From a virus: 64,000 bases of DNA. The position numbers and the translations under genes were made by a program. The stretch lies in the IMG/VR virus record IMGVR_UViG_3300050343_000212; one strand, given 5' to 3'. How positions within the stretch are numbered: the first letter of the stretch is position 1; the number at the start of each line of letters is the position of its first letter. Positions 1-64,000 of the stretch are shown here, piece by piece. The notes below the pieces were generated by a model. It was not told the origin of the DNA and made no database searches. It saw only the letters and a list, made by a program, of their open reading frames with translations.

Positions 1-756
1 CTATACTTAGCATGGTGGCACTTGTCCATAATCCCTATAAGTGACTTACTCTTAAACAGATGAGCTTCGTCACCAATAATAACATCGTACTCCTCAAAGA
101 ATGATCTATCCAGTTGATAAACTGACTGCCAGGTAGTTATGGTTACTTCATTGGTGTTGACCCTCTCACGACCTGCATAGATTCTGTGACAGTGATTTTC
201 AGCATCCCACCCATAGTCCTGGAAATCTTTAAACATCTGTTCCACTAGTGATGTGGTGGGGACCACGAGTAGAACCTTTCTCTTCAAACCAACATGAAAT
301 CTTACTACAGAGTAAATCATAAATGACTTACCTGATGCAGTTGGGCTAATCAATAACTTCCGATTATATCTCAGAGCATCATGAACAGCGTCTATTTGAT
401 AGTCTCTTGGTTTCAATGAGTGCAATAGATGCCATAAAATCTTTGACACCTTCTTTGCAGATCATTTCATTGACCTCAAAGGGAAGTCCGTAGAATTTAT
501 TATTTACAAATTCAAAACTATATTCAGACTTTTCACAGAATGCAATAACTTTATCAAGAAGTCCCACATAGATTCTCTTTGTTCTGGTATCGAACAAATG
601 AATTTCTCCGTTCCAATGCCTCCGTCTATACTGAGGCATGAACTTTACGTTGGGAACTTCAAAGGTAAATCTATCTCTAAGTTCGTATTCAATATGTGGT
701 TCCGTAGAGATTCTAAGATAAACTTCATTTACCTTCTCTATGGTCAAATCAGCCAT
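1..756 (-). CDS. uvsW: UvsW SF2 DNA helicase, N-terminal part; frameshifted near 400 and continuing off the left edge
   Basis: ORF 379..756 has the UvsW N-terminus (ELRDRFTFEVPNVKFMPQY...WNGEIHLF). A different frame continues RDYQIDAVHDALRYNRKLLISPTASGKS (Walker A) ... VIIGDEAHLFKSKSL (DEAH). Lies next to uvsY. Confidence 0.93.
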
Positions 757-783
757 ACTTATATGGTCACCTATAAGTATTTA

Positions 784-984
784 TTAGCTATTCTGAAAAG
801 AATAATCCAACATCATTCTTTGAAATTGATCTCTTAAAAGCCACATATGTTCTTGTTCTTCAGCTGGTCTAGCAGGAGAACCAGGCCATGTCCTGATTGT
901 CTCAGCAATGCAGTGATGCATTAGACGCACATCATCTATAGAGACGTGCATCGTATAATCAAACTGTTCTTGTTCCTCGTCCAA
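784..984 (-). CDS. Hypothetical protein, 66 aa
   Basis: Intact ORF filling the gap between uvsY and uvsW, on the same strand as its neighbours. Confidence 0.7.
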   Translation of the reverse strand: MDEEQEQFDYTMHVSIDDVRLMHHCIAETIRTWPGSPARPAEEQEHMWLLRDQFQRMMLDYSFQNS

Positions 985-1011
985 TGATTTGAGAATGGGG
1001 GATAATTTTAT

Positions 1012-1452
1012 TTATCCCATACCAGAAGAGAATCTCATAAAATCTATACTATTTTTAATTTGATATGTTCTATTAGTAACTTGTTTTAGTATTTCTTCAA
1101 TGTATTTCAACATTGTATCGTAATACTCAATCTTTAATGAAATTCCTGCTAGTTTCTCATCTGCGTCAAGGTATTTTTGCATAGTATCTTTATCTCTAAT
1201 CTTCTTAGGAAATGGATTATCGATGTAAACTTGAGGATCTGCCTTTCCTGCAAAGTACTCATACCGTTCATGACGGATATTCTTTCTTTGTTGTTCTGCT
1301 TTCTTTCTCAAAAGAATCAGATTATTGTATAGATCATAATATTTCGCATGTAATACGGGAATATTCAATGACTCAGTGTGTAGATTATCAGGATCAATCT
1401 TTGAATCCTCTTCCCACATTTTCTGAATCGTAGGTAAATCAATCATTAGCAA
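1012..1452 (-). CDS. uvsY: UvsY recombination mediator protein
   Basis: IDLPTIQKMWEEDSKIDPDNLHTESLNIPVLHAKY...YLDADEKL...RTYQIKNSIDFMRF matches the cyanophage UvsY pattern; conserved gp3-uvsY-uvsW order. Confidence 0.92.
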   Translation of the reverse strand: MLMIDLPTIQKMWEEDSKIDPDNLHTESLNIPVLHAKYYDLYNNLILLRKKAEQQRKNIRHERYEYFAGKADPQVYIDNPFPKKIRDKDTMQKYLDADEKLAGISLKIEYYDTMLKYIEEILKQVTNRTYQIKNSIDFMRFSSGMG

Positions 1453-2021
1453 CAGGACCCGCCACCGGGTGTAATATTGTATATAAGGTATTTAAAACCA
1501 ACTCTAGCCTGTAGATACTCAACATCTCCTACTTGAGAATTAAATTCTAGAGGACTTAGATAGTATGGGAACATGTCTTTAAATTTTACATTAAAGGCTG
1601 GTTCTTGTTGATTGTTGTTGATGACAAGAGTTGCATCTGAATAAACATCCAAACCAACTGTACCCATACCTTCGTCTTGAAGATTGTAAATTTGCTCAAG
1701 AGATTCAGGAAAACCTAATCCTCTCATCCACTTATCAATCTCAAGATAATTTTGAAGATTCTCATCAACAAAGAATGTCAATTCTAGATCAGAAAAATCT
1801 AAGATCTCTCCAGGTCTAGAAACAGTCTTGAGATAATTAGTTTGATTTGTGACCCCCAGGGTCATACCTGGTACATTTATTATACTACCAAAGAATCCAA
1901 CTGTGGGAGTTCTTTCTATAGAAAATTGAAAACTATTTGGTATCAGGAAGTTTCTATTAGAAGGTTGACCTGAGGGAAGAGCTTTCTTAGTTTGATTTTG
2001 TGTTGGTCTTCTTGTCGCCAT
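1446..2021 (-). CDS. gp3: Tail completion / tube terminator protein gp3
   Basis: NRNFLIPNSFQFSIERTPTVGFF...PGEILDFSDLELTFFVDENLQNYLEI...FKDMFPYYLSPLEF; gp3/gp19-like motifs and position downstream of gp23. Confidence 0.88.
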   Translation of the reverse strand: MATRRPTQNQTKKALPSGQPSNRNFLIPNSFQFSIERTPTVGFFGSIINVPGMTLGVTNQTNYLKTVSRPGEILDFSDLELTFFVDENLQNYLEIDKWMRGLGFPESLEQIYNLQDEGMGTVGLDVYSDATLVINNNQQEPAFNVKFKDMFPYYLSPLEFNSQVGDVEYLQARVGFKYLIYNITPGGGSCC

Positions 2022-2041
2022 CTATCGGCACTCTTTTTTAG

Positions 2042-2048
2042 TATTTAT
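2042..2048 (-). promoter_or_regulatory. T4-type late promoter (ATAAATA) for gp3
   Basis: Plus-strand tatttat about 20 nt upstream of the gp3 start; matches the gp55-type late promoter core. Confidence 0.6.
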
Positions 2049-2058
2049 CAGTAGGCAT

Positions 2059-2083
2059 AAAAAAGACCCTAACCAGGGATCTT
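2059..2083 (-). terminator. Rho-independent terminator after the 162-aa ORF
   Basis: Minus strand AAGA-U-CCCU GGUU AGGG-UCUU followed by a U tract. Confidence 0.65.
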
Positions 2084-2089
2084 ATAGTA

Positions 2090-2578
2090 TTATGAGATGA
2101 GTGTTAACGATGTATCTAAAACAGATCTCTGTTTCTTGTCAAGTTTCCTAACAAGTTCAAGAATCTCCTGTACTTGATTATAAGAATCTTGTTTTTTAAG
2201 TTTAGGAGTATCATCACTGATGAATGATGATGTGATTGGATATGATTTATCATTCAACATATTGTAAATCTGAACGGTTTTACCTCTCCATTGTGACGCA
2301 AGACAATTGCATCGATTTTTCACATATGCATCAATCTTGTCTTCAAGAGGCCAGTGACGCTTGTTGTGATTCTTTGGGAGATCATAAATTTCAAGAACTC
2401 TGTCTTTCAGTTCATCATAATCAACAATCGTCAAAAAATACTTAAATTGATTGGTGACTATCAGGTGGCCACATCCCCTATCGATACGATCCAATACCTT
2501 GCCGTCACCACCACTTTGATCAAACATGAATTGAAAATAGTTTCTTTTACCAGGTGTATCAATAACATGTTTTGTCAT
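2090..2578 (-). CDS. Hypothetical protein, 162 aa (MTKHVIDTPGKRNYF...)
   Basis: This is the real coding part of track ORF 2090..2926. The ATG at 2578 lies immediately after the gp23 terminator. Confidence 0.7.
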   Translation of the reverse strand: MTKHVIDTPGKRNYFQFMFDQSGGDGKVLDRIDRGCGHLIVTNQFKYFLTIVDYDELKDRVLEIYDLPKNHNKRHWPLEDKIDAYVKNRCNCLASQWRGKTVQIYNMLNDKSYPITSSFISDDTPKLKKQDSYNQVQEILELVRKLDKKQRSVLDTSLTLIS

Positions 2579-2605
2579 AAAAAAAGACCCCCGTGAGGGA
2601 GGTCT
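2579..2605 (-). terminator. Rho-independent terminator after gp23
   Basis: Minus strand GACCUCCC UCAC GGGGGUC UUUUUUU, about 45 nt after the gp23 stop. Confidence 0.85.
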
Positions 2606-2648
2606 GAATGGACATGTGGGGCAACCGCTTCCGCAGCAACCACTTGAA

Positions 2649-4053
2649 TCACATGAGGTTCTTAACTGTAACGCGACGGTAGTAGCGGTTCGAGTTAACT
2701 GTAAGAGCACCAGCTCCGACAGTTGTTCCTTCAGCGAAGGGATTAGCGACCATGCCGTAGCGAGTCTTAAATCCGATTTTGGGCTGGAAGGAGTTCTCTC
2801 CAACTGCACGAACCATCTGAAGAGGAACGTATGGGCAGTAGAATAGACCTGCGTCATAAGGGGAAGTACCCTTATAACCAACAACGTAGTACTGGTTAGC
2901 AGCACTGTTTGCCGAATATGGGTCAATGTAGACTCTGATACTTACCTTGAGGATACCAGCGAAGGTGTTACCAGTGTCATCAACGTTAAGGTTAGCGTTC
3001 AGTGCTGGAGTGTAATCCAGGACACCAGCCATGGTCAATGCAGAAGCAACGTCAGCAGAGCACATGATTACATGTTGCCCTTCCCGCGACGAGTTCTTTG
3101 TGCGATTGCGTTAGCATCACGCTCGATTTGGAACAGAAGTCCTTTGAACTTCTCAACAGACCAACGACCGTTGGAGTCAACGTCGAGGTCAAATTCACCA
3201 GCAGTTGCGGTGTTAGACAGCAGCACCAGTTCAGCAGTCTTGTAGATAGTTCTAATAACTTCTCTGTTGATTTCCGCAAGGATTTCAGTAGAGAGGATGT
3301 TAGCAAGTTCTGCTTCAGCGTTAAGACCGTGAATTGCCTTAAGGTCTTGTGCCAGTTCCAAGGAGTACTCTGCTTTCAGAGCTCTGGACTTGGCGGTAAC
3401 GGTGACTTTCTCGATCGAGAATGCCATCTGGTTGAAGTTATCACCAGTGCTTCCGAGATCTTCAGAATTCTGCAGTGGTCATACCCTGACCAACACATAC
3501 AGTCTGAGTAGCAGCGCAGAACCAACAGGGTTCAGTGCGCCGGGGTTAGAAGCCTACCTTGTGCGGTAGTACCCAAACCAACATTAGGTCGGTACCAGGG
3601 AAGTCAAATCCTTCGTTCTGACCAGAGAATGCGGTATCTACTTCGTCGTAGAATGCTTCGCTGCACCACCTTGAGTCTTGTACTTCGAACGCATCGCGAA
3701 GATGAGTCCAGTAGGACCAGACATTGGTTGAACGCCTGCGAGGTCATATGCGACCAAGTTGGGCATAGAGCGTCTGATCAAGGAGATCAGATACGGGGTC
3801 GAAACCAGCAACGGGTGATGCACCAGACCAGAGAAACCAGCATTGCCAGTTCCACCAGGGTCGGTGTTGACATTGGGGGTTGCTCAGTAAGCATTCCGCC
3901 GCTTTGAAATGCGGATTGCTCTCTAAGGAATTTTTCTTGGTTTTCTAACAGGACTGCGGTTACGGCTCTCTTGTGATTGTCTTTGATTGAATCAAGACCC
4001 TCATGATTGAGGAGAGGTGCCCACTTTTCCTGCAGATGTTCGGATTGGAACAT
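2649..4053 (-). CDS. gp23: Major capsid protein gp23, split by several frameshifts
   Basis: Consecutive fragments: MFQSEHLQEKWAPLL; LISLIRRSMPNLVAYDLAGVQPMSGPTGLIFAMRS; MAFSIEKVTVTAKSRALKAEYSLELAQDLKAIHGL; AGLFYCPYVPLQMVRAVGENSFQPKIGFKTRYG. Total span about 468 codons, a normal length. Confidence 0.97.
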
Positions 4054-4108
4054 TTGCTTTTTACCTATGTGGTTAATTTACGGTTTGAATTAATATTAAA
4101 TTCAGTTG

Positions 4109-5246
4109 TTATTTAAGAGTTGATCCCAATGCTCTGATGTAAGCGTCCATAGAACCAGTAGATGGTGCTGTGGTTGCGTCTACACCCTCAGAAAGGGTTT
4201 CAGTCTTAGATTGTGTAGAAACTGTCTTCTGATTGAAATAAGATTCCTTCAGAGTTTCTAACTTCTCACGATATTGTGCTTCACTTTCAAACTCCACACT
4301 TTCGGAAAGTGAGGCGAGTTTCTCTTTCTGTGTCTGTGCAAGACCTTCAGAGACTTGATCAATACTCCTTCAGCAACCGACTCAGAGAGGCGGGAGTTTA
4401 GGGAAATATTCTTCTCAATTTGCTCGTTGAGTTTTGTTTCCATGTCATCAAGTTTTTCTACCATGCTCTCAAGTACATCATACTTATCTTCAGGGATTGT
4501 TACATAATGTTCTTCAAAAAGACCCTTCATTCCAGAAAGGAATGATTCAGTCATTTCGGTCTTGAGACCAGAGTCAACTGCGAGTTGATTCTCAGACATC
4601 CACTCGTCAGAGACATACTCAAGATAAGAATCAACACGCTCTGCGAGTGATTCTTTAGCAGAAGCAACTTCTTCTGCAAATTTCTCTGCGTATTGTGCTT
4701 CTAGTTGTTCTTTGATTTGAGCAACCTTAGAATTGATTGCTGCCTCAAAGATGGTGCGTGCTTTTCTTGGAATTCCTCGGAGAGTTCTTCACCAGCAAGG
4801 AGAGCATTAACGTCTTCTTCGACGTCATACTCAGCAACGACTTCTTCTTCAGTTACTTCTTCTTCAGAAACAACTTCTTCTGTAGTAGACTCTTCTTCAG
4901 AGACTACTTCATCAGTTGTGGTTTCTTCTGCTTCTGCAACTACTTCTTCTTCGTCACTAATTTCTTCTTCTTCCTTCATACCCTTTGGCATAGGATCTGC
5001 TGCCTTTGCACCTTTGTTTACAACGTCTTTAACTTGTTTGAGAGTTCCTCCAGGAGTCTTCAGCTTTGCTGAATCATCATCGACTTTGTAATTTTCTGGT
5101 GTAGGTCCACCCAAATCCTCATAAGTAGGTGGTGTGCCACCAGTAGTGAGTTTGGGCATAGGATCTGCTGTGCCAGCATTAGCATTGACAGCAGTTTTGG
5201 ATTGCTGTGTCTTTACTTCCATTTCTTGTAAATCTCCACGAGACAT
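4109..5246 (-). CDS. gp22: Prohead core scaffolding protein gp22, frameshifted
   Basis: Acidic N-terminal half; fragments LKTEMTESFLSGMKGLFEEHYVTIPEDKYDV and EAQYREKLETLKESYF; lies between gp21 and gp23. Confidence 0.92.
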
Positions 5247-5285
5247 TTGAACTCTCCGTTATTGCCGGGTATTAAAAACTATATT

Positions 5286-5293
5286 TATTTATA
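5286..5293 (-). promoter_or_regulatory. Late promoter TATAAATA upstream of gp22/gp23
   Basis: Perfect T4 late consensus (plus-strand tatttata) 40 nt upstream of the gp22 ATG. Confidence 0.8.
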
Positions 5294-5296
5294 AAA

Positions 5297-5950
5297 CTAA
5301 AGATTAGATAAGAAGTTATTCCATAACTCTAACTTATGTTCTTCCAGTATTTTCTGGTCAACGAGTGTATTTATTCTATTTTTTGTTTGTTGTGCATACT
5401 TCTCACGGAGAAGTCCACCATCCCAAACCCACTCTTTTCCTTCCATAATCCCTTCAACAAAGGCATCTGGGGCAGAAGGATCAGCAACGATATCAGCAGC
5501 AGTTGCTAACATAAAATCGTCACCAACAATATTGACACCTTCACGGGTGGTCTTTAAAGAACCAATACCTCGAGAAGAAACACCAAGTTTTACTCCATCT
5601 TCTACTAAAGCAGAAGCAATCTTACCCATTGGGGTATTCAAAATCTTTGCTTTACCGATGAAATTTGAACCACTTTCTCTAAGTGATACAATTTTATGAG
5701 AAACTCTGTCGAGGTTTACAGTAGGACCATCAGGGTGTCCAAGTTCTCCAAGTGCTCTGCCTGACTGAACATTCGATTCATTATAACGAGAAACTTCCTT
5801 GCGGAGAGTTTCCATGGGATACATACGACCATTGCGGTTCTTGATGTTACCCTGAAGGAAAACTCCCTCAATATATAATGACTTCTTGCCAGACTTAGTA
5901 GTCTCAACTAGAAATTTTACTGATTCGATTTCTTCTCTAATAAGTTTCAT
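5297..5950 (-). CDS. gp21: Prohead protease gp21
   Basis: From MKLIREEIE (ATG 5950): LYIEGVFLQGNIKNRNGRMYP, ALGELGHP, KLGVSSRGIGS, ADIVADPSAPDAFVEGIMEGKEW. Confidence 0.96.
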   Translation of the reverse strand: MKLIREEIESVKFLVETTKSGKKSLYIEGVFLQGNIKNRNGRMYPMETLRKEVSRYNESNVQSGRALGELGHPDGPTVNLDRVSHKIVSLRESGSNFIGKAKILNTPMGKIASALVEDGVKLGVSSRGIGSLKTTREGVNIVGDDFMLATAADIVADPSAPDAFVEGIMEGKEWVWDGGLLREKYAQQTKNRINTLVDQKILEEHKLELWNNFLSNL

Positions 5951-6008
5951 CGGCTCCAGCTGTAGTAGGGACAGCAATTTCAGTGCCAAATATCGATGCC
6001 TTAGCCAT
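5937..6008 (-). pseudogene. Truncated N-terminus of the conserved small ORF normally upstream of gp21
   Basis: MAKASIFGTEIAVPTTAGA resembles the start of the roughly 90-aa cyanophage ORF before gp21 (recalled pattern LKGAEAALPTTxGAA). It runs directly into the gp21 ATG and stops after 23 aa. Confidence 0.55.
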
Positions 6009-6034
6009 TAGTAATCCCTAGTGTATGGTTTTAT

Positions 6035-6232
6035 TTATTCAACTTCGCCTTCAAGTTCAGTAGAAACTTCAGTTCCTACCTCTTCTTCGCCACCGTCAAA
6101 AACGGATCCAGCGATATTTGGTCGAATATTCTCAATTTTTCCTGCCGCCTTGGCAAAAAGAATATCTTTAATTGAATCACTAATTTGAGAAGGACTCTCA
6201 TCCTTCACCAACAAGTTCATAAGTTCATCCAT
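6035..6232 (-). CDS. Conserved cyanophage small acidic protein after the portal gene (gp67 position)
   Basis: MDELMNLLVKDESPSQISDSIKDILFAKAA..., syntenic between gp20 and gp21. Confidence 0.8.
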   Translation of the reverse strand: MDELMNLLVKDESPSQISDSIKDILFAKAAGKIENIRPNIAGSVFDGGEEEVGTEVSTELEGEVE

Positions 6233-6259
6233 AATTATTATTAATAATGTTTTAGTTAT

Positions 6260-7946
6260 TTAGATGTCGCCACCCTTGGGTTTTGGGGTTTCTTCTGCTT
6301 CGGGTTCTTTTGGACCCTCACCACCACCTTCAGCAGTATTCATCTGGCTTTGAAAATCAAGTTCTTGAGATGCCATTTGCATATTCTGAACTTCTTTAGG
6401 ATCGATGATTGTACCATCAGCGATTTCTTTTTTCATCATCTTATCCTGTTCTTCAATCTCAGCATCAGTCTGTCTGAGAACGTTTCTTCTAACATACTCC
6501 TGAGAGTAATACTTACCAACATAAGGTTCAGCTAAACCAGCAAGGTTCAACCTATTCTCAAAAAGTTCTGACTCTTTGAGTTCAGCAGAAGTGGTTATCA
6601 TAGAGGAAGTCATACTGGATGTGATCACCCATGTAAGTTCCAATCCTCAGTTGTAATCAACATTTTTAAGGAGGAGTTGAGTCTTTCAACATGATCACTG
6701 GAACATGTGCTGAGAACCTTTTTCTCATTCTTCCAACAAACTTGGAGAACTTGATCTCATCCCTCAGGATTTCAGAAGAACGACCCTAGTGAGAATCCAC
6801 TATCTCCCTGAAGTCTTGTTTCTGGTACATTCAATGAGCTATATAAGTTTCTTCTGGAAAGTAATTGGATATCAGTAATCTCCCCAAGATTTTGACCACC
6901 AGGAAGTGTGGAGATTTCAGTTCCCTCTACCCCCTTCACGTCTAGGAAGCCAGAAGTCCTCCATCATAGACATATGTTTTTTATCATCTCTAATCTCACC
7001 GGTATTTGCATCATAGACTAAGTTTGTTTCTATAACGCAGTCATTACATCTCTAAGATATTGTTCTGCTTTTACCTTAGGTAGATTTCCTACATCAATAT
7101 AAAAAATTCTACGTTCTGGGGCTCTCGAAAGTCTGTAGATAACCAAGAGCATCTTCAATCATCATCAGTTGATTGAGTGGTTTAATTGATTTGTGTAGCC
7201 AAGACAGAGTTGATCCTTTATTTCTATCTACTAGATCCAGAAGTACAATATGTGACAGAGTCACGGGTCATCTTAACACCCTTTGCACTTCCAGCAGTGA
7301 AGGAACTGGCAATCGAACCTGCCTTTGTATTGCCAGGAGTATAGACAAAATACTCTTCTAGTTCTGGGAAGTTATAACTCTGTGGGTTGTCCCTACCACC
7401 TCTTTCAAGATTGTTCAGTGCATCTTTTGGATTCTTTTTGACTTGACGAATGAACTTCATCTTCGACGCATCAATATACCTCAGTTCCTGAATACCAGCT
7501 GAGGGGTCTTTTTGGTCGATGACCTTATTGTAATATAGTCTTCCGTCGATATACCAGTTGCGGAAGATTTCATGAGCTTTTTTGTCAAAATCAAGAAGTT
7601 CAAGAATATATTTAAACTCTTCCTTGATCTTTTTCTTGATGCCATCACTAGCATTTAAGTTTTGAAGATCAATCGTTACAGGACTATCATTCGTGTCCGC
7701 CACGATCGCTTCATTTACAATATCTTCGATCGCACTATCACACTCAGGATAGAGTGCCATTGAACGATATCTACGAATTAGATCATTTTCATTTTTATAA
7801 ACACCCTCAATATCTACAAAACTGCCATAAAACCCCGAAGAGACGTAGTGGTCCGTACCATCATTATTACTTGGTGGTACTGGAGATACTACACTCTCCG
7901 GGGTCTTTTCATTATCTTCAATTGAGAAACCAAATAATCTCGCCAT
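6260..7946 (-). CDS. gp20: Portal vertex protein gp20, split by frameshifts
   Basis: MARLFGFSI...LIRRYRSMALYPECDSAIEDIVNEAIV; AHEIFRNWYIDGRLYY; further frames MEDFWLPRREGGRGTEISTLPGG and AELKESELFENRL...VRRNVLRQTD. Span about 562 codons. Confidence 0.96.
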
Positions 7947-7952
7947 TTCAAG

Positions 7953-7984
7953 TAAATACTAGGATCTATCTCCTAGTATTTATA
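7953..7984 (-). promoter_or_regulatory. Late promoter TATAAATA (7977-7984) embedded in a 12-bp perfect inverted repeat
   Basis: taaatactagga (7953-7964) / tctatc loop / tcctagtattta (7971-7982); lies in the gp19-gp20 intergenic gap. Confidence 0.75.
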
Positions 7985-7993
7985 ACTCAAAAA

Positions 7994-8701
7994 TCACGCA
8001 TCTGCAGTTCCAGTTGCGACAGATTCATCAGTAATGGAACCTGTGTTAGCACCTTCACCAGCTGCGGTCTCATCGGATTCACCAATAGTGAAGTATTGAA
8101 CCTGGAAGGTTACAGTGAATTCTTCAATTGTGTCAGCACTGTCATAACTAAGTGCAATCTCACTGATCTCAGAAGGCCAAATGTCATAGAACTTATAGCT
8201 CCTCAGAACACTGACAGTTCCTGGACTATTCTTATCCGAGAATGCCTTGTTACCACGACCTAGTTGCTTGACATAACCATTGGTCATGTAAGAGGTTGGA
8301 TTAGTAACACCAGTGTTGTCAATTAAGTTCGATACAACATCACTCCACTTCTCAAAAGCGGTTCTCAGAGTAAAGTCCTCATCGTTGATGATGGTGACTG
8401 TCCACTCAGCGAATGTTCTATCACCAGCGACTTTCAGAGTTCTACCTCTAAAAGGAACACTGATTGGATTCACTGTTGAAGCTGGAAGTTGAGCTGCTTT
8501 ACACAAAAACTTAAAGTTTTCTGTATAAGCAGTCCATGGATCTGAGGTATCTGTATCTCCACCTTCGCCACCGCCAGTAGCATCGACCGCACCAGTTAGT
8601 GCTGTTGGAAATGAGGGAATTGATACCTCAAATAGATTGGGACGGGCGCCGCCGCCCGCCAATTGTGTTTTGAAAGATGATAATGTTCTTACTGAAGCCA
8701 T
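7994..8701 (-). CDS. gp19: Tail tube protein gp19
   Basis: FKTQLAGGGARPNLFEVSI, VPFRGRTLKVAGDRTFAEWTVTIINDEDF, IEEFTVTFQVQY. Confidence 0.96.
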   Translation of the reverse strand: MASVRTLSSFKTQLAGGGARPNLFEVSIPSFPTALTGAVDATGGGEGGDTDTSDPWTAYTENFKFLCKAAQLPASTVNPISVPFRGRTLKVAGDRTFAEWTVTIINDEDFTLRTAFEKWSDVVSNLIDNTGVTNPTSYMTNGYVKQLGRGNKAFSDKNSPGTVSVLRSYKFYDIWPSEISEIALSYDSADTIEEFTVTFQVQYFTIGESDETAAGEGANTGSITDESVATGTADA

Positions 8702-8737
8702 TTTAATTGTTCTCCGTTAGTTTAGTTAATATTATGA

Positions 8738-10525
8738 TCAAACAGTTCCGACTACTTCGGAGAAGTCAACACCAGTTCTGGTGGCAACAAAGGTAAGTGT
8801 GATAAAGTTAATAGACTTGGCAGGTTTCAGGAAGATGTCTGCTCTAAACTCATTGTTATCGATCAGGTCAGGAGTATTATTACTCTCGTCACATTTAACT
8901 GACGAGGTAGTCAATGAGTCCTCTCTTTCGCTTGAACATCACGGAGGTAGGGATCAACAGCGTTCACGAAACCAGATCTTGTAGTCTGGTCGTTGACTTC
9001 AAAGAGTCTTGAATTGGCTGCCTGTTCGATAGTTTTTTCAACCGTCAGGAACAATCTTCTTACGTTTATTCTATCAAAAGCGGAATCATAACCAAGTGCT
9101 GTCTTGTCACCAAACAGAACAATACCAGCACCTGGTTTGTTCATGATTGGATTAATTCTATTACTATAGAGTTGGTCTCTCTGTGTCTTACTTGGGTTGT
9201 AAGCCAACTTGACCGCGTCATTGATAGCTCCTCTTTGGGTACCAGCTGGTGAGAACCAAGGGAAGGATTCAGTGTCAGTTCTAACCATTGCTCCTGCAAC
9301 GTCTGGGTTGCATGGGACGTAGACAAACTGATTATTGAATCTATCAAAAGTATACTTCCAACCACTGTCAAATACAGCGTAGGAGGAAGATGTCAGAGGT
9401 GCATAGAACTCAAGAACGTTCTGTACTTGTGTTGCAGAAAGAGTCTGACCGACAACGTCATCTCTGTGTGGGGAGATAACTGCTATACAATCCTTTCTAG
9501 ACTCGGCAACCTGAATCAGTTTGTTAGCCTTAGCTTGGGAATTGATCTTATCAGGAAGACCGGGACCCATCAGGAGGAAGTCAACAGTAACTTCTGCGTC
9601 ATTCGAGAAGACTTCATAAGAAGTTTGAAGATCTCCAAGTGTTGCTGGGAATCCACTATTTGATGTATAGTTTTGACCACCACCAAGAGTGTATGTCTTA
9701 TTGCCAATGGCTGAGAAACTAATATTTTGTGCTGCTTGTCCCCAAGCTCCACCACCAGCTGTGATTGGTAAAGTTCCAGAACTAAAGTCAATAGCTTTTG
9801 GACTTGTACCTTGAACTGAGTCTTCAGCATTAGAGGGACTATAACCAGCGAAGATATACTTAGAACCGTTAATCAACGCGTTCTTGTAATATGTCCTAGT
9901 TGGTGCTTCACCATCAGCTACAGCATCAGATGCCTTAGAAAGGAAGGTGTGTTTCTCAAGAATATTACCTTGAATACCAGTGACACTACCACTGTCGTCA
10001 ATAACTACAAGGTGGAGTGAGTCACCCGCGCCATTTCTAGAACCAGTATAGTTAGAATCAACTGGTCTGCCAGCGATTGTGTTCCAGAAGATTGGGTTAT
10101 TGGTACCAATTGTTTGTTGATCATACCAGTCAAGTGCTGTTGTAACTGGGGCTGTATAACCGGTTGTAATACCTGTTGAGTTTGTAAAGATTAGTTGATT
10201 AGTTGCAGCGAACGCTCTAGTGGAGTCATTCTTAGCGTACTTAACTTTAGTCTCTGTACCAGCGGTGTCAACTCTCGAAAGAACTCTAACGTCAATCGAA
10301 CTAGAACCACCAGCGTCTGTGGTAACACCAGTAACGATACCTTTAATGTAACCATTGAAAGATGATGTTGTACCAGCACCAGCAATAGCACCAGTGACAG
10401 CGGCTGTAACAGCAGTACCGACGACAACGTTAAGACTACCACCCGGTGCTACAGATTATCAGCTCTTCCTACTGTTAGGTCAACCTCCCTTATCAGAATC
10501 CAGGAGATAATTGAGGAGTCGCCAT
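8738..10525 (-). CDS. gp18: Tail sheath protein gp18, frameshifted and with an apparent internal deletion near the N-terminus
   Basis: Start MATPQLSPG.LIREVDLTVGRADN; C-terminal fragments AESRKDCIAVISP, WFSPAGTQRGAINDAVKLAYNP, SAFDRINVRRLF, FITLTFVATRTGVDFSEVVGTV*. Confidence 0.95.
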
Positions 10526-10560
10526 GTTTTGATTCTCCGTGGTCTCAGTTTATCTTCAAA

Positions 10561-10568
10561 TATTTATT
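10561..10568 (-). promoter_or_regulatory. Late promoter-like AATAAATA upstream of gp18
   Basis: Plus-strand tatttatt about 36 nt upstream of the gp18 ATG. Confidence 0.6.
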
Positions 10569-10604
10569 AATAACTGACTTTTCACAGGGGAAACATGACG
10601 TGAA

Positions 10605-10829
10605 TTACCAATCTGGATACTCCCAATCATTAATTGGTGATTTTTTATTCATTAAAATTCTTTTTATTGTACAGTCTTTACATTCGTAAGAGTATGATGA
10701 TACAACAGCGCCTCTATCCTTTCTTGTTCTATAAAATCCATCAATTAAATTTTTATTAAGACCACAAGATCTACATTTTCTATCTTGTAAAAGTAGGTGT
10801 CCAAGTTTAATTTGTCCATCTAAATCCAT
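10605..10829 (-). CDS. Small CxxC...CxxC zinc-binding protein, conserved between gp17 and gp18 in cyanophages
   Basis: RKCRSCG...YSYECKDC; start overlaps the gp17 stop (TAATG). Confidence 0.85.
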   Translation of the reverse strand: MDLDGQIKLGHLLLQDRKCRSCGLNKNLIDGFYRTRKDRGAVVSSYSYECKDCTIKRILMNKKSPINDWEYPDW

Positions 10830-12478
10830 TATCTATAGTCCCACATAAATGATCATCTCACCATATTCACCAACCGAAGCATTAGACCAACGATCACCTG
10901 AGCATCAACAAAACTATCTTCATCTAATCCATCATTTAAAAATCCAAATGGTGCCATGTCCTGTTCAATTTGATTTTTTTGCTCTTCATATAATCTTTTA
11001 CTAACATCTTGATCAGTCAGTTCTTTAAAGTAATCCATCTGGACTAACCAAGCATAAATGACAAGACACATTGCCAAGTCATCATTACAACCTTCTTCTG
11101 CCTCAAATGAATTATGCTTTGAGATAAATGTTGTTAACTCAGAAATAATCTCATAATCATTAAAGATAAGTTTATCTTCTTCAATAAGAGTTTTAAGATT
11201 AAGTGATCCAACTTTTCTTGACAGTCTTGGACATCTTAACACCAATTGAGTTTTCTTACCAGAAAATCCTTGACCTACAATTTGACCTGCTCTACCTCTC
11301 ATAGAGCACATAAGAAGATTTTGATATTCAAGATCATATTGTAAAATACTTGCAACTTGATCACCAATATCATTTACTTCACATAAGATAAATGCACTAT
11401 TATAACTCTTGCTACTCATAAATGATATAGGGAACAACATTGGTTTAATATCATTATTTCTATATTTTGCAACAATTTTATGAGGAAATTCTGTAATATC
11501 AACAACAACAAAAGCAGAATAGTCTTCACCAACTCCCCTTGCAACGTCAACTGTCATTACATAATCATGATCTTGTTTGGTTTTCATATACATCTAATCC
11601 AGCATTTCTTTGTATTGGATTATCATAGACTAAAGTTCTTAATTTACTTGGAGCAATCAAGAGTATTAACTGATCCTAAAAATTCACATTCAAACTCAAC
11701 TTTAAATTGTGCTTCTGAAGTGTTTGCAATTGTAGTTCTTTCCACTTCTCATCTCTACCAGGAACTTCTGACCAGTGAACATCTGTTGGAATATACTCAT
11801 TTTTACCTTTCTCCGCATCATGCCACATACGGTAGAAGTGATTCATACCGTGTGGAGTGGATACAATAATTACTTTGGTGTTTTTACCAGAAGTAATAGT
11901 AGGATAAACAGATGCAAAGAACGAGTCTGCAACATGGTTTGGAACGAATGCAAATTCGTCGAGGAAGAGGATATTGAACGACATGCCTCGGACAGCACTT
12001 GCAGACGTAGAAGCTGCCAATATCTTACTGCCATTTTCTAACTCCAAGATCCTTTGTTCCATGCAATAATACCCTGCTGCATCCATTTGGGCAAGTTCTC
12101 ATATGCAGTTTGTAATCTTCCTAAAAGTTCTCTAGCAGTCGCTGCTTTGTTAGCAAGGATGCCAATATTAACAGAGTCATTGAATACCGCATAATGAAGA
12201 AGATAAGACACAACTGTAGTACTTTTGCCAGTTTGACGGGGCATTTTACAGATGTTAAATCTATTTCATGAAAATTATTAATTAACTTTTCTTGGAAATG
12301 ATATGGATGAAACTGAGTTAAGACCCTCATCCAGAGAAACAATTTTAATATATTTGTTAGCAAAATATACAGGATCTTCTTTACATCGCATAAACTCAAG
12401 AATTTGTTCTTGAGTAAATTCAATTGCAGTATTTGCTTTTTTTAGATTAGGATTACCAAGATATACATTATCAGGCAT
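10829..12478 (-). CDS. gp17: Terminase large subunit gp17, split by frameshifts
   Basis: YLGNPNLKKAN; MPRQTGKST (Walker A); ILFLDEFAFVP (Walker B); VMTVDVARGVGEDYSAF and GCNDDLAMCLV (RNase H-like nuclease); reconstructed end FMWDYR*. Confidence 0.96.
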
Positions 12479-12484
12479 AATTAA

Positions 12485-13138
12485 TCAACAGTTCCAAGCT
12501 CTAAGTGATTTATTGATTCTGCTATCTGGATCTCTTGCAGTTTTAGCAGAAGTTAATTTCTTCTTCATTCCTTTCATTCTTGCACATGCTTCATCAATAA
12601 CTTCTACTTCAATACCAGCATACTTCATAGCTGCAATCTGAGTCTCAGTGAACTCAGGAAGGTCATAGAAACCTTCAAATCCTTCTTTCTTAGTAGAATT
12701 ACCCCAGTTAGCTGCACCAACCTTACGACACTTCACTAATGCACCTGATGCATAAGCTGAAGGCCATACAGAATAACGAGACTTTACCTTACTGTAACAG
12801 GCGTCTTTAGTCCCACTACCTTTACCTTTCTTATCTGATGCTTCGTTAAAGATTTCTTCTTTCATTTTCTTCTTTGGTTTATCAGTGGAAACGTAGGTTG
12901 GTTTGGCTGCTCCAGACTTTTGTTGTTGTCCAGGATCTTGTCTTGACTTTCTTGTGTCAGCTGATCGAAGTTCTTTCTTCGACATACTAGCTTTCTTAGA
13001 TGAAGAATAACACTTAGGTGTTCCCTTTTCACCAGGTTCATTAGCACAAGGGGAACCATCAGATTGAACCCAACCGGGTTTACCATCTTTTGATTTAGAT
13101 TTACCAAACCAATCTCTAAGTCCCTCTTCGTTAATCAT
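12485..13138 (-). CDS. Basic modular protein, candidate capsid-internal polyprotein
   Basis: Lys-rich modules EGLRDWFGKSKSKDGKPGWV, DACYSKVKSRYSVWPSAYASGALVKCRK and CARMKGMKKKLTSAKTARDPDSRINKSLRAWNC recur in cyanophage proteins; preceded by TATAAATA. Confidence 0.8.
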   Translation of the reverse strand: MINEEGLRDWFGKSKSKDGKPGWVQSDGSPCANEPGEKGTPKCYSSSKKASMSKKELRSADTRKSRQDPGQQQKSGAAKPTYVSTDKPKKKMKEEIFNEASDKKGKGSGTKDACYSKVKSRYSVWPSAYASGALVKCRKVGAANWGNSTKKEGFEGFYDLPEFTETQIAAMKYAGIEVEVIDEACARMKGMKKKLTSAKTARDPDSRINKSLRAWNC

Positions 13139-13158
13139 CGCAAATAAAGAGTTTCTTT

Positions 13159-13166
13159 TATTTATA
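13159..13166 (-). promoter_or_regulatory. Late promoter TATAAATA
   Basis: Perfect consensus 20 nt upstream of the ATG at 13138. Confidence 0.75.
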
Positions 13167-13344
13167 GTCCAATAATAGTCAAAGGGTTTGAGAACACAGT
13201 GGCTACACCTGTTGTGCTGTCAAACTCAATTCTATTACTTTCATAATCCAAAGTTTTCATGTCTCCCAACTCAATACCATCACTGGCAATTCCAATATTG
13301 CCACCACCACCAGAACCATTGATTTCACTGATTAGTTTAGGCAT
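13162..13344 (-). CDS. Small hypothetical protein, probably structural, 60 aa
   Basis: Translationally coupled to the upstream ORF; GGGG linker and IGIASDG motif as in the fibre proteins. Confidence 0.7.
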   Translation of the reverse strand: MPKLISEINGSGGGGNIGIASDGIELGDMKTLDYESNRIEFDSTTGVATVFSNPLTIIGL

Positions 13345-13676
13345 CAGTTTGCAGTCTCCAATACTGAAAGAAGAACTTTAAGTGTGCTATTAGCTCCAGC
13401 ACTTGCTTTGACAGAATCATTGGTCTGAAGAACCAATTTGCCGTCGAGAGGGATGAAAGCATCATTGACTGGTACAGTAGCACCTTTGATGATTTCAGTT
13501 GTAGTGGAACTTCTAACATGTGACATGGTCACTGTTGTAGAATCACTCGCAACATTTGTGATATGTGCATAAAGAACAATACCGGTATATCCAGTCGGTG
13601 CAGTGTAGACTGTCTGATCAGATGTGGTCAGTACAATCGTTTCTGTCTTGAATCTATTAAGTGCTAACTGTGCCAT
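13344..13676 (-). CDS. Conserved cyanophage beta-rich protein, probably virion-associated, 110 aa
   Basis: MAQLALNRFKT...VYTAPTGYTGIVL...LDGKLVLQTNDS...LSVLETAN; abuts the fibre gene. Confidence 0.8.
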   Translation of the reverse strand: MAQLALNRFKTETIVLTTSDQTVYTAPTGYTGIVLYAHITNVASDSTTVTMSHVRSSTTTEIIKGATVPVNDAFIPLDGKLVLQTNDSVKASAGANSTLKVLLSVLETAN

Positions 13677-16600
13677 TTAACTAAGTGCTAGAATGAAAGG
13701 GGTCATTTCTGAGAACAGACTTTTGGAGAATGCTCTTCCACTAATCGTTCCTGTTGATTGATTAATCTGGAACTCATCACCAATTCTGAAATTACCAGAC
13801 TGATCGGTACTGGTGTAAATCACACTACCTCCATTTTGAGTTACAACTTCATTTGCTTGAATTGTAACACCACCTCTCTTGGGTGTTGCTGATGTAATAT
13901 CGTTGCCGGAACCAATATACTCAAAAGTATGAGAACTGGCGATAATCTTACTCTGTTGGAAGAAGTATGTTGTAGATCCTACCCCAACAGTGTTGAGTAG
14001 ATTTTCAGCAAGAGTTAATGTAGTAATCCCAGCAGTAATGGGAGTTGAGCTATTTATCGTGTAATAGGTATCTGCCATAACTGCTGTTGCAGTGGCGGTT
14101 GTACCTGTATCTGGAGCAGAGATAGTTACAGTAGCAGTTCCTGTATATTGACTTCCACTACTAATGATATCAATTTCAGTTACTGTACCATTTTCTATTG
14201 TGACGAATGCTGTTGCCACTTCTCCATTTGGACCTGTGGGAGATGATATAGTTACAGAAGGTGTACTTGTATATCCACTACCACCAGATGTAATTGTAAT
14301 GGTTTCTACAGACTTGTAAAGTTGATCAAAATAAACAATTTGACCATCGTATGGTCTAGTAGTAACACCACCTAGATTGACAACAATATTATCTTGTCCA
14401 ACATTGCCACTTGAAGTTACAGTACCAATAAACTGTTGATTACTTACACCATCCGCAACCAAACCGAAAGTGCCAAAACTACAGTTACTATTTGCCAGGT
14501 CTGCTTGACCACCTTTATGGACTGTTATAGCTTCGTTACAACAAATAGTGAATACTGAAACTAATTGTGCATATCCCTGATTAGTAATAGCAACACCAAC
14601 ACCACCTTGATTATATTGTGTAAAGGCATCAACATTCATTGACTTAGTCAAGACAGCCTTATCACCATCAACCCTGATACCAGTTCCAGTAGTGGTGTCA
14701 CTAGTACAGTTCTGGATGTATGGACCTTTCCACTTACCACCACCAACATTAGTAGCACCAGCTGTTGGGAATGCAACTGCAGATGAAGGAGCCAAGTGAC
14801 CGGAGAAGGTCATATTAGCCAACTTACATCCTTTATTAACATGGAACAGATCTTGAGTTGTACTACTTGGTAAGACTTTTACAGTTCTTTGATCATCACC
14901 AACTACTGCTACAAAAGCTGGAAGTGTGATAGGATTATTCTCAACATAATTACCAGACAAAACCTTGATAACTGAACCTGACTGAGCCACACCAACAGCT
15001 CCGGCAATAGTCAGTTTAGCGTTATCAATTGATGTTCCATTATTGGAATCATTACCATCTTTAGCAACATAGAAAACATTGGGTGCTGAGTTGATACCAG
15101 TTGCACCAGAATTAATGGTAACATTTGGACCAATCTCAATATTAGAATTGGAGATAGTAACAATACCAACACCAATTGTTTCATTGTTACCATCGATGGT
15201 AACTGATGCTGTACCAATAGTAAGGATTCCAGTAATTCTTGCGTCACCTCTTACCAAAAGGGCAGTGGCCGCTGTTCCTGCATTGACTTCAAGACCACTT
15301 CTGAATGTTGAAAGTCCGAGAGAATCTACATGTTTTACATCATCATATGTGATAGTTCCAGCAACATTCACATTTGTGAAGTTACCAGTTGTCATTGTGA
15401 TAGCAATACCACTAATGAAACTTGTTTGAGCTATTCCAGCACCACCAAAGGCAGTACTAGCAATACCAACCCACTTGGAGTTAGCCTGATCATAAATCAG
15501 TAGTTTGTTATCTCCTGTTGATGCATCAAACGAAACATCATCAAGATCTTTTATAAATCCTGCTCCACCACCACCCATAGTGGAGAGTTGAGTGGTGATT
15601 CTAGATAAGAACAACCTGTAATGAGTAGACAGATCCTCCAGTGTCGCAAAGTTCTGATTAATAGGTGTCAGTGGGTCAATCTGACCACCGGCTCTTTCTT
15701 TTTCTTCTGGAGGTTCGTTGAGAAGATAGTTTTCTTTTAGTTCAGTTTGTTCAGTTTTGATTAAAGAAGCGATTTTAGATAACTCTTTCAGTTCTTTTCT
15801 AAGAGAAAGAATATCACTATCAATTCTTGAGACATCCTCATCGTAGTATTTTACTTCAGGGAGTGCATCAACAGTCCCCTTCAGATCAGTAAAGAACTTG
15901 AGAATAGACTCATCTGCCTTAACACTCTGTTCGTTAATCTTCTCAATCTGCCCTTCAAGGGACTGTTTGAGTTTATTCTGTTCACTAAGAACAGATTTTC
16001 TTAACTTTTTATCATCATCTTTAAATGTATTACGAAGTTCCCAGATTCTAATAGAAGTTTCTTTTATCTCTTTATAGATTTTATCCTTAGTTTCTGTGAT
16101 TCTATCGTTTGTTTGATCAAGATTGTCCCCAAGGTTTTTTACATCAACTTTAAATTCAAATTCTTTAACCTCAAGAGACTCATTTAGTTCATTAACCTCA
16201 CGATTAATCTTCTCTTTGATTATATCAATATGCCCTTGTACTTTGCAGAAGTCATCATCGATGAGACTGAAAGTTTTACCAATCCAAGAGAAGTCTGGGA
16301 CTTCCTGAACTTCCTGAATCCAGTCAGGGAAGGTTGGAATAGCCTCATTTACCTGTTCAATTCTTGATTTGAGAGATTCAAGATCCTCTTCATAGTATTT
16401 TACTTCTGGAAGACTTTTTATTTCTTCCTTAATGTCGATAATTTTATCATAAATTGAGTTAATGTCATGGTCATAGTACTTGACCGTAGGAATTTTTGAC
16501 TCAATTTCAAATAATTTACCCTCAAATTCTTCACTTTGAACACTTAGGACATCAATTTTATCTGTCTTTGCATAATTTGATTGAATTTGTTCAATTTGAG

Positions 16601-16904
16601 CACTAATTTCCGCTAATTGCTCATCATAATACCTAATTTCAGGTATTTCTGGAATATCTTTTCTTACATCATTGACTAAACGGACCAATTCCGACCATTC
16701 TGGAACCTGAACAACGTCAGTTACTTCTAGAAATGATTCTCCATCGGAATTTTCGATGGTCTGTGTCTCTTCCTCTACAGTTTTTTCAAGAAAATCTTCG
16801 ACTGAGGGCAGATTTTCTTCTTTAAATTCTTCTACTGACGGTAAATTCTCAGGATCTTCTATGAAATCCCTATAAGAAGGTAAATTATTATTATCACGCG
16901 ACAT
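13677..16904 (-). CDS. 1075-aa virion appendage: N-terminal coiled coil, fibre segment and C-terminal beta-helix-like domain
   Basis: aa 1-440 heptad-rich with four (I/L)PE(V/I)KYY(D/E) repeats; GGGG hinge; NVFYVAKDGNDSNNGTSIDNAKLTIAGA beta-helix cap motif. Late promoter-like GATAAATA at 16951-16958. Confidence 0.8.
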   Translation of the reverse strand: MSRDNNNLPSYRDFIEDPENLPSVEEFKEENLPSVEDFLEKTVEEETQTIENSDGESFLEVTDVVQVPEWSELVRLVNDVRKDIPEIPEIRYYDEQLAEISAQIEQIQSNYAKTDKIDVLSVQSEEFEGKLFEIESKIPTVKYYDHDINSIYDKIIDIKEEIKSLPEVKYYEEDLESLKSRIEQVNEAIPTFPDWIQEVQEVPDFSWIGKTFSLIDDDFCKVQGHIDIIKEKINREVNELNESLEVKEFEFKVDVKNLGDNLDQTNDRITETKDKIYKEIKETSIRIWELRNTFKDDDKKLRKSVLSEQNKLKQSLEGQIEKINEQSVKADESILKFFTDLKGTVDALPEVKYYDEDVSRIDSDILSLRKELKELSKIASLIKTEQTELKENYLLNEPPEEKERAGGQIDPLTPINQNFATLEDLSTHYRLFLSRITTQLSTMGGGGAGFIKDLDDVSFDASTGDNKLLIYDQANSKWVGIASTAFGGAGIAQTSFISGIAITMTTGNFTNVNVAGTITYDDVKHVDSLGLSTFRSGLEVNAGTAATALLVRGDARITGILTIGTASVTIDGNNETIGVGIVTISNSNIEIGPNVTINSGATGINSAPNVFYVAKDGNDSNNGTSIDNAKLTIAGAVGVAQSGSVIKVLSGNYVENNPITLPAFVAVVGDDQRTVKVLPSSTTQDLFHVNKGCKLANMTFSGHLAPSSAVAFPTAGATNVGGGKWKGPYIQNCTSDTTTGTGIRVDGDKAVLTKSMNVDAFTQYNQGGVGVAITNQGYAQLVSVFTICCNEAITVHKGGQADLANSNCSFGTFGLVADGVSNQQFIGTVTSSGNVGQDNIVVNLGGVTTRPYDGQIVYFDQLYKSVETITITSGGSGYTSTPSVTISSPTGPNGEVATAFVTIENGTVTEIDIISSGSQYTGTATVTISAPDTGTTATATAVMADTYYTINSSTPITAGITTLTLAENLLNTVGVGSTTYFFQQSKIIASSHTFEYIGSGNDITSATPKRGGVTIQANEVVTQNGGSVIYTSTDQSGNFRIGDEFQINQSTGTISGRAFSKSLFSEMTPFILALS

Positions 16905-16949
16905 GTCAGTTATTAGTAAGAATACTTTGGGATTTCTCTCCCGTTCTTA

Positions 16950-17372
16950 CTATTTATCATTAGTATTTTTCTTCAATAACTTTTGAAGTTCAGCTGTTGA
17001 ACCAACAAAAAGTGCATTATTAACAGTGGTTGGACCCTTAAGATCTTTTTCATCCTCCACATCTTTCAACTTCTGTTGTAATGTGAGAAGTTTGTCGGTA
17101 GCATCAGCTACGTTCTTGATCAATTGACCGGCAACTTCATATGCTCTAGGCATCTCACTCTCCTGTGCCAACTCAAGAATACCATTAATAGCCTCTTGCC
17201 CCTTTTCAATGATGGAATAAAGGTTACCTCTTGTGTATTCGTAGTCTTTTCTGATATCTTCAGAGTCAGTTTTTATTTTCTCAATCTTTGAACTAGTGAT
17301 ATTCCTTTGAACTTCTACCTCAACAGATTCAACGTTGAAAGTTTCATCCAGTTTTTCATACTTATCAGTCAT
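16950..17372 (-). CDS. gp16: Terminase small subunit gp16
   Basis: KDYEYTRGNLYSIIEKGQEAINGILELAQESEMPRAYEVAGQLIKNVAD...NNALFVGSTAELQKLL. Confidence 0.93.
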   Translation of the reverse strand: MTDKYEKLDETFNVESVEVEVQRNITSSKIEKIKTDSEDIRKDYEYTRGNLYSIIEKGQEAINGILELAQESEMPRAYEVAGQLIKNVADATDKLLTLQQKLKDVEDEKDLKGPTTVNNALFVGSTAELQKLLKKNTNDK

Positions 17373-17380
17373 ATATTACC

Positions 17381-18388
17381 TCAGAAAACCATACCATCAA
17401 AACCAAAGTCATCACCAACCTCAATGAAGTTAGCATCATTGGCTGTAATGGTCTTAATTGCAGAACCAAGAACGTGTTCTTTGACCTCAGTTCCGTCTTG
17501 ACCTCTTTTGACAGTGATGTTGTTTCCACTGACTTTCTCAATATACATCTCTTCTTTATTAATTTCAATATATGTTGCTGCTGATAGTTGAGATGCATCA
17601 TCTACAGTAATCACTTTCTCTGTAGAATCTATGTTTTCTGTAGTAGTGGTGACGACACTGTCATCATAATCCTGAATAGCTCTTGGTGCAACTCTGTAGG
17701 AGATGTCTCTTTCTGGATTTCTAAGACCTGGACTAGCGGACCCAGCAACGTAACCAACAGTAACTTTTCTGATAATATCATTTGAAACATCTGTTAGAGG
17801 TCCGAAGATGAATGTTTTAGCTGTAAATGTTAAAGTATATACAAGAGATCTTCTGGTCTCAAAATTACCCTCATAATCATCTTCCATTTGGATACCCTCA
17901 AGTTGAATGGGTATATCTCTCTTCTCTTTAAAATCACCAAGAAAATTGATTGGAAGATTGTAAGACGGTTGAAAATGTGGAAGAATTTGTTCAACAATCT
18001 GCAACATATCATCATTCAGTTTTGTCATGATAGACAACTGAATAGTCATGTTATATGGTACGGGAACATATCCTTTCTTTACTTCACTACCAGTCGTATT
18101 TTTGACTACAAACTGTTGTGTCTGAGTTGATTTTCTAGTAGGATCATACTGAAGATCGGTGAACTCAAATGACATCCTCGGTAAGGACATTTGAGTTGAC
18201 TTATTCAGATTAGCTTGTTGTTCAATCCTAGCAAGAAACTTCTGAGTTGGTCCATATGCCAATGGGACTCTCAGAGTACTAACACTATTGTCAGATTCAT
18301 TTTTATGTTGAATTTCAATCCCATTAAACATTGATCCGAATCCGATAATTACGGATCTAAAGATCTCATTATAGAAATACTCAAACAT
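17381..18388 (-). CDS. gp15: Tail sheath stabiliser / head-tail connector gp15
   Basis: MFEYFYNEIFRSVIIGFGSMFN, VPLAYGPTQKFLARI, LPRMSFE, DDMLQIVEQILPHFQP. Confidence 0.95.
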   Translation of the reverse strand: MFEYFYNEIFRSVIIGFGSMFNGIEIQHKNESDNSVSTLRVPLAYGPTQKFLARIEQQANLNKSTQMSLPRMSFEFTDLQYDPTRKSTQTQQFVVKNTTGSEVKKGYVPVPYNMTIQLSIMTKLNDDMLQIVEQILPHFQPSYNLPINFLGDFKEKRDIPIQLEGIQMEDDYEGNFETRRSLVYTLTFTAKTFIFGPLTDVSNDIIRKVTVGYVAGSASPGLRNPERDISYRVAPRAIQDYDDSVVTTTTENIDSTEKVITVDDASQLSAATYIEINKEEMYIEKVSGNNITVKRGQDGTEVKEHVLGSAIKTITANDANFIEVGDDFGFDGMVF

Positions 18389-18418
18389 CAGTCTAGTGTT
18401 TATTTGTTACTATTTAGA

Positions 18419-20965
18419 TTAAGGCATCCCAAAGGGGTTCTCAGAACTAAAGTCTATGATTTTATTACCCTCAGATTGGAATGTGTCGTTCTCAGCAAAT
18501 GTATCAACTAAGTCATCTTTATTGACTGCACTAATCATATATGATGCTCCAGAATCTTGACCAACAATTCTTTCACCAACAACAAAGTTACCGGTAACAA
18601 TAGAAATTTCCAAATTGTTTATTGTAGAATTCCAGTTTTTAACTCTAGCTTGAGTTCCAGATTGAGAACCAACTACAATCTCATTGAATGTGAATGATCC
18701 AGATCCACTATTAGTATTTCCAATACCACCAATCACAACCTCTGGTGTGAGAACATATTGTGATCCACTATTGATAATGTACACTGACTCTACTGTACTC
18801 GAAGCACCAACGATGGAACCAGCTGTTGCTGTAGTTACACCAAGAACTTGATCAACATAATTTTTCTCACCAGTGTCATTAGTGATGGTGATTGTTGGCG
18901 GGAGTAGGTATCCACCACCACCATAAGTTACATCAATACCAGTAACAATACCACAGTTCTGAATACCAACTTCAACGATAGCTGTTCTGATTCCAGTGTT
19001 AGTGGTTGTTTTACTAATTGTCAGAGTGGAAACTCCGATACCAGTTACAAATGTGATATCTGGGAATACTTGAATATTTGGATTGTAGTACTCACTATAT
19101 CCAGTTCCTATTCTGATTCTATCCCCAACAACCATATTTGTGGTATTAATATTAGTAATTGTTGTAGTAGAAATACCAATAGTACCAGTTGTTTTGATTG
19201 AGTCAAATCTGATTGTAGAAATACCAGTTGCTGTGAACTGTGTGGTTACACCAGTTGGTGCAGTAATAGAAACGTTAGGAGTGGATTGATAACCAAATCC
19301 ACTATTACCAATGGAGAGTGATGTGACTGTACCAGCGATGGATATTGTAGCTGTTGCTGTAGCTTGAACTGGTGAGGGATTACCACTAAAACTAATATTA
19401 GGTACAACAGTATAACCAGCACCAACAGTTGCTGATGTTCCAACTGCCCATGGGTCTACTGGATTGAAGGAAATTGCAGTAACAATACCTGTTATTGGGT
19501 GAATCGTAGCGATACCAACAGCTTGTACTATTGGTGCATCCATGTAACCAGAAGTGGTGATAGCAACAGTTGGTGCTGTCGTGTATGATCTTCCTGTAGT
19601 TGTAAATGCAACTGAACCTGAATCAATAGAAGAACCAGCGATACCTATTGAAGCTGAAACAAATGAGAACCCAGGATGATTAATTGTTACTGTTGGAGGT
19701 GAAGTATAGAACTTACCTTCTGTAGTTATTGCAAGACTTTGTACCGTTCCTCCATATAGACCGAAGTCGTCAATGGTAGCGGAACCAAGAGCCCCGCTTC
19801 CAGTTCCAGTTGGGGGATCAAACGTGACAGTTGGAGCCGTCTTATAATAGACACCACCAGTTGTTCCATATGGGAACAGATAAGACGAAGATCCAATACT
19901 GATAGGTGCAGATATGACACTCACACCAGCTCCCACTTGTGACGGAGTATCTAAAATCGATGTGGCAGCTGCTCCTACATGTTTTGGTGTGGAGATACCA
20001 ACTGATGGAAGATCAATGTAACCACTACCACCAAGTGTTACTGTGACAAACTGAACAGAACCTGTTGTGCTGATGCCTGATGTAGCTGCCGCACCCACGC
20101 CGGTTTCTCCATTTGGTGTTGTTAATGTGATCCAAGGTGCAACAGTGTATCCACATCCAGAATTAGTGATATAAATGCTAGAAACTTTTCCAACTGGTGT
20201 ACCATTACAACCAATAAATTCATTAGTAATAGTTGCAATGCCAGTAGCGGTCACCCCACCAGATGGAGCAGAACTAAATGCCACAACAGGTGCAATACTA
20301 TAATTGTTACCCATATCAATAATGGAGATGTCATTTACAGATCCACCACTACAGAGAGTAGCTGTTGCCAAAGCAGTAGACGCGACACCGATAACAGTAA
20401 GAGTTTGAGTGTAACCAGTGTTGATATCTGTAATTTCATCATCAATATCTTCAATACCAGTATCAATAACCTCATCCTCATATCTGAAGAGTTCAAGTTT
20501 TAATTGATAGACGTAGTTCTTTTCTAATTGATAGAATGGTTGTTCATGTTCGACATATTTGATTTCAAAAAGTTTATCACCAAGTGGAAACCATACTAGA
20601 TCACCCTCTCTTGGTCTGTGTGTGACACCCTTCATACCTGGAATATCTTTCATGAAGGGTGAAATATATTCTTGATATCTTTCCTTTGAGATAACCAATG
20701 TCAAGTCATCTTTCTCTTGAATACCAAACTTAGATAAGAGTGTTCCCTGACCACCAAATCCTTCATAACTATCCACATATGCCTCAAGTGGATAAGCATT
20801 CTCAAATTTCGATTCAATAACCTCCTTGATTATCGTCTTTTCAGTTGCATATTGTCTTGGGAGGTAGTATACTTCTACCCCATACATTTTGAGCTGTTCG
20901 TTTACCAGACTCTGTATTAGACTCTGTTCGTTTTTAGAACCGTTGAGAAAATATGGATTAAGCAT
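18419..20965 (-). CDS. gp14: Neck protein gp14, expanded to 848 aa by a central repeat insert
   Basis: N-terminus LVNEQLKMYGVEVYYLPRQ, RPREGDLVWFPL, FEIKYVEHEQPFYQL; C-terminus IIDFSSENPFGMP; the middle is made of GxGY..PxVxF..P repeats. Confidence 0.93.
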   Translation of the reverse strand: MLNPYFLNGSKNEQSLIQSLVNEQLKMYGVEVYYLPRQYATEKTIIKEVIESKFENAYPLEAYVDSYEGFGGQGTLLSKFGIQEKDDLTLVISKERYQEYISPFMKDIPGMKGVTHRPREGDLVWFPLGDKLFEIKYVEHEQPFYQLEKNYVYQLKLELFRYEDEVIDTGIEDIDDEITDINTGYTQTLTVIGVASTALATATLCSGGSVNDISIIDMGNNYSIAPVVAFSSAPSGGVTATGIATITNEFIGCNGTPVGKVSSIYITNSGCGYTVAPWITLTTPNGETGVGAAATSGISTTGSVQFVTVTLGGSGYIDLPSVGISTPKHVGAAATSILDTPSQVGAGVSVISAPISIGSSSYLFPYGTTGGVYYKTAPTVTFDPPTGTGSGALGSATIDDFGLYGGTVQSLAITTEGKFYTSPPTVTINHPGFSFVSASIGIAGSSIDSGSVAFTTTGRSYTTAPTVAITTSGYMDAPIVQAVGIATIHPITGIVTAISFNPVDPWAVGTSATVGAGYTVVPNISFSGNPSPVQATATATISIAGTVTSLSIGNSGFGYQSTPNVSITAPTGVTTQFTATGISTIRFDSIKTTGTIGISTTTITNINTTNMVVGDRIRIGTGYSEYYNPNIQVFPDITFVTGIGVSTLTISKTTTNTGIRTAIVEVGIQNCGIVTGIDVTYGGGGYLLPPTITITNDTGEKNYVDQVLGVTTATAGSIVGASSTVESVYIINSGSQYVLTPEVVIGGIGNTNSGSGSFTFNEIVVGSQSGTQARVKNWNSTINNLEISIVTGNFVVGERIVGQDSGASYMISAVNKDDLVDTFAENDTFQSEGNKIIDFSSENPFGMP

Positions 20966-20970
20966 TAATC

Positions 20971-21834
20971 TTACCCGATAAGATCAAGAGGTGGAATTTC
21001 ATATGTAGACATCATCTTATCTTCGATCTTATCAAGTTCAGACTGAGCATCATCATAGATCTGTCTTCCATTGAACTCAATACCACCAGGTAGTTTGACA
21101 CCTTGGAACTTAATCAAGTTCTGACCCCACTGTTTCTTAATCAGAGATGTTAGATACTTTTTCAAAAATACATCATTAAAAACATCAGTAGCTTCGGCTG
21201 GATTCAATGCTTTCCAACAATCAATAACCAGATAATCACCAACATTTAGATCGCTATAAGCAACATCCAGATACATTCTATTTTGTCTTTGATTAAATCT
21301 AATCTGTTTATGAGTATTCAACAAGAAGTTCAATGTCTCAAGATAGGACATTGACATTGAGTAGGATAGGATATCCTGTGTTCCCCAATAGTGAACATCA
21401 TTCAGAAACATCTGATACTTCAAACTAAACATGTTCTTGGTATCCAGACCCATCAAGGCATCCCATTGGTACACTTTATTGATACCAATAACATCATTAG
21501 GTATTTGAATATAATTGCTATTCTCTTGATATGTAAATGTCGTTGGTGTTCCCGCCATATTAGCAGAAGCTGTTGTCACAGCCATACCGACATTACCCCT
21601 TCCACTAGGAGCACCAGTTGGTACAGCTTTAGCTCTATCTAAATCATCTTGAGTTATCTCATATTTCAGGTAAGTTTGAATTACCCCATCAAAATGTCTT
21701 TCTTGAAATAATTGAATTGCATCGTCCAATAGGTCGTGGACCTGCTCTTCGGCAACATTAATTTCAACTACAGGAGCACCCAACTGTCTCAGACAGTAGT
21801 CTATCAATTCTTGTCTAGAGGAGGGCTTCGCCAT
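20971..21834 (-). CDS. gp13: Neck protein gp13
   Basis: MAKPSSRQELIDYCLRQLGAPVVEINV, LIKKQWGQNLIKFQGVKLPGGIEFNGRQIY. Confidence 0.95.
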   Translation of the reverse strand: MAKPSSRQELIDYCLRQLGAPVVEINVAEEQVHDLLDDAIQLFQERHFDGVIQTYLKYEITQDDLDRAKAVPTGAPSGRGNVGMAVTTASANMAGTPTTFTYQENSNYIQIPNDVIGINKVYQWDALMGLDTKNMFSLKYQMFLNDVHYWGTQDILSYSMSMSYLETLNFLLNTHKQIRFNQRQNRMYLDVAYSDLNVGDYLVIDCWKALNPAEATDVFNDVFLKKYLTSLIKKQWGQNLIKFQGVKLPGGIEFNGRQIYDDAQSELDKIEDKMMSTYEIPPLDLIG

Positions 21835-21858
21835 TTATATACTATAACTTTTTACTAT

Positions 21859-22248
21859 TTAGATAGCTGCTGAGATCCCTGACACCACAGTGACATTACC
21901 CTCAGCTAATCTATACACAGTCGTTCCAGAACCTACAAGAATATCCCAAACGTATCTACCTGGTTTTAATTTATCAGTATTAGTTTTATTCATAGAGATC
22001 TCAAATTCACCATTAATCGAACTAGTAAATCCAACAACAAATGTACCAGCAGGAGACATACTAGATCCTATGGATACAGACTTAGCCATCTGAGATGAGG
22101 CTGTCCAACTAGTAAAGTTAAAGTTAGATTTGTCCTGATTAACAACTTTGAAAGTTGAACTAAAATCAGACCTAGTATTGATAACCAAATTGACTCCATA
22201 CGCTGAAGCATTAGAGTCAGGGTTAAAAGTAATTGTATTATTTGCCAT
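21859..22248 (-). CDS. Hypothetical structural protein with an Ig-like / BppU-N-like beta sandwich
   Basis: NLVINTRSDFSSTF...LKPGRYVWDILV...RLAEGNVTV; conserved position before gp13. Confidence 0.7.
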   Translation of the reverse strand: MANNTITFNPDSNASAYGVNLVINTRSDFSSTFKVVNQDKSNFNFTSWTASSQMAKSVSIGSSMSPAGTFVVGFTSSINGEFEISMNKTNTDKLKPGRYVWDILVGSGTTVYRLAEGNVTVVSGISAAI

Positions 22249-22441
22249 TAGTTAATACTTGTAACATACGTTTGATATCACCAATGTCTAATTCAAGTTT
22301 ATCAATCCTCTCCTTTTCGGAGAGGAGTTTCTTTCGATTGTTCATATAGGTTTGATAGTCATTAGATCTATTGTTGATAATAGCTCCTGTTTCAGAATCA
22401 CGATATAGACCCGGATGGCCTTCAACTGGAATATGTGTCAT
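22238..22441 (-). CDS. Conserved cyanophage hypothetical protein, 67 aa
   Basis: HIPVEGHPGLYRDSETGAIIN motif followed by a short coiled coil; coupled to both neighbours. Confidence 0.8.
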   Translation of the reverse strand: MTHIPVEGHPGLYRDSETGAIINNRSNDYQTYMNNRKKLLSEKERIDKLELDIGDIKRMLQVLTNGK

Positions 22442-25400
22442 GCTAATCCAAGGGTTCTAAAGTTCCTAATCATTGGTGGACTTGCTTGATTGGTTGATGT
22501 ACCAATCAGTTTAATTCTAAATGAACCAAATGCTGGTAGATTATCTATGGAGAATTTGTACTCTCTATACATGCTGATACTAGGATCTTGATTCAATGAA
22601 TCACTCTTCGTGATTGGTTGATCGGGAGCTCCGTTACTACTATTAAAGTTGATAACAGATCCATTGGATGCGAAGTTGTTGGAACCAGGGAATGGTGTGA
22701 AGATTACATCTTTAGCTGGTCCTTCCTGATCGATAGCAAAGAATACTCTGATGTCAGAATCTTTAGTCAAGAATGCGTCAAGGTAAACTTGAATAGAAGT
22801 TCCTGGGTTTGCAAGAATGACTGGTTTTGTCACGTACATAAACTTATTAGGATCTGTAAGAACACTGTCAACTCTAGGATCGTTAGCGTAATCAGATACT
22901 GGTTCATTTACTCTGTTTGAGATTAGAGTTACAGACATTTGATCAACATCAACTGCTGGTGAAATCCTACTATCAGAGGAATTTAGGTCAAGACTAATAG
23001 ACATTGACTTATTACCAGGAAGATCATCAAGGAACAGATTTTCATTAGTTGGCGAAGCCATCATTCTCTGAGTATCAAAGTAGTTGACCTGACCAAGAGC
23101 GATCTTTTCAAATCCTTGATCAACGAATGGTCCTTCATTACCAGAGATACTGGTAGCCGAGATTGTTCTCATTGATGGATCAATACTAGTTCCGGTTGGA
23201 GTGATAGTTTCAATCTTAGGAATTGCCTGTGAGAATGGGATATTGTAAGAACCCATTGCTTTGTTACCACCACCAGAATCAGAAGTGTCGAAGTACAATT
23301 TAGGATAAATTGAACCAGTTCTGTCTAGACCATTCTGTGACATATCGATCTTAACTTTATAGAAGTCAGTATCGAATGCATTAGGTTCTGTGACTGCGTT
23401 CATCAGATGATCCTTATTAATTCTTCTCAGAGATACGCCATGGAACTCATATTTCTGAACAATCTCATCAACACCATGATCAATGATGTTTGTATCATCA
23501 ATACCTCTAGTAATACCAGTCAATTCATTACCAGACATGCCAGTATACTTAATGATCTCATCATTCATCAAGATATAACCAGGATTGGTAATTCCAATTC
23601 CAAGATGTTCAAATATACCAAAGTTCGATGTATTTGCAATCGCGATGGATGTTGTAGAGTCAGATTTGTACTCTGTAGTAAGAGTTGTATGTGAAATGTT
23701 AGAACTAATATCCTTCAGAGATACGACGTTTGTATTGGAATACATTCCATGATTTCTCTGGTCAATTCTGAGATGATCACCATTAGTCACTACACGAATT
23801 GGTGCCTCAGGAACCATACCACTTGGATTTGCGTCGTAGTTAAAGGTGGTGGTTACACCTGCGGAATTGGTGTAATCAAGAATTTGACCAACAGTTGTTC
23901 CAAATTCACCTTGGACATCATTGAGTGTTAGTTCATTGTTGCCATGAATTGTTGAGATAGAAACCTTAATACCATCACCGAGACCTGTACCAATTGTTAA
24001 TGGTGCCAAGATATCACCGACCTGATACCCAAAACCACCAGAATTAATACTAGCTCCGACTGCCACACCATTAGTGATTGTCAAATCTGCTGTGGCATTG
24101 ATACCATCACCAGAGAGTGATGTCATAGCAACACCGGTATATTTGAGAGTACCAGAACTTGGGGTATATCCAATACCAGAGTTCACGATACTTAGATTCA
24201 TCTGTGAAGCAGAACCACCGTATCCTACAAATCTACCTGTAGCCCCAGTAATTCTCTGTGTGACCAGATTACCTGGTTTAAGATCAGATTCTGTAGTTGT
24301 AGTTCCAAATCCGACTTTGATGGTCCTAGAACTCGATACAACACCGTTATGGGGAATGATTCTATCATTGTCATCCAGTGATGGGTTGAAGAGTTGAATA
24401 TTACCATTTGGTTGGAACTCAGCTCTGTAAAGTTCAAATGTGAGGTCTTCATATTGAGATGGTGTCCAAGTAGAAGCATTCTGTGACTTGAACAATGAAC
24501 CCAGAAGTCTCTGAGTCGTAACCAGAATCTGATCAGTCTCTGATCCAAGAGTTTGAACGTCAACCTCACCAAGTCTAGATATCCAAACTCTATACTCAGT
24601 GGAATTGGAGAGAATGATGATAGCATATTCTCTCTGACCATTCAGATATACAGGAGATTCAAAAGTGAACTTAGTTACAATACTACAATCATTTGAAACT
24701 TCAATTTCGTCTGGTGTTTTCTGAACTTCAGAGAATGGAATAATTTTCTGAGAAGGAGTACCCAGTTCAACTTCACGAATTTGAACAGTAACAGGTTCTG
24801 AAAACTCTGTTGGTTTTTCTTGGAAGTATAGATCTAAAGATGTTACAAAGATACCTGTTTCATCATCAACAATGAATGATTGTGCAAGGGGATCTTTATA
24901 CTCACCAGTCAATCTGGAAGAAGTTCCAGTGGTTACTGTTGAAGTATCAGAACCTGAACCTTCAACTGTACTTCTAGTCTCAACGAAATTATCATTATGT
25001 TCAACTCTAGCGTTTCTCAATGAGAGTGTAACTTCTTGTGTATCATCTATATCACCCTGTGAATAGAAGTTATCCTCAGCGGAAGTAGAAACCAGACCTT
25101 CAACTCTACTATTAGTTGAACTTGAGGTGATTCTGAATCTATTGTTACCAGTCTCAAATCTAGGAGATGTCGAATCTTCATTTCCTGGAACTCTAAAGGA
25201 ACCAATCAATGTACCGACACGATCACTAACCAATCTTACGTCAGTAACAGTAGCTCTAGCTCCACTATTGACACCAAGAAGAACCATTCCCTTTGCGATA
25301 TACCCTTGATATTCTGGGTTAGTTTCATCAGCTAGTGATGATATATCAATGTTCAGAATAGTCGTAGACTCAGTGTATGAGGTTGGTAGTCTGTTTTCTC

Positions 25401-28400
25401 TATCATATGGATTTCTGTCGTACTTGGTAGATGGTCTATTATATGGACCATACTTATGTGTTGGGTCAGCGACTCTAGCTACAATAGCTGCGATTGATGC
25501 TGTTGGGGATGCACCTTCAAAATTTGTATTTGTATCATCAACAGACTGTTCTGAGAGTGAAGATGGCATCAAACCACCGATGGCCTCACCAACTACGAAT
25601 GTACCCGATGTCATAGTAACTTCGACCAATTTAGGCATCACATACTTGTTGACATCTACATTGTCAAAGAATGAGTACATTTGTGTAAATGGTTTCAGAC
25701 TCTTAGATGTAAACTGAATGTTGCGAGATCTCATGAAGTGAATAACTTCACGATTTACAATTCTATCACCGAGAGATTCAGTATCAATTTGTTCAGTTAC
25801 ACTGGTCTGAGTACCTCTTCTCTGTTGGTTGAGTTGAACACCAACTGTGAGGTCTGTTGTGACATTAGTATCAACATGCTCTTCAGTAACTTTAAAACTG
25901 GAGGGAACATCAGGGTGGGTCTCACGGGTACCAACACCAAACACAGTACCAAACTCGTGTCTAGTGCCCTGTCTTTCAGAAGTATATGGCTTACTTTTAG
26001 ATGCCCTCTGACTTAGATCTACACTAACGTTTACTCCAGTTGTTTCCCAGGCTTTCCAGATAACAGGAGAAATACCAGATCTCTTACCATCAGAATTTGT
26101 CGTAACTTCAGCTCTCATAGCCTCAGCGACACCCCTGAAGGATCCTTCCTGAAGAACATCCTTAACGTCAAGTTCATTCACCTCAATCCAAACATCTACA
26201 CTTGGTTCAAATGAGATTGTACCATTCCAGAACTGAACAAGAAAAGGAGTAACACTTTCAGAACGAGTAGCAAATGGTTGTTTTAACCATGACTCTTCTG
26301 AATAATCAAGAGTGATTATCTGACCTGTTCTCTTGGTGTTCTCACCCAGAATATTGGCAAATTTAGAGTCTTCATTTGAGTTTGTGCCAGTACCAATTCC
26401 AGACATAGTGTCGTTACCGACCATGAGAGTCTTATTGGTAGTGTAGTGAGAGGGTCTCAAAATACCTTCAGACCTATCAATAGAGTTCTTAGCACCAATA
26501 CTGAGGTCTTGATTCCGAATATCACGGAAGTTATCAACAAAGATACCAGATCTGAATCTATTCAGACCATTGGCGTCTGGGATGAATTGATTCATCGTTG
26601 TAGACTCAAGTTGATTCAAAGAAGTATAATATTCAAGATTCTTGATTCTCTGTTCCAACTTGGAGATATCAGTCATTTGATATCTCTTATGTTGAATAAA
26701 TGCTGTTTCTACATTCTGTACACTGTGAGTGTATGCTGGGATATACAAATTGGAAATGTTCATCGATCCAGTAATACCCATAGGTAAAACAGGATTATCA
26801 GATGGAGAACCCTGTTTTACTTGGAAAATACCATCCTTATCAAGATAAACTCTATCAATTCTTCCCAGATAATAATCAAAACCAATAGTTGTAGATTCAT
26901 CTGAAGCCAGAATATTTCTAGAACTATGTTGACCACCATTAAACGATCTACCAAAGAACTCAAATGGTGATCTAGAACTAGATGTTGGTGTATATGGTGA
27001 AACTCTAGGTCTTGCATCAATTAGATCAGTAAGTCTGAATCCAGCAAACGTTGCGATATCTGTAGAATAATTAAACCCGTTGTATGAGTTGCAAATAGTA
27101 ATGTCACCAGTATCTGCTGAATCGTACTCAGCACTCATGAAGTAAACTTTAATCTTATTGGTTGGAATTGAAGCTCCCTCTCTTCTCTGAATTCTACTAA
27201 AATCATAAATTGTTTTTCTTTGTCCAGACTTAGAATCAAATGATGAAGTAATATTTTTACTTCCCATTGAAATCTTTGTAGCTACAGCACTTACACCAGA
27301 ATCTTGGAAGTTGATGACTTCTCCAGGTTCAAATGGTGTTTGATTCTCAAAGATGAACTCAATATTAGTATCAGTAAGTCTAGTAATATAAAGACCTCTA
27401 GCTCCACTAATAGAACCAATAACTTCCTCACCAACAATAATGTCATTTGTGGTATTTGTTGGGCCATCCATTGAACCCAAAACCATTGATGGTGCAACTG
27501 GATCATTGGATCCTTCTCCTTGGAATATGCCATATACCATATTAACATCAGGTACATTCAGACAAATATTTCTATCCTGAACTCTTGTTCCATATGGGAA
27601 CGAACCATAAGTAAGACCATCATTTAATGTTGTTGCACCTATACCAGAACCACTATTACTAGACTTATCAATAATTACAGTTGAGGAGACCTTCTTGATC
27701 TTAACTTTAGGTGTAACATTTGTTTTACGAAGTGTGCAGATGAGTTTAGCTGGTCCATCATTATCCAGACCACTTATTGTGATCTGATTACTACCAGCTG
27801 CAAATGTAAATCTGTCAGAAGAAAGAATTTGTATTTGACCGGCGTCACTAATCAAACTATATCTTTCTTCATCATATGGCAAGAACACTTCACCAGGATC
27901 AGAGTTAATACTACCAGTTGAATTATCGGCTATGACTACATCAAACTGTTTTCTGATAATCAATGTGGAATCAGTTAGATCTACGTTTGAGATAAACTTT
28001 TTAGGAAGTGCCGAGAACAAGGAATTGTTATCAGCAATATTACCACTAGATTTTGAATGCAGTTGAGTTCTTGACTCAATGACCTCCAGATCAGTTACAC
28101 TCAGATCTTCAGAAGGAAGACGACCATCAACAAAACCTGTGACCGTCTGAACACCAACGATCTCAAAAGAATTGGTGGAAACATTAGTAACTCTACCAAA
28201 TGACTGTACGTTGAGACCAGAATTAGAATATTTGATCAAATTTCCAGTTGTTACAATTCCAGGGAAAGGACCACCTGGACCACTAATTGTTGCAATACCT
28301 AGAGGACTTCCATCATAATGACCAGTAGAAATTGAAGCAATACCAATTACACCAGCTGTCTGAGGTATCAAATCAGCTGTAAATGTTCCAGCAGATCCAA

Positions 28401-30060
28401 CAATACCATAAACTGACTGAACATCAGATGTTTCAAATTTCTTAGAGTCAATAACTGTTCTTTGACCGAAATCTTCACCATTAAACTTCAATCTTTCACC
28501 AAGAGAAAAATTACCATTGATATTATAGGCTGTGAATCCAGTTCCAACTGATACGGGGTATCTGAGATAACCTGTAGCTCCACTAGACTCACCTTCAATG
28601 AAACAAGGGATAGTGAGTGTGACATTCTCATTGACTTCGAAGTCATTATATGTTTGAATGTCAAAAAGTGACAAATCCCACTGATTTAGTGATTTTTGAG
28701 AGATTTCATATGATCCACTTTCCAGAGCGAAGTCATAAACTCTAGCAACACCTATTTCCTTACCAGCTGAATCAGTTGTGGCAGATCCAACTCTATTACT
28801 CCTCAAACTCAGGAAATTAGTATTATTGAAACCTATAAATGGTGATCCAGTAACATTATTTACGGAAAATGACGGTCCAAACCCAAAATTAACCGACTGA
28901 TTTTTCAGATTCTTTGTTGTTCTTGCTTTTGGGACATCTAGGAAGGTTGGACCAACAATATCGATGGGATATCCTTTAACATAAGCCTTACCAGGACTAA
29001 TTTTATAGACCATAAGGTCTTCAGATGGTTTTTGGCCACTAGAAGTAGTTTGATTGGGATTATAGATTCCTCTATTACCAATTCCATTATTCAAACTCTC
29101 TTTAACAGTGGTTACAAACTGTTTTACATAATAATGACCAGATTCATCAAAAGTTCTCTTGGCTAATTCCTCTCCAAGCATATTGTAATCAGTTGAGGTA
29201 TTAATTTCTCTTAAAATACCATTATTAACCTCTGCCAATTGAACAAAATTCTGATCATTGTAATCAAATCTGTCTTTTTTACCCAAAACAGCTCTAATTT
29301 CTAGTCTATCAGCCCCAGGAGCGGTGTAATTAGTAAAATTCTTAGCGTTATCGTTTAGAGATGGGTCAATATCCGAAGAAATCAAATTTTCAGTAATGAC
29401 CAGACCAATTCTATATGATGGTTTGTTGGTATACTGATCTAAAATTAGGATTTGATCTTGAACATCAACAAAACACCCTCTTAGGAAGTAAACACCCTCA
29501 CCCAGAGCAAATGCAGAACCAACAGAGTTAGCATTTTCTGTTAAAGTTCTCGCAAGACCCTCTCCAGCAGCAATAAATGTGGTCTCAAAAGTTATATTAT
29601 CAGTTGTAATCAGATTTTCGTTGTCAAAGAAAGTTCTAGTTGAATTATCTGTACTACTTGAATCATGATAGTCAACATAAAGGGTAAAATTACCAGTATT
29701 TGACTCTTGGTCAGTGATATATGTGACAACTTCAGCAGTTACACCAGAATCTGCACCAGTAATCTTCTTACCAACAAGTTGATCAAGGTAAAGAGATACA
29801 GGAATACCTAAAAATTCAGATTCAATCTGAACTGCATAAAAATTAGGCAGATATGTCAACTGCCCAGGAATAACCTTAGCTCCTTCTTTGAAGAAATGAG
29901 TACCCATATCTTCAATTTGATTTTGAAGAATGGATTGTAGATTATTTAACTCTCTAGCCTGAATTGGGTATGCTGGCTTGAAGAGAACTTTGTAGTAGTT
30001 ACTCTGCGGATCAAAGTCGTCAAAATAAGGAGCAACGTTGAGGTTAGTTTCCTGTGGCAT
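22438..30060 (-). CDS. 2540-aa virion structural protein with a DUF4815-type N-terminus
   Basis: MPQETNLNVAPYFDDFDPQSNYYKVLFKPAYPIQARELNNLQSILQNQ; LNRFRSGIFVDNF; DPLAQSFIV; located between gp8 and gp13 as in cyanomyoviruses. Confidence 0.88.
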   Translation of the reverse strand: MPQETNLNVAPYFDDFDPQSNYYKVLFKPAYPIQARELNNLQSILQNQIEDMGTHFFKEGAKVIPGQLTYLPNFYAVQIESEFLGIPVSLYLDQLVGKKITGADSGVTAEVVTYITDQESNTGNFTLYVDYHDSSSTDNSTRTFFDNENLITTDNITFETTFIAAGEGLARTLTENANSVGSAFALGEGVYFLRGCFVDVQDQILILDQYTNKPSYRIGLVITENLISSDIDPSLNDNAKNFTNYTAPGADRLEIRAVLGKKDRFDYNDQNFVQLAEVNNGILREINTSTDYNMLGEELAKRTFDESGHYYVKQFVTTVKESLNNGIGNRGIYNPNQTTSSGQKPSEDLMVYKISPGKAYVKGYPIDIVGPTFLDVPKARTTKNLKNQSVNFGFGPSFSVNNVTGSPFIGFNNTNFLSLRSNRVGSATTDSAGKEIGVARVYDFALESGSYEISQKSLNQWDLSLFDIQTYNDFEVNENVTLTIPCFIEGESSGATGYLRYPVSVGTGFTAYNINGNFSLGERLKFNGEDFGQRTVIDSKKFETSDVQSVYGIVGSAGTFTADLIPQTAGVIGIASISTGHYDGSPLGIATISGPGGPFPGIVTTGNLIKYSNSGLNVQSFGRVTNVSTNSFEIVGVQTVTGFVDGRLPSEDLSVTDLEVIESRTQLHSKSSGNIADNNSLFSALPKKFISNVDLTDSTLIIRKQFDVVIADNSTGSINSDPGEVFLPYDEERYSLISDAGQIQILSSDRFTFAAGSNQITISGLDNDGPAKLICTLRKTNVTPKVKIKKVSSTVIIDKSSNSGSGIGATTLNDGLTYGSFPYGTRVQDRNICLNVPDVNMVYGIFQGEGSNDPVAPSMVLGSMDGPTNTTNDIIVGEEVIGSISGARGLYITRLTDTNIEFIFENQTPFEPGEVINFQDSGVSAVATKISMGSKNITSSFDSKSGQRKTIYDFSRIQRREGASIPTNKIKVYFMSAEYDSADTGDITICNSYNGFNYSTDIATFAGFRLTDLIDARPRVSPYTPTSSSRSPFEFFGRSFNGGQHSSRNILASDESTTIGFDYYLGRIDRVYLDKDGIFQVKQGSPSDNPVLPMGITGSMNISNLYIPAYTHSVQNVETAFIQHKRYQMTDISKLEQRIKNLEYYTSLNQLESTTMNQFIPDANGLNRFRSGIFVDNFRDIRNQDLSIGAKNSIDRSEGILRPSHYTTNKTLMVGNDTMSGIGTGTNSNEDSKFANILGENTKRTGQIITLDYSEESWLKQPFATRSESVTPFLVQFWNGTISFEPSVDVWIEVNELDVKDVLQEGSFRGVAEAMRAEVTTNSDGKRSGISPVIWKAWETTGVNVSVDLSQRASKSKPYTSERQGTRHEFGTVFGVGTRETHPDVPSSFKVTEEHVDTNVTTDLTVGVQLNQQRRGTQTSVTEQIDTESLGDRIVNREVIHFMRSRNIQFTSKSLKPFTQMYSFFDNVDVNKYVMPKLVEVTMTSGTFVVGEAIGGLMPSSLSEQSVDDTNTNFEGASPTASIAAIVARVADPTHKYGPYNRPSTKYDRNPYDRENRLPTSYTESTTILNIDISSLADETNPEYQGYIAKGMVLLGVNSGARATVTDVRLVSDRVGTLIGSFRVPGNEDSTSPRFETGNNRFRITSSSTNSRVEGLVSTSAEDNFYSQGDIDDTQEVTLSLRNARVEHNDNFVETRSTVEGSGSDTSTVTTGTSSRLTGEYKDPLAQSFIVDDETGIFVTSLDLYFQEKPTEFSEPVTVQIREVELGTPSQKIIPFSEVQKTPDEIEVSNDCSIVTKFTFESPVYLNGQREYAIIILSNSTEYRVWISRLGEVDVQTLGSETDQILVTTQRLLGSLFKSQNASTWTPSQYEDLTFELYRAEFQPNGNIQLFNPSLDDNDRIIPHNGVVSSSRTIKVGFGTTTTESDLKPGNLVTQRITGATGRFVGYGGSASQMNLSIVNSGIGYTPSSGTLKYTGVAMTSLSGDGINATADLTITNGVAVGASINSGGFGYQVGDILAPLTIGTGLGDGIKVSISTIHGNNELTLNDVQGEFGTTVGQILDYTNSAGVTTTFNYDANPSGMVPEAPIRVVTNGDHLRIDQRNHGMYSNTNVVSLKDISSNISHTTLTTEYKSDSTTSIAIANTSNFGIFEHLGIGITNPGYILMNDEIIKYTGMSGNELTGITRGIDDTNIIDHGVDEIVQKYEFHGVSLRRINKDHLMNAVTEPNAFDTDFYKVKIDMSQNGLDRTGSIYPKLYFDTSDSGGGNKAMGSYNIPFSQAIPKIETITPTGTSIDPSMRTISATSISGNEGPFVDQGFEKIALGQVNYFDTQRMMASPTNENLFLDDLPGNKSMSISLDLNSSDSRISPAVDVDQMSVTLISNRVNEPVSDYANDPRVDSVLTDPNKFMYVTKPVILANPGTSIQVYLDAFLTKDSDIRVFFAIDQEGPAKDVIFTPFPGSNNFASNGSVINFNSSNGAPDQPITKSDSLNQDPSISMYREYKFSIDNLPAFGSFRIKLIGTSTNQASPPMIRNFRTLGLA

Positions 30061-30069
30061 GATTTCTTA

Positions 30070-31629
30070 TTAGAATTGCAAGATGATCTTTACGTCTTCT
30101 TTCTGGGATGACGACCTTATAATAGAGGGTCTATTGTCAACAAAGATAGTATTTCCAGAATATTTTTCTACTTCTGGTTGTGCAACACCAGAAGTAAAAC
30201 TTTGACCCAGGTAATATGTCCTATTATTTATTACAGTACTTACACCCGTAAACACTGTATCAATTCCAAGATTGACTGACCCACCATTAATTGTAAGTGA
30301 TCCGCCAGCCAAAACACTAGCAGTGAATCTATATGCCTCGAATCCATAAATTGAATTCGAGTTTAAAGTTCCATCAGTATTGAATCCAGAGTTTGTTCTG
30401 TCTTGCCAAAGTTTGAGAACACCAGTGGTTTGATCGTAAGAAACGACTCTACCAACAGCTGTATGACCCATACCAACGGTTTGAGTAACATAATCATCTG
30501 GTGTAAATGTTGCTGAACTGTATCCAATTCCACTCAATCTTAAAGCATAGGCCGCACTTGCTTTATCAAGATTCAAATTTGTTGAAGAATTGAAAGCCAA
30601 TGGGTTTTCAATCATCCCAACTCTTGCAAACTGGTTACCAGTGATAAAATCTGGATTTTCAGTATCATTTTCAAATCTAGCATATGAAAGAACGTTATAT
30701 GCTCCAAGTTCTCTATAAACATCATAACCATGACCACCATTTGGTGGGATAATGACATTAAATATTGGTTTTGTTGACCCAGATGGAACTCCACCAGATT
30801 TAAGATTAACAGTTCCGAAGGTATATCCTTCTCCACCACTTGATACGGTTACAGATTCAACTTTTGAGTCGTTATTGATGACAACTGTAGCTTCTCCACC
30901 TACACCATCACCATCAATAGGTACCCTTGTATAAGTAACATTAGCAGTACCAAGACCAATACCACGATCTCTAACAGTTACAATCTTTAATTGACCACTT
31001 GTAGAAGCGTTTTGTCTTATTACAGCATCATCAGAACTAGGGTCATACCAGTTTGATGGAACTGGAATATAGTCAGTGGAGTCAAATTTGATCGCTTGAC
31101 TTGGTTTTACCGTATAAAGGTACTTCCAGATGTAACCATCACCACTTGAACCAGCTGATCTTGGTTCCAAATCAGTAAATCCAGGTTCATCAATAGACGG
31201 ACCACCTTGGAAGTTATTTTCAACACTTGCATTATTATAAAGACATACATAAACTCTATAGTCAGAGTTCATTACATAGTAGTTTGCCGAATATATATCA
31301 AAAGCACCTGATGGTAGGGATGGGTTGTCCCTACTGATGTCATTTCTCCACATGTCATAGGTCACACCAGATGCCCAGACATTTTTCCTAACAACTTGAC
31401 TAACATCAGAAGCATTAATCTTCTTCAGAGCTAACATTGTATCCCAATAGTCATTAGAGTCATTAAGACTATCTTTGGGAGATGGCGAATTAGTATCCCA
31501 ATTAGACTGATATTCCGTAGCATTAGGTAAACCAATAAAAGCATAATAAGAATTTGTGGAAGATTGAACGCCCGACACAAAGTTCTTTGCATTCAAAATA
31601 CGAAGTTGATCAGTTATAATCGCAGCCAT
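30070..31629 (-). CDS. gp8: Baseplate wedge protein gp8
   Basis: MAAIITDQLRILNAKNFV, SQVVRKNVWASG..YDMW, YRVYVCLYN, SGDGYIWKYLYTV, QKEDVKIILQF. Confidence 0.92.
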   Translation of the reverse strand: MAAIITDQLRILNAKNFVSGVQSSTNSYYAFIGLPNATEYQSNWDTNSPSPKDSLNDSNDYWDTMLALKKINASDVSQVVRKNVWASGVTYDMWRNDISRDNPSLPSGAFDIYSANYYVMNSDYRVYVCLYNNASVENNFQGGPSIDEPGFTDLEPRSAGSSGDGYIWKYLYTVKPSQAIKFDSTDYIPVPSNWYDPSSDDAVIRQNASTSGQLKIVTVRDRGIGLGTANVTYTRVPIDGDGVGGEATVVINNDSKVESVTVSSGGEGYTFGTVNLKSGGVPSGSTKPIFNVIIPPNGGHGYDVYRELGAYNVLSYARFENDTENPDFITGNQFARVGMIENPLAFNSSTNLNLDKASAAYALRLSGIGYSSATFTPDDYVTQTVGMGHTAVGRVVSYDQTTGVLKLWQDRTNSGFNTDGTLNSNSIYGFEAYRFTASVLAGGSLTINGGSVNLGIDTVFTGVSTVINNRTYYLGQSFTSGVAQPEVEKYSGNTIFVDNRPSIIRSSSQKEDVKIILQF

Positions 31630-31648
31630 TTTATTAGGACTTTTTTCT

Positions 31649-31656
31649 TATTTATA
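31649..31656 (-). promoter_or_regulatory. Late promoter TATAAATA for gp8
   Basis: Perfect consensus 20 nt upstream of the gp8 ATG. Confidence 0.78.
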
Positions 31657-31665
31657 TGTGAAAAT

Positions 31666-33669
31666 TTACTTTGTATATGATCTATTTGTTCTAGGGTATT
31701 TTACCCCAGAAACATCAGGATTTCTATTACCAAATGTAGTTTGTTGGAGAGAACCACTTTCTAGTCTTTTCCTTTTTATAAAAAGGTATCTATTGTGGCT
31801 GGTTGAACCAAAAGTCTCCTTATCATCATTTTCAGATCCACTAGAACTCCCAACTTCAGGTAATGAATTTTCTTTTAAATATTGAAGAACTTCAGGAGTA
31901 GTGATATTAGGTTGATTTTGAGCAATACATGCTATGACACCACAAACTTGTGGACTTGACATACTGGTTCCACTAATTGAAGCAAGGTAGTAATTAGAAT
32001 CCCTTGAGTCAGCAACTACAGGACTATAACCTCCTTCACTAGTAGCACTGGATTGATCATAAACAGCAGAAATGATATCACTACCAGGACCCCAGATATC
32101 TACTCTTGATCCCCAATTGCTAAAGTTGGATTTATATTCAGCAACTTTTGAACCAATTGATCCAACACAGATAACACCATCAGCAGATCCTGGTGATGAA
32201 CCTCGTGAATGGTATGTTGTAGTGCTACCGTTAAGATAAGTATTGTTATAATCAGCATCACCTGAAACAGAACAATTCCAATAACTATTTCCAGCAGATG
32301 AAATGACAATTACACCGTCATCAATAGCATCTTGAATATCAGCATCTACTGCTGTCACTCTCAATGGAACCCTATACAAGTAACTACTAGCTGGAACAGG
32401 AATACCATTACTTTCTAATATTGCTTTTTTCTCAGAAGTAGTTCCACTAACAGAAGTAGTTGTCCCCCTATAAGTTACTGATGTAATATTCGAAAGGTAA
32501 GCACTATAAGTTCCTCGACTATAACCCCAACTATGATTAGTGATTGTGGGATTTCTTCTGCCAGTTTCTGGGTTAATTGGTTTATTTTTATGAAAATGTC
32601 TCAAATAATCCCACAACTTTTCAGCCCAATCACTTGTTCCTGATAACGTGGAAGAGAAAGCCATATTGTAAATATTAGCATCTCTTGCCCATCCTTGTGT
32701 ATTGCCAGCAACAGTTCCTGCTACATGAGATCCATGATTAGTATTTGGTGAAGATCCACTAGAACTGTAAGAATAAGTACCGTTAGATCCATATCCTAAT
32801 ACTGAATTGTATTGATACCAATTGAACTGGTTAACTCTACTTCCACCAGTTCCATCAGGGTTAACAGCGAATTCTACATGATTTGGGTTGACGTGTCCAT
32901 CGACAATTACAACATCTACATTTTTTCCCGATACATCTGTTACTATAGATTTATTTGTTATTCCAGATGTTGAATCACTACCCCAATTGCTTGTCTGAGC
33001 ATTTACAGTAATTGTTCCGATCATACCAGAGTGAGCTCCACACTGATAATAATAGGTACCAGCAACATTGGGTGTCCAAGAAACGGTGCCACTTTGGGTT
33101 CCTTGATTTGTTGCTGCAGGATTGTTTACATTTGATCCCCCATTTGATACACGTATATAAAATGGATGACCACTTGCATTAACCACAAAATTAATAGTGT
33201 CACCAACACTGAGAGTAACAGATACATTATCACCACTTACAGATCCATTTCTATCAGAACCACTTAAAGTATAAGCAGATGCTCCAGAGTTTGATACGTT
33301 AATACCATATGTCAATACAGAAGGGTATGATGTGTCACCTTTAATTACTCTATAAAGTCCCCAATTTTTATCATCACCAGCAAATGTTGATGTTGTTTTG
33401 TTAAAATCTCCAGTCTGTTCCCATAGATATTCAGGTACAATTCCTCTATCCTCTGCTGGACGTTCACAAGCAAGCACTCTAGGGTCTTTCCTAACCTCTA
33501 CTGCTTCCTCTTCAGACAATGTGTAGTGGGTGTTACGACTTATCTCCCTTCTACTGACAAGATCAACTGCCCTGTCAGGAATATAAAGGGATCCTCCAGG
33601 AGTTTCTAGATCATCATATAAACTAACCAGGTCTTCTCTGTTTTTACAAGTTACTATGTATTCGTTCAT
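31666..33669 (-). CDS. Subtilisin-like (S8) serine protease with an inserted cupredoxin-like domain
   Basis: Catalytic residues D257 (VDVVIVDG), H312 (NHGSHVAGTVAG) and S569 (SGTSM), oxyanion N461 (SAGN). N-terminal propeptide-like segment, no signal peptide. Insert at aa 114-226. Confidence 0.9.
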   Translation of the reverse strand: MNEYIVTCKNREDLVSLYDDLETPGGSLYIPDRAVDLVSRREISRNTHYTLSEEEAVEVRKDPRVLACERPAEDRGIVPEYLWEQTGDFNKTTSTFAGDDKNWGLYRVIKGDTSYPSVLTYGINVSNSGASAYTLSGSDRNGSVSGDNVSVTLSVGDTINFVVNASGHPFYIRVSNGGSNVNNPAATNQGTQSGTVSWTPNVAGTYYYQCGAHSGMIGTITVNAQTSNWGSDSTSGITNKSIVTDVSGKNVDVVIVDGHVNPNHVEFAVNPDGTGGSRVNQFNWYQYNSVLGYGSNGTYSYSSSGSSPNTNHGSHVAGTVAGNTQGWARDANIYNMAFSSTLSGTSDWAEKLWDYLRHFHKNKPINPETGRRNPTITNHSWGYSRGTYSAYLSNITSVTYRGTTTSVSGTTSEKKAILESNGIPVPASSYLYRVPLRVTAVDADIQDAIDDGVIVISSAGNSYWNCSVSGDADYNNTYLNGSTTTYHSRGSSPGSADGVICVGSIGSKVAEYKSNFSNWGSRVDIWGPGSDIISAVYDQSSATSEGGYSPVVADSRDSNYYLASISGTSMSSPQVCGVIACIAQNQPNITTPEVLQYLKENSLPEVGSSSGSENDDKETFGSTSHNRYLFIKRKRLESGSLQQTTFGNRNPDVSGVKYPRTNRSYTK

Positions 33670-35042
33670 TAGTCTTCCAACTTAACTACAGTTAAATCAA
33701 CAGTAATTGCTGATGATGAGGTTTCATTATTTGTTACTGATAAGTAAATTGTACTTCCAGGGGTGCTATCGTTATTCCACCCAACAATACCAGGAGTCAT
33801 TATAAAATTATTTGATCCACTAGATACTGAACGAGCTTCAGCAATTAAACCTGACCCTGGAAGTGGATCTTCTAGGTAAGATCTGTTAGCATCTGAAGTT
33901 CTGGATGTATCGTCAACATATAACCTCACCCAAGAAGCAGCACTGGTGCCAATTTTAAGAAGTCCATAGGATTTAAATCCAGTTATATTTAAATTAGTCG
34001 TTGCCCCAACTGATACAGATCCTGTAGTTGCTGTTACTACAGATCTTGAACTAAGTCCACCACCACCACCAACACCAGTAAGATTAGATCCATCACCATA
34101 ATAGACCGCAGCAGATCCAGTGCTTGAACCAAATGATTGACCAGAACCAACTGTAATATTACTACTTACATTTAAATTACCATTAATGTCTACACCATTT
34201 GAAGTAGTTGTAAGTCGTGTAACTTCTGCAGCCTGACCAGTAGCATAGTATAACGAGAGTCCACCTGTAGTTACAGTACTAGTGTTTGTTTTTAATAAAA
34301 TAGATCCTTGATAACTCGTGATTCTGACATCACCAGCAGCGCGCTGAACAATTGAACCACCAGTAAATGTATTCTGGAATGTTACATCTTGTGATCCACT
34401 AGGCGAAATACTAAAGGATCTACCTTCGAGTGTTATTGAATCGCTTTTCGACTCTCCTGTGATTTTTACACCACTAGTAGTGGTTTCAAGTTTTTCTGAT
34501 CCTTGACCATATAGTGTAGTATATTGAGAAGCACCTGTACCACCAGCAAGAATTGCAGAAGTAATACCAAGATTTACTGAAAATGCACTTCCATTCGTTC
34601 GTAAATCAAGACTATTTGAAGATCTGATTGTATTACCTACACCAGCAGCACCAGTTTCAACCTGAAGAGTCGCTGGAGTATTTGAACTTGGATTGATGAA
34701 AAAAGCGTTTTGGAAAGTAGAAATACCAGACACATTCAGTCCACCACCAAAAGTAAGATTAGTATTAGTGGTAGCACCTCTACCAGTTACAGATGAGAGA
34801 GTGTCTGATTCTGATGTTAGATAACTAGAAAGATCTGGTGGTGTATAAGAGAAGGCACCGCTTGAGTTGTCATAAGAAAGTGCTGCAGTCCCTACAGCAC
34901 TTTGTGTTACAGATAGATTTGTAAGTCCGATACCAGAACTAGGAGGAAGAGATGCCCATGAAGATCCATTCCACTCCCAAGTAATGTTTGATGCAGTGTA
35001 TTGTTGTCCAACTGTAGGATTGGATGGAAATGAAATAGCCAT
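33669..35042 (-). CDS. Fibre-like virion protein B, 457 aa
   Basis: N-terminal MAISFPSNPTVGQQY..TWEWNGSSW fibre module; S/T/G-rich beta segments; C-terminal domain shared with 37736..39847. Confidence 0.8.
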   Translation of the reverse strand: MAISFPSNPTVGQQYTASNITWEWNGSSWASLPPSSGIGLTNLSVTQSAVGTAALSYDNSSGAFSYTPPDLSSYLTSESDTLSSVTGRGATTNTNLTFGGGLNVSGISTFQNAFFINPSSNTPATLQVETGAAGVGNTIRSSNSLDLRTNGSAFSVNLGITSAILAGGTGASQYTTLYGQGSEKLETTTSGVKITGESKSDSITLEGRSFSISPSGSQDVTFQNTFTGGSIVQRAAGDVRITSYQGSILLKTNTSTVTTGGLSLYYATGQAAEVTRLTTTSNGVDINGNLNVSSNITVGSGQSFGSSTGSAAVYYGDGSNLTGVGGGGGLSSRSVVTATTGSVSVGATTNLNITGFKSYGLLKIGTSAASWVRLYVDDTSRTSDANRSYLEDPLPGSGLIAEARSVSSGSNNFIMTPGIVGWNNDSTPGSTIYLSVTNNETSSSAITVDLTVVKLED

Positions 35043-35065
35043 ATTGATAGTCTAACCCTTATAGA

Positions 35066-35332
35066 TTATTTATTATAGTAACCGCGTGGATATTGTAACC
35101 CTTTATGTGGTCTTCTACCTAGTAAGAAACCACGTTTAGTGGAATGATCTCCGGTAGCACCATTAGATAAATGACTAATTAAATAATTTGATGGGTTTGT
35201 TACTGTACTTTGAGATCTGGAAGTTCCTGAATATGTTGGTGATATAAAACCAGTATTTGTATTTGCAATTAATTCTGTAGTTAAAGATACAGATACCGAA
35301 CTAGTTAGATTTGAAAAAGTAAAATTTGCCAT
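35066..35332 (-). CDS. Small 88-aa protein ending in GRRPHKGLQYPRGYYNK
   Basis: Start overlaps the stop of the upstream gene; S/T-rich; C-terminal motif recurrent in cyanophages. Confidence 0.75.
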   Translation of the reverse strand: MANFTFSNLTSSVSVSLTTELIANTNTGFISPTYSGTSRSQSTVTNPSNYLISHLSNGATGDHSTKRGFLLGRRPHKGLQYPRGYYNK

Positions 35333-37731
35333 CAGGTAGTCCTCGCTAGGAATAGCATACCTTCACTAGAATTATTAGACACTCCATCTAAACCAGTTTG
35401 TTGTGATTGATATGATGCTTGGATAATCTCATAAATTTCAGATCCACTTATTGTAACTGTATCACCTGGTCTAAATTCTGTTAGTCCTGGAGTTGTTGCT
35501 ACTTGTAGTAATACGAAATCATCTGGTATATAATAAGGGCAAGGAATCATTTTATTTGAAATTGGAATAGTTTTGATAGGCTTGTAGTAATCTGCAGAAG
35601 AACTAACTGGCATATCGTGATACTTATCATATGTACTATTTCTATAATACACAACAACCTCATTTTGATCCGCGTCTTTGATATTATTTTTGTAATCATC
35701 ATATGATCGATGAGGAGAATCCTTGCCGTATTGATACCCTCTCAAATATCCATAATAAGCAGTTCTTGCCTGGGTATACCTGTCTACAGGTTCACCCACT
35801 GGATTAAAATACTGAGAATAACCACTGGCATATCCAGGCATGTATGTTTCTATTCTCAATCCTTGCGTAATATTAGTTTTATATTCAGTAATTCCTGCTA
35901 AAAATACATCATCTAAATCAAATACACCATTACCATATCCATCACCTAGATGAAAATTAAATGCCGCAAAAGGTTCAATTTTTTCATTGATTGTTTGAGT
36001 AAATTGAATAACTGCAAAATTTGGATCTTGAGGTGCTTGAGCTCTAAATGTTCTAATCTGCATTGGATATGCAGTTGGAGTTGAAGATGTACTTAAAACG
36101 TAACTATAATTAGTCGAAACTAGACCATTAAGATCCTGTCTATCTAATCCCATATAACCAGTAAATTCTCCCCATTCGATGTTGTTTGTTTCGATGGTTG
36201 AAGATGTTCCTCTGTGGTTTAAAAACTCCCATCCGTTACCACATTGAACTTTTAACTCCCATTGGGTGCTGGCAGTACCCTCTAGGTATAACGAGTAAAA
36301 TGTATTTGAATATTTTTTAGTGGAGTTGTTTTCTACATTGAGAACAGCAAAAGAACCTGTATCAGCTTTTTGATAGAGATTAGATCCACCACCCAATGTA
36401 GTTACCTTAATACCAGCAGTACCATCATATGCATTGGTAGATGTTTCTGGTGTTGGGACACCAAATCTAATATCACCAGTCGTGGCAGTACCACCAACTA
36501 GTTCTCCTGGAATTGTAAATACATCATTATCAGACCATCCAGTTCCAATACTATGGATGGTGATATTTCTTAAATGACCACTACTATATCCATATCTTTC
36601 AACTCTCAACTTAAGTTCTGATCTTCCACCAGAAGCAGGTACAGTATATTTCCAGTATGGATAATTGTTTATTTGAGATGCATAACTTTGTGTTACATTA
36701 CCGGGAATAAGATTGATTACCCCTTTTGCATTTGCATTAGTTTCACTACAATAAATATATTTTACTGTACCATCTCCTCCAGGAATATCTGTAAGCGATG
36801 GATTGGTTATTGATGTAGGATAAAGAGGTTCTGATTCTGATTGTGGATATGATTGAGTGTCCCATGTTAAATTAGTACCAGGAGCACAACTAATATTAGT
36901 AGTATTAGATCTGTAAGATATGGTATTGGTGGTAGATGTGTCTCTAGCTCCCTTAAGATGGGACTTGGGAGTAAATCCATATGTAGAATCATTATAAACA
37001 ATTCTTTGATTAGTATTAAATGAATCTACATCTCGACACAGAGTAAAATTGGTTGCATTTCCTGCATCATTTTGAAATTCAATGTGATCACCTGTGTAAA
37101 GATTAATGTTAGCATTGACGTAATCAGTGCCTTGATCTTCTTGAGTGAAGCATTCAAATGTACCAGTGTATGTTGTATAACCATCAATATCAATCTTGAC
37201 TCCATTGTTAGCATTTGATAATGTTGTGGCTAAACTAAATCTATCTTTGTTTACTTTAATAATATAATATATCGTATTTTTAGTAATAGTCGTACCTAGA
37301 TCATATGATGCATCTGTTTGTCCTTTTGCATAACGTACAGCATCGCCCGTTGAAAATCCATGACGATCCGATCTGATCTCATCATTGGTTGTATCAACAA
37401 AAGTAGTGTTGTATAGATACTCTTCAACGTAGTGTTGAACGCGATAATTATTACCAGAAGCATCCGTTACACGATATTTTTGTATTTTATATGCACCCCA
37501 GTTAATCACTCCGGTATCGCCACCATTAGCCTGTTTAAGAGAACTTAATGACCCACCTATCTGGGTGGTGCCGCCCTGTGGAGACATAACAACTTGAGGA
37601 ACTCCAGTTACAGATGATCCTGCATTCATTCCTAAATTACTCAATGCAGTTTCAAAGGCATCCATTAAATTTTGTTTTGTCCATCCAGAATTGCCATTGT
37701 TTACATCAATAACTGATTTTAAAACTGACAT
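35332..37731 (-). CDS. 799-aa probable virion protein (receptor-binding candidate)
   Basis: MSVLKSVIDVNNGNSGWTK... start typical of cyanophage structural proteins; FVDTTNDEIRSDRHGFSTGDAVRY module also present in the gp7-like protein. Confidence 0.75.
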   Translation of the reverse strand: MSVLKSVIDVNNGNSGWTKQNLMDAFETALSNLGMNAGSSVTGVPQVVMSPQGGTTQIGGSLSSLKQANGGDTGVINWGAYKIQKYRVTDASGNNYRVQHYVEEYLYNTTFVDTTNDEIRSDRHGFSTGDAVRYAKGQTDASYDLGTTITKNTIYYIIKVNKDRFSLATTLSNANNGVKIDIDGYTTYTGTFECFTQEDQGTDYVNANINLYTGDHIEFQNDAGNATNFTLCRDVDSFNTNQRIVYNDSTYGFTPKSHLKGARDTSTTNTISYRSNTTNISCAPGTNLTWDTQSYPQSESEPLYPTSITNPSLTDIPGGDGTVKYIYCSETNANAKGVINLIPGNVTQSYASQINNYPYWKYTVPASGGRSELKLRVERYGYSSGHLRNITIHSIGTGWSDNDVFTIPGELVGGTATTGDIRFGVPTPETSTNAYDGTAGIKVTTLGGGSNLYQKADTGSFAVLNVENNSTKKYSNTFYSLYLEGTASTQWELKVQCGNGWEFLNHRGTSSTIETNNIEWGEFTGYMGLDRQDLNGLVSTNYSYVLSTSSTPTAYPMQIRTFRAQAPQDPNFAVIQFTQTINEKIEPFAAFNFHLGDGYGNGVFDLDDVFLAGITEYKTNITQGLRIETYMPGYASGYSQYFNPVGEPVDRYTQARTAYYGYLRGYQYGKDSPHRSYDDYKNNIKDADQNEVVVYYRNSTYDKYHDMPVSSSADYYKPIKTIPISNKMIPCPYYIPDDFVLLQVATTPGLTEFRPGDTVTISGSEIYEIIQASYQSQQTGLDGVSNNSSEGMLFLARTT

Positions 37732-37735
37732 TTAA

Positions 37736-39847
37736 TTATTCTCCGATCTGTAGTGCTGTTAGTGTTACGGTAACTGTGGATGTTGACCCACTTCTATTTG
37801 TTACTGAAAGATAAATTGTAGTTGTTCTAGGACTATCATTATTGAATCCCATAATACCAGGAGTAATTAATATAGATTCTGCTGTAGTAGTTCTTACTTC
37901 AGCAATAACACCACTACCAGGAGAAGGATCTGCTCCTTCACTTCTAGTTTGATCGGCATCTCTGGAAGTATCATCGGTGTATACTCTGACCCATGCCGCT
38001 GCGTCAGTTTCAATCTTAAATAATGAATACGCTTTATACCCTGTAATATTTAGTTCTGCGGTTGCGTCATCAGCGAGTGATGATGTAGTACCTGTAAGAT
38101 CTTGAATCTGTGGTACACTAGAGCCTCCTGTAGCAGTAAGAACACCATTACCATCAATAGATAACCCAGAACCAATTTTAATGCCACCCAGAGTTCCTGA
38201 TGATGCAATTGGTAGTGAATATCCACCGGGAGCAGCAGTGATATTACCATTAGCATCTAGTGTGATTGTAGTACCATCAGGAATTACACCACCAAGTGTA
38301 GATGTTGTAGCAGCAGGTAATGTATATGCAGATGGAATAGATGGTTTGTTTAGGATTTGTGCTAATCCAGTAGTAGCATTCCAATCTGAGTTAACTGGAT
38401 TAGTACTATTAATTGTAACTCTTTTATTAGAACCATCCCAACTAATATCAGTTCCGTTGCTTCCTGTAAATTCAATAGTATCATCATTATTTGAAGCATC
38501 ACGCAATGTAAGAATTGCATTGTTACTAGTTGTGTTTGAACCAAGTAAATCGTATGTAGTGCCTCCACCACCACCGCCACCACCAGTTACTACAGCGTCA
38601 ATACTGTTATTGCTGTCATTATATGTAAAATTAATGCCTGTATGAGTTCCATTAGCGAATAGTTGAGCCGTGGCATCTTGTGAATCTTCACCTGTAAAAG
38701 ATCCTCCTCCACCACCAGAAGGTGCTCTAAATGTGAGAGTATTGTCATCGGTATATTCTACCGTAAGACCATCTGCACCAGCAAACGTAATCTCATCAGT
38801 AGTTCCAGCATTATCAGTTAATACTAATTTTGAATTTGCATTTCCACTAGTACTCCCTGCAGAAATTGTATATGTAGAGTTTGCAATGTTCGCAGTCAAA
38901 TCAAATTGAATCTCATCACCAGAATCACTAATTGCTAGTCCATTTCCTGCAACTAAAACAATTTGATCTGTAGTGCCGCCAGAATCTTCAAGTCTAATTA
39001 TTTTTCTTGCATTATTCTCTGACGAAGTCCCTGCAGTGTAATCAAGAGCATTAATATTATAAGTAAGTTGACTATTACCTAAAAGTGTTGCAAAATCTGA
39101 AGACGTGGTACTATTTGTAGTTACCAATCTTTGACTGGTCCAACTTACTCCATTGGAGTAATACATTACTCCAGTATCATCTGCATATGCAAATTTACTT
39201 TTTGAATTTGATACTATTGGGAATGACGATACATCAGTATACAAAATTGATGAACCAGAACCAACTCCACCAGCGACAGTAATTGTTTTAGTTGATCCAT
39301 TTCCTGATGCAACTACACCATCACCAACAAAATTTAGTGAAGTTGCATTTGTAGGTAATGAAACACCTTCATCTCGAATATCGATTCCAGAAATACCTCC
39401 ACCTCCACCTCCAGAGGTTCCACCAGCAGGGTTAGAATCTACCCAGACATTGGAGTAATAAACCTTCAACCTACCAGCATCACTCTCCCACCATAGATCA
39501 CCTGAGTTGGGACTTGATGGTGGATTATCAGAAATTGTTACATTAGCACCAGATGCTTGTCCAGTAATGGTTACATTACCAGTTGAACCACTCAATGATA
39601 TATTGTCGCCAGCAGTTAGAGAAGTAACAACACCAGAAACGGATATGGTTGCATTATCAGCTGAACCACTCAATGATATATTGTCGCCAGCAGTTAAAGA
39701 AGTAACAACACCAGAAAGGGTTGTTCCATCTCCAAGAAGATTATACAACTCATCAAAGTTGCTATTGATTTTAGTTGCTCCTGAGAGCAAACTATCCCCA
39801 GTACCATCATTAGGAGTTGTTCCTGTAGATATTCCTAGTCTAGACAT
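37736..39847 (-). CDS. Fibre-like protein A with a gp9/gp10-type baseplate-anchoring N-terminus
   Basis: GISTGTTPNDGTGDSLLSGATKINSNFDELY is the T4 gp9/gp10 N-terminal motif; GGGG hinges; PAATTSTLGGV and PIASSGTLGGIKIG fibre repeats. Confidence 0.85.
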   Translation of the reverse strand: MSRLGISTGTTPNDGTGDSLLSGATKINSNFDELYNLLGDGTTLSGVVTSLTAGDNISLSGSADNATISVSGVVTSLTAGDNISLSGSTGNVTITGQASGANVTISDNPPSSPNSGDLWWESDAGRLKVYYSNVWVDSNPAGGTSGGGGGGISGIDIRDEGVSLPTNATSLNFVGDGVVASGNGSTKTITVAGGVGSGSSILYTDVSSFPIVSNSKSKFAYADDTGVMYYSNGVSWTSQRLVTTNSTTSSDFATLLGNSQLTYNINALDYTAGTSSENNARKIIRLEDSGGTTDQIVLVAGNGLAISDSGDEIQFDLTANIANSTYTISAGSTSGNANSKLVLTDNAGTTDEITFAGADGLTVEYTDDNTLTFRAPSGGGGGSFTGEDSQDATAQLFANGTHTGINFTYNDSNNSIDAVVTGGGGGGGGTTYDLLGSNTTSNNAILTLRDASNNDDTIEFTGSNGTDISWDGSNKRVTINSTNPVNSDWNATTGLAQILNKPSIPSAYTLPAATTSTLGGVIPDGTTITLDANGNITAAPGGYSLPIASSGTLGGIKIGSGLSIDGNGVLTATGGSSVPQIQDLTGTTSSLADDATAELNITGYKAYSLFKIETDAAAWVRVYTDDTSRDADQTRSEGADPSPGSGVIAEVRTTTAESILITPGIMGFNNDSPRTTTIYLSVTNRSGSTSTVTVTLTALQIGE
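39584..39717. repeat. Tandem 78-bp-period duplication inside fibre A
   Basis: 39584-39639 and 39662-39717 are identical at 55 of 56 nt; they encode SGVVTSLTAGDNISLSGS twice. Confidence 0.95.
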
Positions 39848-39871
39848 TTTTCTTTGATTACCTTTTTATAT

Positions 39872-42800
39872 TTAGATGTAATTGACAAATTTCAATGGAT
39901 TAGTTCTTTGAACGAGACCAGCTGACGAAATACCAACATAACCATTATTATTATAAGAATTAAACTCCCTACTTGATATTCTAGGTTCAAAATTAATTTT
40001 ACCCCAGCTAAACTTACCAAAACTAAAGGAAGATGAAATACCACCAGTGAACACTTCAACCTCCTGCGTATCATATGTAAAGAGTGTTGAATCAAATGTT
40101 AGGAAAGTGGATGAGAATGAAGCTGTACTTAGACCAGAGATGTTGCAGAATACTCTCCTCACTACTGTGTTACCAATACCAATGACATTAGTTGTTAATG
40201 TTTGAGCATCTTTGACACACCAGATACCATCAATGTTAATGGTTGTAATGCCAACAATTGTTGTGTTATCATTAGACATTGAAACAAATGTATCATCTCC
40301 AATGTTACTATTGTATATGGTGAAGAAGTCACCAGTTGAGATTCCACTGACTGTGATAGCCGTACCAACATATTTTGTATCTCTCAAGAATGATTGTGAA
40401 TCGATGAAAAAGTCAAAAATCACTCTAGTATCATTACCAACAGTTGTGGTACCAAAACCAACAAGGGTTCCATAATCACCCTCATAAGAAGAAACATTTA
40501 TCTTCTCTTGAATGAGTTTTGGTTGTTCAAAGAGAACAACTGGAACATCAGAGTATCCACTACCACCATCGGTAATAGTAACTGATGTTACTTGACCACC
40601 TGAAATGGCAGCCGTTGCTGTCGATTCAGAAACACCACTATAAGAACCAATAGTCACCGAAGGTGCTACAGTATAACCAACACCAGAGTTAGTTATTGAA
40701 ATACTGGTAATTATACCAGATGTAGATACAATAGCTGTTCCAGAAGCCCCCACAATATTATCTTGTGAAGTGAGTGTAATTTCTCTCTGGAAACTTCTAA
40801 TTTGACTTTCATTATTTGAATCAAACAGAGGTCTGACATTATCAACATAGGCTTCTGTAGAACCTAAACCAACTGGTTGAATTAAGTAAGAAGTTGGTTG
40901 AACAAATGGTTCATACTTAACCCTATTCTTACCAATAGGTTGACCATTAATAATCTTGTCCGAAGTCTGTTTACACCATGTTACTGGTCTAAGAACACTT
41001 CTATCACTAGTAATACCAGGATTTAGATAGGTGACCGTCTGAACAGAATCTAGAGTATTGATACCAGTTACTGTTCTTGGTTCCTGGTCAAAGATGATTG
41101 TTTGATCAGGTGGGAAATTGTTAATATCAAGAGTGTCACCTACTTTCACCGTCTCAAGTACATTAGTAAAGATAACATCAACGTCTCCACTACCTTTATA
41201 GAACAAAACTTTAGAAGTATCACCAACCTTGGGTGATTCTGCAAACTTAATAGTTGATCCACCGTTAAAGATATAAGATTTACCGGGTTCCTGAAGAATA
41301 TCATTGAGGAAAATCAAAAGTGTCTGGTCAACTTCAATGTTTGAACCTTTAGCCGATTGAATGGAAACAGGTTCTCCATCAATAAGAAGTCTAAAGTCCT
41401 TATCTGAGCCGTTAAATAGGTTATCAAACTTATCAAGAACTTGAAGTTGTCCAATAGATATTCCATTAAACTTATCAGTAAAGACCTCATCGATAGTAAT
41501 TTGGAATTCTTCAAATGCAAGTGATGGATCTGTGGGGATACCTGTAGGTCCACCAACTGGTACAGTAAGAACTTCACCCTCGCCATAACCATATCCACCA
41601 TATCTAAATTCAAAGTCAATAACACTAGACCCTTGACCAACAACAATATTAACTGTTGCACTATTTCCAGCTCCAGCATTACCACTGTACTCTACAGGAA
41701 TATTGGAGTACGAAAGTGGTTCGTCAAACACTACAGATGGTGGGTTAGTAGAAGTGTAACCACTACCAGGATTTGTAATATTAACACTAACAATATTGCC
41801 ACCACTAATAGCTGCTGTTCCGATAAACTGAAGATTTGGTTCTCCGTCAGTTTGAACACCAACATTAACTACCGTTTGGATACCAGCTCTGTAACCAGAA
41901 CCACTATTGGCGATACTAACGTTAGTGATTGAACCAGTTGCAGAAACTGTAACTGTTCCACCAGCTGATACGAGAGGTTGATAACCAAATCCAGATTCAG
42001 ACCCAACAGAGATGATTAATCCACCAATAGGGACATCACCAGAGTTTGGATCATAACCATTTGTTGCGGCAATACCTACACCAGTGAATGAAATAGAGGT
42101 AACACCTACACTCTCTTCCATTTGATACGTTCCATCACCAACTTGTGATCCTTTTGGAACCTGGAAGATATTATTCAGAAGGATAATACCGTTATCAGTA
42201 GAATATCCAGTAGTATTGTTACCATTATTTTGAAGAGTGAATACTGTACCAATACCATTAAACTTATTTGAGATATCATCAAAGACATAGTTATTTGAGT
42301 AGGTATCTTCAGTTCTACCAGCACCAGATCTTCTCATGAAAGTTCTGCCCTGGAAACTAGAGCTAGTAGTGATACCAGTCCAATCTCTAGAGTCTGGATC
42401 AGCTGTAGCCGTTGTACTCAGTGGTGTTTTACCATATGGAGATGAAGAGAAGTTGACAGTACTACCAGTGATATTGTAACTACCAGTGATCTTGGTAATT
42501 GTTGCTCCCGTTGTGTGAAGACCAATTCCAGTACCGAGTTGTGCTCTTCTAACACCAAATCTAGTTGAACCAGCAATACCAACAGCATCTGCAATCATAT
42601 ATTCGTCATCGACTCTAACAATATCACCACTTGCAAACGATGTGATACCAGTAACATCGAAGATCGTATCAAAGATTATATCCTGATTCAAATCCGTTGT
42701 AATAGATGTCTCTGTAATAGGTGATTGAATCATGTTGTCAACAGCAATCAAAGCTTTAGCATTTTGATTGGTAGATGTAAAGACATGTGAATTCCCAATA

Positions 42801-45800
42801 CCAACTCCAGTAATATCAAAAGATGTTGGTGTTAATGACAGTGCATTTTCTGCAGTAGCAGCGAACCTTACTCTACCCTCATCAACCTTTATAACATATA
42901 GTGTTTCAGGTAACTTATCAGTAGTTACACCAGAGATTGAGGTAGGTGCGATACTAATTGCTTGAGATGTACCAGATCCAACATGGGAATATTGAAGCTT
43001 TTCACCAGTAACAAAGAAATGGTTTGGAATAGTAACTGTGTCAGCTGTAGTACTAACAGTACTAGTATCACTACCATCAATTACTCTTCTGAAGATCTCA
43101 AGTCCTTTATGTTTGAGACCAAATTGAGATTTAAGATCAAGTTTAGTTCCACGATAACTACCAGCACCTGTTGTAATCTCAAGGTTGTTCATCTTAAGTT
43201 CGGTATCATTAATGAGACCGGGGTAGAGCATCAAATCAATACCAAAGGTTCTGACTTTAACATCTATACCTGGATTCGGGGTGAATGTGATGTTCTTAGT
43301 TGTTGATGTTGATGTTACACCAACCTGTCCAAGAGTACCAGAAGTCCTAGTGTAAGCCCAATCGGTGAGAACCTCATTCCATGTCGAGTTACACATACCC
43401 AACTCAAACATCTCAAGGTCATTATTTGTAGTGTCTTCTACAACTACAATACTATAGTTTGCTGAGTATGGATCATTGTAAGAGGAGATTACGACTGGTA
43501 ATGGTGATCCAGAAGATGCGATAGAAGTATAAGAAGATTTTATTCTACCAGTTCTCAATGTATGATCACCGGTACTCGTACCAACTCCAGAGAACACTGT
43601 CATCTGAGACTGATGTTCAATGCTGCCAGAAGAACTTGGATGATAATCAATCTTGACAAGACCACCGTCAATATAAGAACTATATGTTCCAAAACCAATG
43701 TTCAAGTTGTTAAAACTAGTCTGTATATCACCATACTCAACCATTGATACAGTAGTACCATCATGGACAATATTAATATCTGATGAATGATATTGACCAG
43801 AATGAATTCCAGATGTACCCTTTGCCAAAACACAAAGTTTAGCTGCTTTGTTAGATGTTGGGAAGGAAGCGATTGTTGTGGTAGATCCAAAATTAATATT
43901 TACTTGATCACTCTCTATACTTAAAACATCACCAAGAGAAGTAGATCCCACACCAGCCACACCATCGAGGAGACTGATAGCCACTGTTGCAGTTTGATAT
44001 GCGTTATATTGGAATTTAATTGGATTAAATGTCAGACTCCAACCAGTACCAGATTGAATATAACCATAGAAACCAAGTGGTGGATAAGTTGAAATTGTAC
44101 CATATTCATTAGAGTAACCAATAATACCATTATGAAGCATATTGACAACAGAGAATTGTCTCTCATTTGTAAATACGTCATCCTTAACAAAAGTAAAAAT
44201 CTTATTCAGAATGTAGTTTGATTCAAAATCATCAACCTTAGAAAATTTCTCAGCTCTTTCATTGCTATTGAACTGATCACTAACATCATCGATTGAAAGA
44301 ACTCTGTTACCGACTGACTGGAAGTAATCTGTAAGGAGTCTATTCTCAAAGAAAATTTCATTAGATGCAAGAACACCATTAATATGCTGTGTTCCTTCTG
44401 ATACAAAATCAAAGTTATAATAACAATTCAGATCACCTTCTCCGATGATATCAATAACAACCTCAACATTTGCATCTTCTGATTGAATGATACCTTTACC
44501 TGGATTAGTTTCTTTACTTACTAATTGATAATCAGCAAACTTAGCAAAACCGGCAGTATGACCTAGGTTACTTACTGGATCATTCCACTGATCATACGGA
44601 ACTTTACTTGATAGTGAATATGAGAAGTTCTGATAGTATTCGTTATTAGGAATAACCTGTAGATTATCATTTAAGAAACCAACGTTATCTTGCCAACCAT
44701 GAATAATAGTAGCACCGACACCCGTTGTAATTTCTGCATTAAACTCATACTTCCTCATAACAACGGATTGAGTATTAGAACTCTCACCTCTTATAATCGT
44801 ACCCACTTTAAAGTCCTTAGGGGTATCTACTTTCAATTGATCGAGACTTGATGTCCAAGATTCAACGATACCGGTGTTTTCTCCATTGACTACTTTTTCA
44901 CCATCGAAGTAGTCATTAGTGGTCAGTTTAGCAGTAAAGGTTGGGAAATCATTTTCAGCAACAACCTGACCAAGTGTGGTCAGTGGTTCTACTTTTCCTG
45001 GAAACTCACCATCTTTAAGATGATCTTTGAGACTATACTCAATGTAAGCTCCAGTTCCCCCATACTGTGGAAATATCGTAGTTACTGGGAACAAAGTATA
45101 TTCATATACCGAAGAGTTATATCCCTTTGATGCAGTATTGAGACCAACACTTATATTCTCAATAAGGATGTTACTACCAACATCAAATGGAAAGTCTCTT
45201 TCATCCTGGAATGATTGATTGAGAAGAAGTCTTACAATCTTAGTTGTTGAATCAAATATGATTGATGAGATACCAACACCATTTGTGTTCAGTGTTGGGA
45301 TAATTCTTGGCATAACATCATACATTCCTGTAGTGTTATTCAAAATCTTAACTGTTGTGTCACCGATCTGATATCTCAGATCTACCTCAGGAATAACTTT
45401 ATTAGTGTATCCGTCAATAACTACTAGTTTTGCTGGGTGAAGGTAGTTTCTACCAAACGAAGTGATACCAATAGATTCAAAGGATGTTAGCGACTCCATT
45501 TCCAAAATTTCTGGAAGATTAGCCACAGGTCTTAATGTTTCGTCAGTTGGATAATCAAAACCAATATTGTCAGAATCAAAACGATGATTCAGAATCTTAC
45601 CAATATCTTTAGTTTGAGCATCTAAAATTGCATTAGTTCCAATACCACTATTAACTCCTTTGACATAAGGAAGTTTTGTATATCCACTACCATTACTGAT
45701 CATCTCAATATTAGAGATTGATCCGAAGACTGATTTGGAATCAGTATCATACGTGGGGATTGAATTTTTACTATTGTATAACAGAGACTCTGGAACAGAA

Positions 45801-48800
45801 TCTAATTCATATGTGAATGAAGTTCCACTAGCACCAGTTAGTCTTTGGATACCATCATATCCACTCTTCTCAATATTGATTTGATTATATGGCGAAACCT
45901 CAGTATCAAGGATAAGACCCCTCTGATCAATACTAATAATGTCGATATTGATTGCATCAAACTTATAATAAAGTCTGAAAGGTACATCGTCAGTAATTTC
46001 AATGGTCAGGTTAGCATCAGATGTGATACCAACTGACCCACTACGAGACACTTCAAATTTATTATCTGTCTTAGTTCCAGTAGTGACAAACTCTTTATTG
46101 AACTCTTGATCAAGATATACAAACATCTTGAATGCTGGATACTTCACACCATTCGAAAGGAATGAGAGTGAAGGATCCGAAAGATCAAACTTAAGATTAT
46201 TATTTTTTCTAGTCTTAGTAAGGGGGTTTATCTTGGAGATAGTGCCGCCAAGACCTGTACTTGTAATACCTACAAAGATTGGTTCCTCTTCATTGATCTG
46301 GTACTTATCTTCTACCAGTCTGATTTCATCTCTACTATAAGGAATCACATAGTACATCTTCTCGTTCACCAAACCCCCTGCAGGAGATGAAGATTGGTGA
46401 ACTACTTTATCACCAAGAGAGAACTCATGGTTAGAGATATACAATGTATTGAGTGTAGTGTCAACATTTTCAGAAGTAAAACCAATAGGATTGAATACAA
46501 TTCTTCTATTGAATTGATTAAATCTTACATCAATTGTTTGGATATCAGTTGGTTTGATATTGACTCTTACATTATTATTTGGTCTCAGTCCATGTGTAGT
46601 TGCAGTTGAAACAGTAACAATGTTGCGACTTACCTGAGTTCTTAGAATATCAGATCTTACCGTCTTGAAACTATGATGATCACCTGTTCCTGTATCTCTG
46701 AAAAATAAGAGACCGGTTGTAGTTCCGATACCAACATAGGTACCAGTGGTTGTCATACCAACTTTGTGCGACGAGATACCGATGAAATTATTAGTTAATG
46801 GAGCTACATATAGTTCACTATAATCGGTAAGGTTGGCATCAGAGATACCATTATAAACACCGATTGATGTTCCACCATTCAATGAATAGACAACCTTGTC
46901 ATTCAGTTTCAGACCATGATTTTTGTAGTAGATTGACTGAGGTTCAATGAATAGGGTAGTTGCCCCTATACCTGGGTTTCTGAACGTTACAGGGGTTCCT
47001 ACACCGTTGCCAGTGGTCGTTCCGATACCGACTGCCTCTGGAGGATCAAAGTACAATTCTTCATTTACTCTAAATGACTTATCTGTCGTTAGAGTGCCAA
47101 CATTGATAGTGAACTTTCTTGGATCACCAATCAGAACTTGACCTGTTGAATAGGCAAGACCTACTGTCGATTCCTGTTCCCTGAGGACACGAATTCTCTG
47201 ACTTTCTTCTTCAATATTGAGAACTTTGACTTTTTCTGTTCCAATACCCAGAATGTCATTTGGTCTAATAAATGGAAACTTTAAAGCCCCACCAACATAT
47301 AAGTATGTGGCAATACCAGTTGCAGATGCTGTCCCAATGCCAAGAATGGTAACAAAAGTTTCTGATCTTACTCCAACATTATATGGTCCATCAAAACCTT
47401 TGTAGTAGTTGGAGAGACCACTGACATTGACTAATTCTTGGTCCTGATAGTTGTGTGGTTGTGAGCTGAAACCAATAAACTGTTGGAGACCAAAGTATTT
47501 GATAAACTCAACATTTGGAGTTAGAGTAGTAGCGATACTTACAGTGTTTATTTCTTTACCATTAACATAACTGACTCTTGCCTGAGCACCTTTACCATCT
47601 GATTGTTTATTATCAAAGATAACTCTTTCACCAACCTGATAGTTTCTGCCACCAGTAAAGATACCAACTCCACTGATAGATCCAGGATTAGTACCCGTTA
47701 CTTCTATGGTTTGTCTTTTAATTTTGTTAGAATTAAAGATGTAATCATATCCACTATAGAGGTTATTAGTATTATATGACCTTGTATTTCTGAACCACTC
47801 ATTTTTTTGAATGTCATAGTCTGTTTGGTTTGATTCTACACTATAGTTAAACTCAATTCTCTTGGAATGAAATGTATCTCCAATAATATATGGGAACTGT
47901 GGTTTTTTATAGTTCCTAAATGGACCTTGAGCCTCAACATTTGGTTCTAACGTCGTAAAGTACGCATAGACCCCTTCAGGATAGTCTGGAGTGACACAGA
48001 ACCTACCATTATGAACATCTAGGTCACCAACACCAGTAAACTGAAAATCTTCAATAAAGAATCCTTGTGGGTATATACTGGGAGAAGGTCTATTGGTAAG
48101 GTTGACATTCAACTCATAACCACTTCTCATCTGTTTGATTACACCACCCTCAGGAGTGGAATACCCATAAGGACCGTAGATTGGAGTTCCATCATATGCC
48201 CAACCAATAATTGGTGAGTGATGACTGTTAGATATCTCAATACCATTAGATTTCTCTAAGTCGGCAATACCATAGAATGAATCACCATTGTTCTTTAGAA
48301 CATAAGTTGACTCTCTAAGTTCTCTCGGTGTGTATAGGTGACAGTATTCTGTTTTATCACCAGCAAGATTCTCATCAACAAATCCGTCGTCATTATTGAC
48401 AAACTCATTGTTTCTTTCAAAAAGGTTAATACTCCACTCATTGATCTTTGATTCTACGTCGCATCCTTTACCAGGATTGGCAATTGCAATAGAAGTTTGA
48501 CCATCGACATAACCAATACCAGGGTTTATGATATTTACATCTACAAGTTTTCCATTTTCAATAATGGGAGTGAGTTTCGCATACTTACCATTTCCAATGA
48601 TTATCAGATCTGGTGGAGAAATATATTCTCTTCCTGAATTATCAATGATGATATCGACAAACCGGCCGTTGTTAATGACAGGTTTGATTTGAGCTTGTTG
48701 TCCACCCTCAAATAAAATTTCAGGTTCTCTGTTCAGATTGATAATTTCTGAAGAACCATACTGAGAACCACGATTGGTAATGTCAATAGAATCAATAGAA

Positions 48801-51800
48801 CCTCTGAAGGCAGGTTGTATTTTACATTGGAAGTCTTGACCATTGCGTTCGGTAATTCTAGTTATACCATTAATATTAACAGTAATTGGTTCATAATTGA
48901 AAGTGCCATCACCCACTCCTTTAATATCAACATAGACACCATTATTAAATTCAGATTTGGAATCACTGAGACGGAAATTGTCTGAATCAATCTTGATTAC
49001 AAAGTAATTTGTATTCTCTAAAATCCCTTGCACTGCAGTTGATCCTGAGGTATACTGAATTATTTCACCCGTCTCAAAACCATGATTATCAATCTTGAAT
49101 GAATCTGTAGCAGTAACTACACCAACAATTAATCTCTTTTTATTCTTATATCCTTCACCAGAATCAGTTACAACAATATTACTTACAATCTTTTTAGTTT
49201 TTGCCGAATACAAAGATTGAGTTCCCTGTCCAAATGTATTATTGAAGGTAATCGTATTGATACCTAACTGAGAATCTTTTTCATTAGTGTGGAGGGATAT
49301 CCTAAAGTTATCAATTACGTTAGCAAAGTAAGTTGTATTAGTGGACAGTCCACCAATAGATCTCATTTCTTTTGAATCATAAACGATTTCCTCGTTCTGT
49401 GAAAACTTATGAAATGATGAGAATCCAATAGTATTGTTTCCAATGTTTACATTACCATTGAATTCAGTATTAATATTGACAGAATATGAAATCTCAACCA
49501 ATGAAGTTTCAGCCTTTGCAGGTCTAATTGGATTGCCACCGGTAATTGATATTGTAGGAGTTTCCAAGAAGTCAAAACCTTGATCTACAATATCAATTCT
49601 TTCTAATGAACCTTCAACAGCAACAACACCTGTAGCTCCTATGCCAATATTATCCCTAATAGTAAGTCTAGGTGGGTTGACAACATCATAACCAGAACCA
49701 CCGGCAGTCACAATTAGATTTTTAATTGGTCCATAGAAGATGGTATCTTCTGACTTATAGTTCAGAAGTTCAACACCATTAAGGAATATTCCATTATAAC
49801 CTGGAAGAGTTTTGAACTGACCAGCTTCTCTGATTGGTTCAATGATCTTTCTGTAGATCCCTTGTGGTGCAATGGTTTTGTTGTAGAAACTAAAGTAAGT
49901 GAAGACGTTATTGTTGACAGATCCACCTAGATTTGCAAATACATTCCTGAATAAATCTGATCTACTTCTTGAAAGTTTGACAGAAGTATTATTAATTTTC
50001 TTAATATAGAAAACACCTGATTCTGTTCCCTCAAATTTACTTTCAGTTGTTGTTGTGATGGGGATTCCATCAGCATTAATCGTTGTATTTGTTATTACAC
50101 CTGGTTGATAATAAACCGCATCACCAGTATAGAAACCATGAGGTAAACCAAAGTTGATTATGTTATCTGTGGCAAAACCACTAAAATTCAGAGTCTTATC
50201 ATATGGATCAAGACCTAGATCACCATAAGATGGGAGTGAGTTGGTTGCAATCAGTAAATCAGTATTGAAGTTTGAATAAGTATTCTGAACGTTAGCAGTG
50301 TACTTTTCAAGGAAACTATACTTTGGAGAGAAAACTTTAAGTAGTTGATTCTCAAAACTATAAACCTTGTTCAGATCAATTGATGAATTTGCCTTTATAG
50401 TAAATGATTTCTTACTTCCAATATCAATAATTGAAGCATCGAGATTGCCACCAGTATTGTCACTTAATATTATTTTATATCCTACCTTCAATGTGTGATC
50501 GTCGAATGTCGTCACATCATACTTAAGTTCAGAAATGTCAGTAATAATGATGCTGGAGACATCATACCTTGACTTATTGTTGACTAACCAATCAGATCCT
50601 CTTATTGACTCATCTTCAATACCAAATGACTTGATATTAATGGTGTCTCTCTTATTGTAGAAACCACTATCCTGAATCTTAAGATCTTTCAGTGTGGAAG
50701 TGATCCTTACTCTGACTTCGTTATCAGTACCTAAACCAACATAAGAATGAGAATAATCATCGAGATCTACATCGGTCTTCTCACTGAGTATAGCATTAAC
50801 TCCACTCACATTTAAGAACTGAGTGACAGACTTTCCTGTGTATACTATCGATACTATATTGCTATCACTATCAAGTATCTCTAACTTTCCTGATTCAGGG
50901 AAACTTACAGTAGAGTCAACATCCATGATTGTTGCACCAACTGCAACAGTGTTCAGGAGTTTTGTTTTAGGATTTGGTTTGAACTTACCGTAAGTTGTAC
51001 CAGTTACATTAACATCTCTATCATATCCAGAGTCAATACTCAGTTGATAGTAGTCACCATCATTATATTGAATTTTACGGACATTGTTGACTGTACCACG
51101 AGCTTGTGTTGAATTCTGAAATAATGTAAGGTTTTTGAGTTGCAGTGGATCACCAATATAACTCTTTACAACAATATCTTCTGTTACATTATAGTTTGAG
51201 CTAGATGGTTTGAGCAGGAATCTACTTGGGCGAATGATATCAACAGTCTCACCAAATAGAGCCTTAAACAGAATCTTATATGATAAGTCTGTTCCTTTCG
51301 ACTTATAAAAACTATTACTATTGATAATAAAATTCTTTGGATTCGTCTTCAGTGTTCTATCACCGAACCCAGGGCTTACTTGTGCCTTTAACTTTCTAAA
51401 AAACTCCTGAAGAAACAAGACATTCAGGTTTTGAATTATAGCACCTTTCTTGTGATTGGTGGGTGTAGTTTGACTTGAGAAGGATAGTCTGTCTGGTGTA
51501 TTGGCAGAAGTATGTGAAGTGGTGCCACTAAATCCTCTCTGGCATCCTTCAAAGTTAAGATTAGTCTTTGAATTATATGCAATAATTTCATCATCAATTT
51601 TAATCAGTCCATTATTATCAACAAATCCTTCAGTAAAATTACCATCGACACCAGTAACAATTGTATCATCTACACTACTAATATCAACCTGAAGAACGGT
51701 AGAAGATTTTAGACCAGTAAGCTGATCAATATTGACATATTTGTCAATATTTTGAAGAAGATCTAATGTCGCACCTTGAGTTTCCTGTGAAACATAATAC

Positions 51801-51898
51801 TGTTCCAGAAACTCTGATAGGAGAGGAAAATCATCTCTGATAAAAGAAGGAAGTTGGCTGGCAACTATATCCTGGAATTTTACTCTATCTACTGACAT
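39872..51898 (-). CDS. gp7: Giant baseplate wedge protein, gp7-like (4008 aa)
   Basis: Position after gp6; VKFQDIVASQLPSFIRDDFP, FYKSKGTDLSYKILFKALFG, HSPIIGWAYDG.PIYGPYG, DNLQVIPNNEYYQNFSYS, VSNLGHTAGFAKF motifs of cyanophage gp7-like proteins. Confidence 0.82.
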   Translation of the reverse strand: MSVDRVKFQDIVASQLPSFIRDDFPLLSEFLEQYYVSQETQGATLDLLQNIDKYVNIDQLTGLKSSTVLQVDISSVDDTIVTGVDGNFTEGFVDNNGLIKIDDEIIAYNSKTNLNFEGCQRGFSGTTSHTSANTPDRLSFSSQTTPTNHKKGAIIQNLNVLFLQEFFRKLKAQVSPGFGDRTLKTNPKNFIINSNSFYKSKGTDLSYKILFKALFGETVDIIRPSRFLLKPSSSNYNVTEDIVVKSYIGDPLQLKNLTLFQNSTQARGTVNNVRKIQYNDGDYYQLSIDSGYDRDVNVTGTTYGKFKPNPKTKLLNTVAVGATIMDVDSTVSFPESGKLEILDSDSNIVSIVYTGKSVTQFLNVSGVNAILSEKTDVDLDDYSHSYVGLGTDNEVRVRITSTLKDLKIQDSGFYNKRDTINIKSFGIEDESIRGSDWLVNNKSRYDVSSIIITDISELKYDVTTFDDHTLKVGYKIILSDNTGGNLDASIIDIGSKKSFTIKANSSIDLNKVYSFENQLLKVFSPKYSFLEKYTANVQNTYSNFNTDLLIATNSLPSYGDLGLDPYDKTLNFSGFATDNIINFGLPHGFYTGDAVYYQPGVITNTTINADGIPITTTTESKFEGTESGVFYIKKINNTSVKLSRSRSDLFRNVFANLGGSVNNNVFTYFSFYNKTIAPQGIYRKIIEPIREAGQFKTLPGYNGIFLNGVELLNYKSEDTIFYGPIKNLIVTAGGSGYDVVNPPRLTIRDNIGIGATGVVAVEGSLERIDIVDQGFDFLETPTISITGGNPIRPAKAETSLVEISYSVNINTEFNGNVNIGNNTIGFSSFHKFSQNEEIVYDSKEMRSIGGLSTNTTYFANVIDNFRISLHTNEKDSQLGINTITFNNTFGQGTQSLYSAKTKKIVSNIVVTDSGEGYKNKKRLIVGVVTATDSFKIDNHGFETGEIIQYTSGSTAVQGILENTNYFVIKIDSDNFRLSDSKSEFNNGVYVDIKGVGDGTFNYEPITVNINGITRITERNGQDFQCKIQPAFRGSIDSIDITNRGSQYGSSEIINLNREPEILFEGGQQAQIKPVINNGRFVDIIIDNSGREYISPPDLIIIGNGKYAKLTPIIENGKLVDVNIINPGIGYVDGQTSIAIANPGKGCDVESKINEWSINLFERNNEFVNNDDGFVDENLAGDKTEYCHLYTPRELRESTYVLKNNGDSFYGIADLEKSNGIEISNSHHSPIIGWAYDGTPIYGPYGYSTPEGGVIKQMRSGYELNVNLTNRPSPSIYPQGFFIEDFQFTGVGDLDVHNGRFCVTPDYPEGVYAYFTTLEPNVEAQGPFRNYKKPQFPYIIGDTFHSKRIEFNYSVESNQTDYDIQKNEWFRNTRSYNTNNLYSGYDYIFNSNKIKRQTIEVTGTNPGSISGVGIFTGGRNYQVGERVIFDNKQSDGKGAQARVSYVNGKEINTVSIATTLTPNVEFIKYFGLQQFIGFSSQPHNYQDQELVNVSGLSNYYKGFDGPYNVGVRSETFVTILGIGTASATGIATYLYVGGALKFPFIRPNDILGIGTEKVKVLNIEEESQRIRVLREQESTVGLAYSTGQVLIGDPRKFTINVGTLTTDKSFRVNEELYFDPPEAVGIGTTTGNGVGTPVTFRNPGIGATTLFIEPQSIYYKNHGLKLNDKVVYSLNGGTSIGVYNGISDANLTDYSELYVAPLTNNFIGISSHKVGMTTTGTYVGIGTTTGLLFFRDTGTGDHHSFKTVRSDILRTQVSRNIVTVSTATTHGLRPNNNVRVNIKPTDIQTIDVRFNQFNRRIVFNPIGFTSENVDTTLNTLYISNHEFSLGDKVVHQSSSPAGGLVNEKMYYVIPYSRDEIRLVEDKYQINEEEPIFVGITSTGLGGTISKINPLTKTRKNNNLKFDLSDPSLSFLSNGVKYPAFKMFVYLDQEFNKEFVTTGTKTDNKFEVSRSGSVGITSDANLTIEITDDVPFRLYYKFDAINIDIISIDQRGLILDTEVSPYNQINIEKSGYDGIQRLTGASGTSFTYELDSVPESLLYNSKNSIPTYDTDSKSVFGSISNIEMISNGSGYTKLPYVKGVNSGIGTNAILDAQTKDIGKILNHRFDSDNIGFDYPTDETLRPVANLPEILEMESLTSFESIGITSFGRNYLHPAKLVVIDGYTNKVIPEVDLRYQIGDTTVKILNNTTGMYDVMPRIIPTLNTNGVGISSIIFDSTTKIVRLLLNQSFQDERDFPFDVGSNILIENISVGLNTASKGYNSSVYEYTLFPVTTIFPQYGGTGAYIEYSLKDHLKDGEFPGKVEPLTTLGQVVAENDFPTFTAKLTTNDYFDGEKVVNGENTGIVESWTSSLDQLKVDTPKDFKVGTIIRGESSNTQSVVMRKYEFNAEITTGVGATIIHGWQDNVGFLNDNLQVIPNNEYYQNFSYSLSSKVPYDQWNDPVSNLGHTAGFAKFADYQLVSKETNPGKGIIQSEDANVEVVIDIIGEGDLNCYYNFDFVSEGTQHINGVLASNEIFFENRLLTDYFQSVGNRVLSIDDVSDQFNSNERAEKFSKVDDFESNYILNKIFTFVKDDVFTNERQFSVVNMLHNGIIGYSNEYGTISTYPPLGFYGYIQSGTGWSLTFNPIKFQYNAYQTATVAISLLDGVAGVGSTSLGDVLSIESDQVNINFGSTTTIASFPTSNKAAKLCVLAKGTSGIHSGQYHSSDINIVHDGTTVSMVEYGDIQTSFNNLNIGFGTYSSYIDGGLVKIDYHPSSSGSIEHQSQMTVFSGVGTSTGDHTLRTGRIKSSYTSIASSGSPLPVVISSYNDPYSANYSIVVVEDTTNNDLEMFELGMCNSTWNEVLTDWAYTRTSGTLGQVGVTSTSTTKNITFTPNPGIDVKVRTFGIDLMLYPGLINDTELKMNNLEITTGAGSYRGTKLDLKSQFGLKHKGLEIFRRVIDGSDTSTVSTTADTVTIPNHFFVTGEKLQYSHVGSGTSQAISIAPTSISGVTTDKLPETLYVIKVDEGRVRFAATAENALSLTPTSFDITGVGIGNSHVFTSTNQNAKALIAVDNMIQSPITETSITTDLNQDIIFDTIFDVTGITSFASGDIVRVDDEYMIADAVGIAGSTRFGVRRAQLGTGIGLHTTGATITKITGSYNITGSTVNFSSSPYGKTPLSTTATADPDSRDWTGITTSSSFQGRTFMRRSGAGRTEDTYSNNYVFDDISNKFNGIGTVFTLQNNGNNTTGYSTDNGIILLNNIFQVPKGSQVGDGTYQMEESVGVTSISFTGVGIAATNGYDPNSGDVPIGGLIISVGSESGFGYQPLVSAGGTVTVSATGSITNVSIANSGSGYRAGIQTVVNVGVQTDGEPNLQFIGTAAISGGNIVSVNITNPGSGYTSTNPPSVVFDEPLSYSNIPVEYSGNAGAGNSATVNIVVGQGSSVIDFEFRYGGYGYGEGEVLTVPVGGPTGIPTDPSLAFEEFQITIDEVFTDKFNGISIGQLQVLDKFDNLFNGSDKDFRLLIDGEPVSIQSAKGSNIEVDQTLLIFLNDILQEPGKSYIFNGGSTIKFAESPKVGDTSKVLFYKGSGDVDVIFTNVLETVKVGDTLDINNFPPDQTIIFDQEPRTVTGINTLDSVQTVTYLNPGITSDRSVLRPVTWCKQTSDKIINGQPIGKNRVKYEPFVQPTSYLIQPVGLGSTEAYVDNVRPLFDSNNESQIRSFQREITLTSQDNIVGASGTAIVSTSGIITSISITNSGVGYTVAPSVTIGSYSGVSESTATAAISGGQVTSVTITDGGSGYSDVPVVLFEQPKLIQEKINVSSYEGDYGTLVGFGTTTVGNDTRVIFDFFIDSQSFLRDTKYVGTAITVSGISTGDFFTIYNSNIGDDTFVSMSNDNTTIVGITTINIDGIWCVKDAQTLTTNVIGIGNTVVRRVFCNISGLSTASFSSTFLTFDSTLFTYDTQEVEVFTGGISSSFSFGKFSWGKINFEPRISSREFNSYNNNGYVGISSAGLVQRTNPLKFVNYI

Positions 51899-51904
51899 TA
51901 TTTT

Positions 51905-53821
51905 TTATCGTGTGAGTGATCCGTTTGAATAGCTTGAAGTTACTGTATATGATCCACCTGATATATCACTACCTGAGGAAACCTGATCAGGAACCATGTT
52001 CACTGTCAAATTTGAGGTATCCATCTGTAGATAGAGATCACGAAGACCAAGAACATCATTAGAGTATGGACAGGATGAAACTTCAATGAGAGAAGTTCCA
52101 CGAGTTACTTCAGTTGAAATAACATTAAGTGGGTTGAGTTTAATTAATCCTGTTATGTAATCAATCGTTCCAATGTTTCTTTTCAGAATCACTGGTTCAG
52201 TTGGTGAATCCAACTTAAACATAAAGATTGTTCCAGTGGTGAGATTTGCATTAGGTGCATCACTCATGTATACTGTTCCAGCTATACCACTTACTGAGAA
52301 ACCAGAAGTTTTAATGTTAAATCCAAGTTCACTTTTTACATGAATGCGATTACCAAATGTTAGACTATATTCAATAAATTGATTTAGTATAGCCTGTAGG
52401 TCTCTCCTCATCTTCACAGTAGTAATATTTGAGGTAATTGAATCATGACTATCGTCAATGATCTTACCAAACTTACTATACTTGAACCTTGCCCCAAACT
52501 TATTTAACTGAGTAGAATCAGAGTACTTTATGATATTATTTGTTACTACGTTCCTGACTTGGGAAGGACCAGGTGCTAGGTTTGAATTATAATATACGTT
52601 AGTATCGATCTCAATAAACAGATAATTGAGATCGATAATCTCAGTAATGATACCAGCTACCGAATACTTAGCAAGTTCTAGTTTGAGGTTCCTTTTAATT
52701 TCCTCAGATAAGAATACACCATTGAATGGTTTAATACTGACAAATACCTTACCATACTGTGGGGGATTCAGTTCTTCACCACCATATGCCGCAACTGATT
52801 CTGCTTCAGTATAGATTCTGGGGACAAGTGACTCAAAATCAGTTGATGTTACAGCTCTGTCTTGAGATGCATAGATGTTAGGTGCTAGTTTCTTAATTGA
52901 CTCAACACTCTCGATCTCATCACCACCAAGAGCCGATTCATTGATTGTGAGACCAGAAACACCACTAGCTAGTGGGCTTCCGTTATTATCTTCTATTCTA
53001 CCAATAAATGTCAGATTGGAGATACCGTTTGGTGATGATCCACTACATGTCAGATATTGAACTACAACTTGATTTGGTTCTTGTAACTTAGTTCCAAATA
53101 TACCATCACCAAACAATAATTCATATCTCTCACCTTCTGTTTCTCTTAGGAAGAATAGTGGTGTATCCTTATCTGCATTGATAAGACTAGTATATTGACT
53201 ATATTTTCTCGATACTGTTGAGTTAGAATTAACCTTTACTGATACTCTAATAGAGTCTGTATCAATACCTGTATTTGGTAAGATGTATTTTTGATTTGGT
53301 AATCTTGACTGAACATCATATGTTTGATTCAGGAACGAACCCTCATATACATCAACGTTATCAAATACAGCAAATCCTGTTGAATCTACCGGTACAGTGA
53401 TATCCTCCATTATACAAAATGTAAATGAAGAATTATTGAACGTGGAACCAGATAGTGCCACAGCCCCAGCTTTCAGTGTTACTGATACAACACTAGTCTT
53501 AGTATCACCCGATCCTCTTAGGTCAACCTCAAAGGAGATGTTTGATCTTGACGACTTCCTTGAACGAGGAAGGTAACCAATGTTTCGTGCGATTGATACA
53601 ACATTCTCTCTTAATGTTGCACTGTCAAGGAACACCTCATTCGATACCATGTTGGCATTGTATGAGGAGATATAACTGTTATATGCTAACGTGTCTATTA
53701 TTGTCGATAGATTTGATCCCTCAAAATCATAATCCGTAAAGTTGGAATTTGATCTGAGATAATCTTTGATGGATTGTTTAATCTCATCAAAATCGACATT
53801 GCTGAAGTTTACTAAGGGCAT
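51905..53821 (-). CDS. gp6: Baseplate wedge protein gp6
   Basis: DFDEIKQSIKDYLRSNSNFTDYDFEGSNLS, FLDSATLRENVVSIARNIGY, ASQDRAVTSTDFE, PPQYGKVFVSIKP. Confidence 0.96.
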   Translation of the reverse strand: MPLVNFSNVDFDEIKQSIKDYLRSNSNFTDYDFEGSNLSTIIDTLAYNSYISSYNANMVSNEVFLDSATLRENVVSIARNIGYLPRSRKSSRSNISFEVDLRGSGDTKTSVVSVTLKAGAVALSGSTFNNSSFTFCIMEDITVPVDSTGFAVFDNVDVYEGSFLNQTYDVQSRLPNQKYILPNTGIDTDSIRVSVKVNSNSTVSRKYSQYTSLINADKDTPLFFLRETEGERYELLFGDGIFGTKLQEPNQVVVQYLTCSGSSPNGISNLTFIGRIEDNNGSPLASGVSGLTINESALGGDEIESVESIKKLAPNIYASQDRAVTSTDFESLVPRIYTEAESVAAYGGEELNPPQYGKVFVSIKPFNGVFLSEEIKRNLKLELAKYSVAGIITEIIDLNYLFIEIDTNVYYNSNLAPGPSQVRNVVTNNIIKYSDSTQLNKFGARFKYSKFGKIIDDSHDSITSNITTVKMRRDLQAILNQFIEYSLTFGNRIHVKSELGFNIKTSGFSVSGIAGTVYMSDAPNANLTTGTIFMFKLDSPTEPVILKRNIGTIDYITGLIKLNPLNVISTEVTRGTSLIEVSSCPYSNDVLGLRDLYLQMDTSNLTVNMVPDQVSSGSDISGGSYTVTSSYSNGSLTR

Positions 53822-53822
53822 C

Positions 53823-54224
53823 TTACCTAGTGGGCTCTAATGCAAATGATAGTGACTGTGGTAGAGCATCAATACCAACAATCTTATAACGAATGACTAC
53901 ATCAAACTCATAATTATCTTCATTAGCAGAAACCTGAACTTCAGTTAAGTTAACTCTAGGTTCGAAGTTTCTTATTGATGTTTCAATTTCGGTTTTGATA
54001 GCGTATGATGTTTGATTATCAAAGTTCTCAAACAATAACCGATAAACATTTGAACCCAATTCTGAGTTAAAAGGTCTCTCACCAGGTGCAGTCATAACGA
54101 GATTACGAATAGATCTCGCAATTGCATTTTCGTTTCTGAGAGCAACTAGGTCCATATTCAGGGGATTAGCCTGAAATGTAGCACTCACGTCTCGAAAAGC
54201 TTTAGTGATCCTTTCTGCTGGCAC
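53823..54224 (-). CDS. gp25: Baseplate wedge / sheath initiator gp25
   Basis: NENAIARSIRNLVMTAPGERPFNSELGS...IRNFEPRV. Confidence 0.95.
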   Translation of the reverse strand: MPAERITKAFRDVSATFQANPLNMDLVALRNENAIARSIRNLVMTAPGERPFNSELGSNVYRLLFENFDNQTSYAIKTEIETSIRNFEPRVNLTEVQVSANEDNYEFDVVIRYKIVGIDALPQSLSFALEPTR

Positions 54225-54252
54225 CTGAACAGATTATATAAGTGTGCTTTAT

Positions 54253-54408
54253 TTAGGTGTGTTCTGACAGGGTTTGTTGTCCACACTTACATACATGATT
54301 TGGATCATCACAATCTTCGGACTCAAACAATCCATCTTCGTTTACAATTCTTTTATTTTTAGGTGTAATCTTATCATTTGCTATCTCCCGAAGTAGATTG
54401 TCTTCCAT
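54253..54408 (-). CDS. Small acidic hypothetical protein, 51 aa (below the ORF-track cutoff)
   Basis: MEDNLLREIANDKITPK...CDDPNHVCKC...; the stop overlaps a CTAAATA late-promoter-like motif for gp25. Confidence 0.6.
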   Translation of the reverse strand: MEDNLLREIANDKITPKNKRIVNEDGLFESEDCDDPNHVCKCGQQTLSEHT

Positions 54409-55081
54409 CATTATCCTGTGTAGTATTAGTATCTAGTCTTTCTTTAGCAGTCTTCCAAAAATAAGAATCCTGATCACCAAGTCCATCTTTCTCATAACCA
54501 CACTCTACCTGATAGATTTGAGTGGATACTTTGAAATCTGGCATCTTTGGTTTCTCAGGTGTTAAACTATTATCATAGATACGAGTTCTATTGTTTGGAT
54601 ACAATGCATATTGTCCATTGTCAAGTTCAATCAAGTTATGAGACTTATGTTCAGAAGGGTTCTCTGAACAACTGTAATCAATGATATCAGGATCTTGATG
54701 GTAGTTGTCAAGAGTACACACATAAGACCCCTTCATGGTCCCATGGTTCCTTGTATAGACCTCATAGTTCATACTACCAATGAATTGTTTATTAACAGCA
54801 ACAACACCATAATCCATACAATTCCAAAACTGTAGGTTTTGTAAATTCATATCAGGGTCAGGTGTCTTTGGTTCTGATACAAAGGCACTGATCGGTAGTT
54901 TATCATACATTGCCCCATACTCTGGTAAGTATGTCTCAAAGTAAAAGGCTCGACCAGGGATACTCTTAGCAGATACCCATACACCTTTCTCAAACTCCCC
55001 ATGACCTGACTGGTGGTCTGTTAGATATTCTTTTCGAACCCATACTTCAACAGATGGTAAGTTAGCAATCAAACATGCCAT
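54374..55081 (-). CDS. Conserved cyanophage/cyanobacterial hypothetical protein, 235 aa
   Basis: LIANLP..EVWVRKEYLTDHQSGHGEF...SIPGRAFYFETYLPEYGAMYDKLPISAF...NGQYALYPNNR. Confidence 0.85.
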   Translation of the reverse strand: MACLIANLPSVEVWVRKEYLTDHQSGHGEFEKGVWVSAKSIPGRAFYFETYLPEYGAMYDKLPISAFVSEPKTPDPDMNLQNLQFWNCMDYGVVAVNKQFIGSMNYEVYTRNHGTMKGSYVCTLDNYHQDPDIIDYSCSENPSEHKSHNLIELDNGQYALYPNNRTRIYDNSLTPEKPKMPDFKVSTQIYQVECGYEKDGLGDQDSYFWKTAKERLDTNTTQDNDGRQSTSGDSK

Positions 55082-55113
55082 ATTAATATCTTCAGTTAAT
55101 ATATCTATACATT

Positions 55114-55136
55114 AAAAAGGAATCCCGAAGGATTCC
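55114..55136 (-). terminator. Rho-independent terminator with a cUUCGg tetraloop
   Basis: Minus strand GGAAUCC UUCG GGAUUCC UUUUU. Confidence 0.92.
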
Positions 55137-55143
55137 CATAATA

Positions 55144-55290
55144 CTATCGACCTTGACCTTTATACCTCTTCTTTGCCTTGTTAGAACTCGTAGACGCATA
55201 CTTTGTATGTTGGCCTGATCCTTGTCGCGATTTTTTGGGTTGTGTCTCAATAAACACATTACCCATTAGACTCTTCTTAACTTTTGCCAT
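55144..55290 (-). CDS. Very basic 48-aa protein (below the ORF-track cutoff)
   Basis: MAKVKKSLMGNVFIETQPKKSRQGSGQHTKYASTSSNKAKKRYKGQGR; GGAGG Shine-Dalgarno site upstream. Confidence 0.85.
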   Translation of the reverse strand: MAKVKKSLMGNVFIETQPKKSRQGSGQHTKYASTSSNKAKKRYKGQGR

Positions 55291-55302
55291 AATGACCTCC
55301 TA

Positions 55303-56115
55303 TCAAATAACTCGCATTTTTTCGTGACCCACACGAATACGAGGATCACACCAAATCTCATAACCAGCTTCGATAGCATCTAAACAGAATGAGACATCCT
55401 CTCCACACATATCTTGAACAGCTCCTGATTCAAACACCTGCATCTTCGGTGCAAACCATGGATATGTCATCTTCTTATCTTCAAACACACCCTTCTTAAT
55501 CATCACCCATCCGAAACCTGTGTAATCTACAGTGAAAGGCTTCTTACGATTCTGAATCGAGTCTACCATCTCATGATTCATCACACCACCGTTGTTACGG
55601 AAGTCATCCTCTTCTAACCAATGTGCAACTGAGGTAGTCTTCCCGTCTTCTGTGGAATACCAACCAGCAGAGATCGGATGATCTTCTCCTTCAATCTCAT
55701 TACCTTCTTCATCAATTGCAGAAGCTGGTAGTGCTACATCACACAATTGCCAAAACTTCTCTGTATTGAATACAATGTCACTATCAATCCACAACTGATA
55801 GTCATAGTTCAACTTACCATCCCAGGGAATCTGATCTGGTCCACGAAGTACATTGGCACCCAAACACTTACAACGTGCAAAGTTTACCATACTACTATAG
55901 TCTTGACTGATCTGAATGGACATACCATTCTGTACCATATCAAAACATAATTGTACGAAGTTCTTCATAAACGTATATGAACATCCTCTTCCAGGTAGAC
56001 AGAATACAATTGTCTTACCTCTCATCCGAGCCTTGATATCATCAATATCCCACTCAGGTGCTTTTGTCCTTAGAGTTTTGGGCTTTGCTGCCTTCACCGT
56101 AAATCCTTTAGCCAT
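55303..56115 (-). CDS. GT-A-fold glycosyltransferase-like protein
   Basis: IVFCLPG start strand, NFARCKCL, YQLWIDSDIVF (DxD motif), VDYTGFGWVMIKKGVFE, GEDVSFCLDA, CDPRIRVGHEK. Confidence 0.8.
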   Translation of the reverse strand: MAKGFTVKAAKPKTLRTKAPEWDIDDIKARMRGKTIVFCLPGRGCSYTFMKNFVQLCFDMVQNGMSIQISQDYSSMVNFARCKCLGANVLRGPDQIPWDGKLNYDYQLWIDSDIVFNTEKFWQLCDVALPASAIDEEGNEIEGEDHPISAGWYSTEDGKTTSVAHWLEEDDFRNNGGVMNHEMVDSIQNRKKPFTVDYTGFGWVMIKKGVFEDKKMTYPWFAPKMQVFESGAVQDMCGEDVSFCLDAIEAGYEIWCDPRIRVGHEKMRVI

Positions 56116-56163
56116 AAGTCTTAGTAACTACACTTCAAATTATATCAGAGTATCTAGGGAGAG

Positions 56164-56370
56164 TCAATAGGAGCTTTCCTCTTCCTCTGGTATTGTTTTC
56201 ACTACCTCATATGAGAGGTCCTCCTCTTCATACTCAGTTTTCATCAGTCCTACCATTGCTTTCAATGATGTCCAAGTATGGTCGAAGTTTTCTTCACTTA
56301 TCATCGGAACTACACACTTGTCTCTCAAGTATATGTGATAATAATTTTCAGGGGTAAAATTTTTCATCAA
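56164..56370 (-). CDS. Hypothetical protein, 68 aa
   Basis: GGAGG Shine-Dalgarno site upstream; same strand as the operon. Confidence 0.75.
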   Translation of the reverse strand: MMKNFTPENYYHIYLRDKCVVPMISEENFDHTWTSLKAMVGLMKTEYEEEDLSYEVVKTIPEEEESSY

Positions 56371-56403
56371 CCTCCAATAGGGTTTCGTTTTTATATATGG
56401 GAA

Positions 56404-56584
56404 CCCCCTATATGCTGGGCATAGCTGGGAAAAAAAATAGGGGGAATTATTTCGAAAGAGGGTATATACTTTTGTAGGTTAGGGTTAGGTACTTTTTTAG
56501 AACGGGGGGGGGTCGGATCGGCTTTATACCCGCTACGCCGACCGACGATATCATAAACCGACGAATAATAACGTGTCGATTCAC
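56404..56584 (-). ncRNA. Putative structured leader or ncRNA downstream of a sigma70 promoter
   Basis: GUCGGUCGGC / GCCGAUCCGAC stem (56512-56546), C9 tract, and a CCCCCUAU / AUAGGGGG stem (56404-56444) in a non-coding gap. Confidence 0.4.
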
Positions 56585-56590
56585 AACATC

Positions 56591-56619
56591 ATCATAACGC
56601 ATATATCACTGTCTGTCAA
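56591..56619 (-). promoter_or_regulatory. Sigma70-type promoter TTGACA-N17-TATGAT
   Basis: Perfect -35 at 56614-56619, 17-nt spacer, -10 TATGAT at 56591-56596. Confidence 0.8.
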
Positions 56620-56786
56620 CTCACCCCAAGAGACTGATATACATCTTCTCGTGTCTCTAAGTATTCATCAAGTTGTTCAGTAGTAGTGAAGTATTCCAAC
56701 AACATTTGATATTCATCTCTATAATCAATCACTTTCATATCGATGAGATTGTAGAGTGCTTGGGAGAATGCTTCGGTGTGAATCAA
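56616..56786 (-). CDS. Small hypothetical protein, 56 aa, TTG start
   Basis: (M)IHTEAFSQALYNLIDMKVIDYRDEY...; the start aligns exactly with the ATG position after motif copy 6. Confidence 0.6.
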   Translation of the reverse strand: MIHTEAFSQALYNLIDMKVIDYRDEYQMLLEYFTTTEQLDEYLETREDVYQSLGVS

Positions 56787-56797
56787 GTTGGTTTAAA

Positions 56798-56835
56798 GTG
56801 TCTTACATCTATAGAGCACTTTGCAGGTGAGTAAC
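56798..56835 (-). repeat. Cassette-heading motif, copy 1
   Basis: GTTACTCACCTGCAAAGTGCTCTATAGATGTAAGACAC; directly downstream of a terminator. Confidence 0.9.
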
Positions 56836-56851
56836 AATAATATACTGCAAT

Positions 56852-56881
56852 AAAAAAGGGAAAGGACACCACTCCTCTCCC
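56852..56881 (-). terminator. Rho-independent terminator
   Basis: Minus strand GGGAGAGGA GUGGUG UCCUUUCCC UUUUUU. Confidence 0.85.
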
Positions 56882-57014
56882 TCAGTTTGTAACACACACC
56901 GGGTCTGAGTTTATAGACCTCACCCGTGGTCTGTTTGTAATACTTAGTAAGTGTTCTTAAGTGTATGTAACTGAAGGGGGATTAGACCCCCTTACAGACT
57001 CTTATAGGTGTGTC

Positions 57015-57131
57015 TTAGAAGGTAATCTCCTCAGGGTTGGAAGTGTCATTCTGAATAACATCGAGGATCTGAAGGATTTCATCACCGTTGTTACCTTGAG
57101 CCAACAATCCGAGTGCAAGTTCGAGAGTCAT
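57015..57131 (-). CDS. Small hypothetical protein, 38 aa
   Basis: MTLELALGLLAQGNNGDEILQILDVIQNDTSNPEEITF; resembles a recurrent cyanophage micro-ORF. Confidence 0.55.
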   Translation of the reverse strand: MTLELALGLLAQGNNGDEILQILDVIQNDTSNPEEITF

Positions 57132-57202
57132 AATAAAGAAGAAAGTGTTAGATAGGGGAGGTTTGGTCTAGGTCTTACGCTGAATACTGTGCTGCCTAGT
57201 TG

Positions 57203-57328
57203 TTACTTAGTGTTGGTCAGTAAAGAATGCTTAGGACCTTTCTTTGTCTTGAGAACTGTTACCTTTGGTTTCACTCCTGATTGTTGTAGTTCATCGATGA
57301 TGTTGATCAGGTTAGTATAACTGGTCAT
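57203..57328 (-). CDS. Small hypothetical protein, 41 aa
   Basis: MTSYTNLINIIDELQQSGVKPKVTVLKTKKGPKH... Confidence 0.55.
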   Translation of the reverse strand: MTSYTNLINIIDELQQSGVKPKVTVLKTKKGPKHSLLTNTK

Positions 57329-57353
57329 GGTAGGTAATGTCAATTAGTGGTGA

Positions 57354-57524
57354 TCAGTTGTTTTCTAGTAGGTCTTCAATCACTGTGAATACATCATCAG
57401 TGATTGTGATTCCTTGTGATTCACAATAGTCAAGACACATTTCCAGATCAGGTGTCATCTCTAGGACGAAACTGTAAAGGTCTGAGAAGACTGATTCTGT
57501 GAGGATGGTTTGAGTGTTGTTCAT
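57354..57524 (-). CDS. Small acidic hypothetical protein, 56 aa
   Basis: MNNTQTILTESVFSDLYSFVLEMTPDLEMCLDYCESQGI...; start uncertain because the ATG lies inside motif copy 2. Confidence 0.6.
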   Translation of the reverse strand: MNNTQTILTESVFSDLYSFVLEMTPDLEMCLDYCESQGITITDDVFTVIEDLLENN

Positions 57525-57553
57525 ATCCATGGGGCAGTTTGGAGGTGAGTAAC
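57516..57553 (-). repeat. Cassette-heading motif, copy 2
   Basis: GTTACTCACCTCCAAACTGCCCCATGGATATGAACAAC. Confidence 0.88.
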
Positions 57554-57610
57554 ATTAATACCTAAGAGACTGTTACAGATAAGGGATCCTGATTTGACAG
57601 GATTGGGGGG

Positions 57611-57639
57611 TTGACATGTTCTCGAAGTCCTGATAGACT
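57611..57639 (+). promoter_or_regulatory. Antisense sigma70 promoter TTGACA-N17-TAGACT with an extended -10 (TG)
   Basis: TTGACA 57611-57616, spacer tgttctcgaagtcctga (17 nt), TAGACT 57634-57639; a second TTGACA at 57594-57599. Confidence 0.75.
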
Positions 57640-57654
57640 ACGGCCTTAGATGAC

Positions 57655-57850
57655 AATAAGATCAGACCTTTATCAGATATAAGTCATAATAAGATCAGAC
57701 GTTTCTCCACAGGTTTATAACACATAACAACACATAATATCAGGGTTTATCCACACTTTCCTTCACTTATTCCACACCCTTGTGGAAAACAATAAAACAC
57801 GCATATATGTTTTTAAATACCTTTTTTAATATAAAACATGGTATTTAGTA
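57655..57850. other. Candidate replication origin: direct repeats, DnaA-box cluster and AT-rich tract
   Basis: AATAAGATCAGAC at 57655 and 57688; TTCTCCACA 57703, TTATCCACA 57747, TATTCCACA 57768, TGTGGAAAA 57781; AT-rich 57790-57850. Confidence 0.55.
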
Positions 57851-57864
57851 TGGTTTTCTAGGGG

Positions 57865-58146
57865 TTAATTCCATCCCGTACTCTCATCAGGTTCAGGTAA
57901 ATCATCCTCACTAGTATCATCTAGGAGTTCAGGGTAAGAGTCTTTTACCTCATCAATCAGTTCATTTACAGAATACTTATCAAGGTTATCATTGATAGTA
58001 TCATATACAAATGTTTCCATAGTTTTGAAATCCATACTATCAATCAGTTCTTTAATGTATTGATCTTGTAGTTCATCTCTGTCGATGATGTTGTCCTTAG
58101 TTGTGTTGTTCATAATGTCTTTCATTTGTGAGATTGTTGGAGTCAT
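57865..58146 (-). CDS. Acidic hypothetical protein
   Basis: IDRDELQDQYIKELIDSMDFKTM...ELIDEVKDSYPELL, a recurrent cyanophage pattern. Confidence 0.75.
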   Translation of the reverse strand: MTPTISQMKDIMNNTTKDNIIDRDELQDQYIKELIDSMDFKTMETFVYDTINDNLDKYSVNELIDEVKDSYPELLDDTSEDDLPEPDESTGWN

Positions 58147-58261
58147 GATTTAGGGTCAATAAAGTTAGCTAGTCCGTATAAGAAAGATGATATGAATCGT
58201 CTTAATCCTGTCCACTTAGATAAACAATAGAATGTGATTATCCATAAGAGTAAACTACACA

Positions 58262-58396
58262 TTAGAACCTTAATCGGATAGAGTTTTCAGGTTGAATAAA
58301 GTCTGATGCTGATTGTAGTGAATCAGAGGTGAATTGTCTTGCCTCATTACTATTCCAAAGAAGTGCTCCGATGATAACCAATAGAATGAATTTCAT
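58262..58396 (-). CDS. Small membrane-anchored protein, 44 aa
   Basis: MKFILLVIIGALLWNSNEARQFTSDSLQSASDFIQP; start corrected from track ORF 58262..58519. Confidence 0.65.
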   Translation of the reverse strand: MKFILLVIIGALLWNSNEARQFTSDSLQSASDFIQPENSIRLRF

Positions 58397-58451
58397 GTGG
58401 ATTGTGATTAGATTGGATTTAGAACGAGACTTAGTTAGAGTGTTCAATATA

Positions 58452-58796
58452 TCAGGCGAAGAGATAACCGGATTTGAAATCTTGAGTCTGATAGACATTC
58501 TTTCCGTTGATACATCCAACGAACTTTCTTACATACCAGAGGAAATCCTTCTGAAAGACTCCTTCTCCACTGATACAAAATTCATCACAAAGTGCGTTGA
58601 GTCTAGACTTTGTTGTAACTGATTGCCAACCACCATCAAAGATTGACATAGTAGTATCATCAACAACTGCAATTTTGTTACCGTGAAGATATACAATAGA
58701 GAGATCATCTCCCACATATTGTACTTCAGTATTACCAGACTTCCAAGACTTATTGTCTTTGATTGCCTGACACATTTGGGATTCGATCTTTCTCAT
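58452..58796 (-). CDS. Conserved phage hypothetical protein, 114 aa
   Basis: MRKIESQMCQAI...VYLHGNKIAVV...GGWQSVTTKSRLNAL...GVFQKDFLWYV; first gene after motif copy 3. Confidence 0.85.
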   Translation of the reverse strand: MRKIESQMCQAIKDNKSWKSGNTEVQYVGDDLSIVYLHGNKIAVVDDTTMSIFDGGWQSVTTKSRLNALCDEFCISGEGVFQKDFLWYVRKFVGCINGKNVYQTQDFKSGYLFA

Positions 58797-58810
58797 GGTG
58801 TTGGTTGGAA

Positions 58811-58848
58811 GTGTCTTACACCTATAGGGCAGTTTAGAGGTGAGTAAC
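58811..58848 (-). repeat. Cassette-heading motif, copy 3
   Basis: GTTACTCACCTCTAAACTGCCCTATAGGTGTAAGACAC. Confidence 0.92.
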
Positions 58849-58865
58849 TTTAATTCATTGATGAT

Positions 58866-58997
58866 TCATCTTGTTTGTTGAATTGTTGAGTCATAATATT
58901 TCATCATTTTAGTGTCACGTTCTGATAGGAATAACATGTAGCATGTAAGACCTATGAACACAAAGATCATACCTAGAAAATACTGAGTAAAGTTCAT
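58866..58997 (-). CDS. Small membrane protein, 43 aa
   Basis: MNFTQYFLGMIFVFIGLTCYMLFLSERDTKMMKYY...; one hydrophobic helix. Confidence 0.6.
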   Translation of the reverse strand: MNFTQYFLGMIFVFIGLTCYMLFLSERDTKMMKYYDSTIQQTR

Positions 58998-59086
58998 TTT
59001 GTTTCTGTGGTGTCATAATAACGTATAGTTGAATGAAACTTATCGATTGGATCTTCCTTCATACCTAATACTTGCTCTATCCTATC

Positions 59087-59254
59087 TTAGAATACGTTGG
59101 TCCATGAATGATGCTTTGCAGCACTAATCCTACCATCTTTGAGTAATCCATCACACACTTGACAGAATACTTCAAACTTTTCCAATCGTGTCAGGTTAGC
59201 ATCAATTTTGTTTGAAGTTTCACCGACGACTTTGAGTAGTTGTGTTTTGAGCAT
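59087..59254 (-). CDS. Small hypothetical protein, 55 aa, paralog of 62715..62876
   Basis: MLKTQLLKVV...LTRLEKFEVFCQVCDGLLKDGRISAAKHHSWTNVF. Confidence 0.75.
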   Translation of the reverse strand: MLKTQLLKVVGETSNKIDANLTRLEKFEVFCQVCDGLLKDGRISAAKHHSWTNVF

Positions 59255-59337
59255 GATGTTAGTTAGTGACGTAAGTTTGTGCGATTGCATCAGTCTTAAA
59301 CTTTCTGCATAGTTTAAACAGCAGTTTTAAATCATCC

Positions 59338-59523
59338 TTAATCACATATCGAAACGAGATGATTCGATGATAAACTTATCATCCTCCAACCATACTTGTG
59401 GGAGTTGTTTTTTGTAGATAGGGAAGTCATGGTATAAATCCATACGGCACATTCTGCATCTTCTCCCTGTTGTTCAATCATTCGTGATACTTTGTCTTGA
59501 AGTTGCTTGAGAGTGTAATTCAT
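59338..59523 (-). CDS. Hypothetical protein; C-terminus possibly altered by a lesion
   Basis: MNYTLKQLQDKVSRMIEQQGEDAECAVWIYT is a recurrent cyanophage start. Confidence 0.55.
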   Translation of the reverse strand: MNYTLKQLQDKVSRMIEQQGEDAECAVWIYTMTSLSTKNNSHKYGWRMISLSSNHLVSICD

Positions 59524-59525
59524 GA

Positions 59526-59693
59526 TTAGTAGTGATACTCAGTGTCGGTTAGTACGGAAAGATAGTGATAGATTCTCTTATAACATTTTCGATTCATATC
59601 TTCATCTTCACCAATGAATTCGAAACAATAACGAAGACGATTGTAAGGGTCTTCTAAGTGTTTTTGGATTTCAGTTTGTGTCATCTTATTCAT
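59526..59693 (-). CDS. Small hypothetical protein, 55 aa
   Basis: MNKMTQTEIQKHLEDPYNRLRYCFEFIGEDED...; coupled to its neighbours. Confidence 0.6.
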   Translation of the reverse strand: MNKMTQTEIQKHLEDPYNRLRYCFEFIGEDEDMNRKCYKRIYHYLSVLTDTEYHY

Positions 59694-59695
59694 GA

Positions 59696-59929
59696 TCAAA
59701 GTTCCTCCATCATTTCGTCAAGTTCAACTAGGTTAAGATTAATATCATCCAACTTTACTCCATCTAAAGTTGTTGCACCTTCCTCAAAATTACGACGAAC
59801 AAAATCCTGATAAGAATAAGAACGACGTGCTAAGTTATACAAACCTTCGTCATTACCAATCCAAAGTGCTACATTCCAGGTCTCATAATTCTCCCAACCG
59901 TTGTACGTGGTGTCTTCGATTGTGGTTTG
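59696..59929 (-). pseudogene. Conserved cyanophage YNGW-NYETWNV protein lacking its start codon
   Basis: Frame QTTIEDTTYNGWENYETWNVALWIGNDEGLYNLAR...DEMMEEL*; an in-frame TGA lies two codons upstream and there is no ATG. Confidence 0.65.
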
Positions 59930-60068
59930 ACATCATCTTTGCGTTCAGTGCCCTACATCCAGGATATAAATGTTCTGCCTGTTTGTATGCTCGATGAGTC
60001 GATTCTGCCATCACTGTGATAACAATGTGACGACCACCTTTAGACAATGTGACTTTGAATTCATTCAT
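59883..60068 (-). CDS. Small hypothetical protein; C-terminal extension probably artefactual
   Basis: MNEFKVTLSKGGRHIVITVMAESTHRAYKQAEHLYPGCRAL; the tail reads out of frame through the next gene. Confidence 0.55.
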   Translation of the reverse strand: MNEFKVTLSKGGRHIVITVMAESTHRAYKQAEHLYPGCRALNAKMMSNHNRRHHVQRLGEL

Positions 60069-60105
60069 GATGGTTGTTAATTAGTGTGAGTGTAAAGTAA
60101 TAGAT

Positions 60106-60290
60106 TCAACGAACATAGAGGAATGAACCGTAAGGATCTACCAACCCAGGATACTGTGCCAATGATTCAATAAAGAAACGAATACCCTTAGCAGGTGCCT
60201 TATAGGATCGGGTTTGTAACATGCTCCAGTCTCTTTGTCGATGAACATGAATACACCCTCAGTCTCATATGAACCATCGGAGTTAACACG
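60106..60290 (-). pseudogene. C-terminal half of a conserved cyanophage protein, lacking its 5' end
   Basis: IQRVNSDGSYETEGVFMFIDKETGACYKP, then after a 1-nt shift SYKAPAKGIRFFIESLAQYPGLVDPYGSFLYVR*. Confidence 0.65.
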
Positions 60291-61411
60291 TTGAATCCCT
60301 TGGCGGTAGAGATACCAACCTTAGAATAAACAGGGACAACACAGAACCCATAGGTCTTCGATTGTCCACCTTTGCGAAGAACACGACCGATAGTCTGAGT
60401 CATCTCAATGATATTCATGTTCCTCATGAAGATGACACATTCCAGTTGCGACACGTTGATACCTTCAGACAGAATCGAGCGATGAAGTACAACAAACTTT
60501 TTGTCTGTATCTTTACCCCATGCATTCAGTGTCTCGAAGAATACTTCACGACTGACTTTCTTACCATCAACAACAGCACCTGTCTTTGCAGTTATGTAGA
60601 GGTAAGAATATCCACGTTGTGCAAGTTGGTCTGCAAAGTCAGTCTCAAAGATCGTGGTGAGTTGTTTCGTAGTCTTAGAACATACTAGGATCTTTTTGAT
60701 ATCCATCTCATCAATCGTGGAGAGAATATTGTTACTCTCAAGGTGTGGAGTAATAGATGCTCTGTCCACCTTATCCATCTCGATCACCTTCACTTTAGGG
60801 GGAAGGATGAATCCACCATTAACAAGTTCGGGTGCAGATACGCGAGTGATGATGTCACCGTAGATCTCACGATCGTTCATCCCTGGTTTGTTGATAGTGA
60901 GCGAAGTCCTACGGGTTGCAGTGAAGTAGTAACAACGATCTGCATGACGTGAGAAATACTCTGTAGGACCGAAGAAGTTACGTTGAACCGAGTTATGTGC
61001 CTCGTCAAAGTAAATCGTGTCTACAGGGATTCCAGACTCTTGCACACGGTGCAAAGAATGATATGTCGTGAAGATGATGACATGTTCACGAACGGTTTGA
61101 CACATCTCCACAAACAACTTGATGCGTTCTGATTTAGTTGTCTTGAAATGTTTGGTTTCTCCACTATGAACATGGAGAACATTTGCGTTTGTGATGTGCT
61201 CCAGATACTCAGAACAAAGTTGTTCTGCAAGAAGAATACGAGGTGCGACAACAACAATCACACGAGGAACTTTGATCTCAAAACGACGCATAGCGTCCAT
61301 GATTGCGATCAGAGTCTTACCACCACCAGTCGGAACAATCACCTGACCGATAGCATTCTGTTTGAGTGCATCGAGTCCACGTTGCTGGTGTGGACGGAGG
61401 GTGATTGTCAT
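60200..61411 (-). CDS. SF2 DEAH-box helicase; C-terminal approx. 35 aa probably foreign
   Basis: VPTGGGKT (motif I), YFDEAHN (II), TAT (III), LSEGINV (V), QTIGRVLR (VI); first gene after motif copy 4. Confidence 0.9.
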   Translation of the reverse strand: MTITLRPHQQRGLDALKQNAIGQVIVPTGGGKTLIAIMDAMRRFEIKVPRVIVVVAPRILLAEQLCSEYLEHITNANVLHVHSGETKHFKTTKSERIKLFVEMCQTVREHVIIFTTYHSLHRVQESGIPVDTIYFDEAHNSVQRNFFGPTEYFSRHADRCYYFTATRRTSLTINKPGMNDREIYGDIITRVSAPELVNGGFILPPKVKVIEMDKVDRASITPHLESNNILSTIDEMDIKKILVCSKTTKQLTTIFETDFADQLAQRGYSYLYITAKTGAVVDGKKVSREVFFETLNAWGKDTDKKFVVLHRSILSEGINVSQLECVIFMRNMNIIEMTQTIGRVLRKGGQSKTYGFCVVPVYSKVGISTAKGFNVLTPMVHMRLRVYSCSSTKRLEHVTNPIL

Positions 61412-61418
61412 AATGTAG

Positions 61419-61455
61419 GTGTCTATAACTATAGGGCAATTTAGAGGTGAGTAAC
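61419..61455 (-). repeat. Cassette-heading motif, copy 4
   Basis: GTTACTCACCTCTAAATTGCCCTATAGTTATAGACAC. Confidence 0.9.
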
Positions 61456-61456
61456 T

Positions 61457-61606
61457 TTATTGAATAACGTTTGAGGGAGGTCTCATGAGCCTTTCGAGTG
61501 CAGATTTTGCCTCTTGTCTCCTCTCTGCCTCACTATCTGGAGAGAAGATGTTAATAGTGGCAACGAACAATGAACCGATTGCAATGAGGTAAAGAAAACG
61601 AATCAT
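61457..61606 (-). CDS. Small membrane-anchored protein, 49 aa
   Basis: MIRFLYLIAIGSLFVATINIF followed by a charged tail. Confidence 0.6.
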   Translation of the reverse strand: MIRFLYLIAIGSLFVATINIFSPDSEAERRQEAKSALERLMRPPSNVIQ

Positions 61607-61612
61607 GATGAA

Positions 61613-62491
61613 TTAGTTGAAACGACCGTCAGTGAAGTTAGCGTATGCAAACTCTTCACGATTGACAAGTTTGAATGAAACCTTCTCAGTGTGGAATACA
61701 TAACCCTCACCATCAGTTTCTACATCATCAAAAATGAAACTACGAGGTGCATCATTGATAATCATAGAATTCATGATGTCTTCTTTGATCTCGATAATCA
61801 GTTGATAAAGATTGGTGAGATAGACACAACCAAGAATATCAAATAGGTTGGAATCAGTCAACTCACGACCCTCTTTGACCAGGGAATTGATCTTCTGTTT
61901 CGCAACATTTGCCTCTTTAGTTGTCAGGAACTGAACCTTAGAGGTGTTCAGATTCGGTGCAGTTTCATTGGAAGGAAGACGATCGATAGAAGGTTGCACC
62001 CACTTGATGATAGCGGTGTCATCTAAGATCTCAATCAATGGTTTACATGTTGCGTCACACATAGGACCATCAACAAATACCTGAGTGTGAGGTGCAATCA
62101 CCATCTTTTGAGAGATTTTCTCAGGGAAAAGATAAGAAATAGTGTTAGGTTTTAGGAGTTGAGTCCGACCAAAACCCAACCAATCACCCCAATAAATGTT
62201 CTCTGTACGGGGCAGATACTTGATACAATATGACAGGATCTCAACGACTTCTATTTGATGACCAAAGTGAGTGAAGATGTCATCTGTAGTATAACAAAGA
62301 CGAATCTTTTTCTTGTTGAATGCTGCTTTGGTACAAACAAAAAACTTACCATTCTCAGGATTAGTACCCCAAACAAGTGACATACCATCCATCTTCATAG
62401 TAATATCTGCGGGTGCATAAAGTGCATCAATCACAGAAACATCACCCGTGAGGATAAGATCTTCAGGATGTTCGAGATGGGTGGAAGTCAT
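61613..62491 (-). CDS. Ligase-like nucleotidyltransferase (DUF6267-like, recalled)
   Basis: HLEHPEDLI, KMDG (motif I), WGDWLG, DGEGYV (motif IV), FKLVNREEF (motif V). Confidence 0.75.
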   Translation of the reverse strand: MTSTHLEHPEDLILTGDVSVIDALYAPADITMKMDGMSLVWGTNPENGKFFVCTKAAFNKKKIRLCYTTDDIFTHFGHQIEVVEILSYCIKYLPRTENIYWGDWLGFGRTQLLKPNTISYLFPEKISQKMVIAPHTQVFVDGPMCDATCKPLIEILDDTAIIKWVQPSIDRLPSNETAPNLNTSKVQFLTTKEANVAKQKINSLVKEGRELTDSNLFDILGCVYLTNLYQLIIEIKEDIMNSMIINDAPRSFIFDDVETDGEGYVFHTEKVSFKLVNREEFAYANFTDGRFN

Positions 62492-62501
62492 AATGTTTGT
62501 G

Positions 62502-62539
62502 GTGTCTTACATCAATGGGGCAGTTTAGAGGTGAGTAAC
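62502..62539 (-). repeat. Cassette-heading motif, copy 5
   Basis: GTTACTCACCTCTAAACTGCCCCATTGATGTAAGACAC. Confidence 0.92.
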
Positions 62540-62547
62540 AATAATAC

Positions 62548-62712
62548 TCAACGTTTTTGTGAAACATTGTTAATCACCACTTTATCTGTGGGATACCTTG
62601 ACTCTACAAGTTCAATGATAAATCGACGCTCTGCACGGTCAGATTCGATCTCAAAATCATGTCTTGCTCCACGTCTATCATACCATGCACCTTTGCAAGT
62701 GTAAACTGTCAT
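62548..62712 (-). CDS. Small hypothetical protein, 54 aa
   Basis: MTVYTCKGAWYDRRGARHDFEIESDRAERRFIIELVESRYP... Confidence 0.7.
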   Translation of the reverse strand: MTVYTCKGAWYDRRGARHDFEIESDRAERRFIIELVESRYPTDKVVINNVSQKR

Positions 62713-62714
62713 GA

Positions 62715-62876
62715 TTAAAAAGGATGTGTCCAGGATTGTTGTTGTTTTTTGGTGATTCTTCCGTCTCTCAAGAGACCATCCACAACATGATTGAAGACCT
62801 GTTGTTTCTCTTCTCTTGACAGATTATGAGGTTTAGAAGTCTCACGGACCACACGAATTACATCAGTTTTTGTCAT
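62715..62876 (-). CDS. Small hypothetical protein, 53 aa, paralog of 59087..59254
   Basis: MTKTDVIRVV...LSREEKQQVFNHVVDGLLRDGRITKKQQQSWTHPF. Confidence 0.75.
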   Translation of the reverse strand: MTKTDVIRVVRETSKPHNLSREEKQQVFNHVVDGLLRDGRITKKQQQSWTHPF

Positions 62877-63072
62877 CTTTAATCATTCTTGTGAGAGTTT
62901 CGCGAATAACTCTGAGACTGGATCGCGAATAACCTATCGAATATGGTGCAGTTTTCTCTACATTACGAGGATCATATTTGTCTACTGTGTAATCAACATT
63001 AGACAAAACTTTCATCGTATCTTCGATACCTTCAAGAAGGATTTCGAGTTCATACTTATGAATAGTGATCAT
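62863..63072 (-). CDS. Hypothetical protein, 69 aa
   Basis: Intact ORF overlapping both neighbours. Confidence 0.7.
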   Translation of the reverse strand: MITIHKYELEILLEGIEDTMKVLSNVDYTVDKYDPRNVEKTAPYSIGYSRSSLRVIRETLTRMIKDDKN

Positions 63073-63191
63073 GATTGCTCCTCCTCAAGTTTAACACATT
63101 TGTCCATAATTTCACGGAGTTCTTCTAACTGTTTGTAGAAATCTTCCATGTCATAGATCTCACCGGGTGAGTCTTGAATTTCTTCCCACAT
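63069..63191 (-). CDS. Small acidic protein, 40 aa
   Basis: MWEEIQDSPGEIYDMEDFYKQLEELREIMD...; ATGA overlap with the next gene. Confidence 0.65.
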   Translation of the reverse strand: MWEEIQDSPGEIYDMEDFYKQLEELREIMDKCVKLEEEQS

Positions 63192-63193
63192 AT

Positions 63194-63376
63194 TCACTTA
63201 CCGTTTGTATATTCACCTAGAAGTTGATAATGTCCTTTGACATTATAATATCCAACCTCTGCGTATCCATACTCTTCAGATAAATTGAAACATAAATCCC
63301 ATGCCCTGTCAAGATCACCGAAACAATCGGTATTCTCATAAGGATCAGATGGACATTTAACAAGGTAATTAATCAT
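63194..63376 (-). CDS. Hypothetical protein, 60 aa
   Basis: VKCPSDPYENT...AWDLCFNLSEEYGYAEV; first gene after motif copy 6. Confidence 0.75.
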   Translation of the reverse strand: MINYLVKCPSDPYENTDCFGDLDRAWDLCFNLSEEYGYAEVGYYNVKGHYQLLGEYTNGK

Positions 63377-63387
63377 AGTGGTTTAAA

Positions 63388-63425
63388 GTGTCTTACATCT
63401 ATGGGGCACTTTAGAGGTGAGTAAC
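63388..63425 (-). repeat. Cassette-heading motif, copy 6
   Basis: GTTACTCACCTCTAAAGTGCCCCATAGATGTAAGACAC; shares a 24-nt identical stretch (plus strand tggtttaaagtgtcttacatctat) with copy 1. Confidence 0.92.
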
Positions 63426-63426
63426 T

Positions 63427-63630
63427 TTAATTGCTGTGATTTTCCATAAATTCATCAAGTGTGTAACCCTCTCCAGTTGATGTTTCCTCAATCAATTGTT
63501 CGATTGTAAGTTCTTCCATATCTTTGCGATATTCTTCTGGTGTTGGATCTTCTGGGTCATAATCATCATGGCAGAGATATTCCCACTCATGAACAAGTGC
63601 GTCCACAAGTTGTTCTTTAGTATAATTCAT
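63427..63630 (-). CDS. Acidic hypothetical protein, 67 aa
   Basis: YTKEQLVDALVHEWEYLCHDDYDPED...LIEETSTGEGYTLDEFM. Confidence 0.8.
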   Translation of the reverse strand: MNYTKEQLVDALVHEWEYLCHDDYDPEDPTPEEYRKDMEELTIEQLIEETSTGEGYTLDEFMENHSN

Positions 63631-63635
63631 TATAA

Positions 63636-64000
63636 TTAAGTGCTCATTCTTTTATTGACACGTCCAAGAATCTTTGTTTTACCCTTAGCATCAGGATTGG
63701 TTCCAGTTTCTTTCTTATACTTAGAAGTTTCTTGATCTTTCATGATACCTTTTAGGTATCTTTCACCCTCTCCACGTATCTTGTCACGTTCTGCACGAGT
63801 CTTACCACTTGATTGTGCAGGTTTGTAGTTAGGAGACACTTTCTTAGGTGTTGTTTTCTTTGTCAGAAGTTTAGATGCTTCTTTTTCCTTTGATCTGCTA
63901 GTTTCAGGAGTAGATTTATTACCTGCCTCTCTCGCTTTACGTTCTCTATATGCCTTACGTTGTGCTTCTTTAGCAGAAAGTGCTGCTGTTCCTCTTTCTT
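63636..64000 (-). CDS. Lys/Arg-rich protein, 3' part; start lies beyond the window
   Basis: Open frame KRGTAALSAKEAQRKAYRERKAREAG...KTRAERDKIRGEGERYLKGIMKD...MST*; the track start at 63839 is an internal GTG. Confidence 0.8.
   Translation of the reverse strand, partial: ERGTAALSAKEAQRKAYRERKAREAGNKSTPETSRSKEKEASKLLTKKTTPKKVSPNYKPAQSSGKTRAERDKIRGEGERYLKGIMKDQETSKYKKETGTNPDAKGKTKILGRVNKRMST

Follow-up and report, generated by a model that had tools for sequence, protein, structure and literature searches.

A gap of about 330 bases in the early region of a T4-like cyanophage (57531-57864) contains a module that our comparisons of sequences confirm as a real, conserved non-coding module of T4-like cyanophages (Kyanoviridae). 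This module is the best candidate for the replication start of the many relatives in which it is conserved, even though its function is unproven. It combines a plus-strand promoter, direct repeats, an array of DnaA-box-like sites and an AT-rich tract. The window, by which we mean the whole 64-kb stretch of DNA that was analysed, comprises the early region and the structural arm of the phage, and all motifs that an initial annotation had pointed out in the gap were present where it had placed them.

Distribution and conservation of the module

The module was found in at least 10 Synechococcus myovirus isolates and in more than 100 IMG/VR contigs. The isolates first matched by blastn were S-B05, S-B43, RB11-B and RN05-S, in which only the promoter and leader aligned (about 80% identity, unannotated), and further searches added S-SM2, S-SCSM1, S-BM3, Bellamy, S-SCSM2R and Sf-FS3. 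With a search pattern composed of the promoter and the initial bases of the transcript, at least 117 IMG/VR stretches were retrieved, which yielded 98 distinct elements among the matches listed (the listed elements in the following). Each of the four complete genomes tested (S-SM2, S-SCSM1, S-BM3 and S-B05) has exactly one match to the promoter pattern, and a repeated mobile cassette of the PeSL-like kind was rejected on the ground of this single occurrence per genome. Syn9 carries a degenerate copy, consisting of two convergent perfect boxes (52565-52597) behind a weakened promoter, 1.7 kb before the baseplate wedge gene of that phage. The small ORFs that are annotated across the module in Syn9 and S-SM2 are probably spurious.

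The nearest record, an IMG/VR sequence (G001), was compared with the window segment by segment. Identity amounts to 98.9% from the promoter to the last box (57611-57789), 96.6% in the AT-rich tract (57790-57848), 88-96% in the flanking ORFs and 69-85% further out; the core 57611-57789 thus appears to be under purifying selection.

Genomic context

The gap, which holds no gene, is enclosed by two small early ORFs on the minus strand. The left one (57354..57530, 58 aa, from the ORF list) belongs to phrog_10297, and its strand is the coding strand, opposite to the promoter of the module; the right one (57865..58146, 93 aa) belongs to phrog_1352 and is kept in many cyanomyoviruses. Both PHROGs are of unknown function. 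No linked rep gene was recognised in the flanking ORFs, and no candidate for a phage DNA-binding gene linked to the module was seen among the neighbours as classified by PHROG. The gap had been described as the largest ORF-free one in the early region, a claim that has to be corrected: it is the third-largest without minus-strand ORFs of at least 45 aa. Landmarks of the window are a baseplate wedge gene (51905-53821), a ferredoxin-like gene (54374-55081) and a helicase (60200-61411). The module precedes the baseplate wedge gene by 3.8 kb, near the junction between early and structural genes; about ten further small genes separate it from the structural arm, and it is therefore not located at the boundary.

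The orientation of the promoter against its surroundings is shared by most relatives, as it opposes the direction of the downstream flanking gene in 29 of 33 elements and of the upstream one in 25 of 33. In S-BM3, ORFs on the plus strand come after the module. The only ORF read directly after the promoter in the window had been given as 10 codons long, which is borne out in the sequence. This micro-ORF was rejected as a product of the module, since its ATG is not conserved and is missing in most relatives. A conserved ORF downstream of the promoter was not found among the relatives, and Rfam and tRNA scans of the region returned no match.

Promoter and leader

The promoter is of the sigma70 type (TTGACA-N17-TAGACT, 57611..57639, plus strand), with an extended -10 element (TG at 57631-57632), and is recognised in the sequence itself, in a consensus scan and in the relatives. 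Alignments reveal that its -35 and -10 hexamers are invariant among relatives, while the spacer varies in sequence and measures 17-18 nt. Invariant hexamers around a varying spacer of 17-18 nt are the signature of a working promoter, and by comparative criteria the existence of this plus-strand promoter is supported. The statement that it is the only strong promoter on the plus strand holds in part: the promoter is there, but three other plus-strand sites, located between 52 and 64 kb, likewise score 10/12, and under this simple consensus score promoter-like sites are no commoner in the window than in shuffled sequences. According to the consensus scan the promoter belongs to the same class as the early minus-strand promoters of the phage; a MotA box was not found, and a consensus TTGACA -35 stands in its place.

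Upstream of the -35 hexamer lies a conserved block (57571..57610, plus strand), which includes a second TTGACA (57594-57599) and a run of G abutting the -35. It is almost invariant in the subgroup of the window and in the S-B05 group; the upstream TTGACA is altered in the nearest record, and the other subgroups keep just a GC-rich run before the -35. From the geometry of the promoter alone, transcription is predicted to start near 57646. A GC-rich discriminator together with the first transcribed bases (57640..57654, plus strand) is conserved in about 100 elements among the matches listed, a conservation that has to be read with regard to the fact that the elements were retrieved with part of that same pattern.

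Direct repeats between the promoter and the boxes

A 13-nt direct repeat, AATAAGATCAGAC, follows on the plus strand in two copies 33 bp apart (57655-57667 and 57688-57700), each of which contains a GATC. The copies are exact and are the only two in the whole 64-kb window; in the nearest record the repeat reaches 17 nt. The iteron-like duplication noticed earlier proves to recur among relatives, as 30 of the 98 listed elements possess, shortly downstream of the start, a direct repeat of at least 13/14 nt (absent from the shuffles), with an offset of 33-35 bp in 20 of these 30, and one relative contains five tandem repeat units. Further downstream, a 9-nt repeat, AACACATAA, is present twice at a distance of 10 bp (57719 and 57729, spanning 57719..57737 on the plus strand). 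It carries the ACACA half of the box, and the pair is conserved in the subgroup of the window. These two copies may represent degenerate DnaA sites that fill the 44-bp gap between boxes 1 and 2.

DnaA-box-like sites in the window

Four 9-mers within 87 bp, two perfect and two with one mismatch to TTWTNCACA, had been reported as DnaA boxes, and this description is accurate. Site 1 (57703..57711, plus strand) has one mismatch, and its equivalent is a perfect box in three relatives (L011, L013 and L039). Site 2 (57747..57755, plus strand) is a perfect TTATCCACA and is conserved in the subgroup of the window. Site 3 (57768..57776, plus strand), again with one mismatch, is situated 21 bp past site 2, a spacing that is the mode of the family. 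Site 4 (57781..57789) is inverted, being a perfect TTTTCCACA on the minus strand, lies 13 bp past site 3 and adjoins the AT-rich tract. The spacings of 44, 21 and 13 bp fit the pattern of the family.

The number of sites is by itself a poor guide. Four TTWTNCACA sites with no more than one mismatch occurred within 100 bp in 46 of 200 Markov shuffles (23%), and the count of four one-mismatch sites alone is not significant. In the window as a whole, one-mismatch sites were observed 128 times against 154 expected, and perfect sites are depleted (4 seen, 10.6 expected), with two of the four inside the module. The hexamer TCCACA, which is common to all four sites, reached four copies per 100 bp in just 2 of 500 shuffles. 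As this hexamer was picked after inspection of the sequence, the case rests on conservation in relatives. The earlier proposal to compare the cluster with shuffled controls consequently has a divided outcome, in that the one-mismatch count is not significant but the boxes are conserved in relatives. A chance cluster was rejected on this comparative evidence, namely the counts, the flank consensus and the spacing of the boxes in relatives.

A phased array of boxes in the family

Two or more TCCACA sites, and up to five, occur within 300 nt after the -10 in 54 of the 98 listed elements, mostly between +40 and +160 nt downstream of the -10, compared with a background of 0.14 per 300 nt in the same contigs. 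The three positions 5' of the hexamer were no part of the search pattern. In the first of them T is found in 89% of plus-strand and 80% of minus-strand sites, in the second T is found in 79% and 91%, respectively, and the third is T, A or C. The dominant 9-mer is TTTTCCACA (89 of 176 sites), and the three next most frequent are the TTCT, TTAT and TATT forms, which are present in the window. Copies on the plus strand (129) outnumber those on the minus strand (47), and the commonest order of sites is plus, plus, minus. Neighbours on the same strand are 20-22 or 42-44 bp apart, with peaks at 21 and 42 bp, i.e. two or four helical turns, and the final inverted site follows after 13-14 bp in 30 of 40 such neighbouring pairs of opposite orientation.

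For cyanobacteria, TTTTCCACA has been published as the "species-specific" DnaA box (PMC4674748; PMC4009838). Members of one cyanobacterial family with genomes of 1.3-2.7 Mb (putatively picocyanobacteria) also have it ahead of dnaN, where we counted one to eight box-like sites per locus. A scan of a genome collection for two boxes 20-22 bp apart returned, among the matches listed, many phyla and non-marine cyanobacteria, and no named marine host was among these matches. The interpretation of the 9-mers as DnaA boxes gains from these comparisons, since they form a conserved, phased array that matches the cyanobacterial box, and host DnaA probably docks on it.

Nevertheless, the boxes are no constant part of the module. 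Fewer than two box hexamers are present in 44 of the 98 listed elements (about 45%), and 36 have none at all (35 if the 60 nt before the -10 are counted). Promoter, first transcribed bases and AT-rich tract are retained in the listed elements with fewer than two boxes, and box-free elements carry other repeat arrays in the slot of the boxes, e.g. an 11-nt periodic series of AGTAAC/AGACAC/AGATAC. Two elements (L055 and L111) possess four to five copies of another 11-mer, the TGTGCCCCACA series, in this slot, and a pair of close relatives (L016 and L017) has flanks and promoter in common and differs in the middle part, which indicates wholesale replacement. DnaA docking is therefore best described as an optional add-on to a core of promoter and AT-rich tract, and because so many elements have fewer than two boxes, DnaA cannot be essential to the core function of the family.

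Sites 3 and 4 could form a hairpin of 7 bp, if they were transcribed. Among the 47 elements with such an inverted pair, both arms are canonical in 30, and in the other 17 a change in one arm destroys the pairing; no compensatory change between the arms occurs in any of the 47. The altered arms remain variants that are known for DnaA boxes. On neither strand does the predicted transcript fold more stably than shuffled sequences (z-scores -0.74 and +0.52), and RNAalifold on ten diverse copies gave -2.5 kcal/mol and no covarying pair. An RNA hairpin or structured RNA was rejected, given that broken pairs are not compensated and that neither excess folding nor covariation was found. Helical phasing, the occurrence of sites in both orientations and the lack of covariation point to protein binding on duplex DNA.

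AT-rich tract and late promoter motif

Directly after the last box extends an AT-rich, easily melted tract (57790..57848), which is conserved, of low stability and a candidate unwinding element. GC content is 25% at 57790-57864, and the 60-mer that starts at 57802 is the seventh least stable in the 64-kb window; for stretches of 40 to 60 bp the tract ranks seventh to ninth. Its sequence is conserved in S-SM2, S-SCSM1 and S-BM3, in elements with and without boxes, and in 50 elements the 80 nt past the last box consist of 72-90% AT and can be aligned between genera. The AT-rich tract postulated earlier is thus conserved in sequence as well as in position among relatives. About 150 nt separate it from the early promoter, and it comes directly after a convergent late motif.

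This late-type promoter motif, CTAAATA (57842..57848, minus strand), points left into the AT-rich tract and is convergent with the early promoter. The window has 22 copies of [AC]TAAATA on its minus (coding) strand and a single one on its plus strand. Most copies stand 20-45 nt before the starts of structural genes, and the motif therefore behaves as a late promoter; the copy at 57848 is the sole one in the early region. A convergent late motif is present in 38 of the 98 listed elements, two have it on the other strand, and in 29 a different conserved block takes its place. The convergent late-type promoter of the initial annotation accordingly exists in the window but is common to just 39% of the listed copies.

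A candidate replication origin

Our preferred reading, in which our confidence is evenly balanced, is that of an origin primed by transcription, after the manner of T4 oriF/oriE, to which host DnaA is recruited. An origin primed from the promoter and assisted by host DnaA was one of two options put forward by the initial annotation; the promoter, the phased boxes, the AT-rich tract and the single copy in four complete genomes fit it, whereas the optional nature of the boxes does not. Host RNA polymerase with sigma70 would start on the otherwise non-coding strand near 57646 and would transcribe rightward, against the flow of the early genes, across the two 33-bp-spaced repeats and the four DnaA sites. 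The transcript would then enter the AT-rich tract and stay annealed as an R-loop, the RNA of which could prime leading-strand synthesis, as at T4 oriF/oriG and probably oriE. Host DnaA on the phased sites (44, 21 and 13 bp) beside the tract might help its opening or the timing of it, and in the subgroup of the window the late promoter could fire into the same tract from the opposite side. Transcription, DnaA binding, R-loop formation and origin activity at the module are all predicted in this sense.

Several observations speak against an origin. The AT-rich tract begins about 150 nt past the promoter, farther than in the T4 minimal origins of about 100 bp; the transcribed strand is poor in G (12%), which disfavours stable R-loops; and the tract takes just the seventh to ninth place among the least stable stretches of the window. 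The many elements with fewer than two boxes also count against it, as does the lack, by eye, of the DnaA-trio/GC-cluster signal that a host origin displays. In Syn9 and S-SM2, GC skew is monotonic and without an inflection, because nearly all genes of these phages are on one strand. After detrending, turning points appear at 46 and 48 kb in Syn9 and S-SM2, compared with modules at 52.6 and 58.1 kb, i.e. at a distance of 6-10 kb from the module. As an origin marker, the skew is uninformative in these phages.

A far more extensive scenario would be that T4-like cyanophages have just one R-loop origin for theta replication and that host DnaA gates it, which would couple phage DNA synthesis to the control of DnaA by the host cell cycle and by day and night, and that lineages with other arrays have switched the gatekeeper protein. 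We put this forward tentatively and regard it as rather doubtful.

The module may instead be a regulatory element, in which a backward promoter and a DnaA roadblock, by means of convergent transcription or antisense RNA, insulate or time the early genes and the late transcript from 57848, possibly reporting the replication state of the host. In bacteria, DnaA is known to regulate transcription and to act as a roadblock, which lends this reading some weight, as do the convergence of early and late promoters, the orientation of the promoter against the flow of genes and the proximity of the module to the early/structural junction (3.8 kb from the baseplate wedge gene, 1.7 kb in Syn9). We nevertheless consider it unlikely: some ten small genes still intervene before the structural arm, the late motif is confined to 39% of the listed copies, and interference needs neither a conserved AT-rich tract nor phased arrays. 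Moreover, the two roles are not exclusive, as T4 origin transcripts are also mRNAs (PMC3016281). A different product is envisaged if the module is the gene of an early small non-coding RNA, so that a plus-strand transcript of about 200 nt would be the product and the repeats would be RNA motifs, e.g. a sponge for a host RNA-binding protein. The strongly conserved promoter and first transcribed bases without an ORF would suit such a gene, and so would the strand bias of the boxes (129 to 47) and a weak hairpin with a T-run that some relatives have at the right end of the AT-rich tract. Against it stand the lack of an Rfam match, of excess folding energy and of conserved structure or covariation, the breakage of the sole recurrent hairpin without compensation in 17 of 47 elements, the sites in both orientations with their 21-bp phasing, and the wholesale replacement of the middle of the transcript between L016 and L017, which together render an RNA gene improbable.

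The other option of the initial annotation was a datA-like sink, by which multiplying phage genomes would titrate host DnaA and shut off initiation in the host. Each genome copy offers three to five good boxes, at least as many as several of the sampled dnaN-linked host origins, and perfect boxes are depleted elsewhere in the window; both points favour this option. But a sink needs neither an invariant promoter nor an AT-rich tract, and the boxes are optional in the family, with other arrays filling the same slot; that about 45% of the listed elements have fewer than two boxes and keep promoter and tract weakens this option. According to the general view, T4-like cyanophages break down the DNA of their host, and titration would then be superfluous. 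We therefore judge the sink very improbable, and unlikely as the main role of the module. Finally, the 9-mers might be bound by a phage-encoded or another host protein, their match to the DnaA box being coincidental. The different arrays in the same slot (the 11-nt series and that of L055 and L111) must indeed be bound by a factor other than DnaA. For the boxes themselves the explanation is quite improbable: the consensus agrees with the host box over all 9 bp, even in the flank, which was no part of the search pattern; TTAT, TTCT and CAACA, the variants that are tolerated, are known from DnaA boxes; and no candidate for a phage DNA-binding gene was seen in linkage with the module.

For the question of the origin, the module provides a precise, conserved target, which is single-copy in four complete genomes and can be tested in cultured phage-host pairs, as S-SM2, S-BM3, Bellamy, S-SCSM1 and S-B05 all carry it. 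Should host DnaA be used, a phage of the T4 type that has a replisome and a helicase loader of its own would still dock the bacterial initiator, a combination that has not been described for T4 relatives, and viral replication could be linked to the cell cycle and the light-dark rhythm of hosts that are the main primary producers of the ocean. The exchangeable arrays in the middle of the module suggest a modular evolution of origin specificity.

Comparison with known origins

DnaA boxes also meet direct repeats and AT-rich DNA containing GATC in phage P1 oriR and in iteron plasmids (pSC101, F and R6K), and the lambda origin is subject to transcriptional activation from pR. The module resembles these origins in its DnaA boxes, repeats and AT-rich DNA and, as far as lambda is concerned, in a transcription that may be activating. 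It differs in that they encode their own initiator (RepA, O), which binds iterons, whereas none is evident here, and in that the phage is of the T4 type with its own helicase loader. The datA locus of Escherichia coli titrates DnaA and acts through IHF-dependent hydrolysis of DnaA-ATP. It resembles the module as a compact group of DnaA boxes away from the chromosomal origin, but it has neither a dedicated promoter nor an unwinding element.

With cyanobacterial oriC the module shares the 9-bp box consensus (PMC4674748; PMC4009838), the presence of several boxes in both orientations beside AT-rich DNA, and a number of boxes comparable to that of small, putatively picocyanobacterial origins. In contrast to oriC, it is not linked to dnaN or dnaA, a strong promoter fires through its boxes, and these are dispensable in related elements. 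In one host origin a run of four TAG followed by GGGG stands beside the boxes; the module is without this DnaA-trio/GC-cluster signal, as inspection by eye revealed no run of three trios in the phage tract after the last box.

The closest parallels are found in T4 itself. T4 oriF (uvsY) and oriG (gene 34) need just a promoter and an AT-rich unwinding element, and their transcript remains in place as an R-loop from which DNA synthesis is primed (Kreuzer and Brister 2010, PMC3016281). The promoter and AT-rich tract of the module correspond to this minimal recipe, in which no phage initiator protein is needed and the transcript can double as mRNA, as it may in S-BM3, where plus-strand ORFs follow. 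In contrast to oriF and oriG, whose promoters are MotA-dependent, the module has a host sigma70 early-type promoter with a consensus -35; its AT-rich tract lies about 150 nt downstream and not within a 100-bp unit, and the space from promoter to tract is taken up by repeats and host DnaA boxes. T4 oriE has an early promoter and iterons, and oriC of T4 is perhaps served by a late promoter (PMC3016281). The early-type promoter of the module with its consensus -35 resembles the early-mode promoter of oriE (PMC3016281), and both have direct repeats of unproven role and are situated near a change of transcription regime. Yet the 12-nt repeats of oriE are clustered at even distances, with repEA/repEB linked to them, whereas the module has two 13-nt repeats 33 bp apart and DnaA boxes, and no rep gene was recognised in its flanks. 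While T4 possesses at least five origins with no shared motif, the module is present once per genome in the four complete genomes.

For Syn9 a single theta origin has been predicted (PMC2984593). Apart from this prediction, the literature searched contained neither DnaA boxes nor a mapped origin in cyanomyoviruses, and the earlier statement that such elements had not been described for these phages holds within that literature. What we propose as new is an origin of the T4 type, built of a promoter and an unwinding element, that carries sites for the initiator of the host.

Motifs and annotated genes around the module

Small open reading frames have been annotated over the module, the non-coding element with its plus-strand sigma70-type promoter, DnaA-box-like sites and AT-rich tract, in two cyanomyovirus isolates: gp86 and gp87 in Syn9 (NC_008296, 52477-52797), and SSM2_085 and SSM2_086 in S-SM2 (NC_015279, 57841-58101). 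Since relatives are non-coding over the same stretch, all four are probably not real genes.

One copy (57538-57553) of a motif 16 nt in length (GTTACTCACCTCYAAA as read on the minus, coding strand) fills the left part of the gap 57531-57864, in which the module lies; this copy goes with the gene at 57354-57530 and lies outside the module. The motif is found six times in the window versus 0.85 copies expected (56820, 57538, 58833, 61440, 62524 and 63410, in plus-strand coordinates), and at least seven copies are present in G001, the nearest IMG/VR relative. A second motif, [AC]TAAATA, is nearly strand-exclusive, with 22 occurrences on the minus strand versus a single one on the plus strand over the whole window. 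As the late-promoter class, it is a marker of structural-gene starts (e.g. at 39875, 35073, 31655 and 21862).

Repeat arrays in other copies of the module

Several relatives carry repeat arrays at or next to their copies of the module. In the isolate S-BM3, a stretch of about 290 bp immediately upstream of its copy (L023, 1100-1390) is densely packed with TCTAGACTAGATTATA-type repeats, and a change of gene orientation coincides with this array. Two further copies, L055 (9657-9956) and L111, are without DnaA boxes; an 11-mer of the TGTGCCCCACA type is present four to five times in the slot that these boxes occupy in the window, between promoter and AT tract, and this array leads into an ORF-like region, the AT tract being absent. 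Immediately past the transcription start of the copy L097 (5781-6080), a 31-nt unit is repeated five times in tandem, an enlarged form of the two repeats spaced 33 bp in the window.

Comparison with known origins

At a distance of 2.3 kb from the module, a minus-strand gene (60200-61411) encodes a helicase of 403 aa (PHROG phrog_16, E 4e-61). Origin use in T4, above all that of oriE, is influenced by the Dda helicase (PMC3016281). Among host sequences, a small cyanobacterial genome features, upstream of dnaN, four TAG triplets followed by GGGG and adjoining DnaA boxes (L287, 1975-2010). In its sequence this arrangement looks like the DnaA-trio/GC-cluster, the unwinding signal known from bacterial origins.
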